Origin: an uncultured Mageeibacillus sp.
GTDB lineage: Bacteria > Bacillota > Clostridia > Saccharofermentanales > DTU023
Length of the DNA: 64,000 bases
Assembly (NCBI GenBank): GCA_964606165.1
Contig: CAZSFQ010000003.1
Coordinates: 64,322-128,321 of the forward strand
Reading direction: 5' to 3'
The notes beneath the pieces were generated by a model. The model was not told where the DNA came from. It worked only from the letters and a program-made list of their open reading frames with translations, and did no database searches. A program made the position numbers and the translations under genes. Below, one piece after another: positions 1 through 64,000 of the stretch. Position 1 is the stretch's first letter, and every line of letters begins with the position of its first letter.

Positions 1-1136
1 CGCAACTTTGTCGCCATTAAGCTGTGAAATGGTTGAGGGGATGGTCTGGGCATGGGGCTGATCGGACACGAGGCTGAGCAGGCTGCGGAAGGACCGGTTG
101 CCCAACAAGGCGCCGCTGGACGGGTTGACCGTGATCCCCGCCACCCTTTCCCCCCCAAGGATGACCAGGCTCCCGTCCCGCGTCCCTTCTGTTTCCAGGC
201 CGCTGATCAGGCCGGACGAAACAGCGCCCAGCATCAGGCCGGCGTCATGGCCTAAAAAAGCCTGTTTCGCCAAATGGGCGTCGGCATATTTCAAGATCGA
301 AAGATAAGCCGGCTGCCCCGAATCTTCGGCCGCGCCGGAAGACCGGACAAAAGACAGGGCAAATTCATCCTCCCCCCACAAGGACCAAGGGCCTGAGCCG
401 ACCAAAGGCAGCTTCTGATCCGCCAACTGCTCTTCCGTTGCAGTGGCGGAAACGATGGCATTCCAGTGGTGTTCAGGCAGAATCAGCAGATGCGCGAGCG
501 CCTCCATGCAACGCAGGCCTGCGTTGTCTTTTTCATCGCTCAGGTGAATGTCAAGAGAAAACTCGCCCGTGTCCATGTCCTTGACCAGGTCGTCCAGGAC
601 TTGACCGGCACTTGTCTCGAATTTTTGGTTTGCCTGGATTGAAAAAAGGATGTCCGCGCTTGTGAGTGGAAAGCCATCATGCCATTGACCATCACCGGCC
701 AGAAGGATGGAGAGGACACCTTCCTCGTATCTAACTGTTTCCGCCAGGACCGGCACATAGTCCATCCTGGCCGGGTCGTACTGGATCAGGGTTTGATAGA
801 GGGGCTGGTAATAACCCCGGGGATCAACCGGGAAGAGGCGGTCTCCGTCCCTGAAGGGATTGATATTCCAGGAATCCGGATCCGCCAGGGCCACGGTCAG
901 TCTTTCATCCGGGCTGCCGGGAAGCCCCCGGTCAAGATGAAGAGTGCTGCCTTCCGTTGGCCTGGTTATGGCTGCTGTCGTCACCGGCGTGGGAGGGTCT
1001 TTGTCAGGATCAGCCGGTGAATGGGGTGAACAGGCTGCAAGGAAAAAAAGCGCGGCAAGACCCGCGGCCAGCAGAAGAGGCCGCTTTTTTCTTTTTACTA
1101 TCCCTGAAACGGTAGCTTGTGACAGTTCAAATGGCA
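1..1136 (-). CDS. ABC transporter substrate-binding lipoprotein, family 5 (peptide/nickel type). The N-terminal ~378 codons are in the window and the C-terminus lies beyond the window edge.
   Basis: Absent from the ORF track because it runs off the edge. Reverse translation from TTG at 1136 (AGGAAG 7 nt upstream) gives KKRPLLLAAGLAALFFLAAC (lipobox), then NPFRDG and YQTLIQYDPARMDYVPVLAETV...WHDGFPLTSADILFSIQ, typical of SBP_bac_5 proteins. Confidence 0.75.
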
Positions 1137-1200
1137 AGGTCCTGCTTCCTTTCCGCCAAATTCGTTGGACAACAGCCTCTGATTATTTTAACATGAGGCA

Positions 1201-1914
1201 ATGACCGACAGTTCCAAAATGATCCGGTCTTTCATGGGCCGTCTCTTTCGCTTCCTTCTTGCGGGCCTGGCTTTCTTTCTGGGGATCACGCTCGCGGCTG
1301 CCTCTGCCGTTCTTTTCATTTACAGCTCGATTGCCATTCGGGGCAATGGCATGATTAAAACCATGGAGCAACTGCAGTCACCGGTCGACTGCATCATCGT
1401 CCCGGGGGCCTCGGTCATTGCCAACAGGCGGCCTTCCCCCATGCTGCAGGACCGGCTCGACGGCGCGGTCGAGCTTTACCGGGCAGGCTTTTCCGACCGC
1501 ATCCTGGTCTCGGGCGATCACCGTGAGGACAACTACAACGAGCCGCTGGTCATGTGCCGCTATCTGCTCGAGCAGGGGATCCCCGACGAGGCGATTCTAA
1601 TGGACCATTACGGCCTTGACACTTACGACACCCTGTATCGGGCCAGGCATGTATTCCAGATCAATACGGCCATCATCTCGACCCAGCGCTTCCACCTTCA
1701 GCGTGCTCTTTTTCTGGCGGAGAAGTCAGGGATTTCAGCATCAGGCTACGCGACCGATCCGCGGTTTTATTCTTCGCATCTCTACATGCTCCTGCGGGAA
1801 ACCGGCGCCCGCCTGAAAGCAGTCTATGAAGTGCGTACCGGCGCGCTTCCCGCATATTCCAGCCCTTCTTTCCCCTTCGGGGGTGACGGGCGGCTGACCC
1901 GCGATCCCTTTTGA
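1201..1914 (+). CDS. sanA: SanA/YdcF (DUF218) family membrane protein
   Basis: 237-aa ORF with an N-terminal TM helix and a DUF218 core (CIIVPGASV...RLDGAVELYRAGFSDRILVSGDH...YNEP). Confidence 0.8.
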   Translation: MTDSSKMIRSFMGRLFRFLLAGLAFFLGITLAAASAVLFIYSSIAIRGNGMIKTMEQLQSPVDCIIVPGASVIANRRPSPMLQDRLDGAVELYRAGFSDRILVSGDHREDNYNEPLVMCRYLLEQGIPDEAILMDHYGLDTYDTLYRARHVFQINTAIISTQRFHLQRALFLAEKSGISASGYATDPRFYSSHLYMLLRETGARLKAVYEVRTGALPAYSSPSFPFGGDGRLTRDPF

Positions 1915-1924
1915 TGAATTGAAG

Positions 1925-2989
1925 CTAGGAACCTAGATTTTTGACGACACGCACGGCGCGCACATTGGCCGCGAGCACATTGATGGCGGTGTATTGCTCA
2001 ACACCTGAGCTGACGGCTGCCTGAACGTCTGCCAGAACAGCCTGGGCGCTTGACCCGTAATAGATGGAAAGATCAAGATCCAGGATGATGCCGTAGGGTT
2101 CCTTGTGGACTTTCTGGCGGACCACCTTTTCAACCCCGTCCACTTCAACAGCAAGCAGCCCTACCAGATCTTTCATGGCTTGATCCGACATGGCATAACT
2201 TCCCAATGTCGAAAAGGTGGGGCGGACAACTGTCCGGTCCTGGTCGGGGATGCCTGGGCTTCCCGGCTGCCCGAATACACCAAACTCGAATTTTTGCCAG
2301 AACTTGGCCAGGGGTTCGGCCAGGTAGCCGGAAAACTCATGCTTGATCTCCATACTGGGCACGGGAATGGTATGCTTGCCTTCACTCAGACGTGTCTGGC
2401 GCGCCAGATTGCGCTCCTCCTCAGAGGAGACATCCTCAATCCTGATTTTAATGGAGGGTTGATTCAACCACAGGTTGTCACAGATACGCGCCAGCATGGC
2501 GTCGGAAGTTCCCAGTATCATGAGGGCGCTGGGCAGGTGCTCTATCAGGGCGCGTCGCATATTCTCCGCCCTTACCGGATCAAGAAACATGGCCTGTCTG
2601 ACTGAATCCATCTTGGTTTCCGCGCGCTTGGCCGATGAGCCTGTAATGATGGCGCTGCCGCGGATCAGGAGGCCGTCATCGATCATGTACTCAATATTGT
2701 ATTCGCGGGCAACCCGGATTGCCCGTGTAGACTTGCCGCTGCCGCTGGAACCGATGAAAGAGACGACCGCGATCTGTGAAAGCAGCTGACGGATTTCCTT
2801 TTGCGTCTGCTCCTCATAAGCTTCAGCGCGCTCATTCATCTGCGCGATCACCGCGTCAGCCAGCCGTCCGAACTGGTTAAAGAGTGAATCGGCTTGCGGC
2901 CGTTCCGGCAGATCAGCCGGCGCTGGGTCTGCAGGCCCGTCTATGGGTTGAGTGCTGGCCTTTTTGCGCCTGAACCATCCGTTTGCCAT
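1925..2989 (-). CDS. P-loop NTPase domain fused to a C-terminal Asp23/alkaline-shock-protein-like domain; function unknown
   Basis: Walker A motif GSSGSGKST. The C-terminal ~100 aa (VEVDGVEKV...GIILDLDLSIYYGSSAQAVLADVQAAV...INVLAANVRAVRV) follows the Asp23-family pattern. Confidence 0.6.
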   Translation of the reverse strand: MANGWFRRKKASTQPIDGPADPAPADLPERPQADSLFNQFGRLADAVIAQMNERAEAYEEQTQKEIRQLLSQIAVVSFIGSSGSGKSTRAIRVAREYNIEYMIDDGLLIRGSAIITGSSAKRAETKMDSVRQAMFLDPVRAENMRRALIEHLPSALMILGTSDAMLARICDNLWLNQPSIKIRIEDVSSEEERNLARQTRLSEGKHTIPVPSMEIKHEFSGYLAEPLAKFWQKFEFGVFGQPGSPGIPDQDRTVVRPTFSTLGSYAMSDQAMKDLVGLLAVEVDGVEKVVRQKVHKEPYGIILDLDLSIYYGSSAQAVLADVQAAVSSGVEQYTAINVLAANVRAVRVVKNLGS

Positions 2990-2998
2990 CTCTTGCGC

Positions 2999-3730
2999 CT
3001 AATCCTCCTGGCCCCAATTGTGGTAGACATCCTGAACATCGTCGTCGTCCTCGAGCCGGTCGATCAACTTTTCCATATTGTCGATTTCCTCTTCCGAGGA
3101 AAGGGTTACCCAGTTAAGGGGCACCGGTCCCAAGCGCTGATCGATCATCTCGTAGCTTTGAGCGAGACGGTCACGGATGGGGCTATACAGGTCAGGTGAG
3201 GTTGTGATTTCGATCATATGCTCATCATCGAGATCGACGTCTTCCGCGCCGGCTTCGAGCGCCTCCATGAAGACAGCGTCCACGTCAAGGGTATCGGTGC
3301 GCTCAAGGACCAGGATGCCCTTGCGGTCAAACTGAAAGGAAACGCAGCCGTCCGTTCCCAGATTACCGCCGTACTTGCTGAAGATGTGGCGAATCTCACC
3401 GGCTGTCCTGTTCCGGTTGTCGGTAAGGGCGCGCACCATGACGGCTACACCACCGGGGCCGTAACCCTCATAATAGATCTCTTCAAAGCTCTGGCCGCCA
3501 GCTTCTCCCGCCGCCCGTTCAATCGATCTCTTAATATTGTCGTTGGGCATATTATAGGATTTCGCTTTCGCGATGGCGTCGCGTAAGGCAGAGTTGGAGG
3601 CGGGATCCGGTCCCCCGGTCCGGACCGCTTGTTGGAGTTCACGGCCGAGCTTGGAAAAAATCTTGCCCCGCTTATCGTCAACTGCCTCTTTGCGGCGTTT
3701 TATGTTGCTCCATTTTGAATGTCCCGCCAT
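2999..3730 (-). CDS. yebC: YebC/PmpR family DNA-binding transcriptional regulator
   Basis: MAGHSKWSNIKRRK...GPDPASNSALR signature. The ORF-track start at 3802 is an upstream extension; the ATG at 3730 matches the family N-terminus. Confidence 0.9.
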   Translation of the reverse strand: MAGHSKWSNIKRRKEAVDDKRGKIFSKLGRELQQAVRTGGPDPASNSALRDAIAKAKSYNMPNDNIKRSIERAAGEAGGQSFEEIYYEGYGPGGVAVMVRALTDNRNRTAGEIRHIFSKYGGNLGTDGCVSFQFDRKGILVLERTDTLDVDAVFMEALEAGAEDVDLDDEHMIEITTSPDLYSPIRDRLAQSYEMIDQRLGPVPLNWVTLSSEEEIDNMEKLIDRLEDDDDVQDVYHNWGQED

Positions 3731-3829
3731 GGTTTGCCTCCGGAAATAGAAAACTGCAAAAACTGTCAGTCGGAGCTGGGTCACCACCTCCCCTGACTCC
3801 ATTATACATATGGATGGGGTGGACTTTCC

Positions 3830-4462
3830 CTAAAAAGAATCCTCAATCCAGCTTTCGCCGCATGGCTCAAGTATCGCGGCACCGGCAGAAAGATTCATGA
3901 CAAGCGCCCGGAGTTCATCCGTCTGACCCGCCCTGGCACCGACCCTTTGCCGGACGCTTACGCCGTATTCGGGTATCTCCTGGAAAAAACCCGCTGAACC
4001 GAGCCGGTTCTCCAGTAAATGGAAGACCGCGTAATCCGTTTCCAGCATGAATAGCTCACAGCGGACAAAAGAGACCGGTCCCGCTTTGGAAAGAGCGCCC
4101 CGGGCAGCTTTGGCGTAGGCCCGTGACAGTCCGCCGGTGCCAAGAAGAATCCCTCCGAAATAACGCACCACCACGATGGCCCCCCGGTCAATCTTTTCAG
4201 CCAGCAGGGCGTCAAGCAGCTGCCTGCCGCCTGTTCCATGCGGTTCTCCGTCATCGGAAAACCGCTGCAGGAGTGATGGAGAGTCGATCCGCCAGGCGTA
4301 CACGTAGTGGCGGGCCTCGGGATATCGTTGGCGCGCCTTGTTTTGCAGTTCAAGCGCGTCCTCTTCACTTGTGAGGGGCCGGCAAATCCCTATGAAACGG
4401 GAGCCGCGTTCAGTCAGCTCGAACAAACCCTCGCGGCGTACTGTCCGGTAATGATCAGTCAT
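3830..4462 (-). CDS. yigZ: YigZ / IMPACT-family (UPF0029) protein
   Basis: SRFIGICRP...ARHYVYAWRI...SDDGEPHGTGG...VVVVRYFGGILLGTGGL motifs. Likely start is MTDHYRT at 4462, overlapping the serS stop by 8 nt. Confidence 0.85.
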   Translation of the reverse strand: MTDHYRTVRREGLFELTERGSRFIGICRPLTSEEDALELQNKARQRYPEARHYVYAWRIDSPSLLQRFSDDGEPHGTGGRQLLDALLAEKIDRGAIVVVRYFGGILLGTGGLSRAYAKAARGALSKAGPVSFVRCELFMLETDYAVFHLLENRLGSAGFFQEIPEYGVSVRQRVGARAGQTDELRALVMNLSAGAAILEPCGESWIEDSF

Positions 4463-5750
4463 GGCCCGGCTTGACCGGGTGGATGACCTCAATGCCGTGC
4501 ATCCAGGGTGCCAGCACTTCGGGAACCCGGATGGAACCGTCAGCCAGCTGGCACTGCTCGACGATGGCGGGAATGACGCGGGATGTCGCCAGGCCCGAAC
4601 CATTTAACGTATGACAGAACTCAGTCTTGCCTGTGTCGGACTGTCTGTAGCGGATATTGCCCCGCCTTGCCTGGTAGGCCCCGGCAGTCGAAACCGAACT
4701 CACCTCTTTATAGATCTGCATGCTGGGGATCCAGATCTCGATGTCGAAGGTTTTCTTCATGCCCGCGCTGCAATCGCCTGCGGCCAGGCGGCTGATGCGG
4801 TGAACCAGGCCCAGGCCTTCGACAAGTCCCGATGCCTTACCCACCAGCTCCTCAAAAGCATCTTCCGAGTCCTGGGGCCGGGTATACTGGAACATCTCTA
4901 CCTTGTTGAACTGATGACCCCTTATCATGCCGCGTTCATCCGCCCGGTAGGAACCCGCCTCACGCCGGTAACAGGGCGTAAAGGCAAAGTATTTTTTGGG
5001 CAAATCCGCTTCTTTTAGAATTTCATCCACATGGACATTGGTCAGGGCTGTCTCTGCCGTCGGCAGGATAAATTGAAACTTGTCCCCACCTCCCCGAAGC
5101 TGGAAAACGTCTTCTTCAAATTTGGGGAACTGGCCGCCGACATAGCCGCATTCGTAATTCAAAATGTGGGGCGGCAGCATCATTTCGTAGCCATCTTTCA
5201 GGTGTTCACTGATGAAATAATTAAGCAGGGCCCATTCAAGTATGGCGCCCGGACCCCGGTATATCCAAAAACCGCTTCCGGAGAGCTTCGCCCCCCGTTC
5301 ATAATCGACCATGCCGCACGACTCAACCAGGTCGACGTGGTTCTTCCTGGCCGCTTCAACCGGCATGGGCTCTCCCCAAACGGAAACCACCTCATTGTTT
5401 TCCTTGCCCCCCTCCGGGATGTCATCGGCGGGAATGTTGGGCAGGGCGGCAAGAAAACCCTGTTGTTCGGCATTCATCTCCTTGATCCGGTTGTCATTGT
5501 CGCGGATTTTTTCGCTCAGCTGCCTCAATTGTTCGGTCAGGGCTGTGACATCGCCTTTTTGCTTCTTGATCAGGGGTATTTCTGCTGACTTCTGATTACG
5601 CTCAGCTTTCAGTTCTTCCGTTTCGTGCATCAATGAGCGGCGATCGGCGTCAGACGCCAAAAATTCGGTGAAGTCGATGACGAAACCGCGCCGCGCCAGC
5701 TTGGCTGCCACTTCCTGCGGTTTGTTTCGGATGTAGACTAAATCCAGCAT
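4455..5750 (-). CDS. serS: Serine--tRNA ligase
   Basis: 431 aa with an N-terminal coiled-coil arm and class II core motifs (FRREAGS-like CYRREAGSY, GSGLATSR). Confidence 0.95.
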   Translation of the reverse strand: MLDLVYIRNKPQEVAAKLARRGFVIDFTEFLASDADRRSLMHETEELKAERNQKSAEIPLIKKQKGDVTALTEQLRQLSEKIRDNDNRIKEMNAEQQGFLAALPNIPADDIPEGGKENNEVVSVWGEPMPVEAARKNHVDLVESCGMVDYERGAKLSGSGFWIYRGPGAILEWALLNYFISEHLKDGYEMMLPPHILNYECGYVGGQFPKFEEDVFQLRGGGDKFQFILPTAETALTNVHVDEILKEADLPKKYFAFTPCYRREAGSYRADERGMIRGHQFNKVEMFQYTRPQDSEDAFEELVGKASGLVEGLGLVHRISRLAAGDCSAGMKKTFDIEIWIPSMQIYKEVSSVSTAGAYQARRGNIRYRQSDTGKTEFCHTLNGSGLATSRVIPAIVEQCQLADGSIRVPEVLAPWMHGIEVIHPVKPGHD

Positions 5751-5809
5751 GTGTTCCTCCCGGCAGTTGATATGCCGGTCTATTCTATCACAGCGGACTT
5801 ATAACAGGC

Positions 5810-6466
5810 TTAGTGGTCCATGGCATTCAGGGCGTCATTGACAAAACGATCCATCAGCTCCCGGGCCAGCGCGCCTTGCACATAGCCAATAAAGTAGCCT
5901 TGATGATCAATCATGTAGGTAGTTGGCAGGCCGCTGATCTGGTATTGATTAAATACCTGGCCCTTGGTGTCCATGAGGACTGGAAAGGTGTAATTATTCT
6001 CATGAAGAAAGGCTTTGATACCCTCGACATCCATCTCCCGCTGGGCTGACGCGGAACCGTCCTCATCGGGGTAGGCAACTGCCAGGATGACCAGATCCTT
6101 CCGGTTCATGCCATGATCATTGTAAAGGCCCTCGATATCCGGCATCTCCTGCTTGCAGGGCGGACACCAGGTCGCCCAGAAATTCAGGAAAATAACCTGA
6201 CCTTGGTAGTCTGAAAGTTTGTGCTCAGTCCCGTATTGATCGGTGAGCGTGAAGTCATATGCCTTGACCCGCTCCTCAACGGTCGGATCCGTCGGATCCT
6301 TTTCCGTGCCGGCGCCGCCGGCTGACGAGGCGGGACCGGTCTCATCCGGCATGCCGGGGCTCTTCTTCCCGCAGGCGGATAAAGCGAAAAGTGAAATCAG
6401 AAGAACTGACAGCAAGAGGACAACTGTCCCCCTCAGCGCGTATTTTCTGTTGCGGTTGGTTTTCAT
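5810..6466 (-). CDS. TlpA/ResA-like thiol-disulfide oxidoreductase lipoprotein
   Basis: Lipobox LSAC followed by a thioredoxin fold with FWATWCPPCKQEMP. Confidence 0.85.
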   Translation of the reverse strand: MKTNRNRKYALRGTVVLLLSVLLISLFALSACGKKSPGMPDETGPASSAGGAGTEKDPTDPTVEERVKAYDFTLTDQYGTEHKLSDYQGQVIFLNFWATWCPPCKQEMPDIEGLYNDHGMNRKDLVILAVAYPDEDGSASAQREMDVEGIKAFLHENNYTFPVLMDTKGQVFNQYQISGLPTTYMIDHQGYFIGYVQGALARELMDRFVNDALNAMDH

Positions 6467-6492
6467 AAATGGAATCCTTTACTTTGGTTTTT

Positions 6493-7206
6493 TTATCCGC
6501 CGTAAATTCCGGCAATCATGAGGATGCCGATGACCAGCATGAGCAGGCCACCCACAATGACGGTATATTTCATGATCTTACTGTGACGGCGGAAGAAGGC
6601 CAGGGTTTGCGTTGTAAAAAGACCGACGATCAGGAAGGGAATGGTAAAGCCCAGCACGTAAACACCGACCAGGAGAAATCCCAGGCTGCGCTGGGCTGTT
6701 CCTGCCGCCATGAGAAGTACACTCGACATGGCTGGCCCAATGCAGGGCGTCCAGGCAAAGCTGAAAGTAAAACCCATCAGGAAAGCAATCAGGGGATTCA
6801 TGGTAAAACGGTCCAGCTTGAAAGGAAGCCGCCTGTCTCTTGACAAAAAGAGAGAGCTTCCAAAAGCACCCAGCTGGTAAAGGCCGAAGACGATGACCAG
6901 AATGCCCCCGCCGATCACAAAAGCCCGCCGGTAGGCCTGAAAGAACTCACCCGCCGCGGTAAAGCCAAGCGCCAGGATAAAAAATGTCGAAGCGATGCCA
7001 AGGACAAAAAAGAAAGTATTCAGGAAGACACGCTTACGCGGGTATCTGACCTCGCCATCTTCACCTACATGGTAAGTGCCGCCCGCCAGATAACCAATAT
7101 ACAGGGGCAGCAGGGGTAACACGCAGGGTGAAAGGAAACTGACAAGTCCCTGTAAAAAGACCGTCAGTACGGGAATCGAATGCTGAATTTCTAAAGCTGG
7201 CGGCAT
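6493..7206 (-). CDS. ccdA: Cytochrome c biogenesis / thiol-disulfide electron transporter CcdA (DsbD family)
   Basis: Polytopic membrane protein with LSPCVLPLLP and WTPCIGP Cys motifs. The ORF extends to 7233, but the ATG at 7206 has a GGAGG 5 nt upstream. Confidence 0.85.
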   Translation of the reverse strand: MPPALEIQHSIPVLTVFLQGLVSFLSPCVLPLLPLYIGYLAGGTYHVGEDGEVRYPRKRVFLNTFFFVLGIASTFFILALGFTAAGEFFQAYRRAFVIGGGILVIVFGLYQLGAFGSSLFLSRDRRLPFKLDRFTMNPLIAFLMGFTFSFAWTPCIGPAMSSVLLMAAGTAQRSLGFLLVGVYVLGFTIPFLIVGLFTTQTLAFFRRHSKIMKYTVIVGGLLMLVIGILMIAGIYGG

Positions 7207-7350
7207 CTGCCCCTCCCCCATCAGGCAAGACATTCCTGTCTAAGCGGAATACACAGCCACCATTCTAGCAATCTCACGGATTTTACTTGTTACAAAGGTA
7301 ACATTATGCGTCCATGGCAAAGAAGCCTTGATCCCGCACCTTGTCAGACC

Positions 7351-8469
7351 TCAGTTCAGCAGGAAACTGACAAGCCTGTTATGCGTCTTTACCATGTCGA
7401 ACCACCAGACTTCCTGGCCTCCAACATAGTAGTGGCGGGTCTCACCCGTGGCGGGAAGCTGGAGCTGGCGCCGCTGGTAGGACAAGAGGCCCGGCGCCCT
7501 GCTGATGTAATCGTTCAAATTGAGATTGGTATAGGTATTGGCCAAAACCACGGCTGAGGCCTTGTAGATGGAGGAACCGCCCTGGGCAGCCATTTCACTT
7601 AAAACGGAATTGATGACATTGCGCTGCCGCTGGTTGCGCTGAAAATCGCTGTCAATTTTGCGGATTCTCGAATAAGCAAGCGCCTGCTGGCCATTCAGCC
7701 GTTGAGCGCCAGGATTGCGTCCCAGATATTGCGCTTCACGTTCCGTCAGAGAAATGCTGACACCTCCGATGGCGTCAATGATCCGGACAAATGAATTGAA
7801 ATTGATGGCCACGAAACCTTTGATCGGAATCCCGTAGTTGACCTCGACCGTTCGTATGGCAAGTCCCGGGCCTCCGTAGGAGTAAGCCGCGTTCAAGAGC
7901 CCCCAGGGATGGTTCTTGGCACCGATCTTGACGTACATGGCGCGCATGAGTGAAACAATATTGATCTTTTTTGTATTGTGGTTGATCGAAATGATCATGG
8001 TTACATCGGACCGGCCCCTGTAGTTATTGGATGCGGAATCCACCCCGAACAGGAGAATATTCTCGACCCCGGGCATTTGCTTCATCTCGACGGTGCCGCT
8101 CTGGTGTAATTCAGGTCTCCGCAACTCGTCGGGCATATCCTGATCACTTTCAGGCGCATCCGGTCCTTCCTCCTGCTGATCATCCCAGCCGTCCGGATCG
8201 ACGAAAATATCGTAGTCCATCAGGTTGTCAATCTTATAAAAATCACTATCTGACTCATCGACGTAAGTGACTCTCGAAACCAGGTCCGCGTAGATCAGAT
8301 AGACCCCTGAAAAAACTGAAATGATGAGACCTGCGGCCACTCCCAGAACAAGAAACTTGATTGGGAAGTTTCGGCTGAACGGTCCCTGGCCGGACACCTT
8401 TCTTCCCTTTGGACGCTTGTCTTTCGTGCGGCCGGGATACCCCGGCCTCTCTTGCTTAGACTGTGGCAC
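7351..8469 (-). CDS. LCP (LytR-CpsA-Psr) family cell-wall glycopolymer ligase
   Basis: N-terminal TM helix and an LCP core (NILLFGVDS...GRSDVTMIISIN...; ALAYSRIRK). Confidence 0.85.
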   Translation of the reverse strand: MPQSKQERPGYPGRTKDKRPKGRKVSGQGPFSRNFPIKFLVLGVAAGLIISVFSGVYLIYADLVSRVTYVDESDSDFYKIDNLMDYDIFVDPDGWDDQQEEGPDAPESDQDMPDELRRPELHQSGTVEMKQMPGVENILLFGVDSASNNYRGRSDVTMIISINHNTKKINIVSLMRAMYVKIGAKNHPWGLLNAAYSYGGPGLAIRTVEVNYGIPIKGFVAINFNSFVRIIDAIGGVSISLTEREAQYLGRNPGAQRLNGQQALAYSRIRKIDSDFQRNQRQRNVINSVLSEMAAQGGSSIYKASAVVLANTYTNLNLNDYISRAPGLLSYQRRQLQLPATGETRHYYVGGQEVWWFDMVKTHNRLVSFLLN

Positions 8470-8560
8470 GCTTACCTACCTACCTTTTATCAGGAAATGC
8501 CCATGAAAACATGAGCATTTCACCAAGACACGGGAACTGTGCCATTCCCGCCGCTACAGA

Positions 8561-9361
8561 TTAAAACCGGAACAAGGCTTTTATGCTCCATTGCAGACCC
8601 AGGGCGAGAATCGCGCTGTAAAGGAAAAGCAGGACAAAGAAAACACCGGCGATTGTGAGAACAACCAGCCAAAGCTTTTTCACCTCTGCCTGTGATCCAC
8701 CGACTGCTGTCATGACCGACGCGGCAAAGATCAAAACCGGCACCACATACATGAGCACAGAGATGAAGGTGCCTGCGGGAAGGACCACACCAAAGATAAA
8801 GGCAAGCAGGGAGACGGGAAGGACCGCGTTCAGGTAAGAGGAGAACCTGGCGCAGGCATCGGGCAATTTGTCTTCCTCTTTGAGGATAAACCGCTTGCAA
8901 AACCAGGCCATGGTGGGCATGGCGCCCATGATAATCAGCATGAAGAACCACAGGAGGAAGAAGCCTCCCGCGTGCCAGTTCATCAACCTGGCCGCTTCAA
9001 GCGTAGAAAACAGCGTGACGAGGAAGGGAACAATAGCCGCGAACAAAAGGTGCATGGGCTCTTCTGTCCCAAGAAAACCTTTGACCAGCCAGCCGGGGTA
9101 CCGTTTTCCATCGAGCGCGAGGGCGGAGGGGGCTTTTGGCGCCTGGGGCGGATAAGGATAGGGGTAGGGCGGCTGCTGGGGCACTTGGGCCGGGCCTGCC
9201 TGGTAAGGAGGCGGAGGAGGCGCTACGGGCGGAGGGGCTTCTTGAACTTGTTCCGCTGCCGCCGGACCATTTTCCGGGGCAAGTTCCTGCTTACTTCCGC
9301 AATTACTGCAAAAGACGGCGTCGTCGGCAAGTTCCGTACCACAGTTTTGACAATTCTTCAT
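8561..9361 (-). CDS. Zinc-ribbon, proline-rich membrane protein; function unknown
   Basis: N-terminal CxxC-x13-CxxC (CQNCGTELADDAVFCSNCG), a Pro-rich linker and four or more predicted TM helices. Confidence 0.6.
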   Translation of the reverse strand: MKNCQNCGTELADDAVFCSNCGSKQELAPENGPAAAEQVQEAPPPVAPPPPPYQAGPAQVPQQPPYPYPYPPQAPKAPSALALDGKRYPGWLVKGFLGTEEPMHLLFAAIVPFLVTLFSTLEAARLMNWHAGGFFLLWFFMLIIMGAMPTMAWFCKRFILKEEDKLPDACARFSSYLNAVLPVSLLAFIFGVVLPAGTFISVLMYVVPVLIFAASVMTAVGGSQAEVKKLWLVVLTIAGVFFVLLFLYSAILALGLQWSIKALFRF

Positions 9362-9572
9362 TCGATCTCCTCTTTCTTGGCATTTGTCCGGCTCTCATCC
9401 GGTAAAGGTGGATATCTGATTAAGAATGTGTAGATTATAGCATAGGGAGTGCCCAACATATCAGGTATCCGGTCCGCTCCCATCCCGCTGGGCGCCTTTT
9501 CGCCGCCCGCGTGATACCATGATACAGGGTTCCATTGTGCCCTCAAAAGTGATGTGAAAAGAGGAAGTTAAA

Positions 9573-10019
9573 GTGCGCGCACTGATTCAACGTGTAAGTG
9601 AGGCATCCGTCCTTTGCGATGACGGATTCCAGTCAGCAATCGGGCAGGGTTTTCTTATTCTCCTCGGCGTCGGGGCTGAAGACCATGAAGAAAGTTGTGC
9701 GCGACTTTGGCAGAAAATCAGGAAACTGAGGATTTTCAAAGATCATGAGGGAAAAACCAACCTTGATTTGGCTTCCGTGGAGGGAGAGGTCATGGTCGTT
9801 TCCCAATTTACCTTGTTCGCTGATACGAAAAAGGGAAACCGGCCCAGCTTCGTCAAGGCGGCCCCGCCCGAAAAGGGTGAACAGCTCTACCAGTATTTTG
9901 TGGAGCTTGCGCGGCGCGATATCCCCTCAGTTCAGACTGGTTCCTTCGGAGCGGAGATGAAAGTCAGTTTGGTCAATGACGGCCCCTTCACCATTTGGCT
10001 CGACACGGATCAGTTTTGA
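9573..10019 (+). CDS. dtd: D-aminoacyl-tRNA deacylase
   Basis: GTG start. MRALIQRV...SQFTLFADTKKGNRPSF...NDGPFT match Dtd hallmarks. 148 aa. Confidence 0.9.
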   Translation: MRALIQRVSEASVLCDDGFQSAIGQGFLILLGVGAEDHEESCARLWQKIRKLRIFKDHEGKTNLDLASVEGEVMVVSQFTLFADTKKGNRPSFVKAAPPEKGEQLYQYFVELARRDIPSVQTGSFGAEMKVSLVNDGPFTIWLDTDQF

Positions 10020-10999
10020 CAGGCTAACCTTTCGGTTTGGGGCGACAGGGAAGTCATGATCCAGGTGACCTGGGGATATCTTGCGGTCAGCATCCCAAAT
10101 GCATTCTCCATGACTTTCTCATGATCGAATAGAGCGAAGCAGGCGGGCCCGCTTCCTGTCATGGACGCCGCGAAGGCACCTGCGTCGCGCATGTCCTCTA
10201 CGATAAGCCTGGTTACGCTGGACTGATCTGACTGAACTTCCATAAAATCATTGTGGACCAAACTCCCTATCTCCGACCGATCGCCTTGTACAAGCGCAGC
10301 CGTCCATCGCGCAAAATCCGGACCCGGCTGCCTGTCGGGCGCCTGCCGGCCACCCTGATCCAGCCTGACGGCGTCAAGTGAACGAAAGGCGTCGGCCGTA
10401 CGAATCGGAAAGGGGGGGAAGGCCAGCAAAACACGATGAGGGAGGCTTTCGATGGTGCCGGACATACGCTCGCCCACTCCCTGGCAGAAGCGGACACCGC
10501 CGTGCAGGCAGAAAGGCACATCGGCGCCGCAGGCCAAGGCAAGACGGTCAAGATGATCCAAAGACAAGCGTCCGCGGTCAAGCTGGAGGGACTCAGCCAA
10601 CCCTCCCTGCCAGCACATCCAAAGAAAACGCAGAACCGCCGCGGCGTCCGCGCTTCCACCGCCAAGACCCGCGGCCATGGGAATCTTCTTTTCGATGTGG
10701 CAGTGAAAATGAAGGGATTGCGGGTCGATCCCGGCCGCCTCGAAAAACAAAGACGCCGCTTTAAAGCACAGATTTTCCTCGCCGGCAGGTAGTTGGCTGG
10801 AGTCTGAGCTGAGTTCCCAGCCGGTATCATACTCTCTTGTACGGCGCAAGCCTAAATCAAGACGGTCGGCCAAAGCGACCGTCGCCATCACTCCGGCCAG
10901 CTCGTGGTAATCGTCCGGCCGGCGGCCCAATACACGAAGAGACAAATTAATCTTGGCCCGGGCACTTTCAATCGACCGGCAGGGGGGGAATTCAGTCAC
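10010..10999 (-). CDS. ispE: 4-diphosphocytidyl-2-C-methyl-D-erythritol kinase
   Basis: GHMP kinase motifs AKINLSLRVLGRRPDDYHEL and PMAAGLGGGSADAAA. Its 3' end overlaps the dtd 3' end by 10 nt. Confidence 0.85.
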   Translation of the reverse strand: MTEFPPCRSIESARAKINLSLRVLGRRPDDYHELAGVMATVALADRLDLGLRRTREYDTGWELSSDSSQLPAGEENLCFKAASLFFEAAGIDPQSLHFHCHIEKKIPMAAGLGGGSADAAAVLRFLWMCWQGGLAESLQLDRGRLSLDHLDRLALACGADVPFCLHGGVRFCQGVGERMSGTIESLPHRVLLAFPPFPIRTADAFRSLDAVRLDQGGRQAPDRQPGPDFARWTAALVQGDRSEIGSLVHNDFMEVQSDQSSVTRLIVEDMRDAGAFAASMTGSGPACFALFDHEKVMENAFGMLTARYPQVTWIMTSLSPQTERLACQN

Positions 11000-11002
11000 G
11001 GC

Positions 11003-11293
11003 CTAACGGCTGTCCTCCGTTTGCAGAAGCAGTTTTTCAAGACCCTCGTCATCGAAGGCAATTTCGACAACATTTGTCAAGAGATCAATGTAGCTGAAAC
11101 AGACATGTTCACTGTAGGTCGGGCTGACGGGACAGCAAACGGTAAAAACATTTGATGAGCAGTTTTCAAGATAACCCTCATGTATGACTGTACGGCGGCG
11201 CCCTCCGTTTGACTTAAGCATGATACGTTGTCCAAGGCGTTCTTCCAGTTCAGCTCGGCATGAAGCCAACTCAGATTTTGCAATCAATTGCAT
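11003..11293 (-). CDS. veg: Veg family protein
   Basis: 96 aa. LKSNGGRRRT...FSYIDLLTNVVEI resembles B. subtilis Veg. veg next to ispE is the usual Firmicute arrangement. Confidence 0.8.
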   Translation of the reverse strand: MQLIAKSELASCRAELEERLGQRIMLKSNGGRRRTVIHEGYLENCSSNVFTVCCPVSPTYSEHVCFSYIDLLTNVVEIAFDDEGLEKLLLQTEDSR

Positions 11294-11399
11294 TCACTCC
11301 TCTATTTAAAATGTCAAAGGCACATACGTGGCCATCAAACCGCATTATACCTGAAAGGGCTTTAAAAATCAAGGTAAATCACGCCGTAAGCGCCTGTTT

Positions 11400-12482
11400 T
11401 CAGGACATGTCAGCGACGACACCGCCTCCCAGAACCCGGTCGCCGTCGTAGAAGACAGCGGACTGGCCCGGAGAAGTGATCCGCACCGGTTCTGCAAACC
11501 TGATCCTCGCCTCCCCATGCTTGGGCCCCGTCAGCACAGTCGCGTCATGAGGTGTCCCCTGAGAACGAAGTTGAACCCCCGCGCGAAAGGTGCCGGGCTG
11601 GGGCCCGGCCAGGACCAGGCCGGTCAGAAGGGCTTCCTTCATCAGGGCAGCGGACTCTTCGCCCAGCGTCACTGTGTTATGGCAGTGATCGGTGGCAAGA
11701 ACAGTCATCCGTCTGCCAAAAGACTGGCCAAGATGGCGGCGCTGTCCTGGCGTGTATTGCCAGCTTCCTTTGTGTTCACCAATCACTTCTCCTGCCGGGT
11801 CAATAAAGAATCCGGGATTCTCCTCCAGGCCCCAGCGGCCGAGGAAAGCTCTCAGCTGGTTCTTTGCGATAAAGCAGATATCCTGACTGTCCCTGGCCTC
11901 CGATACCGGGTCATGAAAGCGCTGGGCCAGCCGCCGTGCTTCCTCCTTGGATAAACTTCCAACAGGAAAGAGAAGCCTGCCAAGCAAAGAGGGTTCGAGT
12001 CTGTACAAGAAGTAGCTTTGGTCGTGACGCCGGTGGAGTGCACGATAAAGCCAATAACCTTGATCCGTCTCCACGACACGCGCGTAATGGCCGGTGGCCA
12101 GGTACTGAATGCCCAACTGATCGGCCAGATCACTCATATGGGCAAACTTGAAGCCGGGGTTGCACAGGACGCAGGGATTAGGCGTCAAACCGCCCTTCCA
12201 GGCTTCCACGAAAGGGACAACCACTTCTTGGTAAAAGGCCTGCCTGACATCCAGGACCCTGTGAGGGATCCCAAGGATACGGGATGACCTTTCCGCCCTT
12301 TCTATCCTGGATCTGTCGGCCTGGTCTTCCTGCCAGGTCCACAAGGTCACGGCTGTCACTTGGTAACCTTTTTCCTGCAGCAAGACAGCGGAAGCCATGC
12401 TGTCCACGCCTCCGGAGAGGCCAAGCAGAACCTTGCGCCCGGAAGCCTTTTTGCTGCTTTTCTTTTGCTGATTCTCTTTCAC
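11400..12482 (-). CDS. mnmA: tRNA 2-thiouridine(34) synthase MnmA
   Basis: GTG start. PP-loop LGLSGGVDS plus the conserved NPCVLCN and ATGHYAR motifs. Confidence 0.9.
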   Translation of the reverse strand: MKENQQKKSSKKASGRKVLLGLSGGVDSMASAVLLQEKGYQVTAVTLWTWQEDQADRSRIERAERSSRILGIPHRVLDVRQAFYQEVVVPFVEAWKGGLTPNPCVLCNPGFKFAHMSDLADQLGIQYLATGHYARVVETDQGYWLYRALHRRHDQSYFLYRLEPSLLGRLLFPVGSLSKEEARRLAQRFHDPVSEARDSQDICFIAKNQLRAFLGRWGLEENPGFFIDPAGEVIGEHKGSWQYTPGQRRHLGQSFGRRMTVLATDHCHNTVTLGEESAALMKEALLTGLVLAGPQPGTFRAGVQLRSQGTPHDATVLTGPKHGEARIRFAEPVRITSPGQSAVFYDGDRVLGGGVVADMS

Positions 12483-12540
12483 TCTTTCATTTTATGGGTC
12501 AAAGCGACGCCTGTCGAGTTGTATTGCCATCGGGAAAAAG

Positions 12541-12900
12541 ACAGACGCGAAACGGGCAGGATTCCCATTTCTTCCCGGGAATCAGCTGCCCGTTCCTTCG
12601 AGGTGTACTTTCAAAGTACGCCTCCTTTCCTGTCCCTTCATGGCCGCTTTGCCGGTCAAAGTCAGACGACCCCATGAACGATTCCGGCCATAAGAATACG
12701 GTTTGGTGCGCTTTCGTTGCGGTCACCCGTCTTCTCAATGAAAGAGGTAACGCACCCCTGGCTTCAGGTATTCCGCACCCGCGCGCACTAGCGCGGTCTT
12801 TCGGGACACTCCATTGTCTGATTACTTACAACTTTCTGGTGAATCCGACTCAATACGGACGCACATTTCCGTCTATGTAATCCAATCGAGGTTGCCATGA
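12541..12900 (-). ncRNA. Candidate structured 5' leader or ncRNA upstream of mnmA, riboswitch-like with a possible glnA-RNA-like core. Unclassified.
   Basis: ~470 bp with no credible ORF in an otherwise densely coding window. It has its own promoter, several nested helices (for example 12600-12624, a 9-bp stem) and a 3' hairpin. CGUUCA at 12680-12675 and GAAGGAACG near 12599-12591 flank an ACAGGAAAG-hairpin element. Confidence 0.45.
12551..12594 (-). terminator. Terminator-like or attenuator hairpin in the mnmA leader
   Basis: AACGGGCAGCUGAUUCCC...GGGAAUCCUGCCCGUU forms a ~14-bp stem. It is followed by UUCGCGUCUGUCUUUUU, so the U-tract is not immediately adjacent. It lies ~70 nt before the mnmA GTG. 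Confidence 0.5.
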
Positions 12901-12928
12901 TCCTAGCATATTCCCGATTTCCTGTCAA
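12900..12928 (-). promoter_or_regulatory. Sigma-70-type promoter for the mnmA leader
   Basis: On the minus strand: TTGACA (12928-12923), a 17-nt spacer, then TAGGAT (12905-12900). It lies just downstream of the XRE gene stop. Confidence 0.5.
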
Positions 12929-12952
12929 TATTTATCCGCCTTCTTTGAATGT

Positions 12953-13378
12953 TTATGTAGCATGAAAATCCGGTTCGCCTGCAGGCTCATTTTTCGCCTC
13001 GAGTGTCTCAATTTCCAGGTAAATCTCTGCCCTGTCAAGAACCCGCTGCCGCGCAAGCGGTGATAGCCGGTTCATGATAGCGAGCAGGCGTGTTTTCTGT
13101 TCAAGGGGAAAGAGTGTTTCTTCCATGCCATGACTCAGGACAGCGCCAATACGCAAAGGGACCGGGGACCCAATGAGGGAATCATTTACATCTTCCATGC
13201 CAAGGATTTGGTCGAGCGTTGCTCCAAACATTGTGGCCAACCGCTTGGCCGTTTTGATATCGGGGTAATTCCGACCGCCCTCCCATTGGCTGACGGAAGT
13301 TTGCGTGACGCCGAGCACGTTTGCCAGCTCGCTTTGCGTCATATGGTTCTTTTTACGAAAATAGCGGATTCCATTCAA
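12953..13378 (-). CDS. XRE-family helix-turn-helix transcriptional regulator
   Basis: IRYFRKKNHMTQSELANVLGVTQTSVSQWEGGRNYPD is a classic HTH_3 motif. The TTG at 13378 has a GAAGGTGG RBS; the ORF-track start is 13387. Confidence 0.8.
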   Translation of the reverse strand: MNGIRYFRKKNHMTQSELANVLGVTQTSVSQWEGGRNYPDIKTAKRLATMFGATLDQILGMEDVNDSLIGSPVPLRIGAVLSHGMEETLFPLEQKTRLLAIMNRLSPLARQRVLDRAEIYLEIETLEAKNEPAGEPDFHAT

Positions 13379-13561
13379 TGCGACCACCTTCTTTCTGGTT
13401 CAATCCAGACTGCTAATTACAATCAATGCGTTCAAAAGACCCTTAGCGGATTCAATATTGCAATTCCTTTTTTATTTGGCAATTTAACAGGAATTACCCA
13501 GATCCGATCAGGTTACGCGTCAATGATAACAGATAATATGTTAGCAATACCACAATGTGCG

Positions 13562-14572
13562 TTACAAATACCAGGAAGGAACAGGCGTGCGGAAGAGGTC
13601 ATGTTGGCGTGACAGGGAGGCAAAACGGTCAATCTTGCGGGATTCGCTGGCCGACCCGGCCGGCGACCGCCTGAGATCGTGGAGGATGGACGTCATGGCG
13701 TGATGTGTCAGAAGGGTAAAAAAATGAGATGGAATATCCATATTGAAGTAGAGGTCAATCAGGTATTGGCGGTCCTGGACGCTGGCGCCCGACAGGTCAA
13801 ACAAAATTTTGCACAAATCCATATCGGCGATGTCTTCGCTTAAGAAAAAGGGTAGATCAATCAGCAGCGCACCACATTCGGTGCAGGTGAAACAAGTGGT
13901 GGCGAACGCCCCGAAAGAGAGTGTCAGACGATAGCTTGTCGAGCGTGAAATGCTGCGGGCGTTTTGTATATAAAAAGATTTCCAGTGCCTGAATACGGGC
14001 TTTTTCGGAATCCGCCCCGCAAGGGCCTCCACAAGATCGACTGCCCTTGATTCCATTTGAGCCATCATCAAACGGCTTTCCTTCCTCTCGAAATAGTTCT
14101 CACCTGTTTGAAGCAGCCGCAAGAAACCTGTCAACTGGACCAGGTTCTCAAAACGGGGAGGATTGGAATCCGAAATGTCCTGAAAGAAAGAGCGGGTTTT
14201 TCTTTTCTCCGAATAACCGACGTAGCCTTCCTCGACACCCTCCCAAGAGATTTCCGGCACCATCTGATCCATAAACCGAAATATGTGGGAAGAACTTGCG
14301 ATGATCTCACTTGCCCAGTAAAGCTGATTCCATAATCCGGAGACACGCGGCCATTCGCGCCAGGGTCCGGCCAGCAGCCAATGGGCGCGTCCCTCCCGGT
14401 CGAAGGCTTCGTAGATTACACAATCGCGCTCCGGCTGCCGCGCGTGACAAGCGCCAAGATGCCAGCCGCGCAGTTTTCCAATTTTGCCCAAGCGTTCCCG
14501 CAATCTGGTCAGTCCGTCAGTTGAACAAAGCATCTGCCCACTGGATTCAGCCATACTGCCTCTATTCTTCAT
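13562..14572 (-). CDS. Hypothetical protein with a possible aminoglycoside/choline-kinase-like fold in which the catalytic motif is degenerate
   Basis: 336 aa. The C-terminal segment SFGAFATTCFTCTECGALLIDLPFFLSEDIADMDL aligns by eye to the APH HGDxxxxN...IDxE..GDPxxDL pattern with His, Asp and Asn replaced. This is a weak call. Confidence 0.35.
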   Translation of the reverse strand: MKNRGSMAESSGQMLCSTDGLTRLRERLGKIGKLRGWHLGACHARQPERDCVIYEAFDREGRAHWLLAGPWREWPRVSGLWNQLYWASEIIASSSHIFRFMDQMVPEISWEGVEEGYVGYSEKRKTRSFFQDISDSNPPRFENLVQLTGFLRLLQTGENYFERKESRLMMAQMESRAVDLVEALAGRIPKKPVFRHWKSFYIQNARSISRSTSYRLTLSFGAFATTCFTCTECGALLIDLPFFLSEDIADMDLCKILFDLSGASVQDRQYLIDLYFNMDIPSHFFTLLTHHAMTSILHDLRRSPAGSASESRKIDRFASLSRQHDLFRTPVPSWYL

Positions 14573-14619
14573 AATAATTTGGATGGATTACTTGTATGAT
14601 AAGGCGACCCGCACAAATA

Positions 14620-14644
14620 ACAAAGCGCCATTTTGGCGCTTTGT
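14620..14644 (-). terminator. Intrinsic terminator downstream of the aminotransferase gene
   Basis: Stem ACAAAGCGCC/GGCGCUUUGU with a 5-nt loop, followed on the minus strand by UUAUUUGUG. Confidence 0.7.
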
Positions 14645-14676
14645 CATCAAGGGGACCCGTATTGGTGTTAAGATCC

Positions 14677-15873
14677 TTAACGCTTGCGGCCAGGGTATTG
14701 ATCGAGCGCAATCTTCAGAATACGCATGGCATCCTCAATATCTTCTGCTTTCAGGACGTAGGCGACGCGAACCTCATCGCGGCCCATGCCGGGCGTTTGG
14801 TAGAAATTCTCAACAGGCGCCAGCATGACAGTTTTGCCCTGGTACTCGAAGTCTGTTAAAAGCCAGATCGCGAAATCCTCCGCATTGTCAACCGGCAGTT
14901 TGGCTGTCGCGTAGAATGCGCCACCCGGTTTCTCGCAAAGGACGCCCTCCATCTTCTGAAGCGCGTCGATCATAATATTTCTTCTTGTCTCATACTCCTG
15001 GCGAATGGGAAGAAAGTAATCAGGGTCAAGGTCGAAGAGGGCCTTGGAACCGATCATTTCCAGTGTCGGCACGCACAAACGCGCCTGGCCAAGTTTGAGC
15101 GCCGCTGTCATGACCTCTCTGTTCTTGCTGGTCAGGGAACCGATCCGCGCGCCGCAGGCCGAAAAGCGTTTGGACACACTGTCGATCAGGATAACACGGT
15201 CCAGCACATCCGTCATGGACCCGAAGCTGGTCGCTGTTTTCCCGTCATAACAAAACTCCCGGTACACTTCATCGGCAATGATGAAGAGGTTGCGGTCGCG
15301 GGCGATGTCAGCGATGCGGCGGACCTCTTCCTGACTGTAAACAGCCCCCACCGGGTTGCCGGGGTTCGACAAGACAAAACCACGTGTTTTTTCCGTAATG
15401 AGCCCTTCGATGGTCGGACGGTCCGGCAGGGCGAAACCGTCCTGGGGATAGGTCGTAATGGGTTTCAGCTCAACAAGATAGGGCGCGGCAAATCCGCGGT
15501 AATTGGTGTAAAAAGGTTCCGGAACCAGGATTTCCTCCCCCGGGTCACAGGTAATCAGCATGGCCCACTGGAGTGCCTCACTGCCCCCGTTTGTGATAAT
15601 GATATCTTCCGTTTCATAGGGCAGCCCGATTCTCTTGTAGTAGTTCGAAATACTTTCCCGAAGCGGCTCCCAGCCGTTGGAGTCCGCATAGGCGAGAACC
15701 TTGACATCCGCCTGCTTGACAGCCTCCAGGAAAACTTTCGGTGTTTCAATATCAGGTTGTCCAATGTTCAAATGGTAAACTTTCGTCCCGCGCTTCTTTG
15801 CCTCGTTCGCGTAGGGAACGAGCTTGCGAATCGGTGACGCCTGCATGGCAGCGCTGCGACTCGATATGATCAT
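14677..15873 (-). CDS. Class I/II pyridoxal-phosphate-dependent aminotransferase (aspartate-aminotransferase-like)
   Basis: SPIRKL...HLNIGQPD N-terminus and the PLP-lysine motif SVSKRFSACGARIG. The ATG at 15873 has an AAGGGGG RBS; the ORF-track start at 16086 is an extension. Confidence 0.85.
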   Translation of the reverse strand: MIISSRSAAMQASPIRKLVPYANEAKKRGTKVYHLNIGQPDIETPKVFLEAVKQADVKVLAYADSNGWEPLRESISNYYKRIGLPYETEDIIITNGGSEALQWAMLITCDPGEEILVPEPFYTNYRGFAAPYLVELKPITTYPQDGFALPDRPTIEGLITEKTRGFVLSNPGNPVGAVYSQEEVRRIADIARDRNLFIIADEVYREFCYDGKTATSFGSMTDVLDRVILIDSVSKRFSACGARIGSLTSKNREVMTAALKLGQARLCVPTLEMIGSKALFDLDPDYFLPIRQEYETRRNIMIDALQKMEGVLCEKPGGAFYATAKLPVDNAEDFAIWLLTDFEYQGKTVMLAPVENFYQTPGMGRDEVRVAYVLKAEDIEDAMRILKIALDQYPGRKR

Positions 15874-15975
15874 CCTTATACCCCCTTGTGTTGATTTGAT
15901 AAAATGATTTCTTCTTTCCGGTCTTTTGCCGGCCGGGCGTTTTGCATGCCCATCATAACATATCCGCCGGCAAAG

Positions 15976-16000
15976 AAAGGGCGTCTGACAGACGCCCTTT
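15976..16000 (-). terminator. Intrinsic terminator downstream of the FucI-fold gene
   Basis: AAAGGGCGUC-UGUCA-GACGCCCUUU hairpin followed on the minus strand by CUUUGCC. Confidence 0.65.
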
Positions 16001-16027
16001 CCGCTTATACAGGGGTGTGGATTCCCC

Positions 16028-17230
16028 TTATTGCCGGTAGGAGCGAAAGAACTCATCGACCAGCTCCTGATGATGGCCGAGAACAATCATGTGGTGGTTG
16101 GCGATCGGTCGTCTGGTAAAGTAATCAAGTCCCGAGGGGACCTCAAGTTCCATCTGCGTTCGGCACAAATTGCCTTCATGCATGCTGTTCAAGAGCCGGG
16201 CATCCGCCGCGTAGTAGGTCTCAAAATCGTCCGCGCATTTGAAAACCGTGCAGGCGCCGGAATCAAAATCTGCCGCGACGGATATCCCGAGACCACTTTC
16301 AAAGTGTGTGGTCAAGCCGTATTCCCGCGGCATGTTGAGCGGCAAAATGCAGTGCGCAAATACGATTTTGTTTTCAGCCGGATAAAGGCGGGATGGGTTG
16401 GCCATGAAGACGGGCTGTTCTGTCAGCTCGCCGATGACCGCCATGGAGACGAGGGAACGGCTGTCCCCCTCACAGGCCGCCCAGATCCCCTGGGCGTTCA
16501 GGATGCCAAGCGCCAGACAGCCGGTGATGCAAAAGGGCTCCAGCAGATCGAAGCAGCGCAGGGTGAACCCGTCCAGCATGTATTTATCAACCAGACGTCT
16601 GCAGGCGCCGTAAACCTGGAGCGCTCCCTCCATCGCTTCGCTGTCGTAGCCTTTGGCCTTCAGCTCGCGCGTCCACTCATTTTCTTCATAAGTCCGTCGC
16701 TCAATCTCCTCCATGACCTCTGCCATGGGCACATGGATGAGCTCCATCCCCGCGCGTTGACGCAAAAGATCCGCGTCGGCGGGCCGGCTGATCAGCCAGT
16801 CGGACTCGCCCGTCACGCCCAGCCGCATCCCATGAAGTTTACCGCGCGTTTCCGCTACGCGGATTAAAACACGCAGCCGGCCGGCAATTTCACCGGGACT
16901 TCCGTGAAGGATCTCTCCCCTCTTACCCTGCTCGTTCAAGTAAGAGAGGATCTCCATTGAAGCTGCCAGCGAATTGTGCGAGCGCGTCGTCAAGAGGATG
17001 TAGGGCCCCGGGACCTTCTCATAAATCGATTTGAATACCTGTTCCGATCCGCCCGAACCGATGAAGAAGAGATTGACAGGCTGGCGTGAAAACAGTTCCT
17101 GATCCTCAGTAAATGCCAGCGGCTCACCGAGCGCCGCGGAAATCTCATCCAGAAAGGCGGCACAGGAAGCCGCCAGGTTGGGATCGCGGTTGTCATCAGG
17201 GGCTTTCACCAGCCAAACTGCTTTTGTCAT
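16028..17230 (-). CDS. L-fucose/L-arabinose-isomerase-fold family protein; function unknown
   Basis: 400 aa. By eye it resembles the uncharacterised fucose-isomerase-like family (N-terminal Rossmann-like region, FAHCILP, ANHH motifs). No sugar transport or kinase genes are nearby. Confidence 0.45.
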   Translation of the reverse strand: MTKAVWLVKAPDDNRDPNLAASCAAFLDEISAALGEPLAFTEDQELFSRQPVNLFFIGSGGSEQVFKSIYEKVPGPYILLTTRSHNSLAASMEILSYLNEQGKRGEILHGSPGEIAGRLRVLIRVAETRGKLHGMRLGVTGESDWLISRPADADLLRQRAGMELIHVPMAEVMEEIERRTYEENEWTRELKAKGYDSEAMEGALQVYGACRRLVDKYMLDGFTLRCFDLLEPFCITGCLALGILNAQGIWAACEGDSRSLVSMAVIGELTEQPVFMANPSRLYPAENKIVFAHCILPLNMPREYGLTTHFESGLGISVAADFDSGACTVFKCADDFETYYAADARLLNSMHEGNLCRTQMELEVPSGLDYFTRRPIANHHMIVLGHHQELVDEFFRSYRQ

Positions 17231-17258
17231 CCGATTAGCTCCTTCTCATTCTTATCTG

Positions 17259-19175
17259 TTAACAGGAAAGGCTTTCCTGCTGGCCCGGGACGATGATTGA
17301 GTCGATATTCTTACCTCTCAATGACTGCCATGTTGCCTTGGTACAGGCGAAATAGTCGTTAATGGCTGCCAGCTCGACACCACGGCGGATCTTGAGGGTC
17401 GTCGTCTTGACCATGTCATGCAAACTGTAGAAGTAGGAGCGGATCTCCTTAAAGGACGGCAGGCCGCGGTTGATCTCCGCGATGATATTTGCCAGCGCCT
17501 GGGACACCTCATCCTCTGTCGGGTCACGCCGGAGCTCTTCGCGCATCTTCTCCTGGTTGACAACGACCTTGGCCGTAATGACCACATCGCCGCCCGAACT
17601 TTGATGGCCGAAGACCAGGGCGTCCCTGACCATGCCGTGGCGATAAAGGAGCGCCTCGATTTCCTCGGGGAATACCTTCTTTCCGGAGGAGAGTACGATC
17701 ATGGACTTGGACCGGCCCGTGATGACGATACTCTTCTTTTTTGTGAAGCGGCCGATGTCCGCCGTATGCAGCCATCCATCCTGGTCGATGGCCTCGGCTG
17801 TCGCCTCGGGGTCGTTCAGATAGCCTTTCATGACGATATCAGACCGGACCAGGATCTCCCCCTCGCCTTTGCCGCCGTTGGCGATGGCCACCTCCACGCC
17901 GGAAAGCGGTTGGCCAACGGTCCCGAATTCATTGACGCGGGTATTGCCGCCGCTTACGACGGGCGAGGCCTCTGTCAGTCCATAGCCGGCCAGTACCTCG
18001 ATGCCGATGGCCCTGAAGAACTTCAGGGTCTCAAGCTCGACAGGCGCCGCGCCGCAGATAATATGCTGCAAGCGTCCGCCCAATTTTTCCAGGACCTCTT
18101 TCATCAGCTTGCGGCGGACATCGATTCCCAGCTTATAAAGGGCTGTGGCGATTTTCATTCCCAGCTTGAGTTTCCTGTCCTGGCCCGCTTTAGCCGCTTC
18201 GTTCATCACCCGGCGGTATACCGCGTCGAGGATGGCGGGAACAGCGACGATCAGGTGTACCTTGAATTCTTCCAGGTTCTTACCGATGTAGCGCAAACCG
18301 TCAAAGACGTGGATGGTCCCGCCGAAGGTCAAGATGGTCAGAAAACCGCAGGTGTTCTCAAAGGCGTGGTGCAGCGGAAGGATGGACAGGGAATAGAGCG
18401 GGTCCGGGAAAGATACCGAGCCCCGCAAGGCCCGTATATCGGCCACGATCGACTTGTCTGTCAGGATGGCCGCTTTCGATGTCGCGCTGGTACCGGAGGT
18501 AAAAAGGATGGCCGCGTCATCGGTCACGTCAGCTGGAGTGATGAGTTCCGGTTCCCCCGCGGGATCCGGCATTTGGCTCAAGAGATCATCGAGGACAAAA
18601 AGCCTGGAATCCGCAGACTGGTCCATCTCGATGGTTTCCCGGACTTCTTCGGACATGACACCGCGATCCATGATGACGCGGTGGGTAAGATAAGGGAGGT
18701 TGTCACAGACTGCGCTGACGTAGTGGTGCCAGGAGGCGTCATAAACAAACATAACCGACTCACTGCGTCCGAGAATTGGTTCAACCTCGTCCGCTTTCAG
18801 CAGCCGGTCAATGGGGACAATGACACCGAAACCCGATGCCACAGCCAGCCAGGTGACCATCCACAGATAGCTGTTTTCGCCGATCAGGGCGATCCTGCTC
18901 CCGCGCGGCAGCTGCGTCCCGAGCCACTTTTGCATTTTTGACACATCCCGGGCCAGATCGCCGTAAGTTCTGGAGACAATCTCCGCGTCCCGCGGCTTGA
19001 CGCGCCAGCGTACTACCTCGCGGTCCTGGTACAGGTTATATCCTCGCAAAACGACATCGCGCAACATATAGATGGGCGGTACATCATACCAGGTCTTACC
19101 CTTTACAATCTGAAATCCCCCTTCCGGATTAATTTGATTCGCGCGGGACTTTGGGGGCTTTTCGGCTTTTTTCAT
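17259..19175 (-). CDS. AMP-dependent synthetase/ligase (long-chain acyl-CoA-synthetase-like)
   Basis: 638 aa. AMP-binding motif ILFTSGTSATSKAA, plus GYGLTE and TGDIG-like HTADIGRF motifs. Confidence 0.85.
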   Translation of the reverse strand: MKKAEKPPKSRANQINPEGGFQIVKGKTWYDVPPIYMLRDVVLRGYNLYQDREVVRWRVKPRDAEIVSRTYGDLARDVSKMQKWLGTQLPRGSRIALIGENSYLWMVTWLAVASGFGVIVPIDRLLKADEVEPILGRSESVMFVYDASWHHYVSAVCDNLPYLTHRVIMDRGVMSEEVRETIEMDQSADSRLFVLDDLLSQMPDPAGEPELITPADVTDDAAILFTSGTSATSKAAILTDKSIVADIRALRGSVSFPDPLYSLSILPLHHAFENTCGFLTILTFGGTIHVFDGLRYIGKNLEEFKVHLIVAVPAILDAVYRRVMNEAAKAGQDRKLKLGMKIATALYKLGIDVRRKLMKEVLEKLGGRLQHIICGAAPVELETLKFFRAIGIEVLAGYGLTEASPVVSGGNTRVNEFGTVGQPLSGVEVAIANGGKGEGEILVRSDIVMKGYLNDPEATAEAIDQDGWLHTADIGRFTKKKSIVITGRSKSMIVLSSGKKVFPEEIEALLYRHGMVRDALVFGHQSSGGDVVITAKVVVNQEKMREELRRDPTEDEVSQALANIIAEINRGLPSFKEIRSYFYSLHDMVKTTTLKIRRGVELAAINDYFACTKATWQSLRGKNIDSIIVPGQQESLSC

Positions 19176-19193
19176 AACTTGTCACTCCTGTGA

Positions 19194-19706
19194 TTAGTTG
19201 GGATAGATCATGCCGTACAGCATAACATGCGACGCTGTCACGGCGGCGATCAGGATGATGGCGACCAGGGCGATCAAAACCCCTGACACGCCAAGGGACG
19301 CCCCGTCCCTTTGGTGCCGCCTGGAAATGTGGATGCCGACCGGGGTCAGAACCAGGCCCAAAAGGGCAAAGAGGGCACTGCTGCCTCCCAGGGCTATGGT
19401 GGCGTAATAATAATAGTGAAGAAAAAACTCTTTGCCGCCATCGTAGGTCAGATAGTTGGTGAATGCCTCCTTATAAAAAGGAAGCAGGAACAAACTGAGC
19501 ATGCTCAAGGTGAATCCAAAGCCGGTAATGCCCGGCACCCCGATGCGGACTTTTTTTTGTTTTGTCTGGACGGCCGGCGCCTGGGCCGGAACTGGCGGAA
19601 CATACTGAACAGGCGGCTGTTCAGCGGGCTGAACCGGAGGGGGAGCAGCTGCCGCGGGCGGATCCGGCAGCTGGCCCTGGTCAGGCATATAGGTCTGTTC
19701 TGTCAT
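19194..19706 (-). CDS. Proline-rich N-terminus membrane protein; function unknown
   Basis: 170 aa with a Pro/Ala/Gln-rich N-terminal 50 aa followed by four predicted TM helices. Confidence 0.55.
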   Translation of the reverse strand: MTEQTYMPDQGQLPDPPAAAAPPPVQPAEQPPVQYVPPVPAQAPAVQTKQKKVRIGVPGITGFGFTLSMLSLFLLPFYKEAFTNYLTYDGGKEFFLHYYYYATIALGGSSALFALLGLVLTPVGIHISRRHQRDGASLGVSGVLIALVAIILIAAVTASHVMLYGMIYPN

Positions 19707-19839
19707 GGTACATTCCTTTCAACAGGCTTGACGCTGGCTTATGCACGCGGGCATTATCTCACACAAATATGGCGCAGGCTTGAATTTGTAACGGCAGTCT
19801 CAAAATTGCCGAATCCGTTGATTAACACTATGAGTAACC

Positions 19840-20844
19840 CTATTCCTCTTTTGGAGGGAAATCCCGGAAAATCTGATCGAAAAGCAGGTTGACACTTCTC
19901 TGTGTCTCGGAGCTCAGCTGCTCAAAGCGATTGAGCAGTTCACGACCTGTCACGGTCAGCTTGCTGCTTCCCCCCTCCTGGCCGCCTGGTTGCCGGTCGG
20001 CTACCGCCGCGCCCAGTTCCTCTTCCAGGATGTTGAGTATCTGCCAACCCTTGCTGTAGGAAAGTTTCATGCGGATACAGGCGGTCCGGACCGAGCCCGT
20101 CTCATCGATCAAACGCAGCAGGGTCGCGGGGCCGGGGCCGAAAAATACCGAATCACGGGCAAGACTCAGCTTGAGGCGGGCACGCATTGGCAAAGGATCC
20201 TCTTCGATCCATCCAGGCTTCCGGCCCGGGGAATCGACCAGCCTGTCCAAGCCGCTGAGAATTCCCGGGTCGCTGACGGCAATCCTTTCAACCGGACCCG
20301 GTGACAGGGAAACCAGATCAGCCGGGGTCTTCCCGGCTGATCGCCGGGGGATTTTCGCGATTACCCCCCGGTGAAAAGCAAGGGGCAGCCCCTCCTCGCC
20401 TTCAAAAACGGGAACAGCGACCGGCTCCCCCGACGCCAATAAGGTCATCAGCGTTTCCTTGCTGACCGAAGGAATCAGGGGTGTGGCCAGCAGTACTTTT
20501 TCGCAGGCCGGACAGGTCCTTTCCGCGTAGTCCAGACCCATCATGGCGTCGTCAAAAAAGGTGGACTCCTTCCAGTCTGGATTGTTGAGACACACGACGC
20601 TCATCCTGGCCAGATGGCGCTCCAGCAGCTCATTCTCAAATCCTGTAATCACGATAACCGGGGCTGTTCCGACGAGTTGGAAGCGGATGATCACCCGCTC
20701 TATCAAGGTCACCTGGCCCAGGCGGATCATGGCCGGGGGCAGGTCACGCTCATCGCCGGCGAATCCGGCCGCCGCAAGGGCTGGATCAGGTGGCTTGGAG
20801 GCGACGATGACCGCCGCCCCGCGTGCGGCTTGAACCAGGTTCAT
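19840..20844 (-). CDS. MocA/YgfJ-like nucleotidyltransferase domain with degenerate motifs, fused to a ModE-N-terminal-type winged-helix DNA-binding domain
   Basis: The N-terminal ~200 aa is MobA/MocA-like (VIVITGFENELLERHL, NNPDW). The C-terminal ~110 aa, FGPGPATLLRLIDETGSVRTACIRMKLSYSKGWQILNILEEELG...GGQEGGSSKLTVTGRELL, matches the ModE N-terminal HTH pattern. The start overlaps the xdh stop as ATGA. Confidence 0.65.
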   Translation of the reverse strand: MNLVQAARGAAVIVASKPPDPALAAAGFAGDERDLPPAMIRLGQVTLIERVIIRFQLVGTAPVIVITGFENELLERHLARMSVVCLNNPDWKESTFFDDAMMGLDYAERTCPACEKVLLATPLIPSVSKETLMTLLASGEPVAVPVFEGEEGLPLAFHRGVIAKIPRRSAGKTPADLVSLSPGPVERIAVSDPGILSGLDRLVDSPGRKPGWIEEDPLPMRARLKLSLARDSVFFGPGPATLLRLIDETGSVRTACIRMKLSYSKGWQILNILEEELGAAVADRQPGGQEGGSSKLTVTGRELLNRFEQLSSETQRSVNLLFDQIFRDFPPKEE

Positions 20845-23411
20845 GCCTTCTTCTTCCGGTAGAAGGTATCATCCATGGGAAGGCTGGTCCGCATCCTGCC
20901 ATCCAGCCGGAAGTAGGCGTGGGCGACAGAGGGCGCGATGGGAATACAGGCAAGCTCGCCGATTCCGCGGGCGCCGTAGGCGACGTCTACGTAGCCTGGT
21001 CCCTTGACGATATGGGTTTCGATTTCCGGGATGCGATTGGCCCGGAAAAGACCGTAAGTACCCAGTTTGAACTTGGGGATGCCGCCGGGGTTGACAAACT
21101 CTTCCGTCAAGGCATAGCCAAGGCCCATGACACAGCCGCCTTCAATTTGTCCTTCCACCGCGGTGACATTGACCGGCGTCCCGACATCGTAGGCACCCAC
21201 CATCCTTTGAATCTCCCCTTTTTCGTCAGGGATGGCCACCTCGCAGCCGTAGCTGTAGCCGATGTGGCTTACCGGATGCTCCTTGGGCGATCCGAGCGGA
21301 TCCGTGGGCGGACCGAATTCACCGAAGAACTCCATGCCCTCCATCCTGGAAAGGTCTCCGCCCACAGCGCCCAGGGCTGCTTTTAAGTCCTGAGCCGCCT
21401 GCCGTGCGGCCTCCCCGGTAAAGAGAGTCTGGCGCGAAGCCGTGCTGGTGCCGGCATCCGGCGTGCGGTCCGTATTGGGCAATTCAAAGACTGTATCGGT
21501 TACTTCACAGTCCAGGGTTTGACAAACAATCGAAGTCACCACCTGAGCGACACCCTGTCCTGAGCAGGCGGCAGACGTGCGGATGTGGATTTTCCCTTTC
21601 TCAACCGACAGGGTGCAGCGCCCGAAATCCGGAACACCGACGCCCAGGCCGCTGTTTTTGAAACTGCAGGCGATCCCCGCGTAAGGGCTGGATTCATAGG
21701 CTTCCCTGACCGCCTCAAGGCACTCGGCAAGGCCGCAGCTGGGATCGACAATCTGGCCGTTGGGGAGCACATCGCCCGGTCTGACTGCATTGAGATAGCG
21801 GAATTCCCAGGGGTCCATGCCGCACTTATCCGCCAGGAGGTTCAGGTTGCATTCCATGGCGTAGCAGCTTTGGGTGACTCCGAAACCCCGGAAGGCGCCC
21901 GAGACAACATTGTTGGTGTAAACGGCCTTGCCCGAGATGTCAATATTCTGAAAATTGTAGGGCCCCGCCGCGTGGGTACAGGCCCGCTGGGTGACGGGTC
22001 CGCCAAGCGAGGCGTAGGCGCCTGTATCGGCGATGATCTCCGCGACGAGGGCCGTCACGCGGCCGTCCGCGTCACAGGATGTTGTCATTTTCATGGTCAT
22101 GGGATGCCGTTTGGTATGGACAATGGTGCTTTCATAGCGGGACAGCCTGACATTGACCCGGCGCCCCGTTTTCCAGGCCAGCAGGGCCGCGTGATGCTGG
22201 ACACTCATGTCCTCACGGCCCCCGAAAGCGCCGCCGACCAGGGCTGACTGGACATGCACCCGCTCCGGCTCGATCTTCAGCATCTCGGACACTTCCCGCT
22301 GCTCATCGTAAATGGACTGGGAGGCTGTAATCAGGTGGACACCGCCATCTTCGGAAGGCCAGCCGATGGCGCACTCCGGCTCCAGAAAGGCATGTTCCTG
22401 CCATGAGACCTGGTAGGTTTCCGTCACCACATGCGCCGCCTCGGCGACAGCCTTGCGCGCGTCACCCCGGATCAGCCGTTCGCTTGACAGGATATTGCCC
22501 TTTTCATGGATCTTGGGGGCGCCTTCCTTCATGGCCTCAAAGGGATCAAGAAGAGGCTCAAGTTCCGTGTAGTCGACCTCAATCAGATCAAGCACTTCCT
22601 GGAGGCTCTCCCGCTTGCCTGTCGCCACCAGGGCGACCGAATCACCGATGTAGCGTGTAATCTCCCCCTCGGCTATCATGACATCCCAGTCCCGCACAAT
22701 GTGGCCGATTGTGTTGTTGGGCACATCAGCCGCGGTCAGAACCGCGACACAGTCTGGATGCTGGAGAGCCTTTGACACATCGATCCTGTTGACGCGGGCG
22801 CGCGGATAAGGGGTTCGCAGAGCCCGGCCGTAGATCATGTCGTCGAAGCTGTAGTCATCCGGGAATTTGCCGGTACCCAGCACCTTTTCCATGACGTCGA
22901 TGCGCTGGGACCGGTCCCCGACGCGGATCTCCTTATCTGCTTCGGGGATACTTTTATCCTCCCGAAAGAACCTGGCAGCCAACTCGATGGCGTCGATTAT
23001 TTTTTTATAGCCGGTACAGCGGCAGAGATTGCCTGTGATGGCCTTTTTGATTTCCTGGCGGGTCGGATCCGGATTTTGATCGAGAAGGACCTTGGCGGCC
23101 ATGACCATTCCCGGTGTGCAAAAACCGCACTGAACCGCGCCGCACTCGGCAAATGTATGGACATAAACTTCCTTCTCACGCGGGGTCAGACCCTCGACGG
23201 TCATGATACTGGATCCGTCAAACCTCGATACATTCATGATGCATGATTTGACAAGTTTGCCGTCCGCGATGACTGAGCAGGTGCCGCAGGTACCTTCACT
23301 GCAGCCATCCTTGACCGAGGTCAGGCCGAGATCGTCACGCAGAAAATCGATCAGCCGCTTATCCTCCGGAACACGATAAATCTGCCGGTTGACTGTTAGA
23401 GCCCAGGCCAT
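20841..23411 (-). CDS. xdhD: Molybdopterin-dependent hydroxylase of the XdhD / aldehyde-oxidoreductase type, with fused [2Fe-2S] and Mo-cofactor domains
   Basis: N-terminal GCSEGTCGTCSV, CGFCTPG and CRCTGY 2Fe-2S motifs, followed by ~700 aa of Ald_Xan_dh large-subunit sequence. The ATG at 23411 has an AAGGAGG RBS. Confidence 0.8.
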   Translation of the reverse strand: MAWALTVNRQIYRVPEDKRLIDFLRDDLGLTSVKDGCSEGTCGTCSVIADGKLVKSCIMNVSRFDGSSIMTVEGLTPREKEVYVHTFAECGAVQCGFCTPGMVMAAKVLLDQNPDPTRQEIKKAITGNLCRCTGYKKIIDAIELAARFFREDKSIPEADKEIRVGDRSQRIDVMEKVLGTGKFPDDYSFDDMIYGRALRTPYPRARVNRIDVSKALQHPDCVAVLTAADVPNNTIGHIVRDWDVMIAEGEITRYIGDSVALVATGKRESLQEVLDLIEVDYTELEPLLDPFEAMKEGAPKIHEKGNILSSERLIRGDARKAVAEAAHVVTETYQVSWQEHAFLEPECAIGWPSEDGGVHLITASQSIYDEQREVSEMLKIEPERVHVQSALVGGAFGGREDMSVQHHAALLAWKTGRRVNVRLSRYESTIVHTKRHPMTMKMTTSCDADGRVTALVAEIIADTGAYASLGGPVTQRACTHAAGPYNFQNIDISGKAVYTNNVVSGAFRGFGVTQSCYAMECNLNLLADKCGMDPWEFRYLNAVRPGDVLPNGQIVDPSCGLAECLEAVREAYESSPYAGIACSFKNSGLGVGVPDFGRCTLSVEKGKIHIRTSAACSGQGVAQVVTSIVCQTLDCEVTDTVFELPNTDRTPDAGTSTASRQTLFTGEAARQAAQDLKAALGAVGGDLSRMEGMEFFGEFGPPTDPLGSPKEHPVSHIGYSYGCEVAIPDEKGEIQRMVGAYDVGTPVNVTAVEGQIEGGCVMGLGYALTEEFVNPGGIPKFKLGTYGLFRANRIPEIETHIVKGPGYVDVAYGARGIGELACIPIAPSVAHAYFRLDGRMRTSLPMDDTFYRKKKA

Positions 23412-23455
23412 GATTGCTTCCTCCTTAATTGATCTTGCTTCCACTCACCCTTGAA

Positions 23456-24859
23456 TCAGCGGATATCCCGGTCCGGCAGCTGCCTTCTCAGGTACTGGCC
23501 ATCCGCTTCCTCAATCACAATCTTACCAGAAGCGACCTTGTGGCGGCCCCGCAAAAACACGTCACGCACCCTGCCTTTGAGCTCGAAGTTCTCGTAGGGG
23601 GTGTAGTCACAGTTTTCGTGGAGATCCTCCCCCTTGACCGTCCATCGCGGCTCGGGGTCGAAGACGACAATATCCGCGTCACTGCCCGCTTCCAGGATGC
23701 CCTTGCGGGGGTATAAACCGAAATATTTTGCCGCGTTGGTTGAGGCAACTTCGGAAAAACGATTGATGTCCATCCGGCCCTGGGCGACGCCATAGGTGTA
23801 GAGCAAGTGCATCCTCAGCTCAATCCCCGGCGCGCCGTTTGGGATTTTCGAAAAATCGTCCCGGCCCATTTCTTTCTGGCCCTTGAAATTGAAGGAGCAG
23901 TGATCGGTACCAACGAACTGGATTTCCCCGGACGCGAGTCCTTTCCAAAGGGCTTCCTGGTCCCGGCGCTCACGAAGCGGCGGGCTCATGATATACTTGG
24001 CCGCCTCAAAATCCTCACTGGTGGGTGTCCCGTAGCGGGAGGCGTCAAGGAGCAGGTACTGCGGACACGTTTCAACAAGGATATGGATGCCGCGTTCCCT
24101 GGACCGGTTGATGGCTGTCAGGCCCCTTGCTGTCGACAGGTGAACGATGTGGTGAGTGGCGTGAAGGAGGTGGTTGACCGCCTCCAGGCGCACGATGGCC
24201 TCTTCCTCCAGTTCGGCCGGCCGGCTGATCTGATGATAATAGGGTGATAAATGCCCCTTTTCGCGCTCACGGCGGACCAGGACATCGATGAGCAGGCCGT
24301 TTTCACAGTGAAAGCCAATGGTGGCCCCCAGACGCTGCGTTTCTTCCAGGGCATGGTAGATCTCATCCTCCTGGACCATCATGTTATCTTTGTAGGCCAT
24401 GTACATTTTGAAGGAGCTGACGCCGCCGGCAACGATTGATTCCATCTCCTTTTTCAGCTGGCTGTTCCACTCCGTCAGCGCCATATGGAAACCGTAGTCG
24501 ATGGCGCATTTGCCATCCGCTTTTTCGTGCCAGCGCTTCAGACCCTGGGCCATGGTTTCGCCGTGGAACTGGGTCGCGAAATCGATGACCGTTGTCGTGC
24601 CTCCGGCCAGGGCCGCCCGCGTACCGCTCGCGAAATCGTCGGCCGTCACCGTACCCATCGACTCCAGCTGGAGGTGGGTGTGGGTCTCGATCCCGCCCGG
24701 CAGGAAATAGAAACCGCGGCAGTCGAGCACCTCCTCGTTCTCACGGGGCGTCAGCTTGCCTGTTTCTTCAATGATTTCACCTTTGATTCGGATACTTCCC
24801 CGGACTGTTTCCCGGGGCAGGACGATGAAGCCGTCCTTGAGCAATAGGGATTGTTCCAT
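23456..24859 (-). CDS. hyuA: Dihydropyrimidinase / D-hydantoinase family cyclic amidohydrolase
   Basis: HTHLQL metal motif, SSFKMYMAYK (carboxylated Lys) and VGTDHCSF. 467 aa. Confidence 0.85.
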   Translation of the reverse strand: MEQSLLLKDGFIVLPRETVRGSIRIKGEIIEETGKLTPRENEEVLDCRGFYFLPGGIETHTHLQLESMGTVTADDFASGTRAALAGGTTTVIDFATQFHGETMAQGLKRWHEKADGKCAIDYGFHMALTEWNSQLKKEMESIVAGGVSSFKMYMAYKDNMMVQEDEIYHALEETQRLGATIGFHCENGLLIDVLVRREREKGHLSPYYHQISRPAELEEEAIVRLEAVNHLLHATHHIVHLSTARGLTAINRSRERGIHILVETCPQYLLLDASRYGTPTSEDFEAAKYIMSPPLRERRDQEALWKGLASGEIQFVGTDHCSFNFKGQKEMGRDDFSKIPNGAPGIELRMHLLYTYGVAQGRMDINRFSEVASTNAAKYFGLYPRKGILEAGSDADIVVFDPEPRWTVKGEDLHENCDYTPYENFELKGRVRDVFLRGRHKVASGKIVIEEADGQYLRRQLPDRDIR

Positions 24860-24879
24860 CTTAACCTCTTTGATTGATC

Positions 24880-24903
24880 AGCGCCCCGGCTCGCCGGGGC
24901 GCT
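24880..24903 (-). other. GC-rich intercistronic stem-loop between ssnA and hyuA
   Basis: AGCGCCCCGG-CGAG-CCGGGGCGCU forms a 10-bp perfect stem with no U-tract. Confidence 0.5.
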
Positions 24904-24911
24904 CCAGAGTC

Positions 24912-26234
24912 TTACAGATTCGGCCAGATGGCCGCGGCGCGTTTGGCTGTGCGGGCGAATATCTTCTTTTCATCAACCGTCAGTATCTCGCGGTTGCGCA
25001 TAACAAGCTTGCCGTTGATTACCACGTCATTGGTCATACGGCCGTAGCCGCCAAAAAGCAGATGGCCCTTCCAGTTGTCGCCGCCAAAAGGCGTGAAGGG
25101 GAAATAATCAAGCGTGATAACATCGGCATAGGCCCCCGCTTTCAAGACGCCCAGAGGCCGCTTGAAGTGAAGGGCCGCGATGGCCGGATTGCCCTCATAC
25201 TGCAATTGCAGCGCCTGGCTGAAACCGACCGTGGGGTCGGACAGGCGGTGGGACTGCAGAATTTTCGATACCTTGATTGATTCAAACATGTCGTGGGTGT
25301 AGGCGTCTGTCCCCAGTCCCAGCCGGATGCCGCGGCGCAGCATGCCAAGGACAGGGGTTGCCCCCACGGCGTTGCCCATGTTGGACATGGGGTTGTGGAC
25401 GACCGTGGTATCGGTTTCCGCCAGAATATCGAGTTCACGACCGTTGACATTGACGGCATGGACGGCGATGGATCTGGGACCCAGCAGGCCCCAGCCGAGC
25501 AGGCGCTCGGTCACCCTCATGTCGTACTTCTTCAGGCTGTCGTACTGATCCTCCCTGCCTTCGCCGACATGGATATGGTAGCCTGCCTCAATGCCATCCA
25601 TGGCCTTTTTGACCTTTTCCATGGTTTTGTCGGAGATGGTGAAAGAGGCGTGCATGCCGAACATGCCTTTCACCATATCCTGTTCATCGGTGTTCATGGC
25701 CTTGATGAAGTTGACGTTTTCCTTGATTTCCTGATCCGCGGTTTTCACACCGTCCCGGTCGGACAGCTCCATGGAAAAAGAGCCGCGGATGCCGGTCTTC
25801 TTTGCCGCCTCAGCCAGGGTAAACAGCGACCCCTCCACAGCATGGGGACTGGCGTGGTGGTCAAACAGGGTGGTCACACCGTTGCGGATGCTGTCGATGT
25901 AGGTCGTATAGGCTGACAGCTCGTTGTCTTCCATGGTCAGGCTTCGGTCGAGTGCCCACCAGAGGTTTTTCAGTATCTCGGGGAAATTCCGCGTCGGCTT
26001 TGATACCCCCATGCCCCGGGCGTAGGAGCTGTAGATATGGGTGTGCGCGTTGATCATGCCTGGCATGATGACGCGGCCCTGCGCGTCCAGCACCTCATCA
26101 TCCGGGTATTGTTTTTTCAAGTCATCAAAGTCGCCCACCGCGTCAATCAGCTGATCGACTATGCGCAGGCCGCCATTTTCAAAGTAGGGGTGATCGGGAT
26201 CGTTGGTCACCAGTCTTCCCTTGCCGATAATCAT
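24912..26234 (-). CDS. ssnA: SsnA-type putative aminohydrolase (chlorohydrolase / guanine-deaminase superfamily)
   Basis: 440 aa. MPGMINAHTHIYSS HxH motif with amidohydrolase His and Asp residues (HVGEG, HAVN, LGTD). Sits in ygfK-ssnA synteny. Confidence 0.75.
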   Translation of the reverse strand: MIIGKGRLVTNDPDHPYFENGGLRIVDQLIDAVGDFDDLKKQYPDDEVLDAQGRVIMPGMINAHTHIYSSYARGMGVSKPTRNFPEILKNLWWALDRSLTMEDNELSAYTTYIDSIRNGVTTLFDHHASPHAVEGSLFTLAEAAKKTGIRGSFSMELSDRDGVKTADQEIKENVNFIKAMNTDEQDMVKGMFGMHASFTISDKTMEKVKKAMDGIEAGYHIHVGEGREDQYDSLKKYDMRVTERLLGWGLLGPRSIAVHAVNVNGRELDILAETDTTVVHNPMSNMGNAVGATPVLGMLRRGIRLGLGTDAYTHDMFESIKVSKILQSHRLSDPTVGFSQALQLQYEGNPAIAALHFKRPLGVLKAGAYADVITLDYFPFTPFGGDNWKGHLLFGGYGRMTNDVVINGKLVMRNREILTVDEKKIFARTAKRAAAIWPNL

Positions 26235-26260
26235 CTTCTACCTCCTGTCAAATAGGCTGT

Positions 26261-29200
26261 TTAATGCTCATTGCAGTCATGTTCATTGTTCAGCAGCCAA
26301 GTGAAATCTTTTGTGACAGCCGTTATCACAGCCGCCATCTGCGCTCCTGCCTTCGCGGCCAGCTCGCTTTGCGGCACATCGAAAACACGGCCCCGGTCGT
26401 CGCGGATCCGGTATCTTCCTTCTGCCAGCCGCAGGAAGCCTGTGTTATCTGAATCGGAAAAATCTTCCCCGCTCCAGAAGACAGTCAGCTTATCTTTGTA
26501 CGGTTTGCCCGCGTGGGGACAGAAAGTGGCGCAGTTGCCGCATTCGTTGCACATGCCGTCGATGTGGACAATCTGTTCGGAATTGGCAAAACCCGGGATG
26601 GCCAGGGCCACATTGGCCCGGTTGGGGCAGACCTCCGTGCAGATACGACAGACCTGGTCGCAGATCAGGCAGCGCTGGCCTTCTTCCGGGGGCTGTTTTT
26701 CTTCCCTGAGTTCTCCCCTGCGTTCCAGGATGACCGCCTCATCGACAGGAACCCGCGCATGGACGAAATCGTGGTCCAGGCCCTCTCTGGACAGGATATC
26801 CAGGGCCGCCTTTTTTGCGTCGCCCATGGCCGCGACAACCGTTGACGGTCCCTTTCGGCAATCACCGATGACATAAAGGCCGTCAATTGAACTCTCCATG
26901 GCAGCTGACAGGCGCGGATCACCGTAGCGGTCCGTCTTCATGCCGATTTTCGTGAAGAGCTTCTTGTCAACGCGGGCACCGGTCGCGCCGATCACCGTGT
27001 CGAATTCAAGTGTTTCGAACCCGCCCGTTCCCAGTGAGGCACGGCGGCCTGATTCATCGAAATCGCCCAGTCTTTGTCTTTCGCAAACCAGCTTGCTGCC
27101 TTCATAACGGACGGGAGCCAGAAGCTCAAGCCATCCGATGCCCTCTTCCATGGCCGCATCGAATTCATCCTGGCTGGCGGGCGCGTACATCTCAGTCCGG
27201 CGGTAGACAATGGTCACCTCCGGATCGCCCGGCATCCGTTTCGCAAGCCTTGCAGCGTCCATGGCTACATCACCGGCGCCGATAACGGCCACCCGCTTGC
27301 CCAGGTCACGGGGACCTTCTTCCTTGACGCCGATCAGGAAGTCGAGCGCGTCGAGAACGCGGCCGCTTTCCTCTTCTACCGGCGGCCGCCCCTGCTCCCA
27401 CGCCCCGGTCGCAAGAATCAGGTAGTCATAGGACTTTTTCAGTTCATCCGGATCAAATTGCGGGTTGGCATTGAAATGGAAATTAACCCCGGCAGCTTCG
27501 ACCAGCCTGTAATCACGGTCAATCTGCTCTTCCGAGATACGGAAGGAAGGGATGGCATAGCGGACGATACCATGGGAAGCGGCACGCTTCTCAAAGACAT
27601 CGACCTCAACACCGTTTCTTCTGAGATAATAGGCCGCGGCCAGGCCTGCGGGGCCGGCGCCGATTACACAGGCTTTCTTATCGGTCTTCAGGGGGCTGAC
27701 CGACATCTTGCTGATGTAGGCATCCTGAGCCTGGTCGGCTGCCATCAGCTTGATATCCCTCATGTGCAAGGAGCTGTCATAGTCCAGGCGGGTGCACTTC
27801 TCCCGGCAGGGCTGGGCGCAAAGGACGCCTGTAATGGTGGGGCAGGGATTGTCGATGGCAATCACCCGCATGGCCTCATGGCAGTCACCCCTGGCGACCA
27901 GGGTATTGTATTCGGGTATCTGCTGTTCGATGGGGCAGCCGCCGTCCTTGCAGGGCGCCTTGTAACAGTCATAAAGAGGCAGTTCGGATCCGGTTTCCCT
28001 GGAAGCCACTTTCTCCCGCCAGCGTTTTTGCATGCGCGGGTCAGCCATGGTATCTTCTGCCAGTTTCTCCAGTTTGGCGACATCGATCCTGCCGCCCTTT
28101 CCGAGCAAGGATTCTGTTTCACGCGCCATCTGAGTCAGGCGCATATAGCCGCCTGGTTTCAAAAGTGTCGTCGCGACCGTCACCGGGCCGATTCCGGTTT
28201 CCAGCAGATCCTTCAAGTTGAAGGCGTCGGCGCCGCCCGCAAAGGATACAGGCAGCTTGCCGTCAAAGGCGCGCGACAGATTCAGGGCAAGGTTGATGGT
28301 CAGGGGCATCAGGGCCCGGCCCGACATGTACATCTCCTCCGACGGCACCTCGCCGCGCTTAACATCTACCGGACAGGTATTGGAAAGCTTGACGCCAAAG
28401 GCCAGTTTCTCTTTTCCGGCAACCGCCAGCATGCGGGTAAATATTCCGACCGCGTCTTCGTACTGCAGGTCGGCCAGAAAGTGTTTGTCGGGGAAGGCGA
28501 TGTAATCGTAGCCCAGATCGTCCAGTGTCCGGCGGACAAAATCATAGCCCAGCATGGTGGGGTTGCACTTGACGAAGGTATGAAGCTTTTTTTCGGTCAG
28601 AAGATAATGGGCAATCCGCTCGATCTCGTCCGGCGGGCACCCGTGGAGTGTCGACAGGGTTGCCTGATGGCAGATTTGCGGGGAGATGGCATCGATGACT
28701 GCTTGGTCAACCTTGTCGAAAAGATCTTGATGGCTTTTCAGGAATTGGATGGATTCGGTAAAAAGAGCAAGGCGCGACGCGTCCTTGAGGCCCTCGATGA
28801 AAGCGTCCATCTTGGGCAGTTTGATCCCGTCGAGATCATAGCCAAGGCTCATGTTGAAGGCAAAGTCATTGCCGTCGGACAGGTCGAATTCCACAGCCAG
28901 GACCTTGATGGCAATCCAGGCCTTGATGTACTCGTCGAAGGCTTCCTGGACGGTCAGCTCCGTCGACCACTCGCAGTTATAGCACTCGTCCTCGGCGTTG
29001 ATGCAGGGCTTGGCCACCGCCTGGCGGATTTCCTCACCATCCATCTTCTGGACCGTCTTCAGTTCAACAAAACGCGCGCCAGCCAGATAGGAGACAATGA
29101 TGTTCTGAGCCAGCTGGGAATGGGGGCCCGCTGCCGGCCCGACAACCGAGGCAATCCTGTCACCAAAGGGAGTGACGAAGCGGCTCCCCGACTGGTTCAC

Positions 29201-29308
29201 GTAAAATTTGCTCTTGTCGAGTCCAAAAACACTTCCCTGTGCTTTGTACTCATCAAGGCTCCACTCGATTAGATTCGCAAAGCTGATGGGTCTCATGATG
29301 TCGCTCAT
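26261..29308 (-). CDS. ygfK: YgfK-type Fe-S flavoprotein oxidoreductase (annotated in databases as putative selenate reductase subunit YgfK)
   Basis: 1015 aa. N-terminal DPD/DHODH-like barrel and central dinucleotide folds (VIGAGPAGLAAAYYL, VAVIGAGDVAMDAA). Cys clusters are CAQPCREKC, CLICDQVCRICTEVCP and CNECGNCATFCP. Confidence 0.8.
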   Translation of the reverse strand: MSDIMRPISFANLIEWSLDEYKAQGSVFGLDKSKFYVNQSGSRFVTPFGDRIASVVGPAAGPHSQLAQNIIVSYLAGARFVELKTVQKMDGEEIRQAVAKPCINAEDECYNCEWSTELTVQEAFDEYIKAWIAIKVLAVEFDLSDGNDFAFNMSLGYDLDGIKLPKMDAFIEGLKDASRLALFTESIQFLKSHQDLFDKVDQAVIDAISPQICHQATLSTLHGCPPDEIERIAHYLLTEKKLHTFVKCNPTMLGYDFVRRTLDDLGYDYIAFPDKHFLADLQYEDAVGIFTRMLAVAGKEKLAFGVKLSNTCPVDVKRGEVPSEEMYMSGRALMPLTINLALNLSRAFDGKLPVSFAGGADAFNLKDLLETGIGPVTVATTLLKPGGYMRLTQMARETESLLGKGGRIDVAKLEKLAEDTMADPRMQKRWREKVASRETGSELPLYDCYKAPCKDGGCPIEQQIPEYNTLVARGDCHEAMRVIAIDNPCPTITGVLCAQPCREKCTRLDYDSSLHMRDIKLMAADQAQDAYISKMSVSPLKTDKKACVIGAGPAGLAAAYYLRRNGVEVDVFEKRAASHGIVRYAIPSFRISEEQIDRDYRLVEAAGVNFHFNANPQFDPDELKKSYDYLILATGAWEQGRPPVEEESGRVLDALDFLIGVKEEGPRDLGKRVAVIGAGDVAMDAARLAKRMPGDPEVTIVYRRTEMYAPASQDEFDAAMEEGIGWLELLAPVRYEGSKLVCERQRLGDFDESGRRASLGTGGFETLEFDTVIGATGARVDKKLFTKIGMKTDRYGDPRLSAAMESSIDGLYVIGDCRKGPSTVVAAMGDAKKAALDILSREGLDHDFVHARVPVDEAVILERRGELREEKQPPEEGQRCLICDQVCRICTEVCPNRANVALAIPGFANSEQIVHIDGMCNECGNCATFCPHAGKPYKDKLTVFWSGEDFSDSDNTGFLRLAEGRYRIRDDRGRVFDVPQSELAAKAGAQMAAVITAVTKDFTWLLNNEHDCNEH

Positions 29309-29417
29309 ATATGGTCACCTCTCCTCATTTTCTGGTTTTACCCGGACAATAACCTGTCGCGCGGACAAGGCGGCTGATCTTTAGTTTATCAGTTTTGCCG
29401 CTTTTTTTAGAAGAAAT

Positions 29418-29447
29418 GACCGGGACTCCCTTTGGGGAATCCCGGTC
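29418..29447 (-). terminator. Probable intrinsic terminator after ygeY, internal to the cluster
   Basis: GACCGGGAUUCCCC-AAA-GGGAGUCCCGGUC imperfect hairpin followed on the minus strand by AUUUCUUCU. Confidence 0.5.
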
Positions 29448-29471
29448 AACGGTATCATCGGATTGGTTCGC

Positions 29472-30695
29472 TTACGCTTCCTTGGTAATGTCCACGTAGA
29501 GCGAAGGCATGACACTGTAAATCGCCGCGCAGCGGACGACGTCCTCTTTCCAGGTCACCTCGTTGGGCGCGTGAGCCTGAGCTTCCTTGCCAGGGCCGAG
29601 GCCGATGCAGGGGATGTCGTGGCGGCCCATGATGGCGACACCATTGGTTGAGAAGGTCCACTTATCGACCTTGGGCGCCTGGTAGAGATTGGTGTAGGCG
29701 TCCACCAGGGCCCGCGTCTGCGGCGCGTCCTCGGGAATAACCCAGGTGGGAAAATAGCAATCCTGCTCATAGACGAAGCCGGTCCAGGACGGGCGGTCGT
29801 ACTTGTACATGGTAACAACACCGCCATGCTTTTTGACGGATGGCAGGGCTTCGATTTCCGCTATTGCCGATTCCCAGGTCTCGCCCCAGGTCAGGCGGCG
29901 GTCCAGGGAAATGGCACAGCTGTCCGCGACCGCGCAGCGCGATGGCGAGGTGTAGAAAATCTGGGAAGTCGTGACTGTGCCCTTGCCCAGGAAGGGGTCG
30001 TCCTTGAGGTGGTTGTTGAGCTCTTCCACTTCCTTCAGGATGTCGGCCATTTTGTAGATGGCGTTCTCACCGCGCTCGGGGGCCGAGCCGTGGCAGGAAA
30101 TGCCCTTGACCTCAACACGGATCTCCATGCGGCCACGGTGTCCGCGGTAAACATGCATGTCGGTCGGTTCGGTCGAGACCACGAATTCGGGTCTGATGTT
30201 TTCGTTCTCAATGAGGTGGAGCCAGCACATGCCGTCGCAGTCTTCCTCCTGTACGGTGCCCGTGACCAAAAGCGTGACGTCGTCATCAATCATGCCCAGG
30301 TCCTTGGCAATTTTCGCGCCATAGACGGCCGATACAACGCCGCCCAGCTGGTCGGAAGCGCCGCGTCCGCCCACTTGGGTTTCAGTCTCAAATCCTTCGT
30401 AGGGGTCAAATTCCCAGTTGGTGATTTCGCCAATACCCACGGTATCGATATGGCCGTCAAAGGCGATGACGCGGTCGCCTGTGCCCATCCAGCCCAGCAC
30501 GTTGCCGAGCTGATCGAATTCGGCCTTGTCGTAACCGAGTTTTTCCATCTCTTCCTTGATGCGGCGGGCCACACCTTCCTCTTCACAGCTTTCGCCGGGA
30601 ATCTTGACCAGGTCGCGAAGGAACTTTACCATATCTTCTTTATAAGCCTCAGCGGCTTGGCGTACGCGGTCGTAATCAATTGCGGTTTTTGTCAT
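29472..30695 (-). CDS. ygeY: YgeY-type M20-family metallohydrolase (peptidase M20 / deacylase)
   Basis: M20 motifs [16 protein letters not shown] and TVQEED. The ATG at 30695 has an AAGGAG RBS; the ORF-track start at 30749 is an extension into ygeW. Confidence 0.8.
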
Positions 30696-30730
30696 CTTGG
30701 GTACACTCCTTTTATCAATTATATTTGGCT

Positions 30731-31927
30731 TTAAGCATTGTCCGCCCAACGGGGGGCTGCGCTCTTCCAGAGTTCTTCAAGCTTCGCGCCCGGAGCCTTG
30801 ATCTTCTGGAGGAAAATCATGGCCGCGATGATGTAAGGCTTGAAGCTGGCTTCTTTGTACAGGGGGATCCGGTAACGGTCAAAGACAGAAGCATCCACCT
30901 CGCCCTCCTCGCAGGAGACACCCGTGATGTCGGCCGGCAGGCAATGCATGTAGAGCGCCTTGCCGCCGCGCGTCAGCTTCATCATGTCTTCGGTACAGGC
31001 CCAGTCCTTATGGAGGGCATTTTGCGCCAGAAGTTCCTGCTCAAGTGCGTTGATGCCGGCCTGGTCGCCTTTGGCGTAGAGGTCCGTGCGGATTTCCATG
31101 GCCTTGAAGGGCGCCCAGCTCTTGGGGTAGACAACATCGGCATCCTTGAAAGCCTCCGCCATCGACTCGACGCGGGTGAACTTGCCGCCGTACATCTCCT
31201 CATTATGCCTGGCCACGCCTTCGATTTCGTCCATGATGTCATAGCCTTGCGGGTGGGCCAGGACAACTTCCATGCCAAAACGCGTCATCAGCCCTACGAT
31301 GCCTTGCGGGACCGACAGCGGTTTGCCGTAGGAGGGTGAATAGGCCCAGGTCATGGCAAGTTTCTTGCCTTTCAGGTTCTCAACGCCGCCGAACTCGTGG
31401 ATGATGTGGAGGGCATCGGCCATGGACTGGGTGGGGTGATCGATGTCACACTGCAGGTTGACCAGGGTCGGGCGCTGTTCAAGCACGCCGTCCTCATAGC
31501 CCTCCTTGACGTAATCCGAAAAACCCTTCATGTAGGTGTGACCCTTGCCGATGTACATGTCATCGCGAATGCCGATCACGTCCGCCATGAAGGAAATCAT
31601 GTTGGCTGTCTCCTTGACAGTCTCCCCGTGCGCGATCTGGGATTTGCCCTCATCAAAGTCCTGGACCTCAAGGCCGAGAAAATCACAGGCCGAGGCAAAG
31701 GAGAACCTTGTCCGGGTCGACTGGTCACGGAATAGCGAGATACCCAGCCCCGAGTCAAAAATTCGTGCACTCTTGTTATTCTCGCGGAGCTCGCGAAGCG
31801 CGTCGGCCACTGTGAAAATGGCCATAATCTCATCCTGGGACTTGTCCCAGGTAAGAAAGAAATCGTCCTGGTAGAGACCCCTGTAATCGTATCCTTCCAG
31901 TTGCTTGATCAGTTCATTGATTTTCAT
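30731..31927 (-). CDS. ygeW: YgeW-type (knotted) carbamoyltransferase
   Basis: Carbamoyl-phosphate motif STRTRFSF and the HCLP motif (YMHCLPAD). ~398 aa, longer than OTCase/ATCase, as expected for YgeW. Confidence 0.8.
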
Positions 31928-31965
31928 TCCTATCTCATTTCCTCTCTTGAATTGGGGTAGCAAAT

Positions 31966-33438
31966 CTACATGCTGGCAAGAACGCCTGCGCGCTCGTTGA
32001 ACTCTTCTGTCAGGCGGTCGATTTCATAAACCTGGTTATGGATGTTGTGCCAGTAATTGTCGTCATACCACTGCGCGTTGAGCTCTTCCAGCGAGCGGCC
32101 CTGTTGCTCGACCCAGGTGTAGTACTTGAGGTTGTGGACACGCCTGCGTGTCCAATAGGTGAACTCTTCCATGTGGTCGACCTTCATGGATTTCAAGTTG
32201 TGCCAGTAGTCGCGGGCAGCCAGTTCATAGCTGTATTCTGCTTCTTCATCGAGCTCAAGGATGCGTGACTGGTACATCTCGGCCGAGTCGGTTGCGACGG
32301 TCAGCAGGACGTCTTTTTCAGTCAATTCGTAGTATTTGGCCATCTTGATCAGGCCCAGGACATTGGCAATGCCGCTGATGCCCAAGAATGACAGTTCCTC
32401 CAGCGCCTGTTTGGACAGGCCTGTTTCCTTCATCAGGTAGTCGTGTCCGACTTCCGAGTTGAAAAGGCGGAGCAGATTCTGGGTGTTGTTGTCATCAATG
32501 GCGACAACCATATCGGTATTCTTGACATTGTGGACAAAGGGGATGTGCTTGTCACCGATGCCCTCGATGCGGTGTCCGCCAAAACCGTTGTTAAGGATGG
32601 TCGGGCATTGCAGGGCCTCGCCCACCGCCACCTTTATGTGGGGGAATTTCTCTTTGAGGTAATCGCCCGCGCTCAAACTGCCTCCGCTGCCGCTTGTAAA
32701 GAAGGCGCCGAACAGCCTGGAATCTTCATCTTTGATTTCATTGTAGACTTCTTCAAGGGCGGGGCCGGTCGCATGGAAGTGCCACAGCACGTTGCCCATC
32801 TCCTCAAACTGATTGAAAATGAAGGCGTCCGGACGTGTCGCGCGGATTTCCTTGACCTTGGCGAAAATTTCATAGACATCACTCTCGCAGCCGGGGGTCG
32901 CGATCACTTCATCCGCGATACTCTGCAGCCAGTCGAAACGCTCCTGGCTCATTTCCTCGGGCAAAATGGCGATTGATTTACAACCCAGCAGCTTTGAGTT
33001 GAAAGCGCCTCCGCGGCAGTAGTTGCCGGTTGACGGCCAAACAGCCCAATTCTCATAAGGGTCAAACTGACCGGTCACAAGACGGGGAACCAAACAGCCG
33101 TACGAAGCGCCGACCTTGTGGCAGCCGGTGGGGAACCATTTGCCGACCATGACAAAGACGCGTGCCTTGATAGCAGTCAATTCCTTGGGAATTTCAATAT
33201 AATTAACCCCGTCGTATCCGCCGCCGTCACGTCTCGGCTCGTTCTTCCATGTAATGCGGAACAAGTTAAGCGGATTGACGTCATCTGTGTTGACATTTTG
33301 TAGAGCTTTTTTGATTTTGTCGGGAACGTTTTCAACTGGATTGCGCAATTGCGCGAAAGTTGGAATAATGATTTTGTTCTCACGCGCGCGTTTAATGGCG
33401 CTCTCGAGACCGTCCTCACGGATCGTCAGATCGATCAT
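31966..33438 (-). CDS. PLP-dependent enzyme of the tryptophan-synthase-beta (PALP) fold, ~490 aa; specific function unknown
   Basis: FPTGCHKVGAS (PLP-lysine motif analogous to NPTGSFKDRGA) and the Gly-rich loop FFTSGSGGSLSAG. The ATG at 33438 has an AAGGAG RBS. First gene of the cluster. Confidence 0.7.
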   Translation of the reverse strand: MIDLTIREDGLESAIKRARENKIIIPTFAQLRNPVENVPDKIKKALQNVNTDDVNPLNLFRITWKNEPRRDGGGYDGVNYIEIPKELTAIKARVFVMVGKWFPTGCHKVGASYGCLVPRLVTGQFDPYENWAVWPSTGNYCRGGAFNSKLLGCKSIAILPEEMSQERFDWLQSIADEVIATPGCESDVYEIFAKVKEIRATRPDAFIFNQFEEMGNVLWHFHATGPALEEVYNEIKDEDSRLFGAFFTSGSGGSLSAGDYLKEKFPHIKVAVGEALQCPTILNNGFGGHRIEGIGDKHIPFVHNVKNTDMVVAIDDNNTQNLLRLFNSEVGHDYLMKETGLSKQALEELSFLGISGIANVLGLIKMAKYYELTEKDVLLTVATDSAEMYQSRILELDEEAEYSYELAARDYWHNLKSMKVDHMEEFTYWTRRRVHNLKYYTWVEQQGRSLEELNAQWYDDNYWHNIHNQVYEIDRLTEEFNERAGVLASM

Positions 33439-33574
33439 TGTTTTTCTCCTTGCTAAGTGATTGTAGGTGATAGGTTGGGCCGGGCTCCGAAAGAAACCCA
33501 AACCTCAACAACTATAGCACATAATATTGTAATAAAGACAGGCCGGCTTGGCTAACAAATTTAAGACACATTTG

Positions 33575-34405
33575 TTACGCATCCGGAAGGGACTCCCCGA
33601 CCTGTGAATCTTTACCTGAATCTTGCTTCTGAAGCAGCTCTTCCTGCCGGGCGTGTTTATTGAGTCTGTTGTACATCAGGATGCCTGCCAGGGCGACAAC
33701 CGCGGTAAGGGCAAATACGGCAACGGCATAAAGATAGTTTTGCGCGCCAAGAAGGCCGCCGCTTACGGTGGAGGTGACGACGGATAAGAGTCGCGCCGAG
33801 ATGATGATCAGCCAGGCCGGCAGGCGCATGGGCGTCAGGCCCGCCAGGTAGGTGAGAATATCCTTGGGGGTACCGGGAAGGAAGAGAAGGATATACATCA
33901 AGACATTGAGCTGGCCCGGCTTGCGGAACAATCTGACCTGGTCGATCTTCTCCGGTTCAAAAAACAATTCAATAACGGGCCGGCCGAAGCGCTTGACAAG
34001 CAGGAAGATCAGGATGCTTGCAGCGTAAATGGCAGCAACACAGATGAGCGTGCCCTCGACCACTCCGAAGGCATAGCCCGCGGCCAGTTCAAAAGGTTCG
34101 CCGGGGATGATGGCAATGACTACCTGCATGAAGTTGGCGAAAAAGAAAATCAACCTGCTGGAGACGGGATGACGGGAAACCATGGCCCGGACCCGAAGCG
34201 GGTCGGAGAAAAAATCGATGGCCGCTTCGCCCCAGCAGATGTAGACCATAACAGAGGATGCCATGATCAGGACAAGAATGCCGATTGTCAGGGAGCGTTG
34301 AAACAGGCGCCTTTTGCGGACAGCGTACAGGGCGCGGGCGTCACTGATATTTATTTTAAACCCGGCTCGGTTTCGTGCCGTCGTCATCAGCTTGTCTACT
34401 TTCAT
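33575..34405 (-). CDS. TVP38/TMEM64 (DedA-related, SNARE-associated) family membrane protein
   Basis: Polytopic membrane protein with IPGEPFELAAGYAFG and FLPGTPKD motifs. Confidence 0.75.
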   Translation of the reverse strand: MKVDKLMTTARNRAGFKINISDARALYAVRKRRLFQRSLTIGILVLIMASSVMVYICWGEAAIDFFSDPLRVRAMVSRHPVSSRLIFFFANFMQVVIAIIPGEPFELAAGYAFGVVEGTLICVAAIYAASILIFLLVKRFGRPVIELFFEPEKIDQVRLFRKPGQLNVLMYILLFLPGTPKDILTYLAGLTPMRLPAWLIIISARLLSVVTSTVSGGLLGAQNYLYAVAVFALTAVVALAGILMYNRLNKHARQEELLQKQDSGKDSQVGESLPDA

Positions 34406-34527
34406 TTGCGCAAAAAGAGGCGCTCAGGCGCACGATGCCATTCTATCATGGAGACAGGTGTTTAGGTTCACCGATCGATTGTATAATGCGTCTGGGAACA
34501 TAAGAGCCGAAAGCAGGAGGACAAAAC

Positions 34528-35457
34528 TTGCATCAACCCCTGGTCAGCGTCATTATTCCTTTCTACAACGCCGAGCGCTGGATTTCACGCTGTCTGGACT
34601 CTGTAACCGGCCAAACTTACAGGGCGCTTGAAATCATTCTTGTATCCGACGGGTCGGCGGATGGATCCGACGGGATCGCCCGCCAGTACGAAGGTAAAGA
34701 TCCGAGGGTGCGCTATGTGCGTCAGGACAACCGGGGGGTGGGCGAGGCCCGTAACCACGGGCTGTCCCTTGCCACAGGAGAATGGATCTGCTTTATCGAT
34801 GCCGATGATTATGTCAGCCATAACTACATCCAGGTCATGGTGGATGCCCTCGTATCGGACGAAACCGACGCGGTCGCTGTCAATTTTTTCATGGAATTAC
34901 CACGGGGCTGGCGACTTCCCTATCCCTTCATCGTGCTGCGGAAGAGACTGAGCGGACAGCAAGCGGTAAAGCAATCTTTCCGGGTACTCTTCTTCCCCAC
35001 CTTCGTGTGGAACAAACTATTCCGCCGCAGTCTCTTTACCGAAAACGGGATCCGCTTTCCCTCGATTCTGTACGAGGACGCCCTTGTTGTTCCCCTCCTT
35101 TTTTTCCACTCCAGGCAAGTGATTGTCCTGAAAAAGTCCTGCTACCACTACCTGCGCCATTCCGGAAGCCTGACTCACGAACTCGCCTCCAGGCACGTCC
35201 ACGACTATCTCAGAGCCGCCAGCATGCTGCGAAGACATCTTTTGGAATCGGGAGAGTGGGAGAAATGGGAAAAACCATTCACCCGATGGCTGAACCGGAT
35301 CAGGGCGCAAATCTTCTTTACCCTTTACCTGACCAGGCGGACCATGCCATGGAAAGAAAGGGACCGCCTGGTCCGCAAAACAGGCGCGGCCGTCAAAACA
35401 ATCAAGCGGGCGGGTGACGCGGATCTGGACCCGGATGAATTGGTCTTCACGCTCTGA
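34528..35457 (+). CDS. Family 2 glycosyltransferase
   Basis: TTG start. VSVIIPFYNAERWISRCLDSV..QTY...EIILVSDGSADGS and FIDADD motifs. Confidence 0.85.
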   Translation: MHQPLVSVIIPFYNAERWISRCLDSVTGQTYRALEIILVSDGSADGSDGIARQYEGKDPRVRYVRQDNRGVGEARNHGLSLATGEWICFIDADDYVSHNYIQVMVDALVSDETDAVAVNFFMELPRGWRLPYPFIVLRKRLSGQQAVKQSFRVLFFPTFVWNKLFRRSLFTENGIRFPSILYEDALVVPLLFFHSRQVIVLKKSCYHYLRHSGSLTHELASRHVHDYLRAASMLRRHLLESGEWEKWEKPFTRWLNRIRAQIFFTLYLTRRTMPWKERDRLVRKTGAAVKTIKRAGDADLDPDELVFTL

Positions 35458-35549
35458 ACACAAAAGCAGGCCCGCGGGACAGGATCCCGCGGGCCATTTC
35501 TTTGCCAAATCCCTGCCGCGCCGGTCTGGCCCAGCAGGGCTGAGCTCTC

Positions 35550-38500
35550 TTATTTCTCCCTGACGGCCGCGTACTTCAGCCGCAGCAGGACCAAGGTGCC
35601 GGCTGCCATCAGCAGGACACCGAAGGCCCAGAAGAAAGTTCTGTCGAAGAAACCACCCGTTTTGGGCAATTCATCCGTATCACCTTCGACCAACTCCTCC
35701 GGAGGAGTCACAGTCACCACATTGGATTCGACTCCGGGATCTTCATTGAAGAGCAGCAGCGCTTTGTTGGGTACCGTTTCATCGGTGTAAGCACTGAGAT
35801 CCGCGTCTTCCAGGATCTGGGCGCCGATCTCCAGGATCAATGTCTTGCCGGCCAGCAGGTCAAAATCCTCACTGCGGTCGAGAACCAGCCGGATCTCCTG
35901 GCCGTCGATGGTGATCCGCCCGGTCAGAGCCGGCAATTCCACACCGTCAACAAGAGCCCGGACACCTCTTGTGCCCAGCACATCTTCCAGTGTGTCAAGC
36001 AGGATCAGAGACTCGTATCCACGGACATTGACAGGTATTTCAACCTTGACCTGGTAGGTGAAGATTTCATCCCTTTCCTCCAGGTCTTCATGTAGCTTGC
36101 CGTTGATCTCCTTTTTGATCGAAGGCTTCTCGGGCGGCGGCGTGACGGTTACCATGTTGGAGTCAATCCTTATGTCCTTATTCAGGATGAGCCGCCCCCT
36201 GTTGGGAACTGTCTCATCTTCATATTCACTCAGATCCGCTCCCGCCCTTATTTTGGCTTCGATCCGGAGCGTGATTTGCTTTCCCGCGGCATGGGCCAGG
36301 TCAGCCCTGTCAAGGACAAGACGGATGGTCTGACCGTCGAATTCGAGCCTGGCAGTCAGGCTGGCATTCATGAGGCCGTCAACAAAGACGGTGGCCTCCC
36401 CTCTCTCGAGAACATCTTCCAGAGTGTCAAGGATGACCAGCGACTCATATCGGCCTGCGTAGTCCGGTATTCTTACACGGACATGGTAGGTGAAAACCTC
36501 GTCTCTTGCCGCCAGGTCCTCATGCTCCTTGCCGTTGACATCTTTATCGATAACGGGGAATTCAAAAGGCGGCGTCACCGTCACGATATTGGATTTTGTG
36601 CCGATCTGATCATTGATCAGATATTCCGCCTGGTTGGGGATTGTTTCACCCTCGTAGGGTGTCAGGTCAGCGCCCTCCCGGATCCTGGCCCCGATCACCA
36701 GGGTGATGGTTTTTCTTGCCAGGAGGCTGAAATCGAAAGTCTCGTCAAGGATGAGGCTTACTGTCTGGCCGCTGACATCCAGGTAGGGTGACACGGCGGG
36801 TTCCGCGCTGCCGTCGAGCAGGACCGCGGCCTCGATGATTTCGAGCACATCCTCCAGGGTATCGGTGAGAACCAGCGAGGCGTAGTCACGGGTGTTGTTG
36901 GGAATCTCCAGCTCGACATGGTAGGTGAATACCTGGTCGAACAGGGTCAGATCCTCATGCTCCTTGCCGTTGACGTCTTTTTCAATCTCGGGCGGCTCCG
37001 CGGGCGGGGTCACCGTCACGGGCTCCGTCATGACCTGGGGCTTATCATTGAATTGGATGGCCGCCTGGTTGGGCACCGTGTCATTAAGGTAGGCATCCAG
37101 GTTGGCGCCGATCTTGATACGGGCCACCAGTTCGATTACGATCTGCTCCCCTTCAATCCGGCTGAAGTCAAATTCACTGTCCAGCACCAGGGTCGCGGTC
37201 TGGTCCGAAATGGTCAGATAAGGCGCCAGCAGAGTATCATCTGTCCCCACGGTCACCTTGCTGCTGACGATTTCGAGTACACTTTCCAGGGTATCACTGA
37301 CCACGATGGACTCATAGCCGCGCACGCTTTCAGGGATATCGACCAGGACATGGTAGGTAAAGAGTTCATGCCTGGATCCCAGATCCTCATGCGCCTTGCC
37401 GTTGACATCCTTGTCGATGACAGGTTCATCGGGGGGCGGGGTTACTGTTACTTTATTGGACTTGACTTTCTGATTGCCATTGACGCTGTAGTAGCCTTCA
37501 TTGGGCACCAGCTCCCCTTCATGAACCGAAAGGTCGGCGCCATCCCTGATAACTGCTGTAATCTCCAGGGCAATCACCTTGCCGATGATATCAGCGAAGT
37601 CGAAATCTTCCTCGTCAAGGGACAAGGTCACCTTCTGACCTGCGATGGAAACGAAAGCGTCCAGCGCAGGAACCGCCACGCCGTCGATCAGGACCGCAGT
37701 GCCTTGAATTTGCAGGACAGGCTCCAGGGTGTCATCGATGACCAGGGTCCGGTAGTATTCACCCTCCTCCAGTTGGGGCAGCAATACCTTGACATGGTAG
37801 TTGAAGGAGTCGTCCGCCGCGGCCAGATTCTCGTGGGTCTTGCCGTTAATGTCCTTGGAGATCTGGGGCGTCACCGGGGCCGGTGGCGCGATGGTGACAG
37901 TGTTGGAATTGGTTTTGTGGCCGTTGTAGATCAGCTGGGCCGTATTGGGGATCTTGCCGTCCGGATAGATGGCCTTAACCTCGCCACAAATAACGCAGGC
38001 GTCAATGGAAGCCTTGAACTCCAGGACCACATCCTTTTCCTTTATCTGGGTGAAATCGCTGGTTTTACTGAAGGTGATTTTATTGCCGATCACAGTCAAC
38101 TCCCCGGGCTTGACGATGCTGACCCCGTCGACTTTGACGTCGGCGGAACCGGCTGTGATCTTCAGGAGGGCGTCCACCTGATCTTCGAAGCCGAAGGAGG
38201 TCATGCCGAAGATATTATCGACATGCGTCGTGACGGTGTAGGTCACTTCTTCCCTGACCTGGCTGAGGTCGTAGTGTTCGACCCCGTTGACTCTTTTTAC
38301 CGGAACCGTGGGCTCCAGGGTACAGATGGTGTTGGTATTGCCGGGGATTACCGGGTTTTCGATATGGTAGCGTTTTTGTCCCGACCTGCCTATCGCGGTA
38401 ACGGGTGTCTTATCCTCGCCATAGAAATCGAGTTCTCTCAGCTCATATTCGATGGTGTAGTCACCTTCCTGCTCAACCTCAACGATATTGGATCCCGTAT

Positions 38501-39659
38501 GAAGACCCAAATTAGCGTTAATGACCACGCCGTCCTTAAGCAATCTTGAACTTAAGACCTGATAGCCGGACTCAATGACCACCTCAATGCTCTCCTGGCT
38601 GATTTCCTCGACCAGGGCATCGAAAAGATTTCCCGCTACCGTACCGAAGTTGGCAGGAGTGTCAAAGACTACGAAATAGTCATCCGACGTTGCCATGGAC
38701 TCCAGCTTCGTCCGGGTATAGGGACCCACCACCGAAGTATAATAATCGCCTCCCCCGTACTGTTCAGTTTGCCTGGCCAGGTCCTGGATGAAGGTTGAGA
38801 TCAGGTAATAGCCCTGACCCTTGATGGCGGTTGCCTGGGCGGCTGCCTGATCCGTAGCCGTCTTGTAGTCCTGGTATTTTTCGTTGAAACCGGTGCTGTT
38901 TCCGTGTGATTGGCTGCCATAGGCCCAATCCCAGTCCAGCCAGATGGTTCCGTCGTCTCCGGTACTGCCGTCCGGCAGCCTGACATTGGCCACGCCGTCG
39001 GTTACCAGCAGGAAGACCGTCTCTCTCATAAGATCGCCCGCGTCACCCAGCTCACCGCGTTTATCGTTGTACCCTTTCAAAGCGTACTGGAGGCCCCGGG
39101 CTGTCGGGGTCGCGCCATTGACACTGATGGTTCCGATTTGGTCTTTGGCCTGGGTAAAGCCATTGCCCAGCGCATAGGGTGTCTTGGTGTCAACCGTGAT
39201 GAAACCATCTCCCGAGCCCGTGAAAAGACCATTGTTGCTGCCAACATTTTTCTTGACCTGCGACCCGTCATCCACTTCATACCATTGGTAGCGCTGGCCG
39301 CCTCGGAAAGTGGTCACCATGACCCGGTCACCACGGCTGAATACCAACTTGTCAACGACAGCCTTCAGGCCATCTTTCATGGTACCGATCGTATTTGTGA
39401 ATGAACCGCTGGCGTCCTGGACGATTACCAGGTCGATGGCTTTCTCGACCAGGGGTCTTTGAAAATTGACCTCACCTTTGATTGTCCGGATACAGAGCTC
39501 AATCAGCCGGTCGATCTCACTTGTGTGTGACAGCGACACCAGACGGTCGTTGTCAGCTCTTACCTTGTTTGGGAATACGGGTGCCACCAGATACATTAAA
39601 AGAGACAGCACCAGGAGAAATACATAGAGGTATTTCGCCTTACCTAAAGATTTATTCAT
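35550..39659 (-). CDS. LPXTG-anchored surface adhesin with an N-terminal vWA domain followed by tandem isopeptide-forming (pilin D2/CnaB-like) domains
   Basis: Signal peptide, then MIDAS DASGS within VIVQDASGSF. Six ~145-aa repeats each carry DKDVNGK...FTYHV...E-x-x-A...VPNxA...VTVTPP. The C-terminus is LPKTGG, a TM helix and a basic tail. The ATG at 39659 has a GGAGGA RBS. Confidence 0.85.
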   Translation of the reverse strand: MNKSLGKAKYLYVFLLVLSLLMYLVAPVFPNKVRADNDRLVSLSHTSEIDRLIELCIRTIKGEVNFQRPLVEKAIDLVIVQDASGSFTNTIGTMKDGLKAVVDKLVFSRGDRVMVTTFRGGQRYQWYEVDDGSQVKKNVGSNNGLFTGSGDGFITVDTKTPYALGNGFTQAKDQIGTISVNGATPTARGLQYALKGYNDKRGELGDAGDLMRETVFLLVTDGVANVRLPDGSTGDDGTIWLDWDWAYGSQSHGNSTGFNEKYQDYKTATDQAAAQATAIKGQGYYLISTFIQDLARQTEQYGGGDYYTSVVGPYTRTKLESMATSDDYFVVFDTPANFGTVAGNLFDALVEEISQESIEVVIESGYQVLSSRLLKDGVVINANLGLHTGSNIVEVEQEGDYTIEYELRELDFYGEDKTPVTAIGRSGQKRYHIENPVIPGNTNTICTLEPTVPVKRVNGVEHYDLSQVREEVTYTVTTHVDNIFGMTSFGFEDQVDALLKITAGSADVKVDGVSIVKPGELTVIGNKITFSKTSDFTQIKEKDVVLEFKASIDACVICGEVKAIYPDGKIPNTAQLIYNGHKTNSNTVTIAPPAPVTPQISKDINGKTHENLAAADDSFNYHVKVLLPQLEEGEYYRTLVIDDTLEPVLQIQGTAVLIDGVAVPALDAFVSIAGQKVTLSLDEEDFDFADIIGKVIALEITAVIRDGADLSVHEGELVPNEGYYSVNGNQKVKSNKVTVTPPPDEPVIDKDVNGKAHEDLGSRHELFTYHVLVDIPESVRGYESIVVSDTLESVLEIVSSKVTVGTDDTLLAPYLTISDQTATLVLDSEFDFSRIEGEQIVIELVARIKIGANLDAYLNDTVPNQAAIQFNDKPQVMTEPVTVTPPAEPPEIEKDVNGKEHEDLTLFDQVFTYHVELEIPNNTRDYASLVLTDTLEDVLEIIEAAVLLDGSAEPAVSPYLDVSGQTVSLILDETFDFSLLARKTITLVIGARIREGADLTPYEGETIPNQAEYLINDQIGTKSNIVTVTPPFEFPVIDKDVNGKEHEDLAARDEVFTYHVRVRIPDYAGRYESLVILDTLEDVLERGEATVFVDGLMNASLTARLEFDGQTIRLVLDRADLAHAAGKQITLRIEAKIRAGADLSEYEDETVPNRGRLILNKDIRIDSNMVTVTPPPEKPSIKKEINGKLHEDLEERDEIFTYQVKVEIPVNVRGYESLILLDTLEDVLGTRGVRALVDGVELPALTGRITIDGQEIRLVLDRSEDFDLLAGKTLILEIGAQILEDADLSAYTDETVPNKALLLFNEDPGVESNVVTVTPPEELVEGDTDELPKTGGFFDRTFFWAFGVLLMAAGTLVLLRLKYAAVREK
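35700..37883 (-). repeat. Five tandem ~435-bp coding repeats (isopeptide domains) inside the adhesin gene, plus a sixth more divergent unit up to ~38327
   Basis: The VTVTPP-encoding segment recurs near 35700, 36140, 36570, 37005, 37440 and 37880. The repeats are diverged at DNA level and conserved at protein level. Confidence 0.75.
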
Positions 39660-39807
39660 TGCCCTATCCTCCATCTATCTATTAGTCATCGGGCAACACT
39701 GACTCCTCAAAACGTGTCCTCATCCATGGCCAAGCCTATGCTCCTGATTTGAACAAAGTTTGAAGTTGCCGCAGCTGTAACTCTGGTTCTCACTTTGCAT
39801 GGAACAG

Positions 39808-39835
39808 GCGAACCCGCCTTTTGAGGCGGGTTCGC
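39808..39835. terminator. Perfect 11-bp GC-rich hairpin between the Tim44-like gene and the adhesin gene
   Basis: GCGAACCCGCC-UUUUGA-GGCGGGUUCGC, 26 nt past the stop of the upstream minus-strand gene. It lacks a clear U-tract. Confidence 0.55.
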
Positions 39836-39860
39836 AGTTCAGTACAAAGAAGGCAGGAGG

Positions 39861-40805
39861 CTAGATGGTCTGTTGGGAAATCCCCTTGATATTGGACAGG
39901 ACCCAGTCAAACTCAGGAGCCGTCACGATGGAGCCGCAGTAGCTGCAGCGGGCGGATTGAGTCAGGTCAATGGGGGCACCGCAGTGCGGGCAATTGCGGC
40001 TGACCTCTTGTTTGCCCTCAAGGCCAGGTGCCGGTGTCTTGATGCCCAGGCTGCGGATCATGGTCCACTCGTAGGTCATGAACTTCTCGCGGCGCGGGTC
40101 ACCGCTGACCACCTTGCCGGTCGCCCGGTCGATGGTGTAATCGGTGATGCGGGTGGTCAAACGGATGACCAGGTTGTCGTTTTGCTGATCCTGGTAGAAG
40201 TTGACCAGGGCGACGCTGATGATGGCGACCCGTTCCACCCGGTTGATCTGGTTACGGTTGACCAGCTCCTGGAGCTGGCGCCACATCTGGTTGTAAAGAT
40301 CGTCCGTCATGTGGGCCCGCATGGGCTCCCAATCCTGGTTTTCCCAGGCGCGCTGCATCCCGGAGTAAAGATTGGAGACCTTCTCCCGCATCTCCGCTTC
40401 GGTGAAGAAGGGGTCATGCAACCTCACCTGGTCGGCGATGCCTGCCGACTGGGCCGGGTGTACGGTCGGGGCATGGGTTGATCCCGCCTGGCTGCCCTTT
40501 TTGGATTTTAGAATTACGAATACAACGATGAGGATAAAAATAATCAGGCCAAAAGGTGAACCCCCCAGGCAGGACAGGCCCACACAGCTGCCGAAACTTC
40601 CGCTGCCGCCCCAGTCACTGTCGCCGAAAGAACCGCCCCAGTCACCTCCGCCCGAGGAGCCGCCCCAGTCGCTGTCGCCGCTGAAAAAGCCGGCATCGGC
40701 AGGCCCGGGATAAAAACGGGTGCCGGCCTGGGCGACTCCGCTGAATATAAGCAGCCCCAATGAGATCGCCAGCAATATGAGTGAAATCCTAACCGTCCGT
40801 CTCAT
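39861..40805 (-). CDS. Tim44-like domain membrane protein with a C-terminal zinc ribbon
   Basis: Signal/TM region, GDSDWGGS repeats, a second TM helix and a Tim44-like domain (FFTEAEMREKVSNLY...WEPMRAHMTD). C-terminal CPHCG...CSYCG. Confidence 0.65.
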   Translation of the reverse strand: MRRTVRISLILLAISLGLLIFSGVAQAGTRFYPGPADAGFFSGDSDWGGSSGGGDWGGSFGDSDWGGSGSFGSCVGLSCLGGSPFGLIIFILIVVFVILKSKKGSQAGSTHAPTVHPAQSAGIADQVRLHDPFFTEAEMREKVSNLYSGMQRAWENQDWEPMRAHMTDDLYNQMWRQLQELVNRNQINRVERVAIISVALVNFYQDQQNDNLVIRLTTRITDYTIDRATGKVVSGDPRREKFMTYEWTMIRSLGIKTPAPGLEGKQEVSRNCPHCGAPIDLTQSARCSYCGSIVTAPEFDWVLSNIKGISQQTI

Positions 40806-40850
40806 CCGTCAAGGCCCTCCTGTCGATGCTCCTATTTTAAACGAAACCGG

Positions 40851-41747
40851 TCAATTACTGTTGCCGTCGGTTGTTTCTCTCCGGTACAAACGGATCAGGG
40901 CCTGGGTGCCCAGATCAGCATCGCCATCTTCGGCCATCTTTTCGTAAAGACCAAGTACTGCGTGAAGCATGGGAAGCCTGGTCCGGCGTTCCGCCATCTC
41001 TTCTTCCACGATGTGCATGTCCTTGATAAAGTGCTTGATGAAAAAACCCGGATCATGATCACCGGACAATACCCTGGGCGCCATGTGGCTGATCTGCCAG
41101 CTTCCCGCGGCTCCCGCCCCAATCGCCCGCAGCATGGTCTCAGGGTCCAGACCCGTCTTCTCGGCGTAGAGGATGGCCTCAGTCATGGCCGCCGTTGCAC
41201 CCGCCACTGCGATCTGGTTGGCAGCCTTGGTGTGCTGGCCCTTGCCTGCCTCACCCATGTAAACGATATTTTTGCCCATAACCGAAAAAACAGGAAAAGC
41301 GCGGTCGTAGGATTGGCGGTCACCGCCCACCATGATGGAAAGCGTCCCGTCACGCGCCCCCAAATCGCCGCCGGAAACGGGCGCGTCCAGAAGAAACAGG
41401 CCCTTTTCCCGGCCCAGTTCGTGGAGCTTGACGGCAAGAGAAGGCGATGAAGTCGTCATATCAATGACAAGGGTTCCGGGAAGGGCCGTGTCGAAGACGC
41501 CCCCCTGACCCAGCATGACCTCTTCCAGATCGGCGGGATAACCCACCATGGTGATCACAGCGTCCGCGCCTTCAACCGCGCCGGCTATGCTGCCGGCGCA
41601 CACCGCTCCCGTCGCGCAGGCGGTCTCCTCCGCCTTGCTTCCTGTTCGATTAAATACCTTTACCTGGTAGCCGTTAAGGCACAGGCGGGCGACCATGGCT
41701 GCGCCCATGACGCCCGTTCCGATGAATCCGATTCGCTTGATGGGCAT
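40851..41747 (-). CDS. NAD(P)-dependent beta-hydroxyacid dehydrogenase (3-hydroxyisobutyrate / tartronate-semialdehyde reductase family)
   Basis: IGFIGTGVMGAAM dinucleotide motif, DAPVSGG and the catalytic-Lys region GQHTKAANQ. Confidence 0.8.
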   Translation of the reverse strand: MPIKRIGFIGTGVMGAAMVARLCLNGYQVKVFNRTGSKAEETACATGAVCAGSIAGAVEGADAVITMVGYPADLEEVMLGQGGVFDTALPGTLVIDMTTSSPSLAVKLHELGREKGLFLLDAPVSGGDLGARDGTLSIMVGGDRQSYDRAFPVFSVMGKNIVYMGEAGKGQHTKAANQIAVAGATAAMTEAILYAEKTGLDPETMLRAIGAGAAGSWQISHMAPRVLSGDHDPGFFIKHFIKDMHIVEEEMAERRTRLPMLHAVLGLYEKMAEDGDADLGTQALIRLYRRETTDGNSN

Positions 41748-41755
41748 CTGCTTTT

Positions 41756-42619
41756 CTACACTCCCCTCGCTGACATGATCAGGTCAATCTGATCGGGATT
41801 CAAGCCGACCATGGCTTCACCCAGATTCTCGGAAACATGGGCCAGACGCTCCGGATCGTCGTAGTGCTCACAGGCTTCGACGATGGCTCTGGCCCGGCGT
41901 ACCGGGTCGCCTGACTTGAAGATTCCCGACCCGACGAATACGCCCTCCGCGCCAAGCTGCCTCATCAGGGCGGCATCGGCCGGTGTCGCGACACCGCCGG
42001 CGGAAAAATTGGGAACCGGAAGCTTACCGTGTTTATGGACGTATTGGATCAGTTCAACCGGAACGGCCAGGTCGCGCGCCCGGACGTAAAGTTCGTCGGG
42101 GCGAAGCGAGACCACCTCCCCGATCTGTTGATTGATTTTGCGCATGTGACGGACCGCCTGGACCACGTCACCCGTACCAGGCTCACCCTTGGTCCTTATC
42201 ATCATGGCCCCTTCGGCCAGGCGCCGAAGCGCCTCATCAAGACCACGCGCGCCGCACACAAAAGGCACATCAAAGCTGGTTTTATCAATATGGAAGACTT
42301 CGTCGGCGGGAGTCAGCACTTCACTTTCATCGATGAAGTCAACCCCGATGGCCTGGAGAATCTGTGCCTCAACAAAATGGCCGATCCGCACCTTAGCCAT
42401 CACCGGGATCTTGACCGCCTTCATAATCGCCTTGATCATGGCGGGATCACTCATTCTTGATATGCCACCTGCCGAACGAATGTCGGCCGGAACGCGTTCG
42501 AGGGCCATGACCGATACGGCTCCGGCCTCCTCGGCGATCCGGGCCTGCTCGACATTGACGACATCCATGATGACGCCGCCTCTCAGCTGTTCCGCAAGGT
42601 TGCGGTCAAATTGTTTCAT
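41756..42619 (-). CDS. pdxS: Pyridoxal 5'-phosphate synthase lyase subunit PdxS
   Basis: [21 protein letters not shown]...[11 protein letters not shown]...[10 protein letters not shown] are hallmark PdxS motifs. The ATG at 42619 has a GGAGG 10 nt upstream. Confidence 0.9.
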
Positions 42620-42789
42620 CAGAACCATGCCTCCAATCCTTAAAAACAAATACGATTATACATCTCAAAAAAGCCCCGATAGCGGAGCTTTGTCGCAATC
42701 ATCCGGCCTTGGTCCGTACCTGTTTCAGTATACGCCGACGGTTTAGCGAACGCAAGAAATGGACTGCCGCGGATATTCCGTTACGGCAA

Positions 42790-42818
42790 TTGACAGCAGG
42801 CCTTTTAATCAATAATAT
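42790..42818 (+). promoter_or_regulatory. Sigma-70-type promoter for rex
   Basis: TTGACA (42790-42795), a 17-nt spacer, then TAATAT (42813-42818), ~25 nt before the rex ATG. Confidence 0.55.
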
Positions 42819-42842
42819 GTTATCGATATTGAGGAGGTTCTC

Positions 42843-43457
42843 ATGGCTTCAAATTCACTCTCCTTCCAAACGCTTCAGCGCTTGCCCTATTACCTCGATT
42901 ATCTGCGGGAGGTCGAAACAGAAAATATTTCTTCGACGACCATCGCCGCTGAGTTCCGCCTGCATGAGGTACAGGTCCGCAAGGATCTGGCCTCGGTGAG
43001 CCGCTTGGCTGGACAGCCGCGAAAGGGGTTCGCCACTCAGGCTCTTATCAAGGATATCGAGGATATACTGGGCTACGGCCATGTTGATGAGGCGGTCATC
43101 GTCGGTGTCGGCCATCTTGGAACCGCTCTGGCCAACTACGCAGGATTCGGCAAATACGGCCTGAAGATTGTCGCTGGTTTCGACACCCGCATCGAGCACG
43201 CGGATTGCCTGAACGGGATGCCTCTTTACCCCATGGACCAGCTTGAGGCGGTTATCCGTGAAGGCGGGATCCGGCTGGGCATTATTACCGTAGACGGGGT
43301 CCATGCCCAGTCAGTTTGTGACCAGCTGGTAGAGGCCGGTGTGGAAGCGATCTGGAATTTCGCGCCTGTATTGCTGCAGGTTCCGGAAGGAATCATCGTA
43401 CAAAATGAGAACATGGCATGCGCCCTCGCGGTCTTGAGCCATCATCTTCGAAAGTAG
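42843..43457 (+). CDS. rex: Redox-sensing transcriptional repressor Rex
   Basis: TLQRLPYYLDYL wHTH N-terminus and a Rossmann fold VIVGVGHLGTALANY. 204 aa. Confidence 0.9.
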   Translation: MASNSLSFQTLQRLPYYLDYLREVETENISSTTIAAEFRLHEVQVRKDLASVSRLAGQPRKGFATQALIKDIEDILGYGHVDEAVIVGVGHLGTALANYAGFGKYGLKIVAGFDTRIEHADCLNGMPLYPMDQLEAVIREGGIRLGIITVDGVHAQSVCDQLVEAGVEAIWNFAPVLLQVPEGIIVQNENMACALAVLSHHLRK

Positions 43458-43509
43458 CATCCCCAAGGCCGAAACCGCCGCCTGGCATTGTCCGTGATAT
43501 GATACAGGC

Positions 43510-44484
43510 ATGAGCGGGACAGGCCAAAAAATCCTGGTTATCATCAATCCGAACGCCGGCCGTTTCGGCGCGACCGAGCTGGCCGCCAAGCTTTGCGGCG
43601 AACTCCGGCAGGCTGGGGCTGTGGTCCGCGAAGTTTTTACGGCCGGCAGGGGGGACGCCCGCGAAATCGCTTTCACCGAGGCCCCCGCCTACGAGGTTGT
43701 CGTCGCCTGCGGCGGCGATGGCACGCTGTCCGAGGTCATCTCGGGACTTATGCGGCTCCGCTTCCCCCCCGATGTCGGTTTCCTGCCGATTGGCTCCACT
43801 TGCGACATTGCCAGGACTTTCAAACTGCCATCAGACCCCAGGAAGGCGGCACAGGGTATCTTGACGGGTATCCCTTTCCCTGTCGACATCGGCCGTGTCC
43901 ATGGGAGCCGCCCCCTGATCCGCCGGGACCTTCCCGAGGGCGTCGCGCCTGACAGTCCCGACCAGGTTCCCGACTACTTCAGCTATGTCACCAGTTTTGG
44001 CGCTTTTACCGAAACTTCCTATGCGACAAGACGCCGCCTGAAAAAGACCCTGGGTCATTTCGCCTACATCCTGACCGGTCTTCAATCGGTGGGCAGCATC
44101 CGCCCCTTTGATACCACTGTCCTTCTTGACGGGGCCGACTATTCCGGCAGTTACATCTTCGGCGGTGTCCTCAACTCCTTTTCTGTCGGCGGGATGGTTA
44201 AGCTGGACGATGTTGTTTTCAACGACGGCCTCTTTGAGGTCCTGCTGGTCAAGCCCCCCCGCAATGCTGGACAGACAGCTCAACTCATCTCCCATCTGCT
44301 GCGCCGGAAAACAAGTGAAGCCATTATCCGGCGGCGGGCCAGCGAAATCATCTTTCGTTTCAAAGAAGCCGTCCCCTTCACCGTTGACGGGGAATACGGC
44401 GGTTCGAGGACTGACTGGCAGATCCAAAACATCAAGCAAGCCATCCGGCTCCGCCTTCAAAGCCCGCCCGGAACCAGAGCTTGA
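43510..44484 (+). CDS. Diacylglycerol/lipid kinase family protein (YegS/DagK type)
   Basis: ILVIINPNAG and VVACGGDGTLSEVISGL motifs. Confidence 0.85.
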   Translation: MSGTGQKILVIINPNAGRFGATELAAKLCGELRQAGAVVREVFTAGRGDAREIAFTEAPAYEVVVACGGDGTLSEVISGLMRLRFPPDVGFLPIGSTCDIARTFKLPSDPRKAAQGILTGIPFPVDIGRVHGSRPLIRRDLPEGVAPDSPDQVPDYFSYVTSFGAFTETSYATRRRLKKTLGHFAYILTGLQSVGSIRPFDTTVLLDGADYSGSYIFGGVLNSFSVGGMVKLDDVVFNDGLFEVLLVKPPRNAGQTAQLISHLLRRKTSEAIIRRRASEIIFRFKEAVPFTVDGEYGGSRTDWQIQNIKQAIRLRLQSPPGTRA

Positions 44485-44501
44485 AGACAGGAGGCCTTCC
44501 C

Positions 44502-45593
44502 ATGTCCGAAAGCACAAGCAAGGCACGGCGCCAGGATCATGACCTTGGTTTTTTACTGCGCTACGAGAATATCGCCTGGTATGAAAAGGGTTTGGTCCGG
44601 ATCCTGGACCGGCGTGTCTACCCGACTGAAATTATTTTCCTCGAATGCCGGACTGTCGACCAGGTGGCTGAAGCCATCACCGGCATGGTGACCCAGAGCG
44701 CCGGCCCCTACACGGCGGCCGGCATGGGAATGACACTTGCAGCCAGCCAGGTCAGGGGCCGGAGCAAAGACGATCAGCTTCACGCATTGCGGCTGGCTGC
44801 CGACAGGCTGTCGACCGCCCGGCCGACAACTGAATCGAGAATGAGGCTGGTGACATCTGCTGCCCTTGCTGCAGCCGAAAAAGCGCTGAAGCAAGGGGAA
44901 AGTGATGTAACGCAGGTCCTCTTCAACCTGGCCTATGACTCCCTGGAACGCCGCTACGAGCGGATGTCCAGGGTCGGCATCAATCTTATTTCACTTCTTC
45001 CTGACCGGGCAAGCGTTATGACCAACTGCTTTGGCGAGACCATCGTAGGCACCATGATCCGGGCGGCCCAGGAGAGAGGCATGGAACTGAAACTGTTCAC
45101 TCCCGAGACCCGGCCCTACTTCCAGGGTGCCCGCCTGACGGCCAGCGTCGCGGCTGAAATGGGCGCGGATGTCACTGTGATTACCGACAATATGCCAGCC
45201 GAGGTGTTCTCCCGCCATCAGGTCGATCTGTTTACAACGGCGGCCGACGCCATTACCAGGGACGGCTATGTGGTCAACAAAATCGGAACTCTCCAGATCG
45301 CCATCGTCGCCAAATACTACGGCGTGCCCTACTTTGTCACGGGAATTCCGGACATGGTGACCCTTTCTGAAGTCACCATCGAACAGCGCGATCCCCAATT
45401 CGTGCTTGAGGCCCGCGGCGTGCGGAACACCAGGCCTGAAGTCAAAGGTTACTACCCATCCTTTGACATAACGCCTCCTCATCTTGTTTCGGGTGTTGTC
45501 ACCGACACGGGGATTTTGACGCCCTATAACCTGGACCATTACCAGCCGCCCGGCGGACAGGCAGATGACTACTACGGCGGTTTAGATGTATGA
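44502..45593 (+). CDS. eIF-2B alpha/beta/delta-like family isomerase (MtnA-like sugar-phosphate isomerase)
   Basis: 363 aa from the ATG at 44502 (AGGAGG 7 nt upstream). IF-2B-family pattern with FTTAADAITRDGYVVNKIGT. Substrate not assignable. Confidence 0.7.
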   Translation: MSESTSKARRQDHDLGFLLRYENIAWYEKGLVRILDRRVYPTEIIFLECRTVDQVAEAITGMVTQSAGPYTAAGMGMTLAASQVRGRSKDDQLHALRLAADRLSTARPTTESRMRLVTSAALAAAEKALKQGESDVTQVLFNLAYDSLERRYERMSRVGINLISLLPDRASVMTNCFGETIVGTMIRAAQERGMELKLFTPETRPYFQGARLTASVAAEMGADVTVITDNMPAEVFSRHQVDLFTTAADAITRDGYVVNKIGTLQIAIVAKYYGVPYFVTGIPDMVTLSEVTIEQRDPQFVLEARGVRNTRPEVKGYYPSFDITPPHLVSGVVTDTGILTPYNLDHYQPPGGQADDYYGGLDV

Positions 45594-45624
45594 TTGCCTG
45601 TGAGAGAAGAAAGGAGGTAGCCGG

Positions 45625-46668
45625 ATGACAGAAAAAGAAATCCGTCTGACCCAGCTGACCAGCGCCGGCGGCTGAGGGGCCAAGGTAGGACCGGGGGTCC
45701 TTTCCGAGCTGCTGGCTGGTTTGCCGAAAAAAATTGACGACCGCCTCCTTGTCGGTTATGAAACCGACGATGACGCCTGCGTCTACCTCGTTTCCGACGA
45801 CATCGCTGTCATCCAGACAGTCGATTTCTTCCCGCCTGTCGTCGATGATCCTTATGACTACGGCCGTATTGCCGCGGCCAACGCCCTGAGCGATGTCTAC
45901 GCCATGGGAGCTGTACCTAAAACAGCGCTGAACCTGCTTTGCTTTTCGTCTTGTATGGACCTGGCCGTCGTGCGCAGGATTCTTGAAGGCGGGGCCGACA
46001 AGTGCGTGGAGGCCGGGGTCACCATCGCAGGCGGTCACAGTATCGAGGATGAAGAGCCCAAATACGGCCTGTCCGTCATGGGTCTCTGCCACCCGGATCA
46101 GATCCGGAGGAACAACACGCCCCGTGCGGGCCATCAGCTTGTTCTGACAAAGGCTCTTGGTACGGGAGCTCTTTCTACGGGCGCCAAAGCCGACCTTCTC
46201 GACAAGGAGACCGAACAGCTCATGGTTGATACCATGGCCAAACTGAATAAATACGCCTTTGAGGCTTCCCTGGGCCTTCATGTATCTGCCTCAACCGATA
46301 TCACAGGTTTCGGCCTGCTCGGACATATGCGGGAAATGGCGGGTGATGGCGGAGGGATCACCCTGGAACTCGACAGCCGGTCCGTCCCCCTGCTGCCCCA
46401 GGCTCTGGATATGGCCAGGGACGGCATACTCCCCGGCGGAACCTACCGCAACAGGGACTATGTCGGCGACCGGGTTCGGATTGACAAGGAAATTCCCATG
46501 GCCTTGACGGATCTCATGTTTGACCCCCAGACCTCAGGCGGTCTCTTGCTGGCCATGAAAGAGGATGACGTCGAACCTTATCTCAGTACCCTGCGCGGGA
46601 TGGGCGAGGAGGCGTGGCCGGTCGGCCGCGTCCTTCCCTGGCAAGGTGTCGCCATCCGGGTGATCTGA
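45625..46668 (+). CDS. selD: Selenide, water dikinase SelD, with selenocysteine encoded by an in-frame UGA at 45673-45675
   Basis: The ORF track starts at 45721, but the ATG at 45625 (AGGAGG RBS) reads MTEKEIRLTQLTSAGG-U-GAKVGPGVLSELLAGLPKK in frame. This is the SelD N-terminal Gly-rich loop with Sec at the catalytic Cys/Sec position. Confidence 0.85.
45684..45705 (+). promoter_or_regulatory. SECIS-like hairpin for selD UGA recoding
   Basis: Core stem AGGACC-GGG-GGUCCU with flanking G/C pairs, beginning ~9 nt 3' of the UGA. This is typical bacterial SECIS placement. Confidence 0.6.
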
Positions 46669-47748
46669 TCAGCAGAAGATTTCCGACAGCACCTGATCCG
46701 TATAGTCCCCGAACAGGGGGCCGTTGGCGTACTGCATAAAGCCCAGCTCCCCTATGTCATTATATTCGATAAGAACCGGTTCACCGTCTTCAGCGACAGC
46801 AATATCCCAGGCAATCAGGCGCGTATAGGGAAGGCGTTCCGCCATTTTCACAGCCATCTCCCTGACCGCCTGGAAGGAGGGAACAGGATAGCCGCTAAAA
46901 TCAAAGCCCTGCGGGTGCCGGCCGAACTGGTCGCCATTGGCCGAGAAGGCAACTTCCCGCAGGCTGCCGTCTTCCCTGACACCACATACGATGCCGCCAA
47001 AACCCAGGTTATCCACCTGGCTGCCACCGGCGCCCATTTTCAGCACGGTCGAAAGCGCGACGGCCTGGCCGTCAATCAAAAGCGTCATCACGCGCAGGCA
47101 GTTGACTGAACTCTCATGGATGGCGGCAAGGGCGGCATGCTGCCTGACCACCTTCTGAACGATATAACTTGGGACCTGGTCAAAGTGGGTGTCCAGGAAA
47201 TCTGAAACTTCTGCCGCCTCCCTGGCAGAGTGAAACCGGATCCCCTTGCCGCTGTGGGTGCGTGTCGCCGGCTTGACAACCGCCTCACCGCTTTCAAGGA
47301 ATAGCCGGATCGCTTCTTCCCTGCTGATCAATTGATAGTCGGCGTTGTAGAAGGATCCCTTGATTCGCATGAAGACCGTCTCCGGCTGGCGGCAGTTAAA
47401 GAGGAGAGGCTGAAGGCACTTGTTGGTCAGGACGGCATAGTCACGGTCGTTCAGATAGCCAAGCATGCGGGTAAGGTAAAGGTCGTCGGGCAGATAGCGA
47501 ACGTCAAAATCGCCGTGCATACAGGAGTACAAAGCCTGGAAGAGCGGGCGGTTCTTTTTCGTATAGCGGTTCCAGTAATCCCGGATCATCTTTTTCTGTT
47601 CCCGGCTGATGCAACACTGCCGGTGCTTGAATTCCTTGCGGCTGCCTGACCGGATCGACCAGACCATGGCGCGGGCCATGGCGGCATCGGCCTGCTTGTT
47701 CAGGAAGGAAACCCAGGCCCGGATCATTCTCTTAAATTTGTCGCGCAT
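46669..47748 (-). CDS. ATP-grasp family protein (sugar-transfer-associated ATP-grasp type)
   Basis: ~360 aa. VVKPATRTHSGKGI, GGIVCGV and LIAWDIAV..DGEPVLIEYN are reminiscent of the ATPgrasp_ST family. The ATG at 47748 has a GGAAGGAG RBS. Its stop abuts the selD stop. Confidence 0.55.
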   Translation of the reverse strand: MRDKFKRMIRAWVSFLNKQADAAMARAMVWSIRSGSRKEFKHRQCCISREQKKMIRDYWNRYTKKNRPLFQALYSCMHGDFDVRYLPDDLYLTRMLGYLNDRDYAVLTNKCLQPLLFNCRQPETVFMRIKGSFYNADYQLISREEAIRLFLESGEAVVKPATRTHSGKGIRFHSAREAAEVSDFLDTHFDQVPSYIVQKVVRQHAALAAIHESSVNCLRVMTLLIDGQAVALSTVLKMGAGGSQVDNLGFGGIVCGVREDGSLREVAFSANGDQFGRHPQGFDFSGYPVPSFQAVREMAVKMAERLPYTRLIAWDIAVAEDGEPVLIEYNDIGELGFMQYANGPLFGDYTDQVLSEIFC

Positions 47749-47855
47749 GCCAACACTCCTTCCGTCCGTCAAGGCGATCCGCTCTGATTCGGCATTATTC
47801 TACCACTCCCTTTGGTAAGATGAGTTTAAGAACTCAAGACAAAGAGGTGATGGGG

Positions 47856-49310
47856 ATGACCATTGAAAGTCCGCGGGACCTGCCAAAAGTGGATGAGTTG
47901 CTGCGTGATTCGCGTTTCGACAAGGCCAGGGAAACCATGGGCTACATCCCTGTACGAGAAGCGGTGCGCGGTATTCTCGACGCGGCGCGGCAGTTGCTTC
48001 TTGAAAGCGGAGATAAGCCCCACCCGGACACCACATATATCGGCCGGACTGGCCATGGGACGGAGGGAAGCTTATCCCTGACCGCGCAAAGCCTGGTCAC
48101 GGCAGCACTTAATAAGCTCGATACCGAAGCCAGGCCGGGGATCCGGAAAGTCATCAATGCCACCGGCGCCATCCTCCACACCAATCTTGGCCGGGCACCC
48201 CTGGCCAGGCAGGCTCTGGCCGCAATCCAACGAAGCAGTGAAGGCTACGCGTCACTCGAATTTGATCTGGAAGAAAACAGACGGGGCCAGCGTACGTCAT
48301 CGGTGGAAACCCTGCTTTGCCGTCTTTTCCCCATTGAAGCCGCGACAGTGGTCAACAACAACGCGGCTGCTGTCATGCTCGCCTTGTCGGCCTTGTGCCG
48401 GGGGCGTGAGGTCATTGTTTCGCGCGGTGAGCTGGTCGAGATCGGGGGCAGGTTCAGGATCCCCGAGATCATGGAGGAAAGCGGCGCCATTCTGCGCGAA
48501 GTCGGCACCACCAACAAGACACATCCGGCCGATTATGAGAGCGCCATCGGCGACTCAACCGCGGCCCTTCTCAAAGTTCATCGCAGCAATTTCCGGCTGT
48601 CGGGCTTTACCGGAGAGGTTGACGAATTCCAACTGTCCGAATTGGCCCACAAGCACGGCCTCCCTCTGATCTATGACCTGGGAAGCGGCCTCATCTCCGC
48701 GGAGCTTTCCGCCCTGCTGACTGACGAACCGACCGTCCCTGCCGCCCTTGCCTCCGGCGCCGATGTCATCTGTTTTTCCGGTGACAAACTCCTCGGCGGG
48801 CCCCAGGCCGGCATCATCATCGGTAGGGCCGACCTGGTGGGGAAAATGGCCTCCCACCCCCTGATGCGTGCCTTCCGGTGTGACAAGATGACCCTCGCGG
48901 CCCTTGAGGCAACCCTGGCGCTCTATCTGGATCCCGACCGCGCCAAAGAGGAGATCCCTTTGCTGGTGTCGGCGCTTTATGATACCGCCGCCCTGCGTGA
49001 ACGGACCGAAGAGGCGGCGGCCGTCCTCGCCCAACACGGGATTGGCGCGCAGGCTATCTCCTCTCCCATGATCATGGGGGGAGGGGCGGCGCCTGAAGTC
49101 GCTGTGGACTCATGGGCCCTGGCCGTCAATCCCGGCACACTGCCGATCTTTTCGCTGGAATCCAGATTGCGGGCTTTTGACCCTCCCGTCCTCTGCCGCA
49201 CAACACACGAAACACTTTTGTTCGACTTGCGGACTGTTTCTGAAGAAGAGGAGCGCCTGCTTATTTTCGCCCTGGTCGACGCATTTGACAGAGAGGCGGA
49301 TCAGCTATGA
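47856..49310 (+). CDS. selA: L-seryl-tRNA(Sec) selenium transferase
   Basis: LPKVDELLRDS, VINATGAILHTNLGRAPL and PLP-lysine FSGDKLLGGPQAG motifs. The ORF opens at 47820, but the ATG at 47856 has a GAGGTG RBS and matches the family N-terminus. Confidence 0.9.
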   Translation: MTIESPRDLPKVDELLRDSRFDKARETMGYIPVREAVRGILDAARQLLLESGDKPHPDTTYIGRTGHGTEGSLSLTAQSLVTAALNKLDTEARPGIRKVINATGAILHTNLGRAPLARQALAAIQRSSEGYASLEFDLEENRRGQRTSSVETLLCRLFPIEAATVVNNNAAAVMLALSALCRGREVIVSRGELVEIGGRFRIPEIMEESGAILREVGTTNKTHPADYESAIGDSTAALLKVHRSNFRLSGFTGEVDEFQLSELAHKHGLPLIYDLGSGLISAELSALLTDEPTVPAALASGADVICFSGDKLLGGPQAGIIIGRADLVGKMASHPLMRAFRCDKMTLAALEATLALYLDPDRAKEEIPLLVSALYDTAALRERTEEAAAVLAQHGIGAQAISSPMIMGGGAAPEVAVDSWALAVNPGTLPIFSLESRLRAFDPPVLCRTTHETLLFDLRTVSEEEERLLIFALVDAFDREADQL

Positions 49311-51205
49311 AACATGTCATCATCGGCACGGCCGGCCACGTCGATCATGGCAAATCTTCCCTGATCCTGGCCCTGACCGGCCGCGACCCCGACCGGCTCA
49401 CCGAGGAAAAAGAAAGAGGCATCACCATCGAGCTGGGCTTCACCTGGCTCGATCTGCCCGACGGCTCGCGGTCGGGCATTATTGATGTTCCCGGCCATGA
49501 AAAATTCATCAGCAACATGCTGGCGGGAGCCGGCGGGATTGATCTCGCCCTGCTGGTCGTCGCCGCCGACGAGGGTGTCATGCCGCAGACGCGCGAACAC
49601 CTGGGAATTCTGTCGCTGCTTGGTATTCCGCATGGGGTCATCGCGCTCACCAAGTGCGATCTGGCCGATGAGGAGCTGATTGAACTGGTCGAAGAGGATC
49701 TTCGCGACCAGGTCCGCGGCACATTCCTGGAGGACGCGGCCGTCATCCGGACATCAACTGTATCGGGTGAGGGCATTGAAAGCCTGCGGACCACCCTCTT
49801 CGACCTGATCGCCGCGGCGGATTCCACGAGAGACGAGCTCCCCTTCCGGCTGCCTGTCGACCGGATTTTTTCGCTGGGCGGCTTTGGAACCATCGTGACC
49901 GGGACCCTGATTGAGGGGATAGTCCGGACAGGTGACCAGGCCGGGATCTATCCCCAGGACAAGACCGCGCGCGTGCGGGGCATTCAGATTCATGAAACAG
50001 CGGTGGATACCGCCTGGCCGGGGCAGCGCGTCGCCCTTAACCTGACTGGCGTAAAAAAAGACGATTTGGCCCGGGGCGATACCCTGGCCGCGCCGGGAAG
50101 CCTGCGGGGAAGCCAGCTCATCGATGCCACCCTGACCGCGCTCCCCGGAGCCCGCTTCCCCATCACCAACAAGATGCGGGTTCACCTCTTCCACGGCGCC
50201 CGTGAAATCCTGGCCCGCATTGTGCTGCTTGACCGCGATATCCTGGAACCGGGTGACACGGGCCCTGCCCAGATAAGGCCCGAGGAGGAACTGTTCGCCA
50301 AGTACGGTGACCGCTTTATCATCCGTTTTTATTCGCCGCTTGAGACAATCGGGGGCGGTGTCATTGTTGACCCCCTGCCGGCAAGGCGCAGGCGCATGCG
50401 TGAAAACAACTCCGGTGATTTTGACATCATGGCCGGCCATGACCCGTCGGCCCGCCTCAGCCTGGCTGTCGCCCACAGGAGCGACAGGCTTGCCTTACTG
50501 GAAACCGCCTTTTACCGGGCAGGTGTCAGCGCCTTGGACGGCAAGGAATTGCTCAGCGGCCTTGTCGCCAGCCAATCCCTTGTCCTCCTGAATGAGCGCG
50601 TCGCGGTCAGCGAAAGCTTCCTGGAATCACTGGGCCGAAAAGCGTCAGCCCTGCTCGCCAGCTTCCATGCCAAACGGCCGCTCGAGCAGGGGATGAGGCG
50701 TGAGGAACTGCGGACCAGGCTGATGCCGCGCGCGGGGATCCAGTTGTCCGATCTTGTCATCGACCGGCTGCGCGACAGGGAAATCCTTGACACTTACGAT
50801 GGCTTGGTCTCCCTTCATGGCTACCGGGTCTCTCTTTCGCCGGAAGAGGAGAAGGCAGTCCATGAGATGGAGATGATCTTCCTGAAGGCGGGTTACGCGC
50901 CCCCCCTGCCCGACGAGATCCCGCTGCAGCCGGGCAAGCGGGTCGACCGTACGCAAATTTTGTCTTTGCTGATCGACCGTGAAATCCTGATCCGGCTGAC
51001 CCCCCAGATCCTGATGCACCGGGACAAGGTGGATCAGGCGTGGGCCGTCGCCCGCGACACGATTGAGCGGGAAGACGGGATCACTCTGGCTGACTTTCGC
51101 GACCGGCTGGAAACAAGCCGCAAATTTGCCATCGCCCTTCTTGAGTACTTTGACAAAATGAAACGGACCCGCCTGACCGGCGAGACACGCGTATTCTTCG
51201 CCTAG
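49307..51205 (+). CDS. selB: Selenocysteine-specific translation elongation factor SelB
   Basis: GTPase motifs GTAGHVDHGKSSL, DVPGHE and TKCD, with C-terminal winged-helix repeats. ATGA overlap with selA. Confidence 0.9.
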   Translation: MKHVIIGTAGHVDHGKSSLILALTGRDPDRLTEEKERGITIELGFTWLDLPDGSRSGIIDVPGHEKFISNMLAGAGGIDLALLVVAADEGVMPQTREHLGILSLLGIPHGVIALTKCDLADEELIELVEEDLRDQVRGTFLEDAAVIRTSTVSGEGIESLRTTLFDLIAAADSTRDELPFRLPVDRIFSLGGFGTIVTGTLIEGIVRTGDQAGIYPQDKTARVRGIQIHETAVDTAWPGQRVALNLTGVKKDDLARGDTLAAPGSLRGSQLIDATLTALPGARFPITNKMRVHLFHGAREILARIVLLDRDILEPGDTGPAQIRPEEELFAKYGDRFIIRFYSPLETIGGGVIVDPLPARRRRMRENNSGDFDIMAGHDPSARLSLAVAHRSDRLALLETAFYRAGVSALDGKELLSGLVASQSLVLLNERVAVSESFLESLGRKASALLASFHAKRPLEQGMRREELRTRLMPRAGIQLSDLVIDRLRDREILDTYDGLVSLHGYRVSLSPEEEKAVHEMEMIFLKAGYAPPLPDEIPLQPGKRVDRTQILSLLIDREILIRLTPQILMHRDKVDQAWAVARDTIEREDGITLADFRDRLETSRKFAIALLEYFDKMKRTRLTGETRVFFA

Positions 51206-51219
51206 CGAGGTCAAACGAG

Positions 51220-54200
51220 ATGCCACCAGCATGCTGCCCCCGCCTCATCTATCACACAGATCCCGACCAGCTGGTCCGCCGGGTCTTTGACGAACTTGGC
51301 CAACACCAGTCGGCCTGGCCGGATCACCGGGCCTTCATCCTGGTGCCGGAGTATCTGAAAGCCGATATGGAGCGCCGCTACCTGACCGGACAGCATGCCG
51401 GCGGTCTGATGATGTCTGAAGTCCTTTCCTTTCGCCGCCTGGCAACGCGGCTTTTCATGGAGGCGGGCCGCCAGGCCGCGGCCAGTCTCTCAAAAGCGGG
51501 CAAGGCTGTTTTGGCACAGGGCTTGCTGCTGGACAGCAAGCTTCCTTTCCGAAGATTCAACCGGCTGGCCGGAAGACCGCGCTACGCCGCGGAACTGGTC
51601 AGTGTTCTGGGAGATTTTCAACGTTATGGTATATCCACCAAAGACCTGATGAATACTGAAGAGGAGATCGGCACTGCCGTCGCGAGCCAGGCAACCATGG
51701 ATAAGCTGCACGATTTCGCTCTTCTCAAGGATGCGCTGGAAAAAGAACTTCAACTGCGGCACTTGGATGACCCTGACGAAGAACTGAGCCGTTTGGCGCA
51801 ATTACTGGACACCGAACCCTTGCCCGGCCGCCTGGCTTTCCTGGGGAACTCCCATGTCTGGATCCTGGGTTTCGGCAACAGCCGTGATTTTACCTCCCAG
51901 GAGCGGCAGGTCCTGAAAGCCCTCTCATCCAAAGTCGCTTCCCTGACCATCGCGATTGCCGATGACGGCTCGGAAGGGGAAGAAATCGCTTTCCGGCATG
52001 GCAGCGAAAGCCTGCGGTCGCTCGAGCGGCTCTTCCCCGGATCCAGGAGGGAACGGCTGCCATCTCCAGTCACCCGCCCGCAACCGGAGATGTGCTTTAT
52101 ACGGGCCATCGACAGGCGTGAGGAAGTGCGCTATGCCGCCGGGGAAATCCGCAGACTTCTGCTGACGGGCAAGACGCGGCGAAAGGACATCGGCATTGCC
52201 CTTTGTGAGACGGACATGGCTTCCGCCTACCTTGAACCTGCCCTGGCCGAGTACGGGATTGACGCCTACATTGACACGGGCAGGCCGCTCCATCAAAGCT
52301 CCTTTCTACGCTTCCTGCGATCTTTTCTCAAACTGTGCAAACACGAATTCAGCCTGGATGACCTGCTCGACTATTACAGAAGCGGCCTTTCCGGCCTGGA
52401 TGGCCAGGAGATCGATCTTTTTGAAAATGAGGCCCTGGCCATCGGTTGGCGGGGAGTCCGCGATTCTTCCAGGATCCTGACCGGGTTTGACCCGCTGACG
52501 CCGGAGGGTCTGGCCGTCACCTCTGTTCTTGCTGACTTGGAAAAGTTGCTGATGCGGATAACCGCCATGCGGGAAGCAGGGACTGGCAGGTCCAAGTGCT
52601 CCCTGCTGATTGACTTGCTGTTTGAAGGTGAAAGCCCTCCCGCCCGGCTGATCGGGGAACAAAGGGACAAGCTGCTGGCGGACGGCCACAAGGAGAGCGC
52701 CCGTACTCTGGTCGCCTCTTGGAACGCGGTCATCGATTACCTGGAGGAATCCGCCGGGCTCCTCGGTGAGACCCGCATTTCCCAGGAGCATTTTGCATCC
52801 CTCCTGCTCGCGGGCATGGAGGGTTTGTCGCTGGCTTCAATTCCCGCCGGTATCGATCTGGTCCGGGTGGGCTCACTTGCCCAGATGGCCTCCTGGCCAT
52901 GCCGGATTTTATTTATTTTGGGCGCGACCGACGCGGCTTTTCCTCCTCCGCCCGGGCAGGAAGGCTACTTGCTGGATGAGGAAAGGGCTTTCCTGGCTGA
53001 CCGGTCAGGCAAGCCCTTCCCCAACAGGACCAGGGACCAGGCCGCGACACAGGCCTGGCTGATTCACTCACTCCTTACCAGACCCGGCCAGGCACTTTAC
53101 TTGTCAACACCGACCCTGGGAGACGACAGTTCGCGTCTCTTTGACGAATGGCTTGCGGAAAAAGGAGGCGATGAAATCGTCCTGACCAGGCAGACTGCTC
53201 AACCCGACCCGCGCTGGTACGCGCCCGGGACGGCGGTCAGGATGCTCCGATGGACCCGCGACGCGCCCCTGGCCTGGCAGGAGGCCGTCGCGCATTTCAA
53301 AAAAGATATTCCCCGCCTGCTTCAGCCGGCCGATGAAATGGCCGCTTCTCTCGCCCTGCCCCAATCACTGGCCGAAGCCGTCATGACAGAGCGTAAGGGC
53401 GTCAGCGTTTCCTTGATCCAGCTTTATAATTCCTGTCCCTTCCGGTTCTTTATCCAATACCTGACGGGCGCAACCGAACGGATCATACCCGAGGACATGG
53501 CAAGCCACCAGGGAACCCTCCTTCACCGCCTGATGGAATTGGCTGTGGAGGAATTGATCGACCTGCTCGGGGTCTCTTCGCAGGATGAAAATTTGGCAGT
53601 CACTCTTGGCTGGCAAGAACGTCTGACCCCCCTGCATATGCGCGATCTGTACCGGCAGGCGACCGGGGACCGGCAGCTGGCATGGTATGGGGAGCCGTCT
53701 CTTTCAGGCGGAATCGGCGAGCGAATGATCATGCGCGCCGCGGACACCCTTGGCATCCTCGCCGAATTCAACCGCAAGGATGAATTCAGGCCGCGGCTTC
53801 TGGAGTGGTACTTCCCCCAGGAAGGTCGGCCGCCCTATCTGTTGAGGGCCGGCAAACACGACTTCACCTGCCGCGGCCTGATCGACCGGATCGATGAAAA
53901 CCCGCAGGGCCTGATCCGGCTGATCGATTATAAGCGTTCATCCCGGGAGTTCTCCTGGCTGGGCCTTTACGATGGTACCGACCTCCAGCTCCCTCTCTAC
54001 AAAAGAGCTTATGAGACCGCTTTTCCGGGAAGCCTGATCGAAGGACTTCTTTTCGCCGGCTGGAAGACATCCAATCATTACCAACTATCTTCCTTCCGGC
54101 CGCCCCCCTCTCCCGATGAAAATACAGGCCTCAAATCACTCGAAAAGCAGATGGCCGTATGGAAGGAAGATCACCTGCAAAAGGTGGCCCGTTTCGCTGA

Positions 54201-54411
54201 AAAGAAAGCTGTCGAAAGCCTGGAATCAATCCTGAGCGGACATTTCCCCGCAAAGCCAGCCATGCGGGAAAACAGCCAAAACCCCTGCGCTTACTGCCCC
54301 TGGTATGCCGCCTGCGGCTACGACAGCCGGCTGGCGCGAAATCAGGCCAAAGCCGCGGATAAAGAAGAAAACAGCAGGGCGCGCGAGGCAATCCTGGAGG
54401 CGGGCGGTTAA
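51220..54411 (+). CDS. addB: Helicase-exonuclease AddAB, subunit AddB (RexB)
   Basis: 1063 aa. C-terminal RecB-type nuclease with Fe-S cluster cysteines (CPFRFF...; CAYCPWYAAC). The N-terminal Walker A motif is absent. Starts 14 nt after selB. Confidence 0.85.
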   Translation: MPPACCPRLIYHTDPDQLVRRVFDELGQHQSAWPDHRAFILVPEYLKADMERRYLTGQHAGGLMMSEVLSFRRLATRLFMEAGRQAAASLSKAGKAVLAQGLLLDSKLPFRRFNRLAGRPRYAAELVSVLGDFQRYGISTKDLMNTEEEIGTAVASQATMDKLHDFALLKDALEKELQLRHLDDPDEELSRLAQLLDTEPLPGRLAFLGNSHVWILGFGNSRDFTSQERQVLKALSSKVASLTIAIADDGSEGEEIAFRHGSESLRSLERLFPGSRRERLPSPVTRPQPEMCFIRAIDRREEVRYAAGEIRRLLLTGKTRRKDIGIALCETDMASAYLEPALAEYGIDAYIDTGRPLHQSSFLRFLRSFLKLCKHEFSLDDLLDYYRSGLSGLDGQEIDLFENEALAIGWRGVRDSSRILTGFDPLTPEGLAVTSVLADLEKLLMRITAMREAGTGRSKCSLLIDLLFEGESPPARLIGEQRDKLLADGHKESARTLVASWNAVIDYLEESAGLLGETRISQEHFASLLLAGMEGLSLASIPAGIDLVRVGSLAQMASWPCRILFILGATDAAFPPPPGQEGYLLDEERAFLADRSGKPFPNRTRDQAATQAWLIHSLLTRPGQALYLSTPTLGDDSSRLFDEWLAEKGGDEIVLTRQTAQPDPRWYAPGTAVRMLRWTRDAPLAWQEAVAHFKKDIPRLLQPADEMAASLALPQSLAEAVMTERKGVSVSLIQLYNSCPFRFFIQYLTGATERIIPEDMASHQGTLLHRLMELAVEELIDLLGVSSQDENLAVTLGWQERLTPLHMRDLYRQATGDRQLAWYGEPSLSGGIGERMIMRAADTLGILAEFNRKDEFRPRLLEWYFPQEGRPPYLLRAGKHDFTCRGLIDRIDENPQGLIRLIDYKRSSREFSWLGLYDGTDLQLPLYKRAYETAFPGSLIEGLLFAGWKTSNHYQLSSFRPPPSPDENTGLKSLEKQMAVWKEDHLQKVARFAEKKAVESLESILSGHFPAKPAMRENSQNPCAYCPWYAACGYDSRLARNQAKAADKEENSRAREAILEAGG

Positions 54412-54428
54412 GCTCAGGGACGCGCCTC

Positions 54429-56753
54429 TCAGGGCCAGGGATTTTCTTTCATGTAAGTCAAGTAGGGTTCGTTGATTGCGGTCCAATCTTCTTCAGTTAA
54501 CAGATCTTTGTAATAATCCGAATCAATGACGACCCGGGCCGTATCGTAGCGCAGTTTGACCTCGCGGTTGATAAGCTCGATGTAGGCTGCCTGGTCATCC
54601 AGCTCCTGGCCTTGGTGGAGGGTGAAGGTTCCGGTCGCGGCATTGTAGCGCCCTTTTTCCGTGATCCAGCTTCGCCCGAGGAATATGGCCAGGGCTTCCG
54701 TGTCGGAGAAGATGTCGCGTCCTGAGAAAAATCTGGAGTCGTAGGGGACACCCATGTAGTTGTAAATTGTCGGAAGCAGATCCAGGCTGGTGCAGTACTT
54801 GTCGACAACTTCCGGTTCGATCCCGTCATGGTAAAACAAGGCGCAGCTTTCGTAGATGTCAAAAACCTTGTCAAGGCTCTTTCCCGCCAGGGCCTCGTAA
54901 CTGGAGTGTTCTTCGAGGGCATAGGGATAATGGTCGGGGTTGATGACAATCAGGGTCCTGTCCGCAATGCCGGCATCTCTCAGCTGCCGCATCAGGCTCT
55001 CCATGGCCAGTTCCAGTTCATAGTTGGCGGCCAGGTAGGCGATCCCCTCATGGGGCAGGTCCAGATGCGAGAAGGTGTCCCAGTGACGGGCCGCCATGGC
55101 GTTTCCCATTTTCGTCCAGTTGGCGTGACCACTGACCGTCAGGTAGTAAACGTGGAAGGGTTCCTCGTCCAGGAACTCGAATGCCGTCTTTTCGATCATC
55201 TCCAGATCGGATTCCGGCCAGGTCCGCTTGACCTCCAGCCCGTGGCCCAGCCCCCGGTAATCGTAGCCCAGGTTGGGGTGGGACAGGTCGCGCGCGTAGT
55301 AATTCCAGGTGTGGTTGTGCCAGGCGTAAGTCGTATAGCCCAAGCGCTCAAACATCTTGCCGGGCACCATGGCCATGTCATTTTTATGGGCTTCCTTCAA
55401 GGTCCAGACACCCTGCTTGGGTATCATGCCGCAAAGCCCGGCATATTCACCGTCCAGGGTCGATACGGTCCACACCGGCACATAGAAATTCTCGAAGTAA
55501 ACCCCCTGGTGATACATTTGCCAAAGTGTCGGGGTCAATTCCTCGTCGATGCAGTATTTGGAAAAACTCTCGGCCGTCACAAAGATCAGGTTGAAGCCCT
55601 TGCCCCGCCCCGTATGGTCATTTGTATAGGAGGGCTCTGTCCGAGAAAAGACCAGGTCCAGATAACGGACCAGGTCAGCCCTGGTTTTCCCCATCAGGAT
55701 GGGGGCTGCGTTGTCCTCGGAGACATAGTCTTCGAGCCGTGCATCATAATCAATGGGCAGGACATTGGGGGCCCGCACAAAGACATCATCCGGCTCCGTT
55801 TCGAGAGGACCCGGCAAAGACTGGTCCGGCTCGGTCATCCAGGGCGGATCAATGGGATCCGGGATCAAATCATCCGGTACCAGCGCGCTTCGGGGGTACA
55901 CTATGTGGCTGACGTCGACTCCCATGGCGGACAGGAGGCCAAACTGATTGGTCCCGGTCAGGATCTCGTTTTCGAGAAAATAGTGTTCCCAGGGGCTGTT
56001 AAGCGAACGGTCAAAGGCCATGACGCCGACGGTCGCCCCGAAGAGGACAAAAGCGGCAGCCAGCGCGGCCAGCACCTCCGGCCATCTTTTTTTTCTTCCG
56101 GCGCAGTCAGTGTCAACTCGCTTCTTCACGAAGACGTAATAGATGGATATAGGGGAGAGCATGAGGACAAACCAGGGTGTATTGCGGAGAATCTTGATTA
56201 CAATATCCTCCATAAATTGCAGCACCTGGCCGCCGTGGCCGATTGAGTAAACGACGAAAAAAGTCCGGAAGAATTTATAGTAAACAAGCTGTGCCGCGTA
56301 AATGAAGGGAAAGATAAATAAAAGCGCGTAGGTGGCGGCGTTGCGGACTTTTTGAGGTAAAACCCGTAAAAGGGCAGACAGGATCACCGCCCGGACCAGA
56401 CAAAACAAAGTCAGATAGAGAAGGCCGATGGTGAAAAAGGGACCGTCCACATTGATGCGGAGCACAATCTCACTGATCAACTGGGCGGCAAAGAGTATCA
56501 CAACCAGATGAAGACCACAAGACAGACGTCCCCGCCAGCCCCCGTCAAGCGGATTGGCAAAATCCTCGGCGGGCAAGGCGGCCCGCAAAATAAAATCGGG
56601 GCGGTTGACAAGCGGGCGGCGCATGTTCCGCACTCCCTGTTCTGGCTCCACGGTTTCACCGCGCGACGCTGCCGCCTTTAATTCATCAAGGCGGCCGTCA
56701 CTTTCGTGGTTACGGTTCTCCCGCGTCTTCCCGCCCTTTGATTGAAAACTCAT
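54429..56753 (-). CDS. LTA-synthase / sulfatase-family membrane protein (LtaS-like)
   Basis: Five or more N-terminal TM helices and an extracellular alkaline-phosphatase-superfamily domain (FVTAESFS, SGHANW). The ATG at 56753 has an AGGAGG RBS. Confidence 0.75.
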   Translation of the reverse strand: MSFQSKGGKTRENRNHESDGRLDELKAAASRGETVEPEQGVRNMRRPLVNRPDFILRAALPAEDFANPLDGGWRGRLSCGLHLVVILFAAQLISEIVLRINVDGPFFTIGLLYLTLFCLVRAVILSALLRVLPQKVRNAATYALLFIFPFIYAAQLVYYKFFRTFFVVYSIGHGGQVLQFMEDIVIKILRNTPWFVLMLSPISIYYVFVKKRVDTDCAGRKKRWPEVLAALAAAFVLFGATVGVMAFDRSLNSPWEHYFLENEILTGTNQFGLLSAMGVDVSHIVYPRSALVPDDLIPDPIDPPWMTEPDQSLPGPLETEPDDVFVRAPNVLPIDYDARLEDYVSEDNAAPILMGKTRADLVRYLDLVFSRTEPSYTNDHTGRGKGFNLIFVTAESFSKYCIDEELTPTLWQMYHQGVYFENFYVPVWTVSTLDGEYAGLCGMIPKQGVWTLKEAHKNDMAMVPGKMFERLGYTTYAWHNHTWNYYARDLSHPNLGYDYRGLGHGLEVKRTWPESDLEMIEKTAFEFLDEEPFHVYYLTVSGHANWTKMGNAMAARHWDTFSHLDLPHEGIAYLAANYELELAMESLMRQLRDAGIADRTLIVINPDHYPYALEEHSSYEALAGKSLDKVFDIYESCALFYHDGIEPEVVDKYCTSLDLLPTIYNYMGVPYDSRFFSGRDIFSDTEALAIFLGRSWITEKGRYNAATGTFTLHQGQELDDQAAYIELINREVKLRYDTARVVIDSDYYKDLLTEEDWTAINEPYLTYMKENPWP

Positions 56754-56793
56754 CCAAGAGCCTCCTGTTACCCGACAATGATAGCACAGCACT

Positions 56794-58284
56794 CTAGGGT
56801 GCGGATGGGAAAATGGTGTCCTCATAGACGACCTGTTCCGGTACCGGAACGTCGACAATCAGGATATCACTCCCGCCGTACTGATCCTTGAAGCTGGAAA
56901 TGAGATCCAGTTCGACATCCCCGTGGAAGCGCAGGTTGATCTCCCGGAAATCCTCCACCGCGGGGCGGTCATACATGATCTCTTCGACGACGTAAAGAAG
57001 GTAAAGCGTCGAGTTCACCCTGTCACCTTTCTCGTAAAAGGACTGATAGGGGACAGCCTCCTGACAGCTGCCATTTACGACGGCCTTGTAAAGGATGGCA
57101 AAAAAGTTGCGGGCGCGGTCAGTCTGGTCATAACCGTAGAACAAACGGGTAACACCTGCCTGATAGCTGTAGTCCCAACGGCTGACTGGCTGGCCTGTCC
57201 TGAAGTCGTCGTTCCAGTAGTTCATGTCAAGCCTGGCTGTCACATCCTGCTCAAGCCAGGGGGCGATCTGATCGAACAAGGGCATCAGATCCACGCCATC
57301 CAGATTCCTGGGGTATTCTTTCAGGCCGCTGACAAGATACTCCTTTGTCAGCCGCTCCACTTTCAGTCCCTGGCCGGCAAACCATTCCGTATCGGCAATG
57401 GCTTCAACTATGACCCTTTCGCCATTGGAAAGTCCCGCTGAAGGCAGCGCGGTAAAACGGACAGGCACTCCACCCTGAAGGCCGCCCTCAACCCAGTCGG
57501 CAGGCAAGCGGGTGGTGTCAAAGCTGATAATGCCCTGGTCGCTGACACCGTCAAAAATCAAGACCAGGTTCTCAAACAGATCGACCTGGACCAGGGGCGG
57601 GAGTCCCGACACTTCAAAGGACAAATTGGTCTCGCGCGCGATCTTTCCCCTGGCGGTCAGGATCCGGTTGTCGGGGATCACTTTCAGCTCGACCAAATCG
57701 CCGTTTGACAGATCGGTGTTGCCGCGGGTGAAAACAAATTCGAAGCCCTGCTTGAAGCGGTCGACATCGCCTGACAATGAGACCGAGGCCTGGCCCCGCC
57801 CGTCATAACCCGAAAAAGCAAGTTCCACATCCTCTTTGACATCAATCGGCACTGCCTCCTTGAGGCCTTCGACTGTGTATTTGAAGCGGACATTCCGGAA
57901 ACGGACACCTGCCTCCTTTGCCAGCTGATGATCGTAGTCAGCGCGGATGGTCACCTCGTCGCCGTTTTTCAAACCCACTGTTCTGTCGGGAGTAAAAACC
58001 AGCGAACTGAGCACGGCTTCGCGTTGAAAGAGGCGTTGAAATCCTTTTTCGTCATGCTCGTCAAGCCTGTCTGACGCCTCATCAAGCAAAGCGCGTATCA
58101 CGGATTCATCCGGGCCGACAGAGATGGCAGCGAAGCCATCCGCCCCGGTTACTTGCACAAGAGCCATTTCCCTGGCGTCATAAGTCTGCGAACTGCATGA
58201 AGCGGTCAAAATCAGGCCAAGGGCCAGAATCAGGATTAAAACAAGTGTGCGTTTCAAGCGCATCCCTCCATCCCCGCCTGCCAA
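56794..58284 (-). CDS. Lipoprotein; function unknown
   Basis: Signal peptide with lipobox LTASC. No motif recognised in the remaining ~470 aa. An alternative start is at 58263. Confidence 0.6.
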   Translation of the reverse strand: MAGGDGGMRLKRTLVLILILALGLILTASCSSQTYDAREMALVQVTGADGFAAISVGPDESVIRALLDEASDRLDEHDEKGFQRLFQREAVLSSLVFTPDRTVGLKNGDEVTIRADYDHQLAKEAGVRFRNVRFKYTVEGLKEAVPIDVKEDVELAFSGYDGRGQASVSLSGDVDRFKQGFEFVFTRGNTDLSNGDLVELKVIPDNRILTARGKIARETNLSFEVSGLPPLVQVDLFENLVLIFDGVSDQGIISFDTTRLPADWVEGGLQGGVPVRFTALPSAGLSNGERVIVEAIADTEWFAGQGLKVERLTKEYLVSGLKEYPRNLDGVDLMPLFDQIAPWLEQDVTARLDMNYWNDDFRTGQPVSRWDYSYQAGVTRLFYGYDQTDRARNFFAILYKAVVNGSCQEAVPYQSFYEKGDRVNSTLYLLYVVEEIMYDRPAVEDFREINLRFHGDVELDLISSFKDQYGGSDILIVDVPVPEQVVYEDTIFPSAP

Positions 58285-58440
58285 AGACGGGCCTCATTAT
58301 TGTCGGACATTTTAATTCTTCTTTCAAGTGATCACTTCCCCGGACTTCCCTGGCAGTATCTGACCGTGATCCGACTGCCCTTCTGCTAGAATGAAAAAAC
58401 AGGAGCAAGTACCGGCCCGGATGATTGCGAAGACGACAAA

Positions 58441-61400
58441 ATGACTTCCCGACTGACAGACGACCAGCGGCTTGCCGTCGATTTTGACCGGCCGGCAAAC
58501 CTGCTCATCTCCGCTGCGGCAGGATCGGGCAAGACGACCACCCTGACTGAACGGATCGTTGAGCGGATGATCCAGGGAAAGGTTGCCCCCTCCCAGCTAC
58601 TTGTCATCACTTTCACCGAATTGGCCGCCAAGGACCTGAAAGTAAAAATCTCATCCCGCTTCCGAAGGCTGCGGGATCAGGCATCCAGCCGGGAAGAGAG
58701 ACGGCGTTTCGATCAGTTGGCCGGCGAGTTGGATCTGGCTCAAATCTCGACTATTCACGCTTTTTGCAATCGGGTGCTTGGCGCGCACCTGTCCAGTTTC
58801 TGTGATGAAAACGGTCAGACTCTCCTTGAGCCGGGCTACGGGATCCTGGAGGGAGCGCAGGAAACAAGGCTGCTTGAGGAATCCATCGATGCCGTCCTGT
58901 CGGACCTGTACGCCAGAATTGACGCCTGCCATACCATGCAGGAATCCTGGTGCAGGGAAGAACCCGCGCCCCTGATCCTGACGGGCGAAGAGATCAGTCT
59001 CCTCGATTGGCTTTCCGGTTTTCAAGCCATTTCCCTGGCCTATTCCCCGGATCTCGACGACAGGGCTTTTCGGGAAGCCATTGTCCAGATGCTGGAACAG
59101 CTGCGAAACTTGCCGGATTATCGGGAATTGGCCCGGACAAAAACCCATGAACTCCTTCACCGGGCCCGGGCTTTCCCCCTGTCTGATGATTTCGCGGCCG
59201 GTTACTGGTGGGATCTTTTCGAAGAAGCCTTGGGCATGGCCCGCCAGACCCTTGACGATATTGAGTCTTCCCCCGCCTTGATCAGAGAATTCCAGGACTC
59301 CAAACTTGTCACCGACCAACAGATGCTGAATGTGGTTGATGTGGTGTCCGCCCTGGTTACCCGCCTTGAAGAGTCATCCGGCCGCAGCGCTGCCCGGTGG
59401 GATGAGATAGTCGAAGCCGGCCGGCAGATGGATCCGGTTCAATTCCCAAGATCTGTGCATGCGGGCAAGGATCCTGTAAAAAAGGAGATCAAAGAGGACT
59501 TCGTTTATATGTGCCGCGCCGGTTTTTTGCCCTTGGTCGGCCTTGTCAGCGACCAGATCAAGCGCGGTTCAAGCAGGGACGCATCCTTTATCACCGGATA
59601 CCCTGCCATCTTCACCACAAGAATTGAGGCAATCCGCAATGATCTTGAAAGATCCGCGCAAGCCGTCGCCCGTTTCATGGAAGTCGTCCTTTTGCTGGAC
59701 CAGGAGTTCAAGCGGCGCCGTTTCGGGATGAACGCCATTCAGTTCAGCGACATCGAACATGGCGCCCACCAACTGTTGAAGCAGGCGGAAATCAGGGAGG
59801 TCTACCTGTCAAAATTCAAAGAGATTTATGTCGATGAATATCAGGATACCAGCAGCATCCAGGATGCCATCATCCGGGGGATTGCCCAAGACAACCTGCT
59901 CATGGTCGGTGATATTAAGCAAAGCATCTATCGCTTCCGATACGCCAACCCCGATCTTTTTGCCGGACACCAGGACAGCTCCTGTCTTGTCAAGGCCAAT
60001 GAAGCGCCCCCTGCCCTGGATTCACGGCAAAGCGGTTATCTGGCCCTTCTCAACCGCTGTTTTCGCTCCCGGCCGCCGATAATCGGCTTCATCAACGATT
60101 TTTTCAGCTCATTTCTGACAAAACAATCAGGTGAAATTGACTACGATGAGACTCAGCAGCTTTTCGCCGATGACCAAAAATGGCGCCTCCTCGATGAAGA
60201 GGAAGGAAGCACCTTCCCCGCCAATGTCGTCTTGGAAATCGCGACGGGGGTGAAGGCTGAAGCCGGCATCTTGGAAGCCGATATCGCCGCCATGTCCCCC
60301 GCAGCCCGTGAAGGCCTGATGGCACTCCGGGTCATTGGTGAGCTGCGGCGCAAAGGTGTGCCTTATGACAGGATTGCCATCCTTCTTCCGACCAATGAAA
60401 ACTGCCGCGATTGCGAGGAGGTCTTAGTCCAATACGGCATCCCGGTCACCACCAGGTCTGGTGAAATGTATCCGGATAACCTGGTTTTCCGCCAACTTGA
60501 GGCACTTTTTTCCGTCCTTGACAACCCCAGGCAGGATTTCGCCCTCCTCTCCGTCCTGCTCGGACCATTCGCGCCCCAAGCCTGGTCAGGTGAAGAGCTG
60601 GTCCAGGTCGCCCGTCTTTCGCTGGATGACGCGGTTCCAAAGATTGAGGGCGGGGTGAAAAAGCGGCAATTATTTTTCCATGACCGCTTCTTCCGTCTCT
60701 GCGAATCCGCAGATCATCCCCTGGCAAAAAAAGCCGAAGTCTTTATTAACCGGATTGAACGATGGCGATTCCTGGCGCAGGAACTCAGTTTCCGCGGCCT
60801 GCTCGATCTGATCTTTTTTGAAACGGATTACCCCGAATATATCGCCCAGGCAACTTTTGGCGAAAGCTACACAGCAGAATTGGACAAATTGCTTGACTTC
60901 GCGGCAGAGCCCGACACTGACACTCTGCCGGGCATACGGGGAGCTTTGCGAAAAATGAAGGAGATGATGAAGGCGGACACGGCCAGGGCTAAACCAAAAA
61001 CAGCCCTTCTCCCCGGCGCTGTCCGCGTGCTGACCCGGCACAGCAGCAAGGGTCTCGAGTGGGATTACGTCATTCTTGGCAGGCTGGATTTGAACTGGAG
61101 AACCCGGAAAACGAAACCGGTCATTCTTTTGTCCGAACATGAAGGGCTCTCCTGCGCGACCATTGCCGGGGACGGGATGACAGTCGTCAACAATCCCTTG
61201 CATGAGGCAGCGCTTATCGCCGAAGCCAACCGGGACAGAGCGGAAGCCTGGCGCTTACTTTATGTCGCCATGACGCGCGCAATCCACGGCCTTTACCTGC
61301 TCTGGCCCGTGGATCAGCCGTCGCTCGGAGACAAGCCGGCCTACGCCGGTATCATGGATACAATCCGGCGCCAGACGGAAGATCTGGATCATAAGGAACG

Positions 61401-62496
61401 GGCCTGCCGCGCCATCATTCCCCACAAGGTGACAGCGAAGTTGAAAAATGACGCGGAACTCTTCCTGGCTTATTTGGCCGCCAGATACCCGGCCCTGGCC
61501 CGGCAAATCACTTCCTTGACCGGAGAGTCACCGCCCCGGTCCCTGGATGCGGGATTGCCACCGGTCATCCAGGCCGTGCATATCACCCCCTGGGAGGAGC
61601 TTGTCCGGGACGCGTCGACGCTTCAGCAGGACGGGCCCGTTGACAAGCACGAAGATACCAGCCTTTTCGCCCTGGGAAAAGACGACCATTCTTCCGGAGA
61701 GGCAGTATGGACACCCCTCCAACTTCTCAGAGCCGAGATCCCTTTCCGGGAAGCCGCCGTGACCCCGGCCAAGGTGACCGTTACCGAGCTGCAGCGTCTG
61801 GGCCTGGAAGCGCAAACAGGCCTTCAAGGCCTTGATACGGTACATGAACCCTTATGGGAGCTCAGCGGAAACAGTGCGTCGGCAAAGCTCGAAAAAGCGG
61901 ATATGCCCCTGACACTGCGCACAAAAGAAGAAAGGTCTGAAGACAGGGGAGCCCGGCTTGGAACAACCATGCACCTTGTTTTTCAATTTCTAGATCCCCG
62001 TCTCTTGCGGGGCAAAGACTTTGATGCAGCCGTTCAAATTTACAGGGAGCAGCTCGATCAACTGGTAAGTGCCCGCACCTTAACGGATAACCAGCGCCAT
62101 GCCGCCCTTTCTTTCGCGGACAAGGCAGTCAGCTGGGCGGATAGCGACCTTGCCGGCCGCCTTTTAAGGGTTGAAGATACAAGCGGAAAAGTTTACCGGG
62201 AGATGCCTTTTGCACTCGCCCTCCCCTCGAGCCGGCTGGATCCGGCCTTCCCCCCTGACGAGACCAGCCTGGTTCAGGGCATGATTGACTTGTGGTTTGT
62301 GGAAGAGGACGGCCAGGCTGTTCTGGTTGACTTCAAAACGGATCGCCTGACAGCTGGCGGTGACGACTGGCTTCGGCAACGCTATGGAATTCAGATCGAT
62401 TTCTACACCGAGGCGATTTCGCAGGCGACGGGACGGCGTGTCAAGGAGCGGGTCGTTTGGCTGATCCGCGAGGCACGACCGGTCGCCTTTCCATAA
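58441..62496 (+). CDS. addA: Helicase-exonuclease AddAB, subunit AddA (UvrD/Rep helicase plus RecB nuclease)
   Basis: 1351 aa. LISAAAGSGKTTTL Walker A, DEYQDTS, a UvrD C-terminal domain and a C-terminal PD-(D/E)xK nuclease (GMIDLWF...LVDFKTD). Confidence 0.9.
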   Translation: MTSRLTDDQRLAVDFDRPANLLISAAAGSGKTTTLTERIVERMIQGKVAPSQLLVITFTELAAKDLKVKISSRFRRLRDQASSREERRRFDQLAGELDLAQISTIHAFCNRVLGAHLSSFCDENGQTLLEPGYGILEGAQETRLLEESIDAVLSDLYARIDACHTMQESWCREEPAPLILTGEEISLLDWLSGFQAISLAYSPDLDDRAFREAIVQMLEQLRNLPDYRELARTKTHELLHRARAFPLSDDFAAGYWWDLFEEALGMARQTLDDIESSPALIREFQDSKLVTDQQMLNVVDVVSALVTRLEESSGRSAARWDEIVEAGRQMDPVQFPRSVHAGKDPVKKEIKEDFVYMCRAGFLPLVGLVSDQIKRGSSRDASFITGYPAIFTTRIEAIRNDLERSAQAVARFMEVVLLLDQEFKRRRFGMNAIQFSDIEHGAHQLLKQAEIREVYLSKFKEIYVDEYQDTSSIQDAIIRGIAQDNLLMVGDIKQSIYRFRYANPDLFAGHQDSSCLVKANEAPPALDSRQSGYLALLNRCFRSRPPIIGFINDFFSSFLTKQSGEIDYDETQQLFADDQKWRLLDEEEGSTFPANVVLEIATGVKAEAGILEADIAAMSPAAREGLMALRVIGELRRKGVPYDRIAILLPTNENCRDCEEVLVQYGIPVTTRSGEMYPDNLVFRQLEALFSVLDNPRQDFALLSVLLGPFAPQAWSGEELVQVARLSLDDAVPKIEGGVKKRQLFFHDRFFRLCESADHPLAKKAEVFINRIERWRFLAQELSFRGLLDLIFFETDYPEYIAQATFGESYTAELDKLLDFAAEPDTDTLPGIRGALRKMKEMMKADTARAKPKTALLPGAVRVLTRHSSKGLEWDYVILGRLDLNWRTRKTKPVILLSEHEGLSCATIAGDGMTVVNNPLHEAALIAEANRDRAEAWRLLYVAMTRAIHGLYLLWPVDQPSLGDKPAYAGIMDTIRRQTEDLDHKERACRAIIPHKVTAKLKNDAELFLAYLAARYPALARQITSLTGESPPRSLDAGLPPVIQAVHITPWEELVRDASTLQQDGPVDKHEDTSLFALGKDDHSSGEAVWTPLQLLRAEIPFREAAVTPAKVTVTELQRLGLEAQTGLQGLDTVHEPLWELSGNSASAKLEKADMPLTLRTKEERSEDRGARLGTTMHLVFQFLDPRLLRGKDFDAAVQIYREQLDQLVSARTLTDNQRHAALSFADKAVSWADSDLAGRLLRVEDTSGKVYREMPFALALPSSRLDPAFPPDETSLVQGMIDLWFVEEDGQAVLVDFKTDRLTAGGDDWLRQRYGIQIDFYTEAISQATGRRVKERVVWLIREARPVAFP

Positions 62497-62579
62497 ACCT
62501 GCCCTGCTGTCAATGCCGTTCCATCCAAAATATTCAAATATAAGCCGCTCATCTTCATCCTATTGCCTGCCTCGATAAC

Positions 62580-62608
62580 TTGACAAACGGGGTGCCCTTG
62601 CATATTGT
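62580..62608 (+). promoter_or_regulatory. Sigma-70-type promoter upstream of the DUF4190-like gene
   Basis: TTGACA (62580-62585), a 17-nt spacer, then TATTGT (62603-62608). Confidence 0.5.
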
Positions 62609-62672
62609 TTATGAGAAGGGGAAACGGTTGTAGGAAATTCGTTTCCGTATTTTTATTAGACGGAGGAGACAC

Positions 62673-63029
62673 ATGGAAAACAATACGCAATATCAGCAAC
62701 CGCCCGGCGGCTACGTCCCGCCCCCGGCACCACCCGCGCAGACGAACGGAATGGCCATCGCGGCTCTCGTTTGCGGCGTCCTTGGCATTGTCGGATCCTT
62801 TATTCCCGTCGTCATGTACTTTACGGCTGTTCTGGCCGTCCTGGGGATTATCTTCGGGGTCATGGGAATGAAGAAGGCAAAGCAAATCGGAGCGGGCAAC
62901 GGGCTCGCGATCGCGGGACTTGTCCTAGGGATCGTCGGCACCATTTTTGCCCTTGTCGGGATCATCTGCACCGCTTCCGTGGCCTGCGCCCTCAAGAAGG
63001 GTTTTGACGCCCTCGGTGCCTTAGGCTAA
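62673..63029 (+). CDS. Small DUF4190-like membrane protein with a Pro-rich N-terminus
   Basis: 118 aa. QQPPGGYVPPPAPP followed by two long hydrophobic segments (GMAIAALVCGVLGIVGSFIP, GLAIAGLVLGIVG). Confidence 0.65.
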   Translation: MENNTQYQQPPGGYVPPPAPPAQTNGMAIAALVCGVLGIVGSFIPVVMYFTAVLAVLGIIFGVMGMKKAKQIGAGNGLAIAGLVLGIVGTIFALVGIICTASVACALKKGFDALGALG

Positions 63030-63165
63030 GTCGTGAGGGGCGCTCAGCTGCCCTGATGACGCGCAATTTGCTAAAAAGAAGAAGGCGCTGCCCAGCGATG
63101 ATCATTCGTCGCCGCGCAGCGCTTTTGACTTGACCGGGTTATGCCCGGTCGAGCGGGAAAATGGT

Positions 63166-63960
63166 ATGCTTCCTTATTTTTACCTGTTTGGAAAGCTGAT
63201 CAGCGTCTATTCCCTCCTCTCCCTGGCGGGAGTCCTGGCAGCGGGCACATTCGCCTACCTGTACGCGAAAAAAACATCGCTGGACGTGATTTCCATGACC
63301 TCCATTTTGCTGGTCGCTGTTTCTGCCGGTTGGGCCGGCAGCCACCTGACTTATGCCCTGGTGAATTTCCAGGAGCTGAAACTCTTTCTCTCAAACCTTG
63401 ACAAGATTCCTTCCTTTGCCGTCTTTCTTCAGTACATGCAGTACCTGTTCGGCGGCGCTGTCTACTACGGAGGCCTTATCACCGGCATCCTGGCCGGCAT
63501 GCTCTACGGAAAGAAGAAAAAACTGGACCTCGATGCCTACTCAGACATCGGGGCAGCGGCGGTTCCTCTTTTTCATGGTTTCGGGCGTATCGGCTGCTTC
63601 TTCGGAGGATGTTGTTACGGCGTCGAATGCAAGATCGGTTTCATATACACCCAGGCGGCTGTCGAGGAAGCGAACGGAGTCAGGCGCTTTCCCATTCAGC
63701 TGGCCGAGGCTTTTTTGAACTTCGCCCTTTTCTTCCTACTGTGGCGGCTCTTGCGAAAATCCCGCTTTTCTGGCAAGCTCCTTTATCTTTACCTTTGCGT
63801 CTACGCACTTATCAGGTTTACCCTGGAATTCTGGAGAGGGGATGAGGCGAGAGGCTTTCTGCTTGGTATTTCGACCTCACAATTCATCAGCATCTTCGTC
63901 TTTCTCTTCGGACTGGCCATGTTTCTGTTCAAAAACAAGCGGCGCGTGAGCAGCTCGTAA
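63166..63960 (+). CDS. lgt: Prolipoprotein diacylglyceryl transferase
   Basis: GRIGCFFGGCCYG signature and RFPIQLAEA. The ATG at 63166 (MLPYFYLFG) fits the family N-terminus; the ORF opens at 63130. Confidence 0.85.
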   Translation: MLPYFYLFGKLISVYSLLSLAGVLAAGTFAYLYAKKTSLDVISMTSILLVAVSAGWAGSHLTYALVNFQELKLFLSNLDKIPSFAVFLQYMQYLFGGAVYYGGLITGILAGMLYGKKKKLDLDAYSDIGAAAVPLFHGFGRIGCFFGGCCYGVECKIGFIYTQAAVEEANGVRRFPIQLAEAFLNFALFFLLWRLLRKSRFSGKLLYLYLCVYALIRFTLEFWRGDEARGFLLGISTSQFISIFVFLFGLAMFLFKNKRRVSSS

Positions 63961-64000
63961 CACACGGTTTATCCACCCTTTCAGGTTGACAAATTGATAG

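Follow-up and report, generated by a model that had tools for sequence, protein, structure and literature searches.

A selD gene of very probable selenocysteine type, with a conserved hairpin behind its in-frame UGA, in an uncultured Mageeibacillus genome

The window analysed here is a stretch of 64,000 nucleotides from one contig of an uncultured Mageeibacillus sp., and its forward strand carries a gene for selenide, water dikinase (selD) together with two further components of the selenocysteine (Sec) decoding apparatus. The full-length selD coding sequence spans 45625..46668 and is read from an ATG at 45625-45627: 16 sense codons are followed by a TGA at 45673..45675, after which the same frame is open until the TGA stop codon at 46666-46668. 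With the internal TGA read as Sec (U), translation gives 347 residues, including the Sec at position 17, and the N-terminal peptide is MTEKEIRLTQLTSAGG-U-GAKVGPGVLSELL, exactly as it had been written in an earlier note on this DNA, which was made from the letters and a list of open reading frames. That note had also pointed to the UGA after 16 sense codons and to the frame running on into the listed ORF, both of which can be seen directly in the sequence. The AGGAGG Shine-Dalgarno motif that it placed 8 nt upstream of the ATG is present on the forward strand at 45612..45617, with the spacer corrected to 7 nt. Likewise, the mechanical ORF list does begin selD at an internal TTG (45721..45723, + strand), which codes for Leu33 of the longer frame and yields a product of 315 aa; no Shine-Dalgarno motif was seen in the sequence upstream of this TTG.

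Downstream of selD on the same strand lie selA (47820..49310), which codes for the L-seryl-tRNA(Sec) selenium transferase (TIGR00474, 528.4 bits) and is syntenic with selD in relatives, and selB (49307..51205), which codes for the Sec-specific elongation factor and matches its model over the full length (TIGR00475, 365.8 bits). The C-terminal part of this SelB contains winged-helix domains detected as Pfam SelB-wing_2 (residues 449-503) and SelB-wing_3 (residues 586-629); the C-terminal winged-helix domains are the SECIS-binding part in those SelB proteins that have been studied. The gene for tRNA-Sec, selC, lies on the same contig (C3:128343-128435), 22 nt past the end of the window and about 13 kb from selB. 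It has the anticodon TCA and scores 70.8 bits, and the tRNA-Sec that the earlier note proposed to seek elsewhere in the genome is accordingly located. The Sec-decoding set of selA, selB, selC and selD is complete in this genome, and only one copy of selD was found in it.

The neighbourhood shows several further features. A gene for an ATP-grasp protein (Pfam ATPgrasp_ST, 135 bits) is encoded on the opposite strand between selD and selA (46669-47772, -) and abuts the selD stop codon. This insert is present only in the three closest relatives, its place being taken in the other members of the genus by another insert, of 1.8-3 kb, and the gene order mtnA-selD...selA-selB is conserved in the genus. 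The selA and selB genes overlap by 4 nt (ATGA, 49307-49310), and an AddB-like gene (Pfam ADDB_N) starts directly after selB (51205-51220).

Judged by profile and structure-database matches, the extended product is a full-length member of the SelD family, for which selenophosphate synthesis is the predicted activity. It scores 381.7 bits against the NCBIfam model TIGR00476 (selD), for which the curated cut-off is 125 bits, with residues 7-315 covering model positions 1-310 of 311; it further matches NF002098 from end to end (353 bits) and contains the Pfam AIRS and AIRS_C domains. It also aligns with Escherichia coli SelD (PDB 3u0o) over residues 1-342 with an E-value of 6.7e-78. In this alignment U17 falls on the catalytic Cys17 and K20 on Lys20 of the E. 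coli enzyme, and in Aquifex aeolicus SelD (chain 2yye/2zod) the position of U17 is likewise taken by the corresponding Cys (GC-AAK). The two alignments agree in placing the UGA at the catalytic Cys/Sec site of the conserved N-terminal loop, where the earlier note had put it. Sec/Cys17 and Lys20 of this glycine-rich loop are essential residues of SelD, and a product starting from Leu33 would lack the loop that holds them.

This shorter product is the one represented in public data. A public cluster with 13 members has exactly the 315-aa sequence that starts at TTG 45721 as its representative; 12 of the members are 315 aa long and one, the NCBI record NLA95661.1, named SelD, is 318 aa long, and all the copies in the cluster are without the catalytic loop. 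The expectation that automated annotation would truncate this protein is borne out by that cluster.

In a search of 60 relatives we recovered selD genes with a single in-frame TGA from 28 genomes of the same genus and family. In all 28 the TGA stands in the column AGG-*-GAK, and with the gene of the window the count is 29/29 Sec-type genes of the clade. In a broader scan, of contigs with one genome per species, 78 readable selD genes were obtained from Clostridia, Chloroflexota, Calditrichota, Desulfobacterota and other groups, of which 77 have TGA and 1 has TGC. Eleven Cys-type selD genes, mostly from a sister family in the same order, carry TGC or TGT at the UGA column. One relative from the same genus has two Sec-type selD genes (C43:26972-28012 and C9:39335-40372 of its assembly), with one in-frame TGA each.

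The region upstream of the UGA is preserved too. Close homologues, in which the earlier note had allowed that the N-terminal loop might be absent, retain both the loop and the UGA and have an ATG placed exactly 16 codons ahead of the UGA, and in nearly all relatives from the same genus this ATG is preceded at equal distance by AAGGAGG. Altogether, the UGA column and the 16 upstream codons are kept in more than 100 independent assemblies. On the 5' side of the UGA the amino acids I-R-L-T-x-x-T-x-A-G-G are maintained with codons that differ freely between genes (entropy 1-2 bits), which argues that this part of selD is translated. In these alignments the in-frame UGA corresponds to the Cys codons of homologues, and the coding sequence is conserved on both sides of it.

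A short hairpin, AGGACC-GGG-GGUCCU, follows the UGA. The core of this candidate SECIS element occupies 45687..45701 (+ strand), consists of 6 bp and a GGG triloop, and begins 11 nt after the UGA; an extended form, in which two flanking G-C pairs are added across an internal mismatch, covers 45684-45705 and begins 8 nt after the UGA. The earlier note had described the right hairpin, whereas the coordinates it gave are those of the extended form, the perfect stem being confined to 45687-45701. The loop (45693-45695) lies 17 nt after the UGA, and a UGA-to-loop distance of 16-17 nt is seen in every member of the clade. The published distance from the UGA to the apical loop in bacterial SECIS elements is 16-37 nt, and the 17 nt of selD falls inside this range (PMC10778597). 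Rfam searches of the window at the gathering threshold, and of 45500-45900 at E <= 10, returned no SECIS or other relevant family; as no bacterial SECIS family was seen among the Rfam matches, this lack of a match says little.

In a single-sequence comparison with dinucleotide shuffles the fold was unexceptional (z = -0.09), which the high GC content of the region explains. Shuffling gives no informative null for coding sequence so rich in GC, and hence we used synonymous recodings instead, in which the same peptide was encoded with the codon usage of the genome. The core hairpin has a folding energy of -7.9 kcal/mol, compared with -3.0 +/- 1.7 in the recodings, and was matched by 0.46% of 5000 of them. 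For the natural sequences of 86 distinct Sec-type genes the mean energy is -7.2, as against -3.3 for recodings, and the fraction of recodings that fold as well is <=0.05 in 50 of the 86 and <=0.01 in 29. In contrast, the same region of the 11 Cys-type genes, two of which retain the G-P-G motif, folds no better than its recodings (fractions of 0.04 to 1.0, with a median of about 0.65).

The codons that make up the stem are under unusual constraint. Among 59 columns that code for conserved four-fold-degenerate amino acids throughout the selD gene, for which the median codon entropy is 1.68 bits, the stem codons rank first, second and fourth for lowest entropy. In the 29 clade genes Pro23 is invariably CCG (29/29), Val25 is GTC in 24 and GTT in 5, and Gly22 is GGA in 26 and GGG in 3, GGA being the rarest Gly codon of this genome. 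All changes of the core stem within the clade are compatible with wobble pairing, A being replaced by G where it faces U, or C by U where it faces G. Of the core pairs 21-35 to 25-31 (A1 numbering), four are formed in all rows and 21-35 in 27/28 (97-100% overall), and the loop-closing pair 26-30 is kept in 24/28. RNAalifold supports only the 5-bp core stem. No double compensatory change was found in the core stem within the clade, and the evidence for the hairpin at this level is therefore one of constraint and not of covariation; shuffle controls for covariation within the clade were marginal (34/500 and 26/500).

At greater distances the stem persists with other letters, the versions from different phyla including GGACC/GGUCC, GGUCC/GGACC, GGUC/GACC, GGCC/GGCC and AGAGC/GCUCU, a covariation in which the register is partly shifted by one base. 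At Gly22 the third base, which is silent, tracks the identity of codon 25 across the stem: where codon 25 is Val (GUN), this base is A or G in 35/36 cases, whereas Thr (ACC) and Asp (GAC) go with U, Ala (GCC) with C and Ala (GCU) with G. By this comparative evidence the selD hairpin is an RNA structure selected beyond the needs of the protein and tied to Sec rather than to Cys. The proposal that it acts as a recoding signal downstream of the UGA is strengthened by its conservation, its synonymous constraint and its restriction to Sec-type genes.

A second hairpin is found in other lineages. It lies 30-45 nt after the UGA, with its loop 33 nt after it, is encoded by the motif A-Q-V-L-C/R (GCRCAR-GUN-YUGYGC), and is present in 42/63 distinct sequences from those lineages. 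The loop starts with GU in 34 of these 42, and the stem shows compensatory changes (GCGCAG/CUGCGC, GCACAG/CUGUGC and GCUCAA/UUGAGC). This GU-loop hairpin could be the SECIS element of the lineages that have it, and the proximal hairpin may therefore not act as the SECIS in every lineage. In the clade of the window no second conserved hairpin was detected, 23/30 sequences being without any and a GU loop occurring in none, and the proximal hairpin is, on the alignments, the only conserved SECIS candidate there. A co-fold of SelB with the hairpin RNA gave 0.06 as against 0.38 for the shuffled control; with shuffled RNAs scoring higher, we took this result as uninformative and do not count it against binding.

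The remainder of the genome offers further signs of selenium use. Both grdA and grdB contain in-frame TGAs, in grdA within ECFV-U-TAAG and in grdB within LTST-U-GTCTRCG, the latter being followed by 85 further in-frame codons. A hairpin, GUUGC-GGC-GCAAC, whose loop lies 18 nt after the UGA of grdB, resembles that of selD. The glycine reductase operon with these genes lies outside the window, on another contig (C21:6308-6748 (-) and around C21 position 8436 (-)). A third contig carries a gene for an ArsM-like SAM methyltransferase (C20:19608-20561 (-)), which matches NF008823 with 244 bits and Methyltransf_31 at residues 73-209. It has an in-frame TGA within the methyltransferase domain, at codon 200 of the stop-to-stop frame, and an 8-bp stem with a GGA triloop 20 nt downstream of that TGA. 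NCBIfam contains dedicated ArsM selenoprotein models, and the product is likely to be a fourth selenoprotein. The same sequence is found again at the start of contig C19, which points to a repeat or to a break in the assembly.

About 1.4 kb past selC lie yqeB and yqeC (C3:129864-131411), whose products function in the maturation of selenium-dependent molybdenum hydroxylases. The combination of yqeB, yqeC and selD marks the selenium-cofactor trait (PMC9312934), and SelD probably serves two selenium traits in this organism, namely Sec and the YqeB/YqeC cofactor. In the assembly, which is 93.7% complete, FdhA (TIGR01591) was not found and SelU (TIGR03167) gave nothing above its cut-off. An ad-hoc genome-wide scan in the style of SECIS searches returned 355 hairpin-bearing TGAs, with 26 in long read-through frames; most were off-frame junk. 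Two candidates that were tested, on contigs C11 and C24, had no Pfam domain, and the scan, which missed grdA, is neither sensitive nor specific.

These observations can be set against readings in which no Sec is inserted at the UGA of selD. Were the TGA a true stop, selD would be either a pseudogene or the source of a 315-aa protein made from TTG 45721 behind a 16-codon mini-ORF; such a reading has on its side that the 315/318-aa product is what ORF callers and public databases give, and that TGA is the usual stop codon of this genome. The short form would be deprived of the loop with the catalytic Sec/Cys17 and Lys20, however, and the TGA column and its 16 upstream codons are maintained across the assemblies with the pattern of synonymous variation expected of translated sequence. 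Moreover, the codon aligned with TTG 45721 is TTA, CTN or ATY, none of them a start codon, in 15/29 genes, two relatives lack any in-frame start ahead of codon 60, and the TTG lacks the Shine-Dalgarno motif that the ATG has. We consider a true stop extremely improbable, and the TTG a false start of the ORF callers. Both the pseudogene and the internal-start versions were rejected on the start codons of the relatives and the non-start codons at the TTG position. There is as little to be said for the rival that the UGA specifies Trp, Cys or Gly, all of them standard amino acids, in place of Sec, be it by a changed code or by near-cognate suppression. Near-cognate read-through of UGA does occur in bacteria, and under selenium starvation it could yield a trickle of non-Sec SelD; yet the genome encodes a dedicated tRNA-Sec, SelA and SelB, and the in-frame TGAs that came to light, those of grdA and grdB, are confined to classic Sec sites. 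As a true stop codon TGA is used more often than either of the others, ending 455/924 stop-to-stop frames of at least 300 codons, and no internal TGA occurs in selA, selB, yqeB and other conserved genes. On these two counts a reassignment of TGA was rejected, and the chance that the codon specifies a standard amino acid appears negligible.

A different kind of alternative accepts selD as a Sec gene and disputes only that the hairpin at 45687-45701 is the site of SelB: it would have been kept for another reason, for example ribosome pausing or as part of a larger, bipartite stem that contains the UGA, with the SECIS element elsewhere. RNAfold does often extend the structure into a long stem in which UGAGGNGC is paired with the Glu-Leu-Leu codons, the GU-loop hairpin at +33 in other phyla, with its compensatory changes, looks more like a canonical SECIS element, and the SelB co-fold offers no guidance. 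Nevertheless, the clade of the window has no second conserved hairpin that could take over the role, RNAalifold backs the core stem and not the larger structure, the core hairpin is specific to Sec-type genes, and its GGN triloop and spacing agree with those of the grdB hairpin in the same genome. We regard a SECIS element at another position as unlikely.

The reading that we hold to be very probable, from the comparison of sequences, is that the gene at 45625-46668 is a Sec-type selD coding for selenophosphate synthetase, with Sec inserted at the UGA at 45673-45675. Translation would initiate at the ATG at 45625, and at the UGA the ribosome would meet SelB-GTP carrying Sec-tRNA(Sec), the mRNA hairpin at 45687-45701 acting as a bacterial SECIS that presumably holds SelB at the site, so that Sec is inserted and the chain is not terminated. 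Sec17 in the glycine-rich N-terminal loop, with Lys20 three residues further on, would then handle selenide, and SelD is predicted to make selenophosphate in an ATP-dependent reaction. The selenophosphate would pass to SelA for the synthesis of Sec-tRNA and, probably, to the YqeB/YqeC selenium-cofactor pathway encoded beside selC. As only one selD was found in the genome, the output of SelD would depend on its own product, and a positive feedback on selenium supply may result. The idea that selD is autoregulated, which the earlier note put forward as autocatalytic selenophosphate synthesis, goes back to a hypothesis of Guimaraes et al. 1996 (cited in PMC10778597). Sec insertion, the binding of SelB to the hairpin and the feedback are steps that we infer.

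A more far-reaching interpretation, which we offer as possible but doubtful, is that in this clade the SECIS element has been reduced to a minimal proximal hairpin, to which its function has moved, with the specificity of SelB changed to match. The minimal signal would comprise 6 bp and a GGN triloop 17 nt after the UGA, housed in the codons of the G-P-x-V-L motif. The single Sec-type SelD would, under the same interpretation, be an obligate positive-feedback gate for all selenium use of the cell, and the uses behind this gate would be glycine reductase, the ArsM-like protein and the YqeB/YqeC selenium-cofactor pathway.

The main worth of the Sec-type assignment is as a correction of annotation. 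Every public copy found is truncated to 315 or 318 aa, and consequently a model of selenium metabolism or of protein structure in these Clostridia from anaerobic digesters would start from an inactive SelD fragment. The comparative data additionally show with clarity how one set of codons can hold an RNA structure and a protein motif that evolve together, and the finding itself confirms a lineage with small genomes as a committed user of selenium, with Sec-SelD, GrdA, GrdB, a likely ArsM-like selenoprotein and the YqeB/YqeC trait.

The finding is the correct identification of a gene of a well-known kind, the biology of which is already known. Sec-type SelD has been known since the 1990s; it is found also in Haemophilus influenzae, and in Eubacterium acidaminophilum selD1/selD2 belong to a selD-selA-selB-selC cluster. 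The Aquifex aeolicus SelD naturally has Sec, and the protein of 2yye/2zod is reported to have been crystallised with Cys in its place (Sec13-to-Cys). This protein shares with the one described here the motif G-C/U-AAKVGPG around the catalytic residue, and differs in coming from another phylum, with an identity of about 40-45% as judged by inspecting the alignment. E. coli SelD (3u0o) likewise has the glycine-rich loop with residue 17 and Lys20 in register, but its Cys17 is specified by a Cys codon and needs neither recoding nor a SECIS element. In comparison with bacterial SECIS elements of the E. coli fdhF type and the bSECISearch consensus, the selD hairpin is similarly a stem-loop within the ORF with a loop distance in the known range, and its loop is G-rich. 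It differs in its compactness, with a 6-bp stem and a 3-nt GGG loop as against a larger, GU-containing loop, in being built from the codons of the conserved G-P-x-V-L motif, and in having no Rfam match.

Among bacterial selenoproteins SelD and FdhA are the two with the widest distribution, and those Sec-decoders that lack FdhA all have Sec-SelD (PMC1794560), a rule that this genome, with Sec-SelD present and FdhA not found, fits. The selenoproteome of Thermoanaerobacter tengcongensis consists of SelD, GrdA and GrdB (PMC1794560), a set shared with the genome studied here. Sec-type SelD is listed for Clostridium difficile, C. perfringens, T. tengcongensis and Moorella thermoacetica (PMC1794560). 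With the Sec-type SelD of such Clostridia and other bacteria the present gene has in common the UGA at the catalytic N-terminal loop, the putative SECIS element within the coding sequence just downstream, and the linkage to selA and selB. There is essentially no difference from these known genes, save that here the opposite-strand ATP-grasp gene parts selD from selA, that selC lies at a distance instead of being adjacent, and that the lineage is one of uncultured MAGs labelled Saccharofermentanales/Mageeibacillus.
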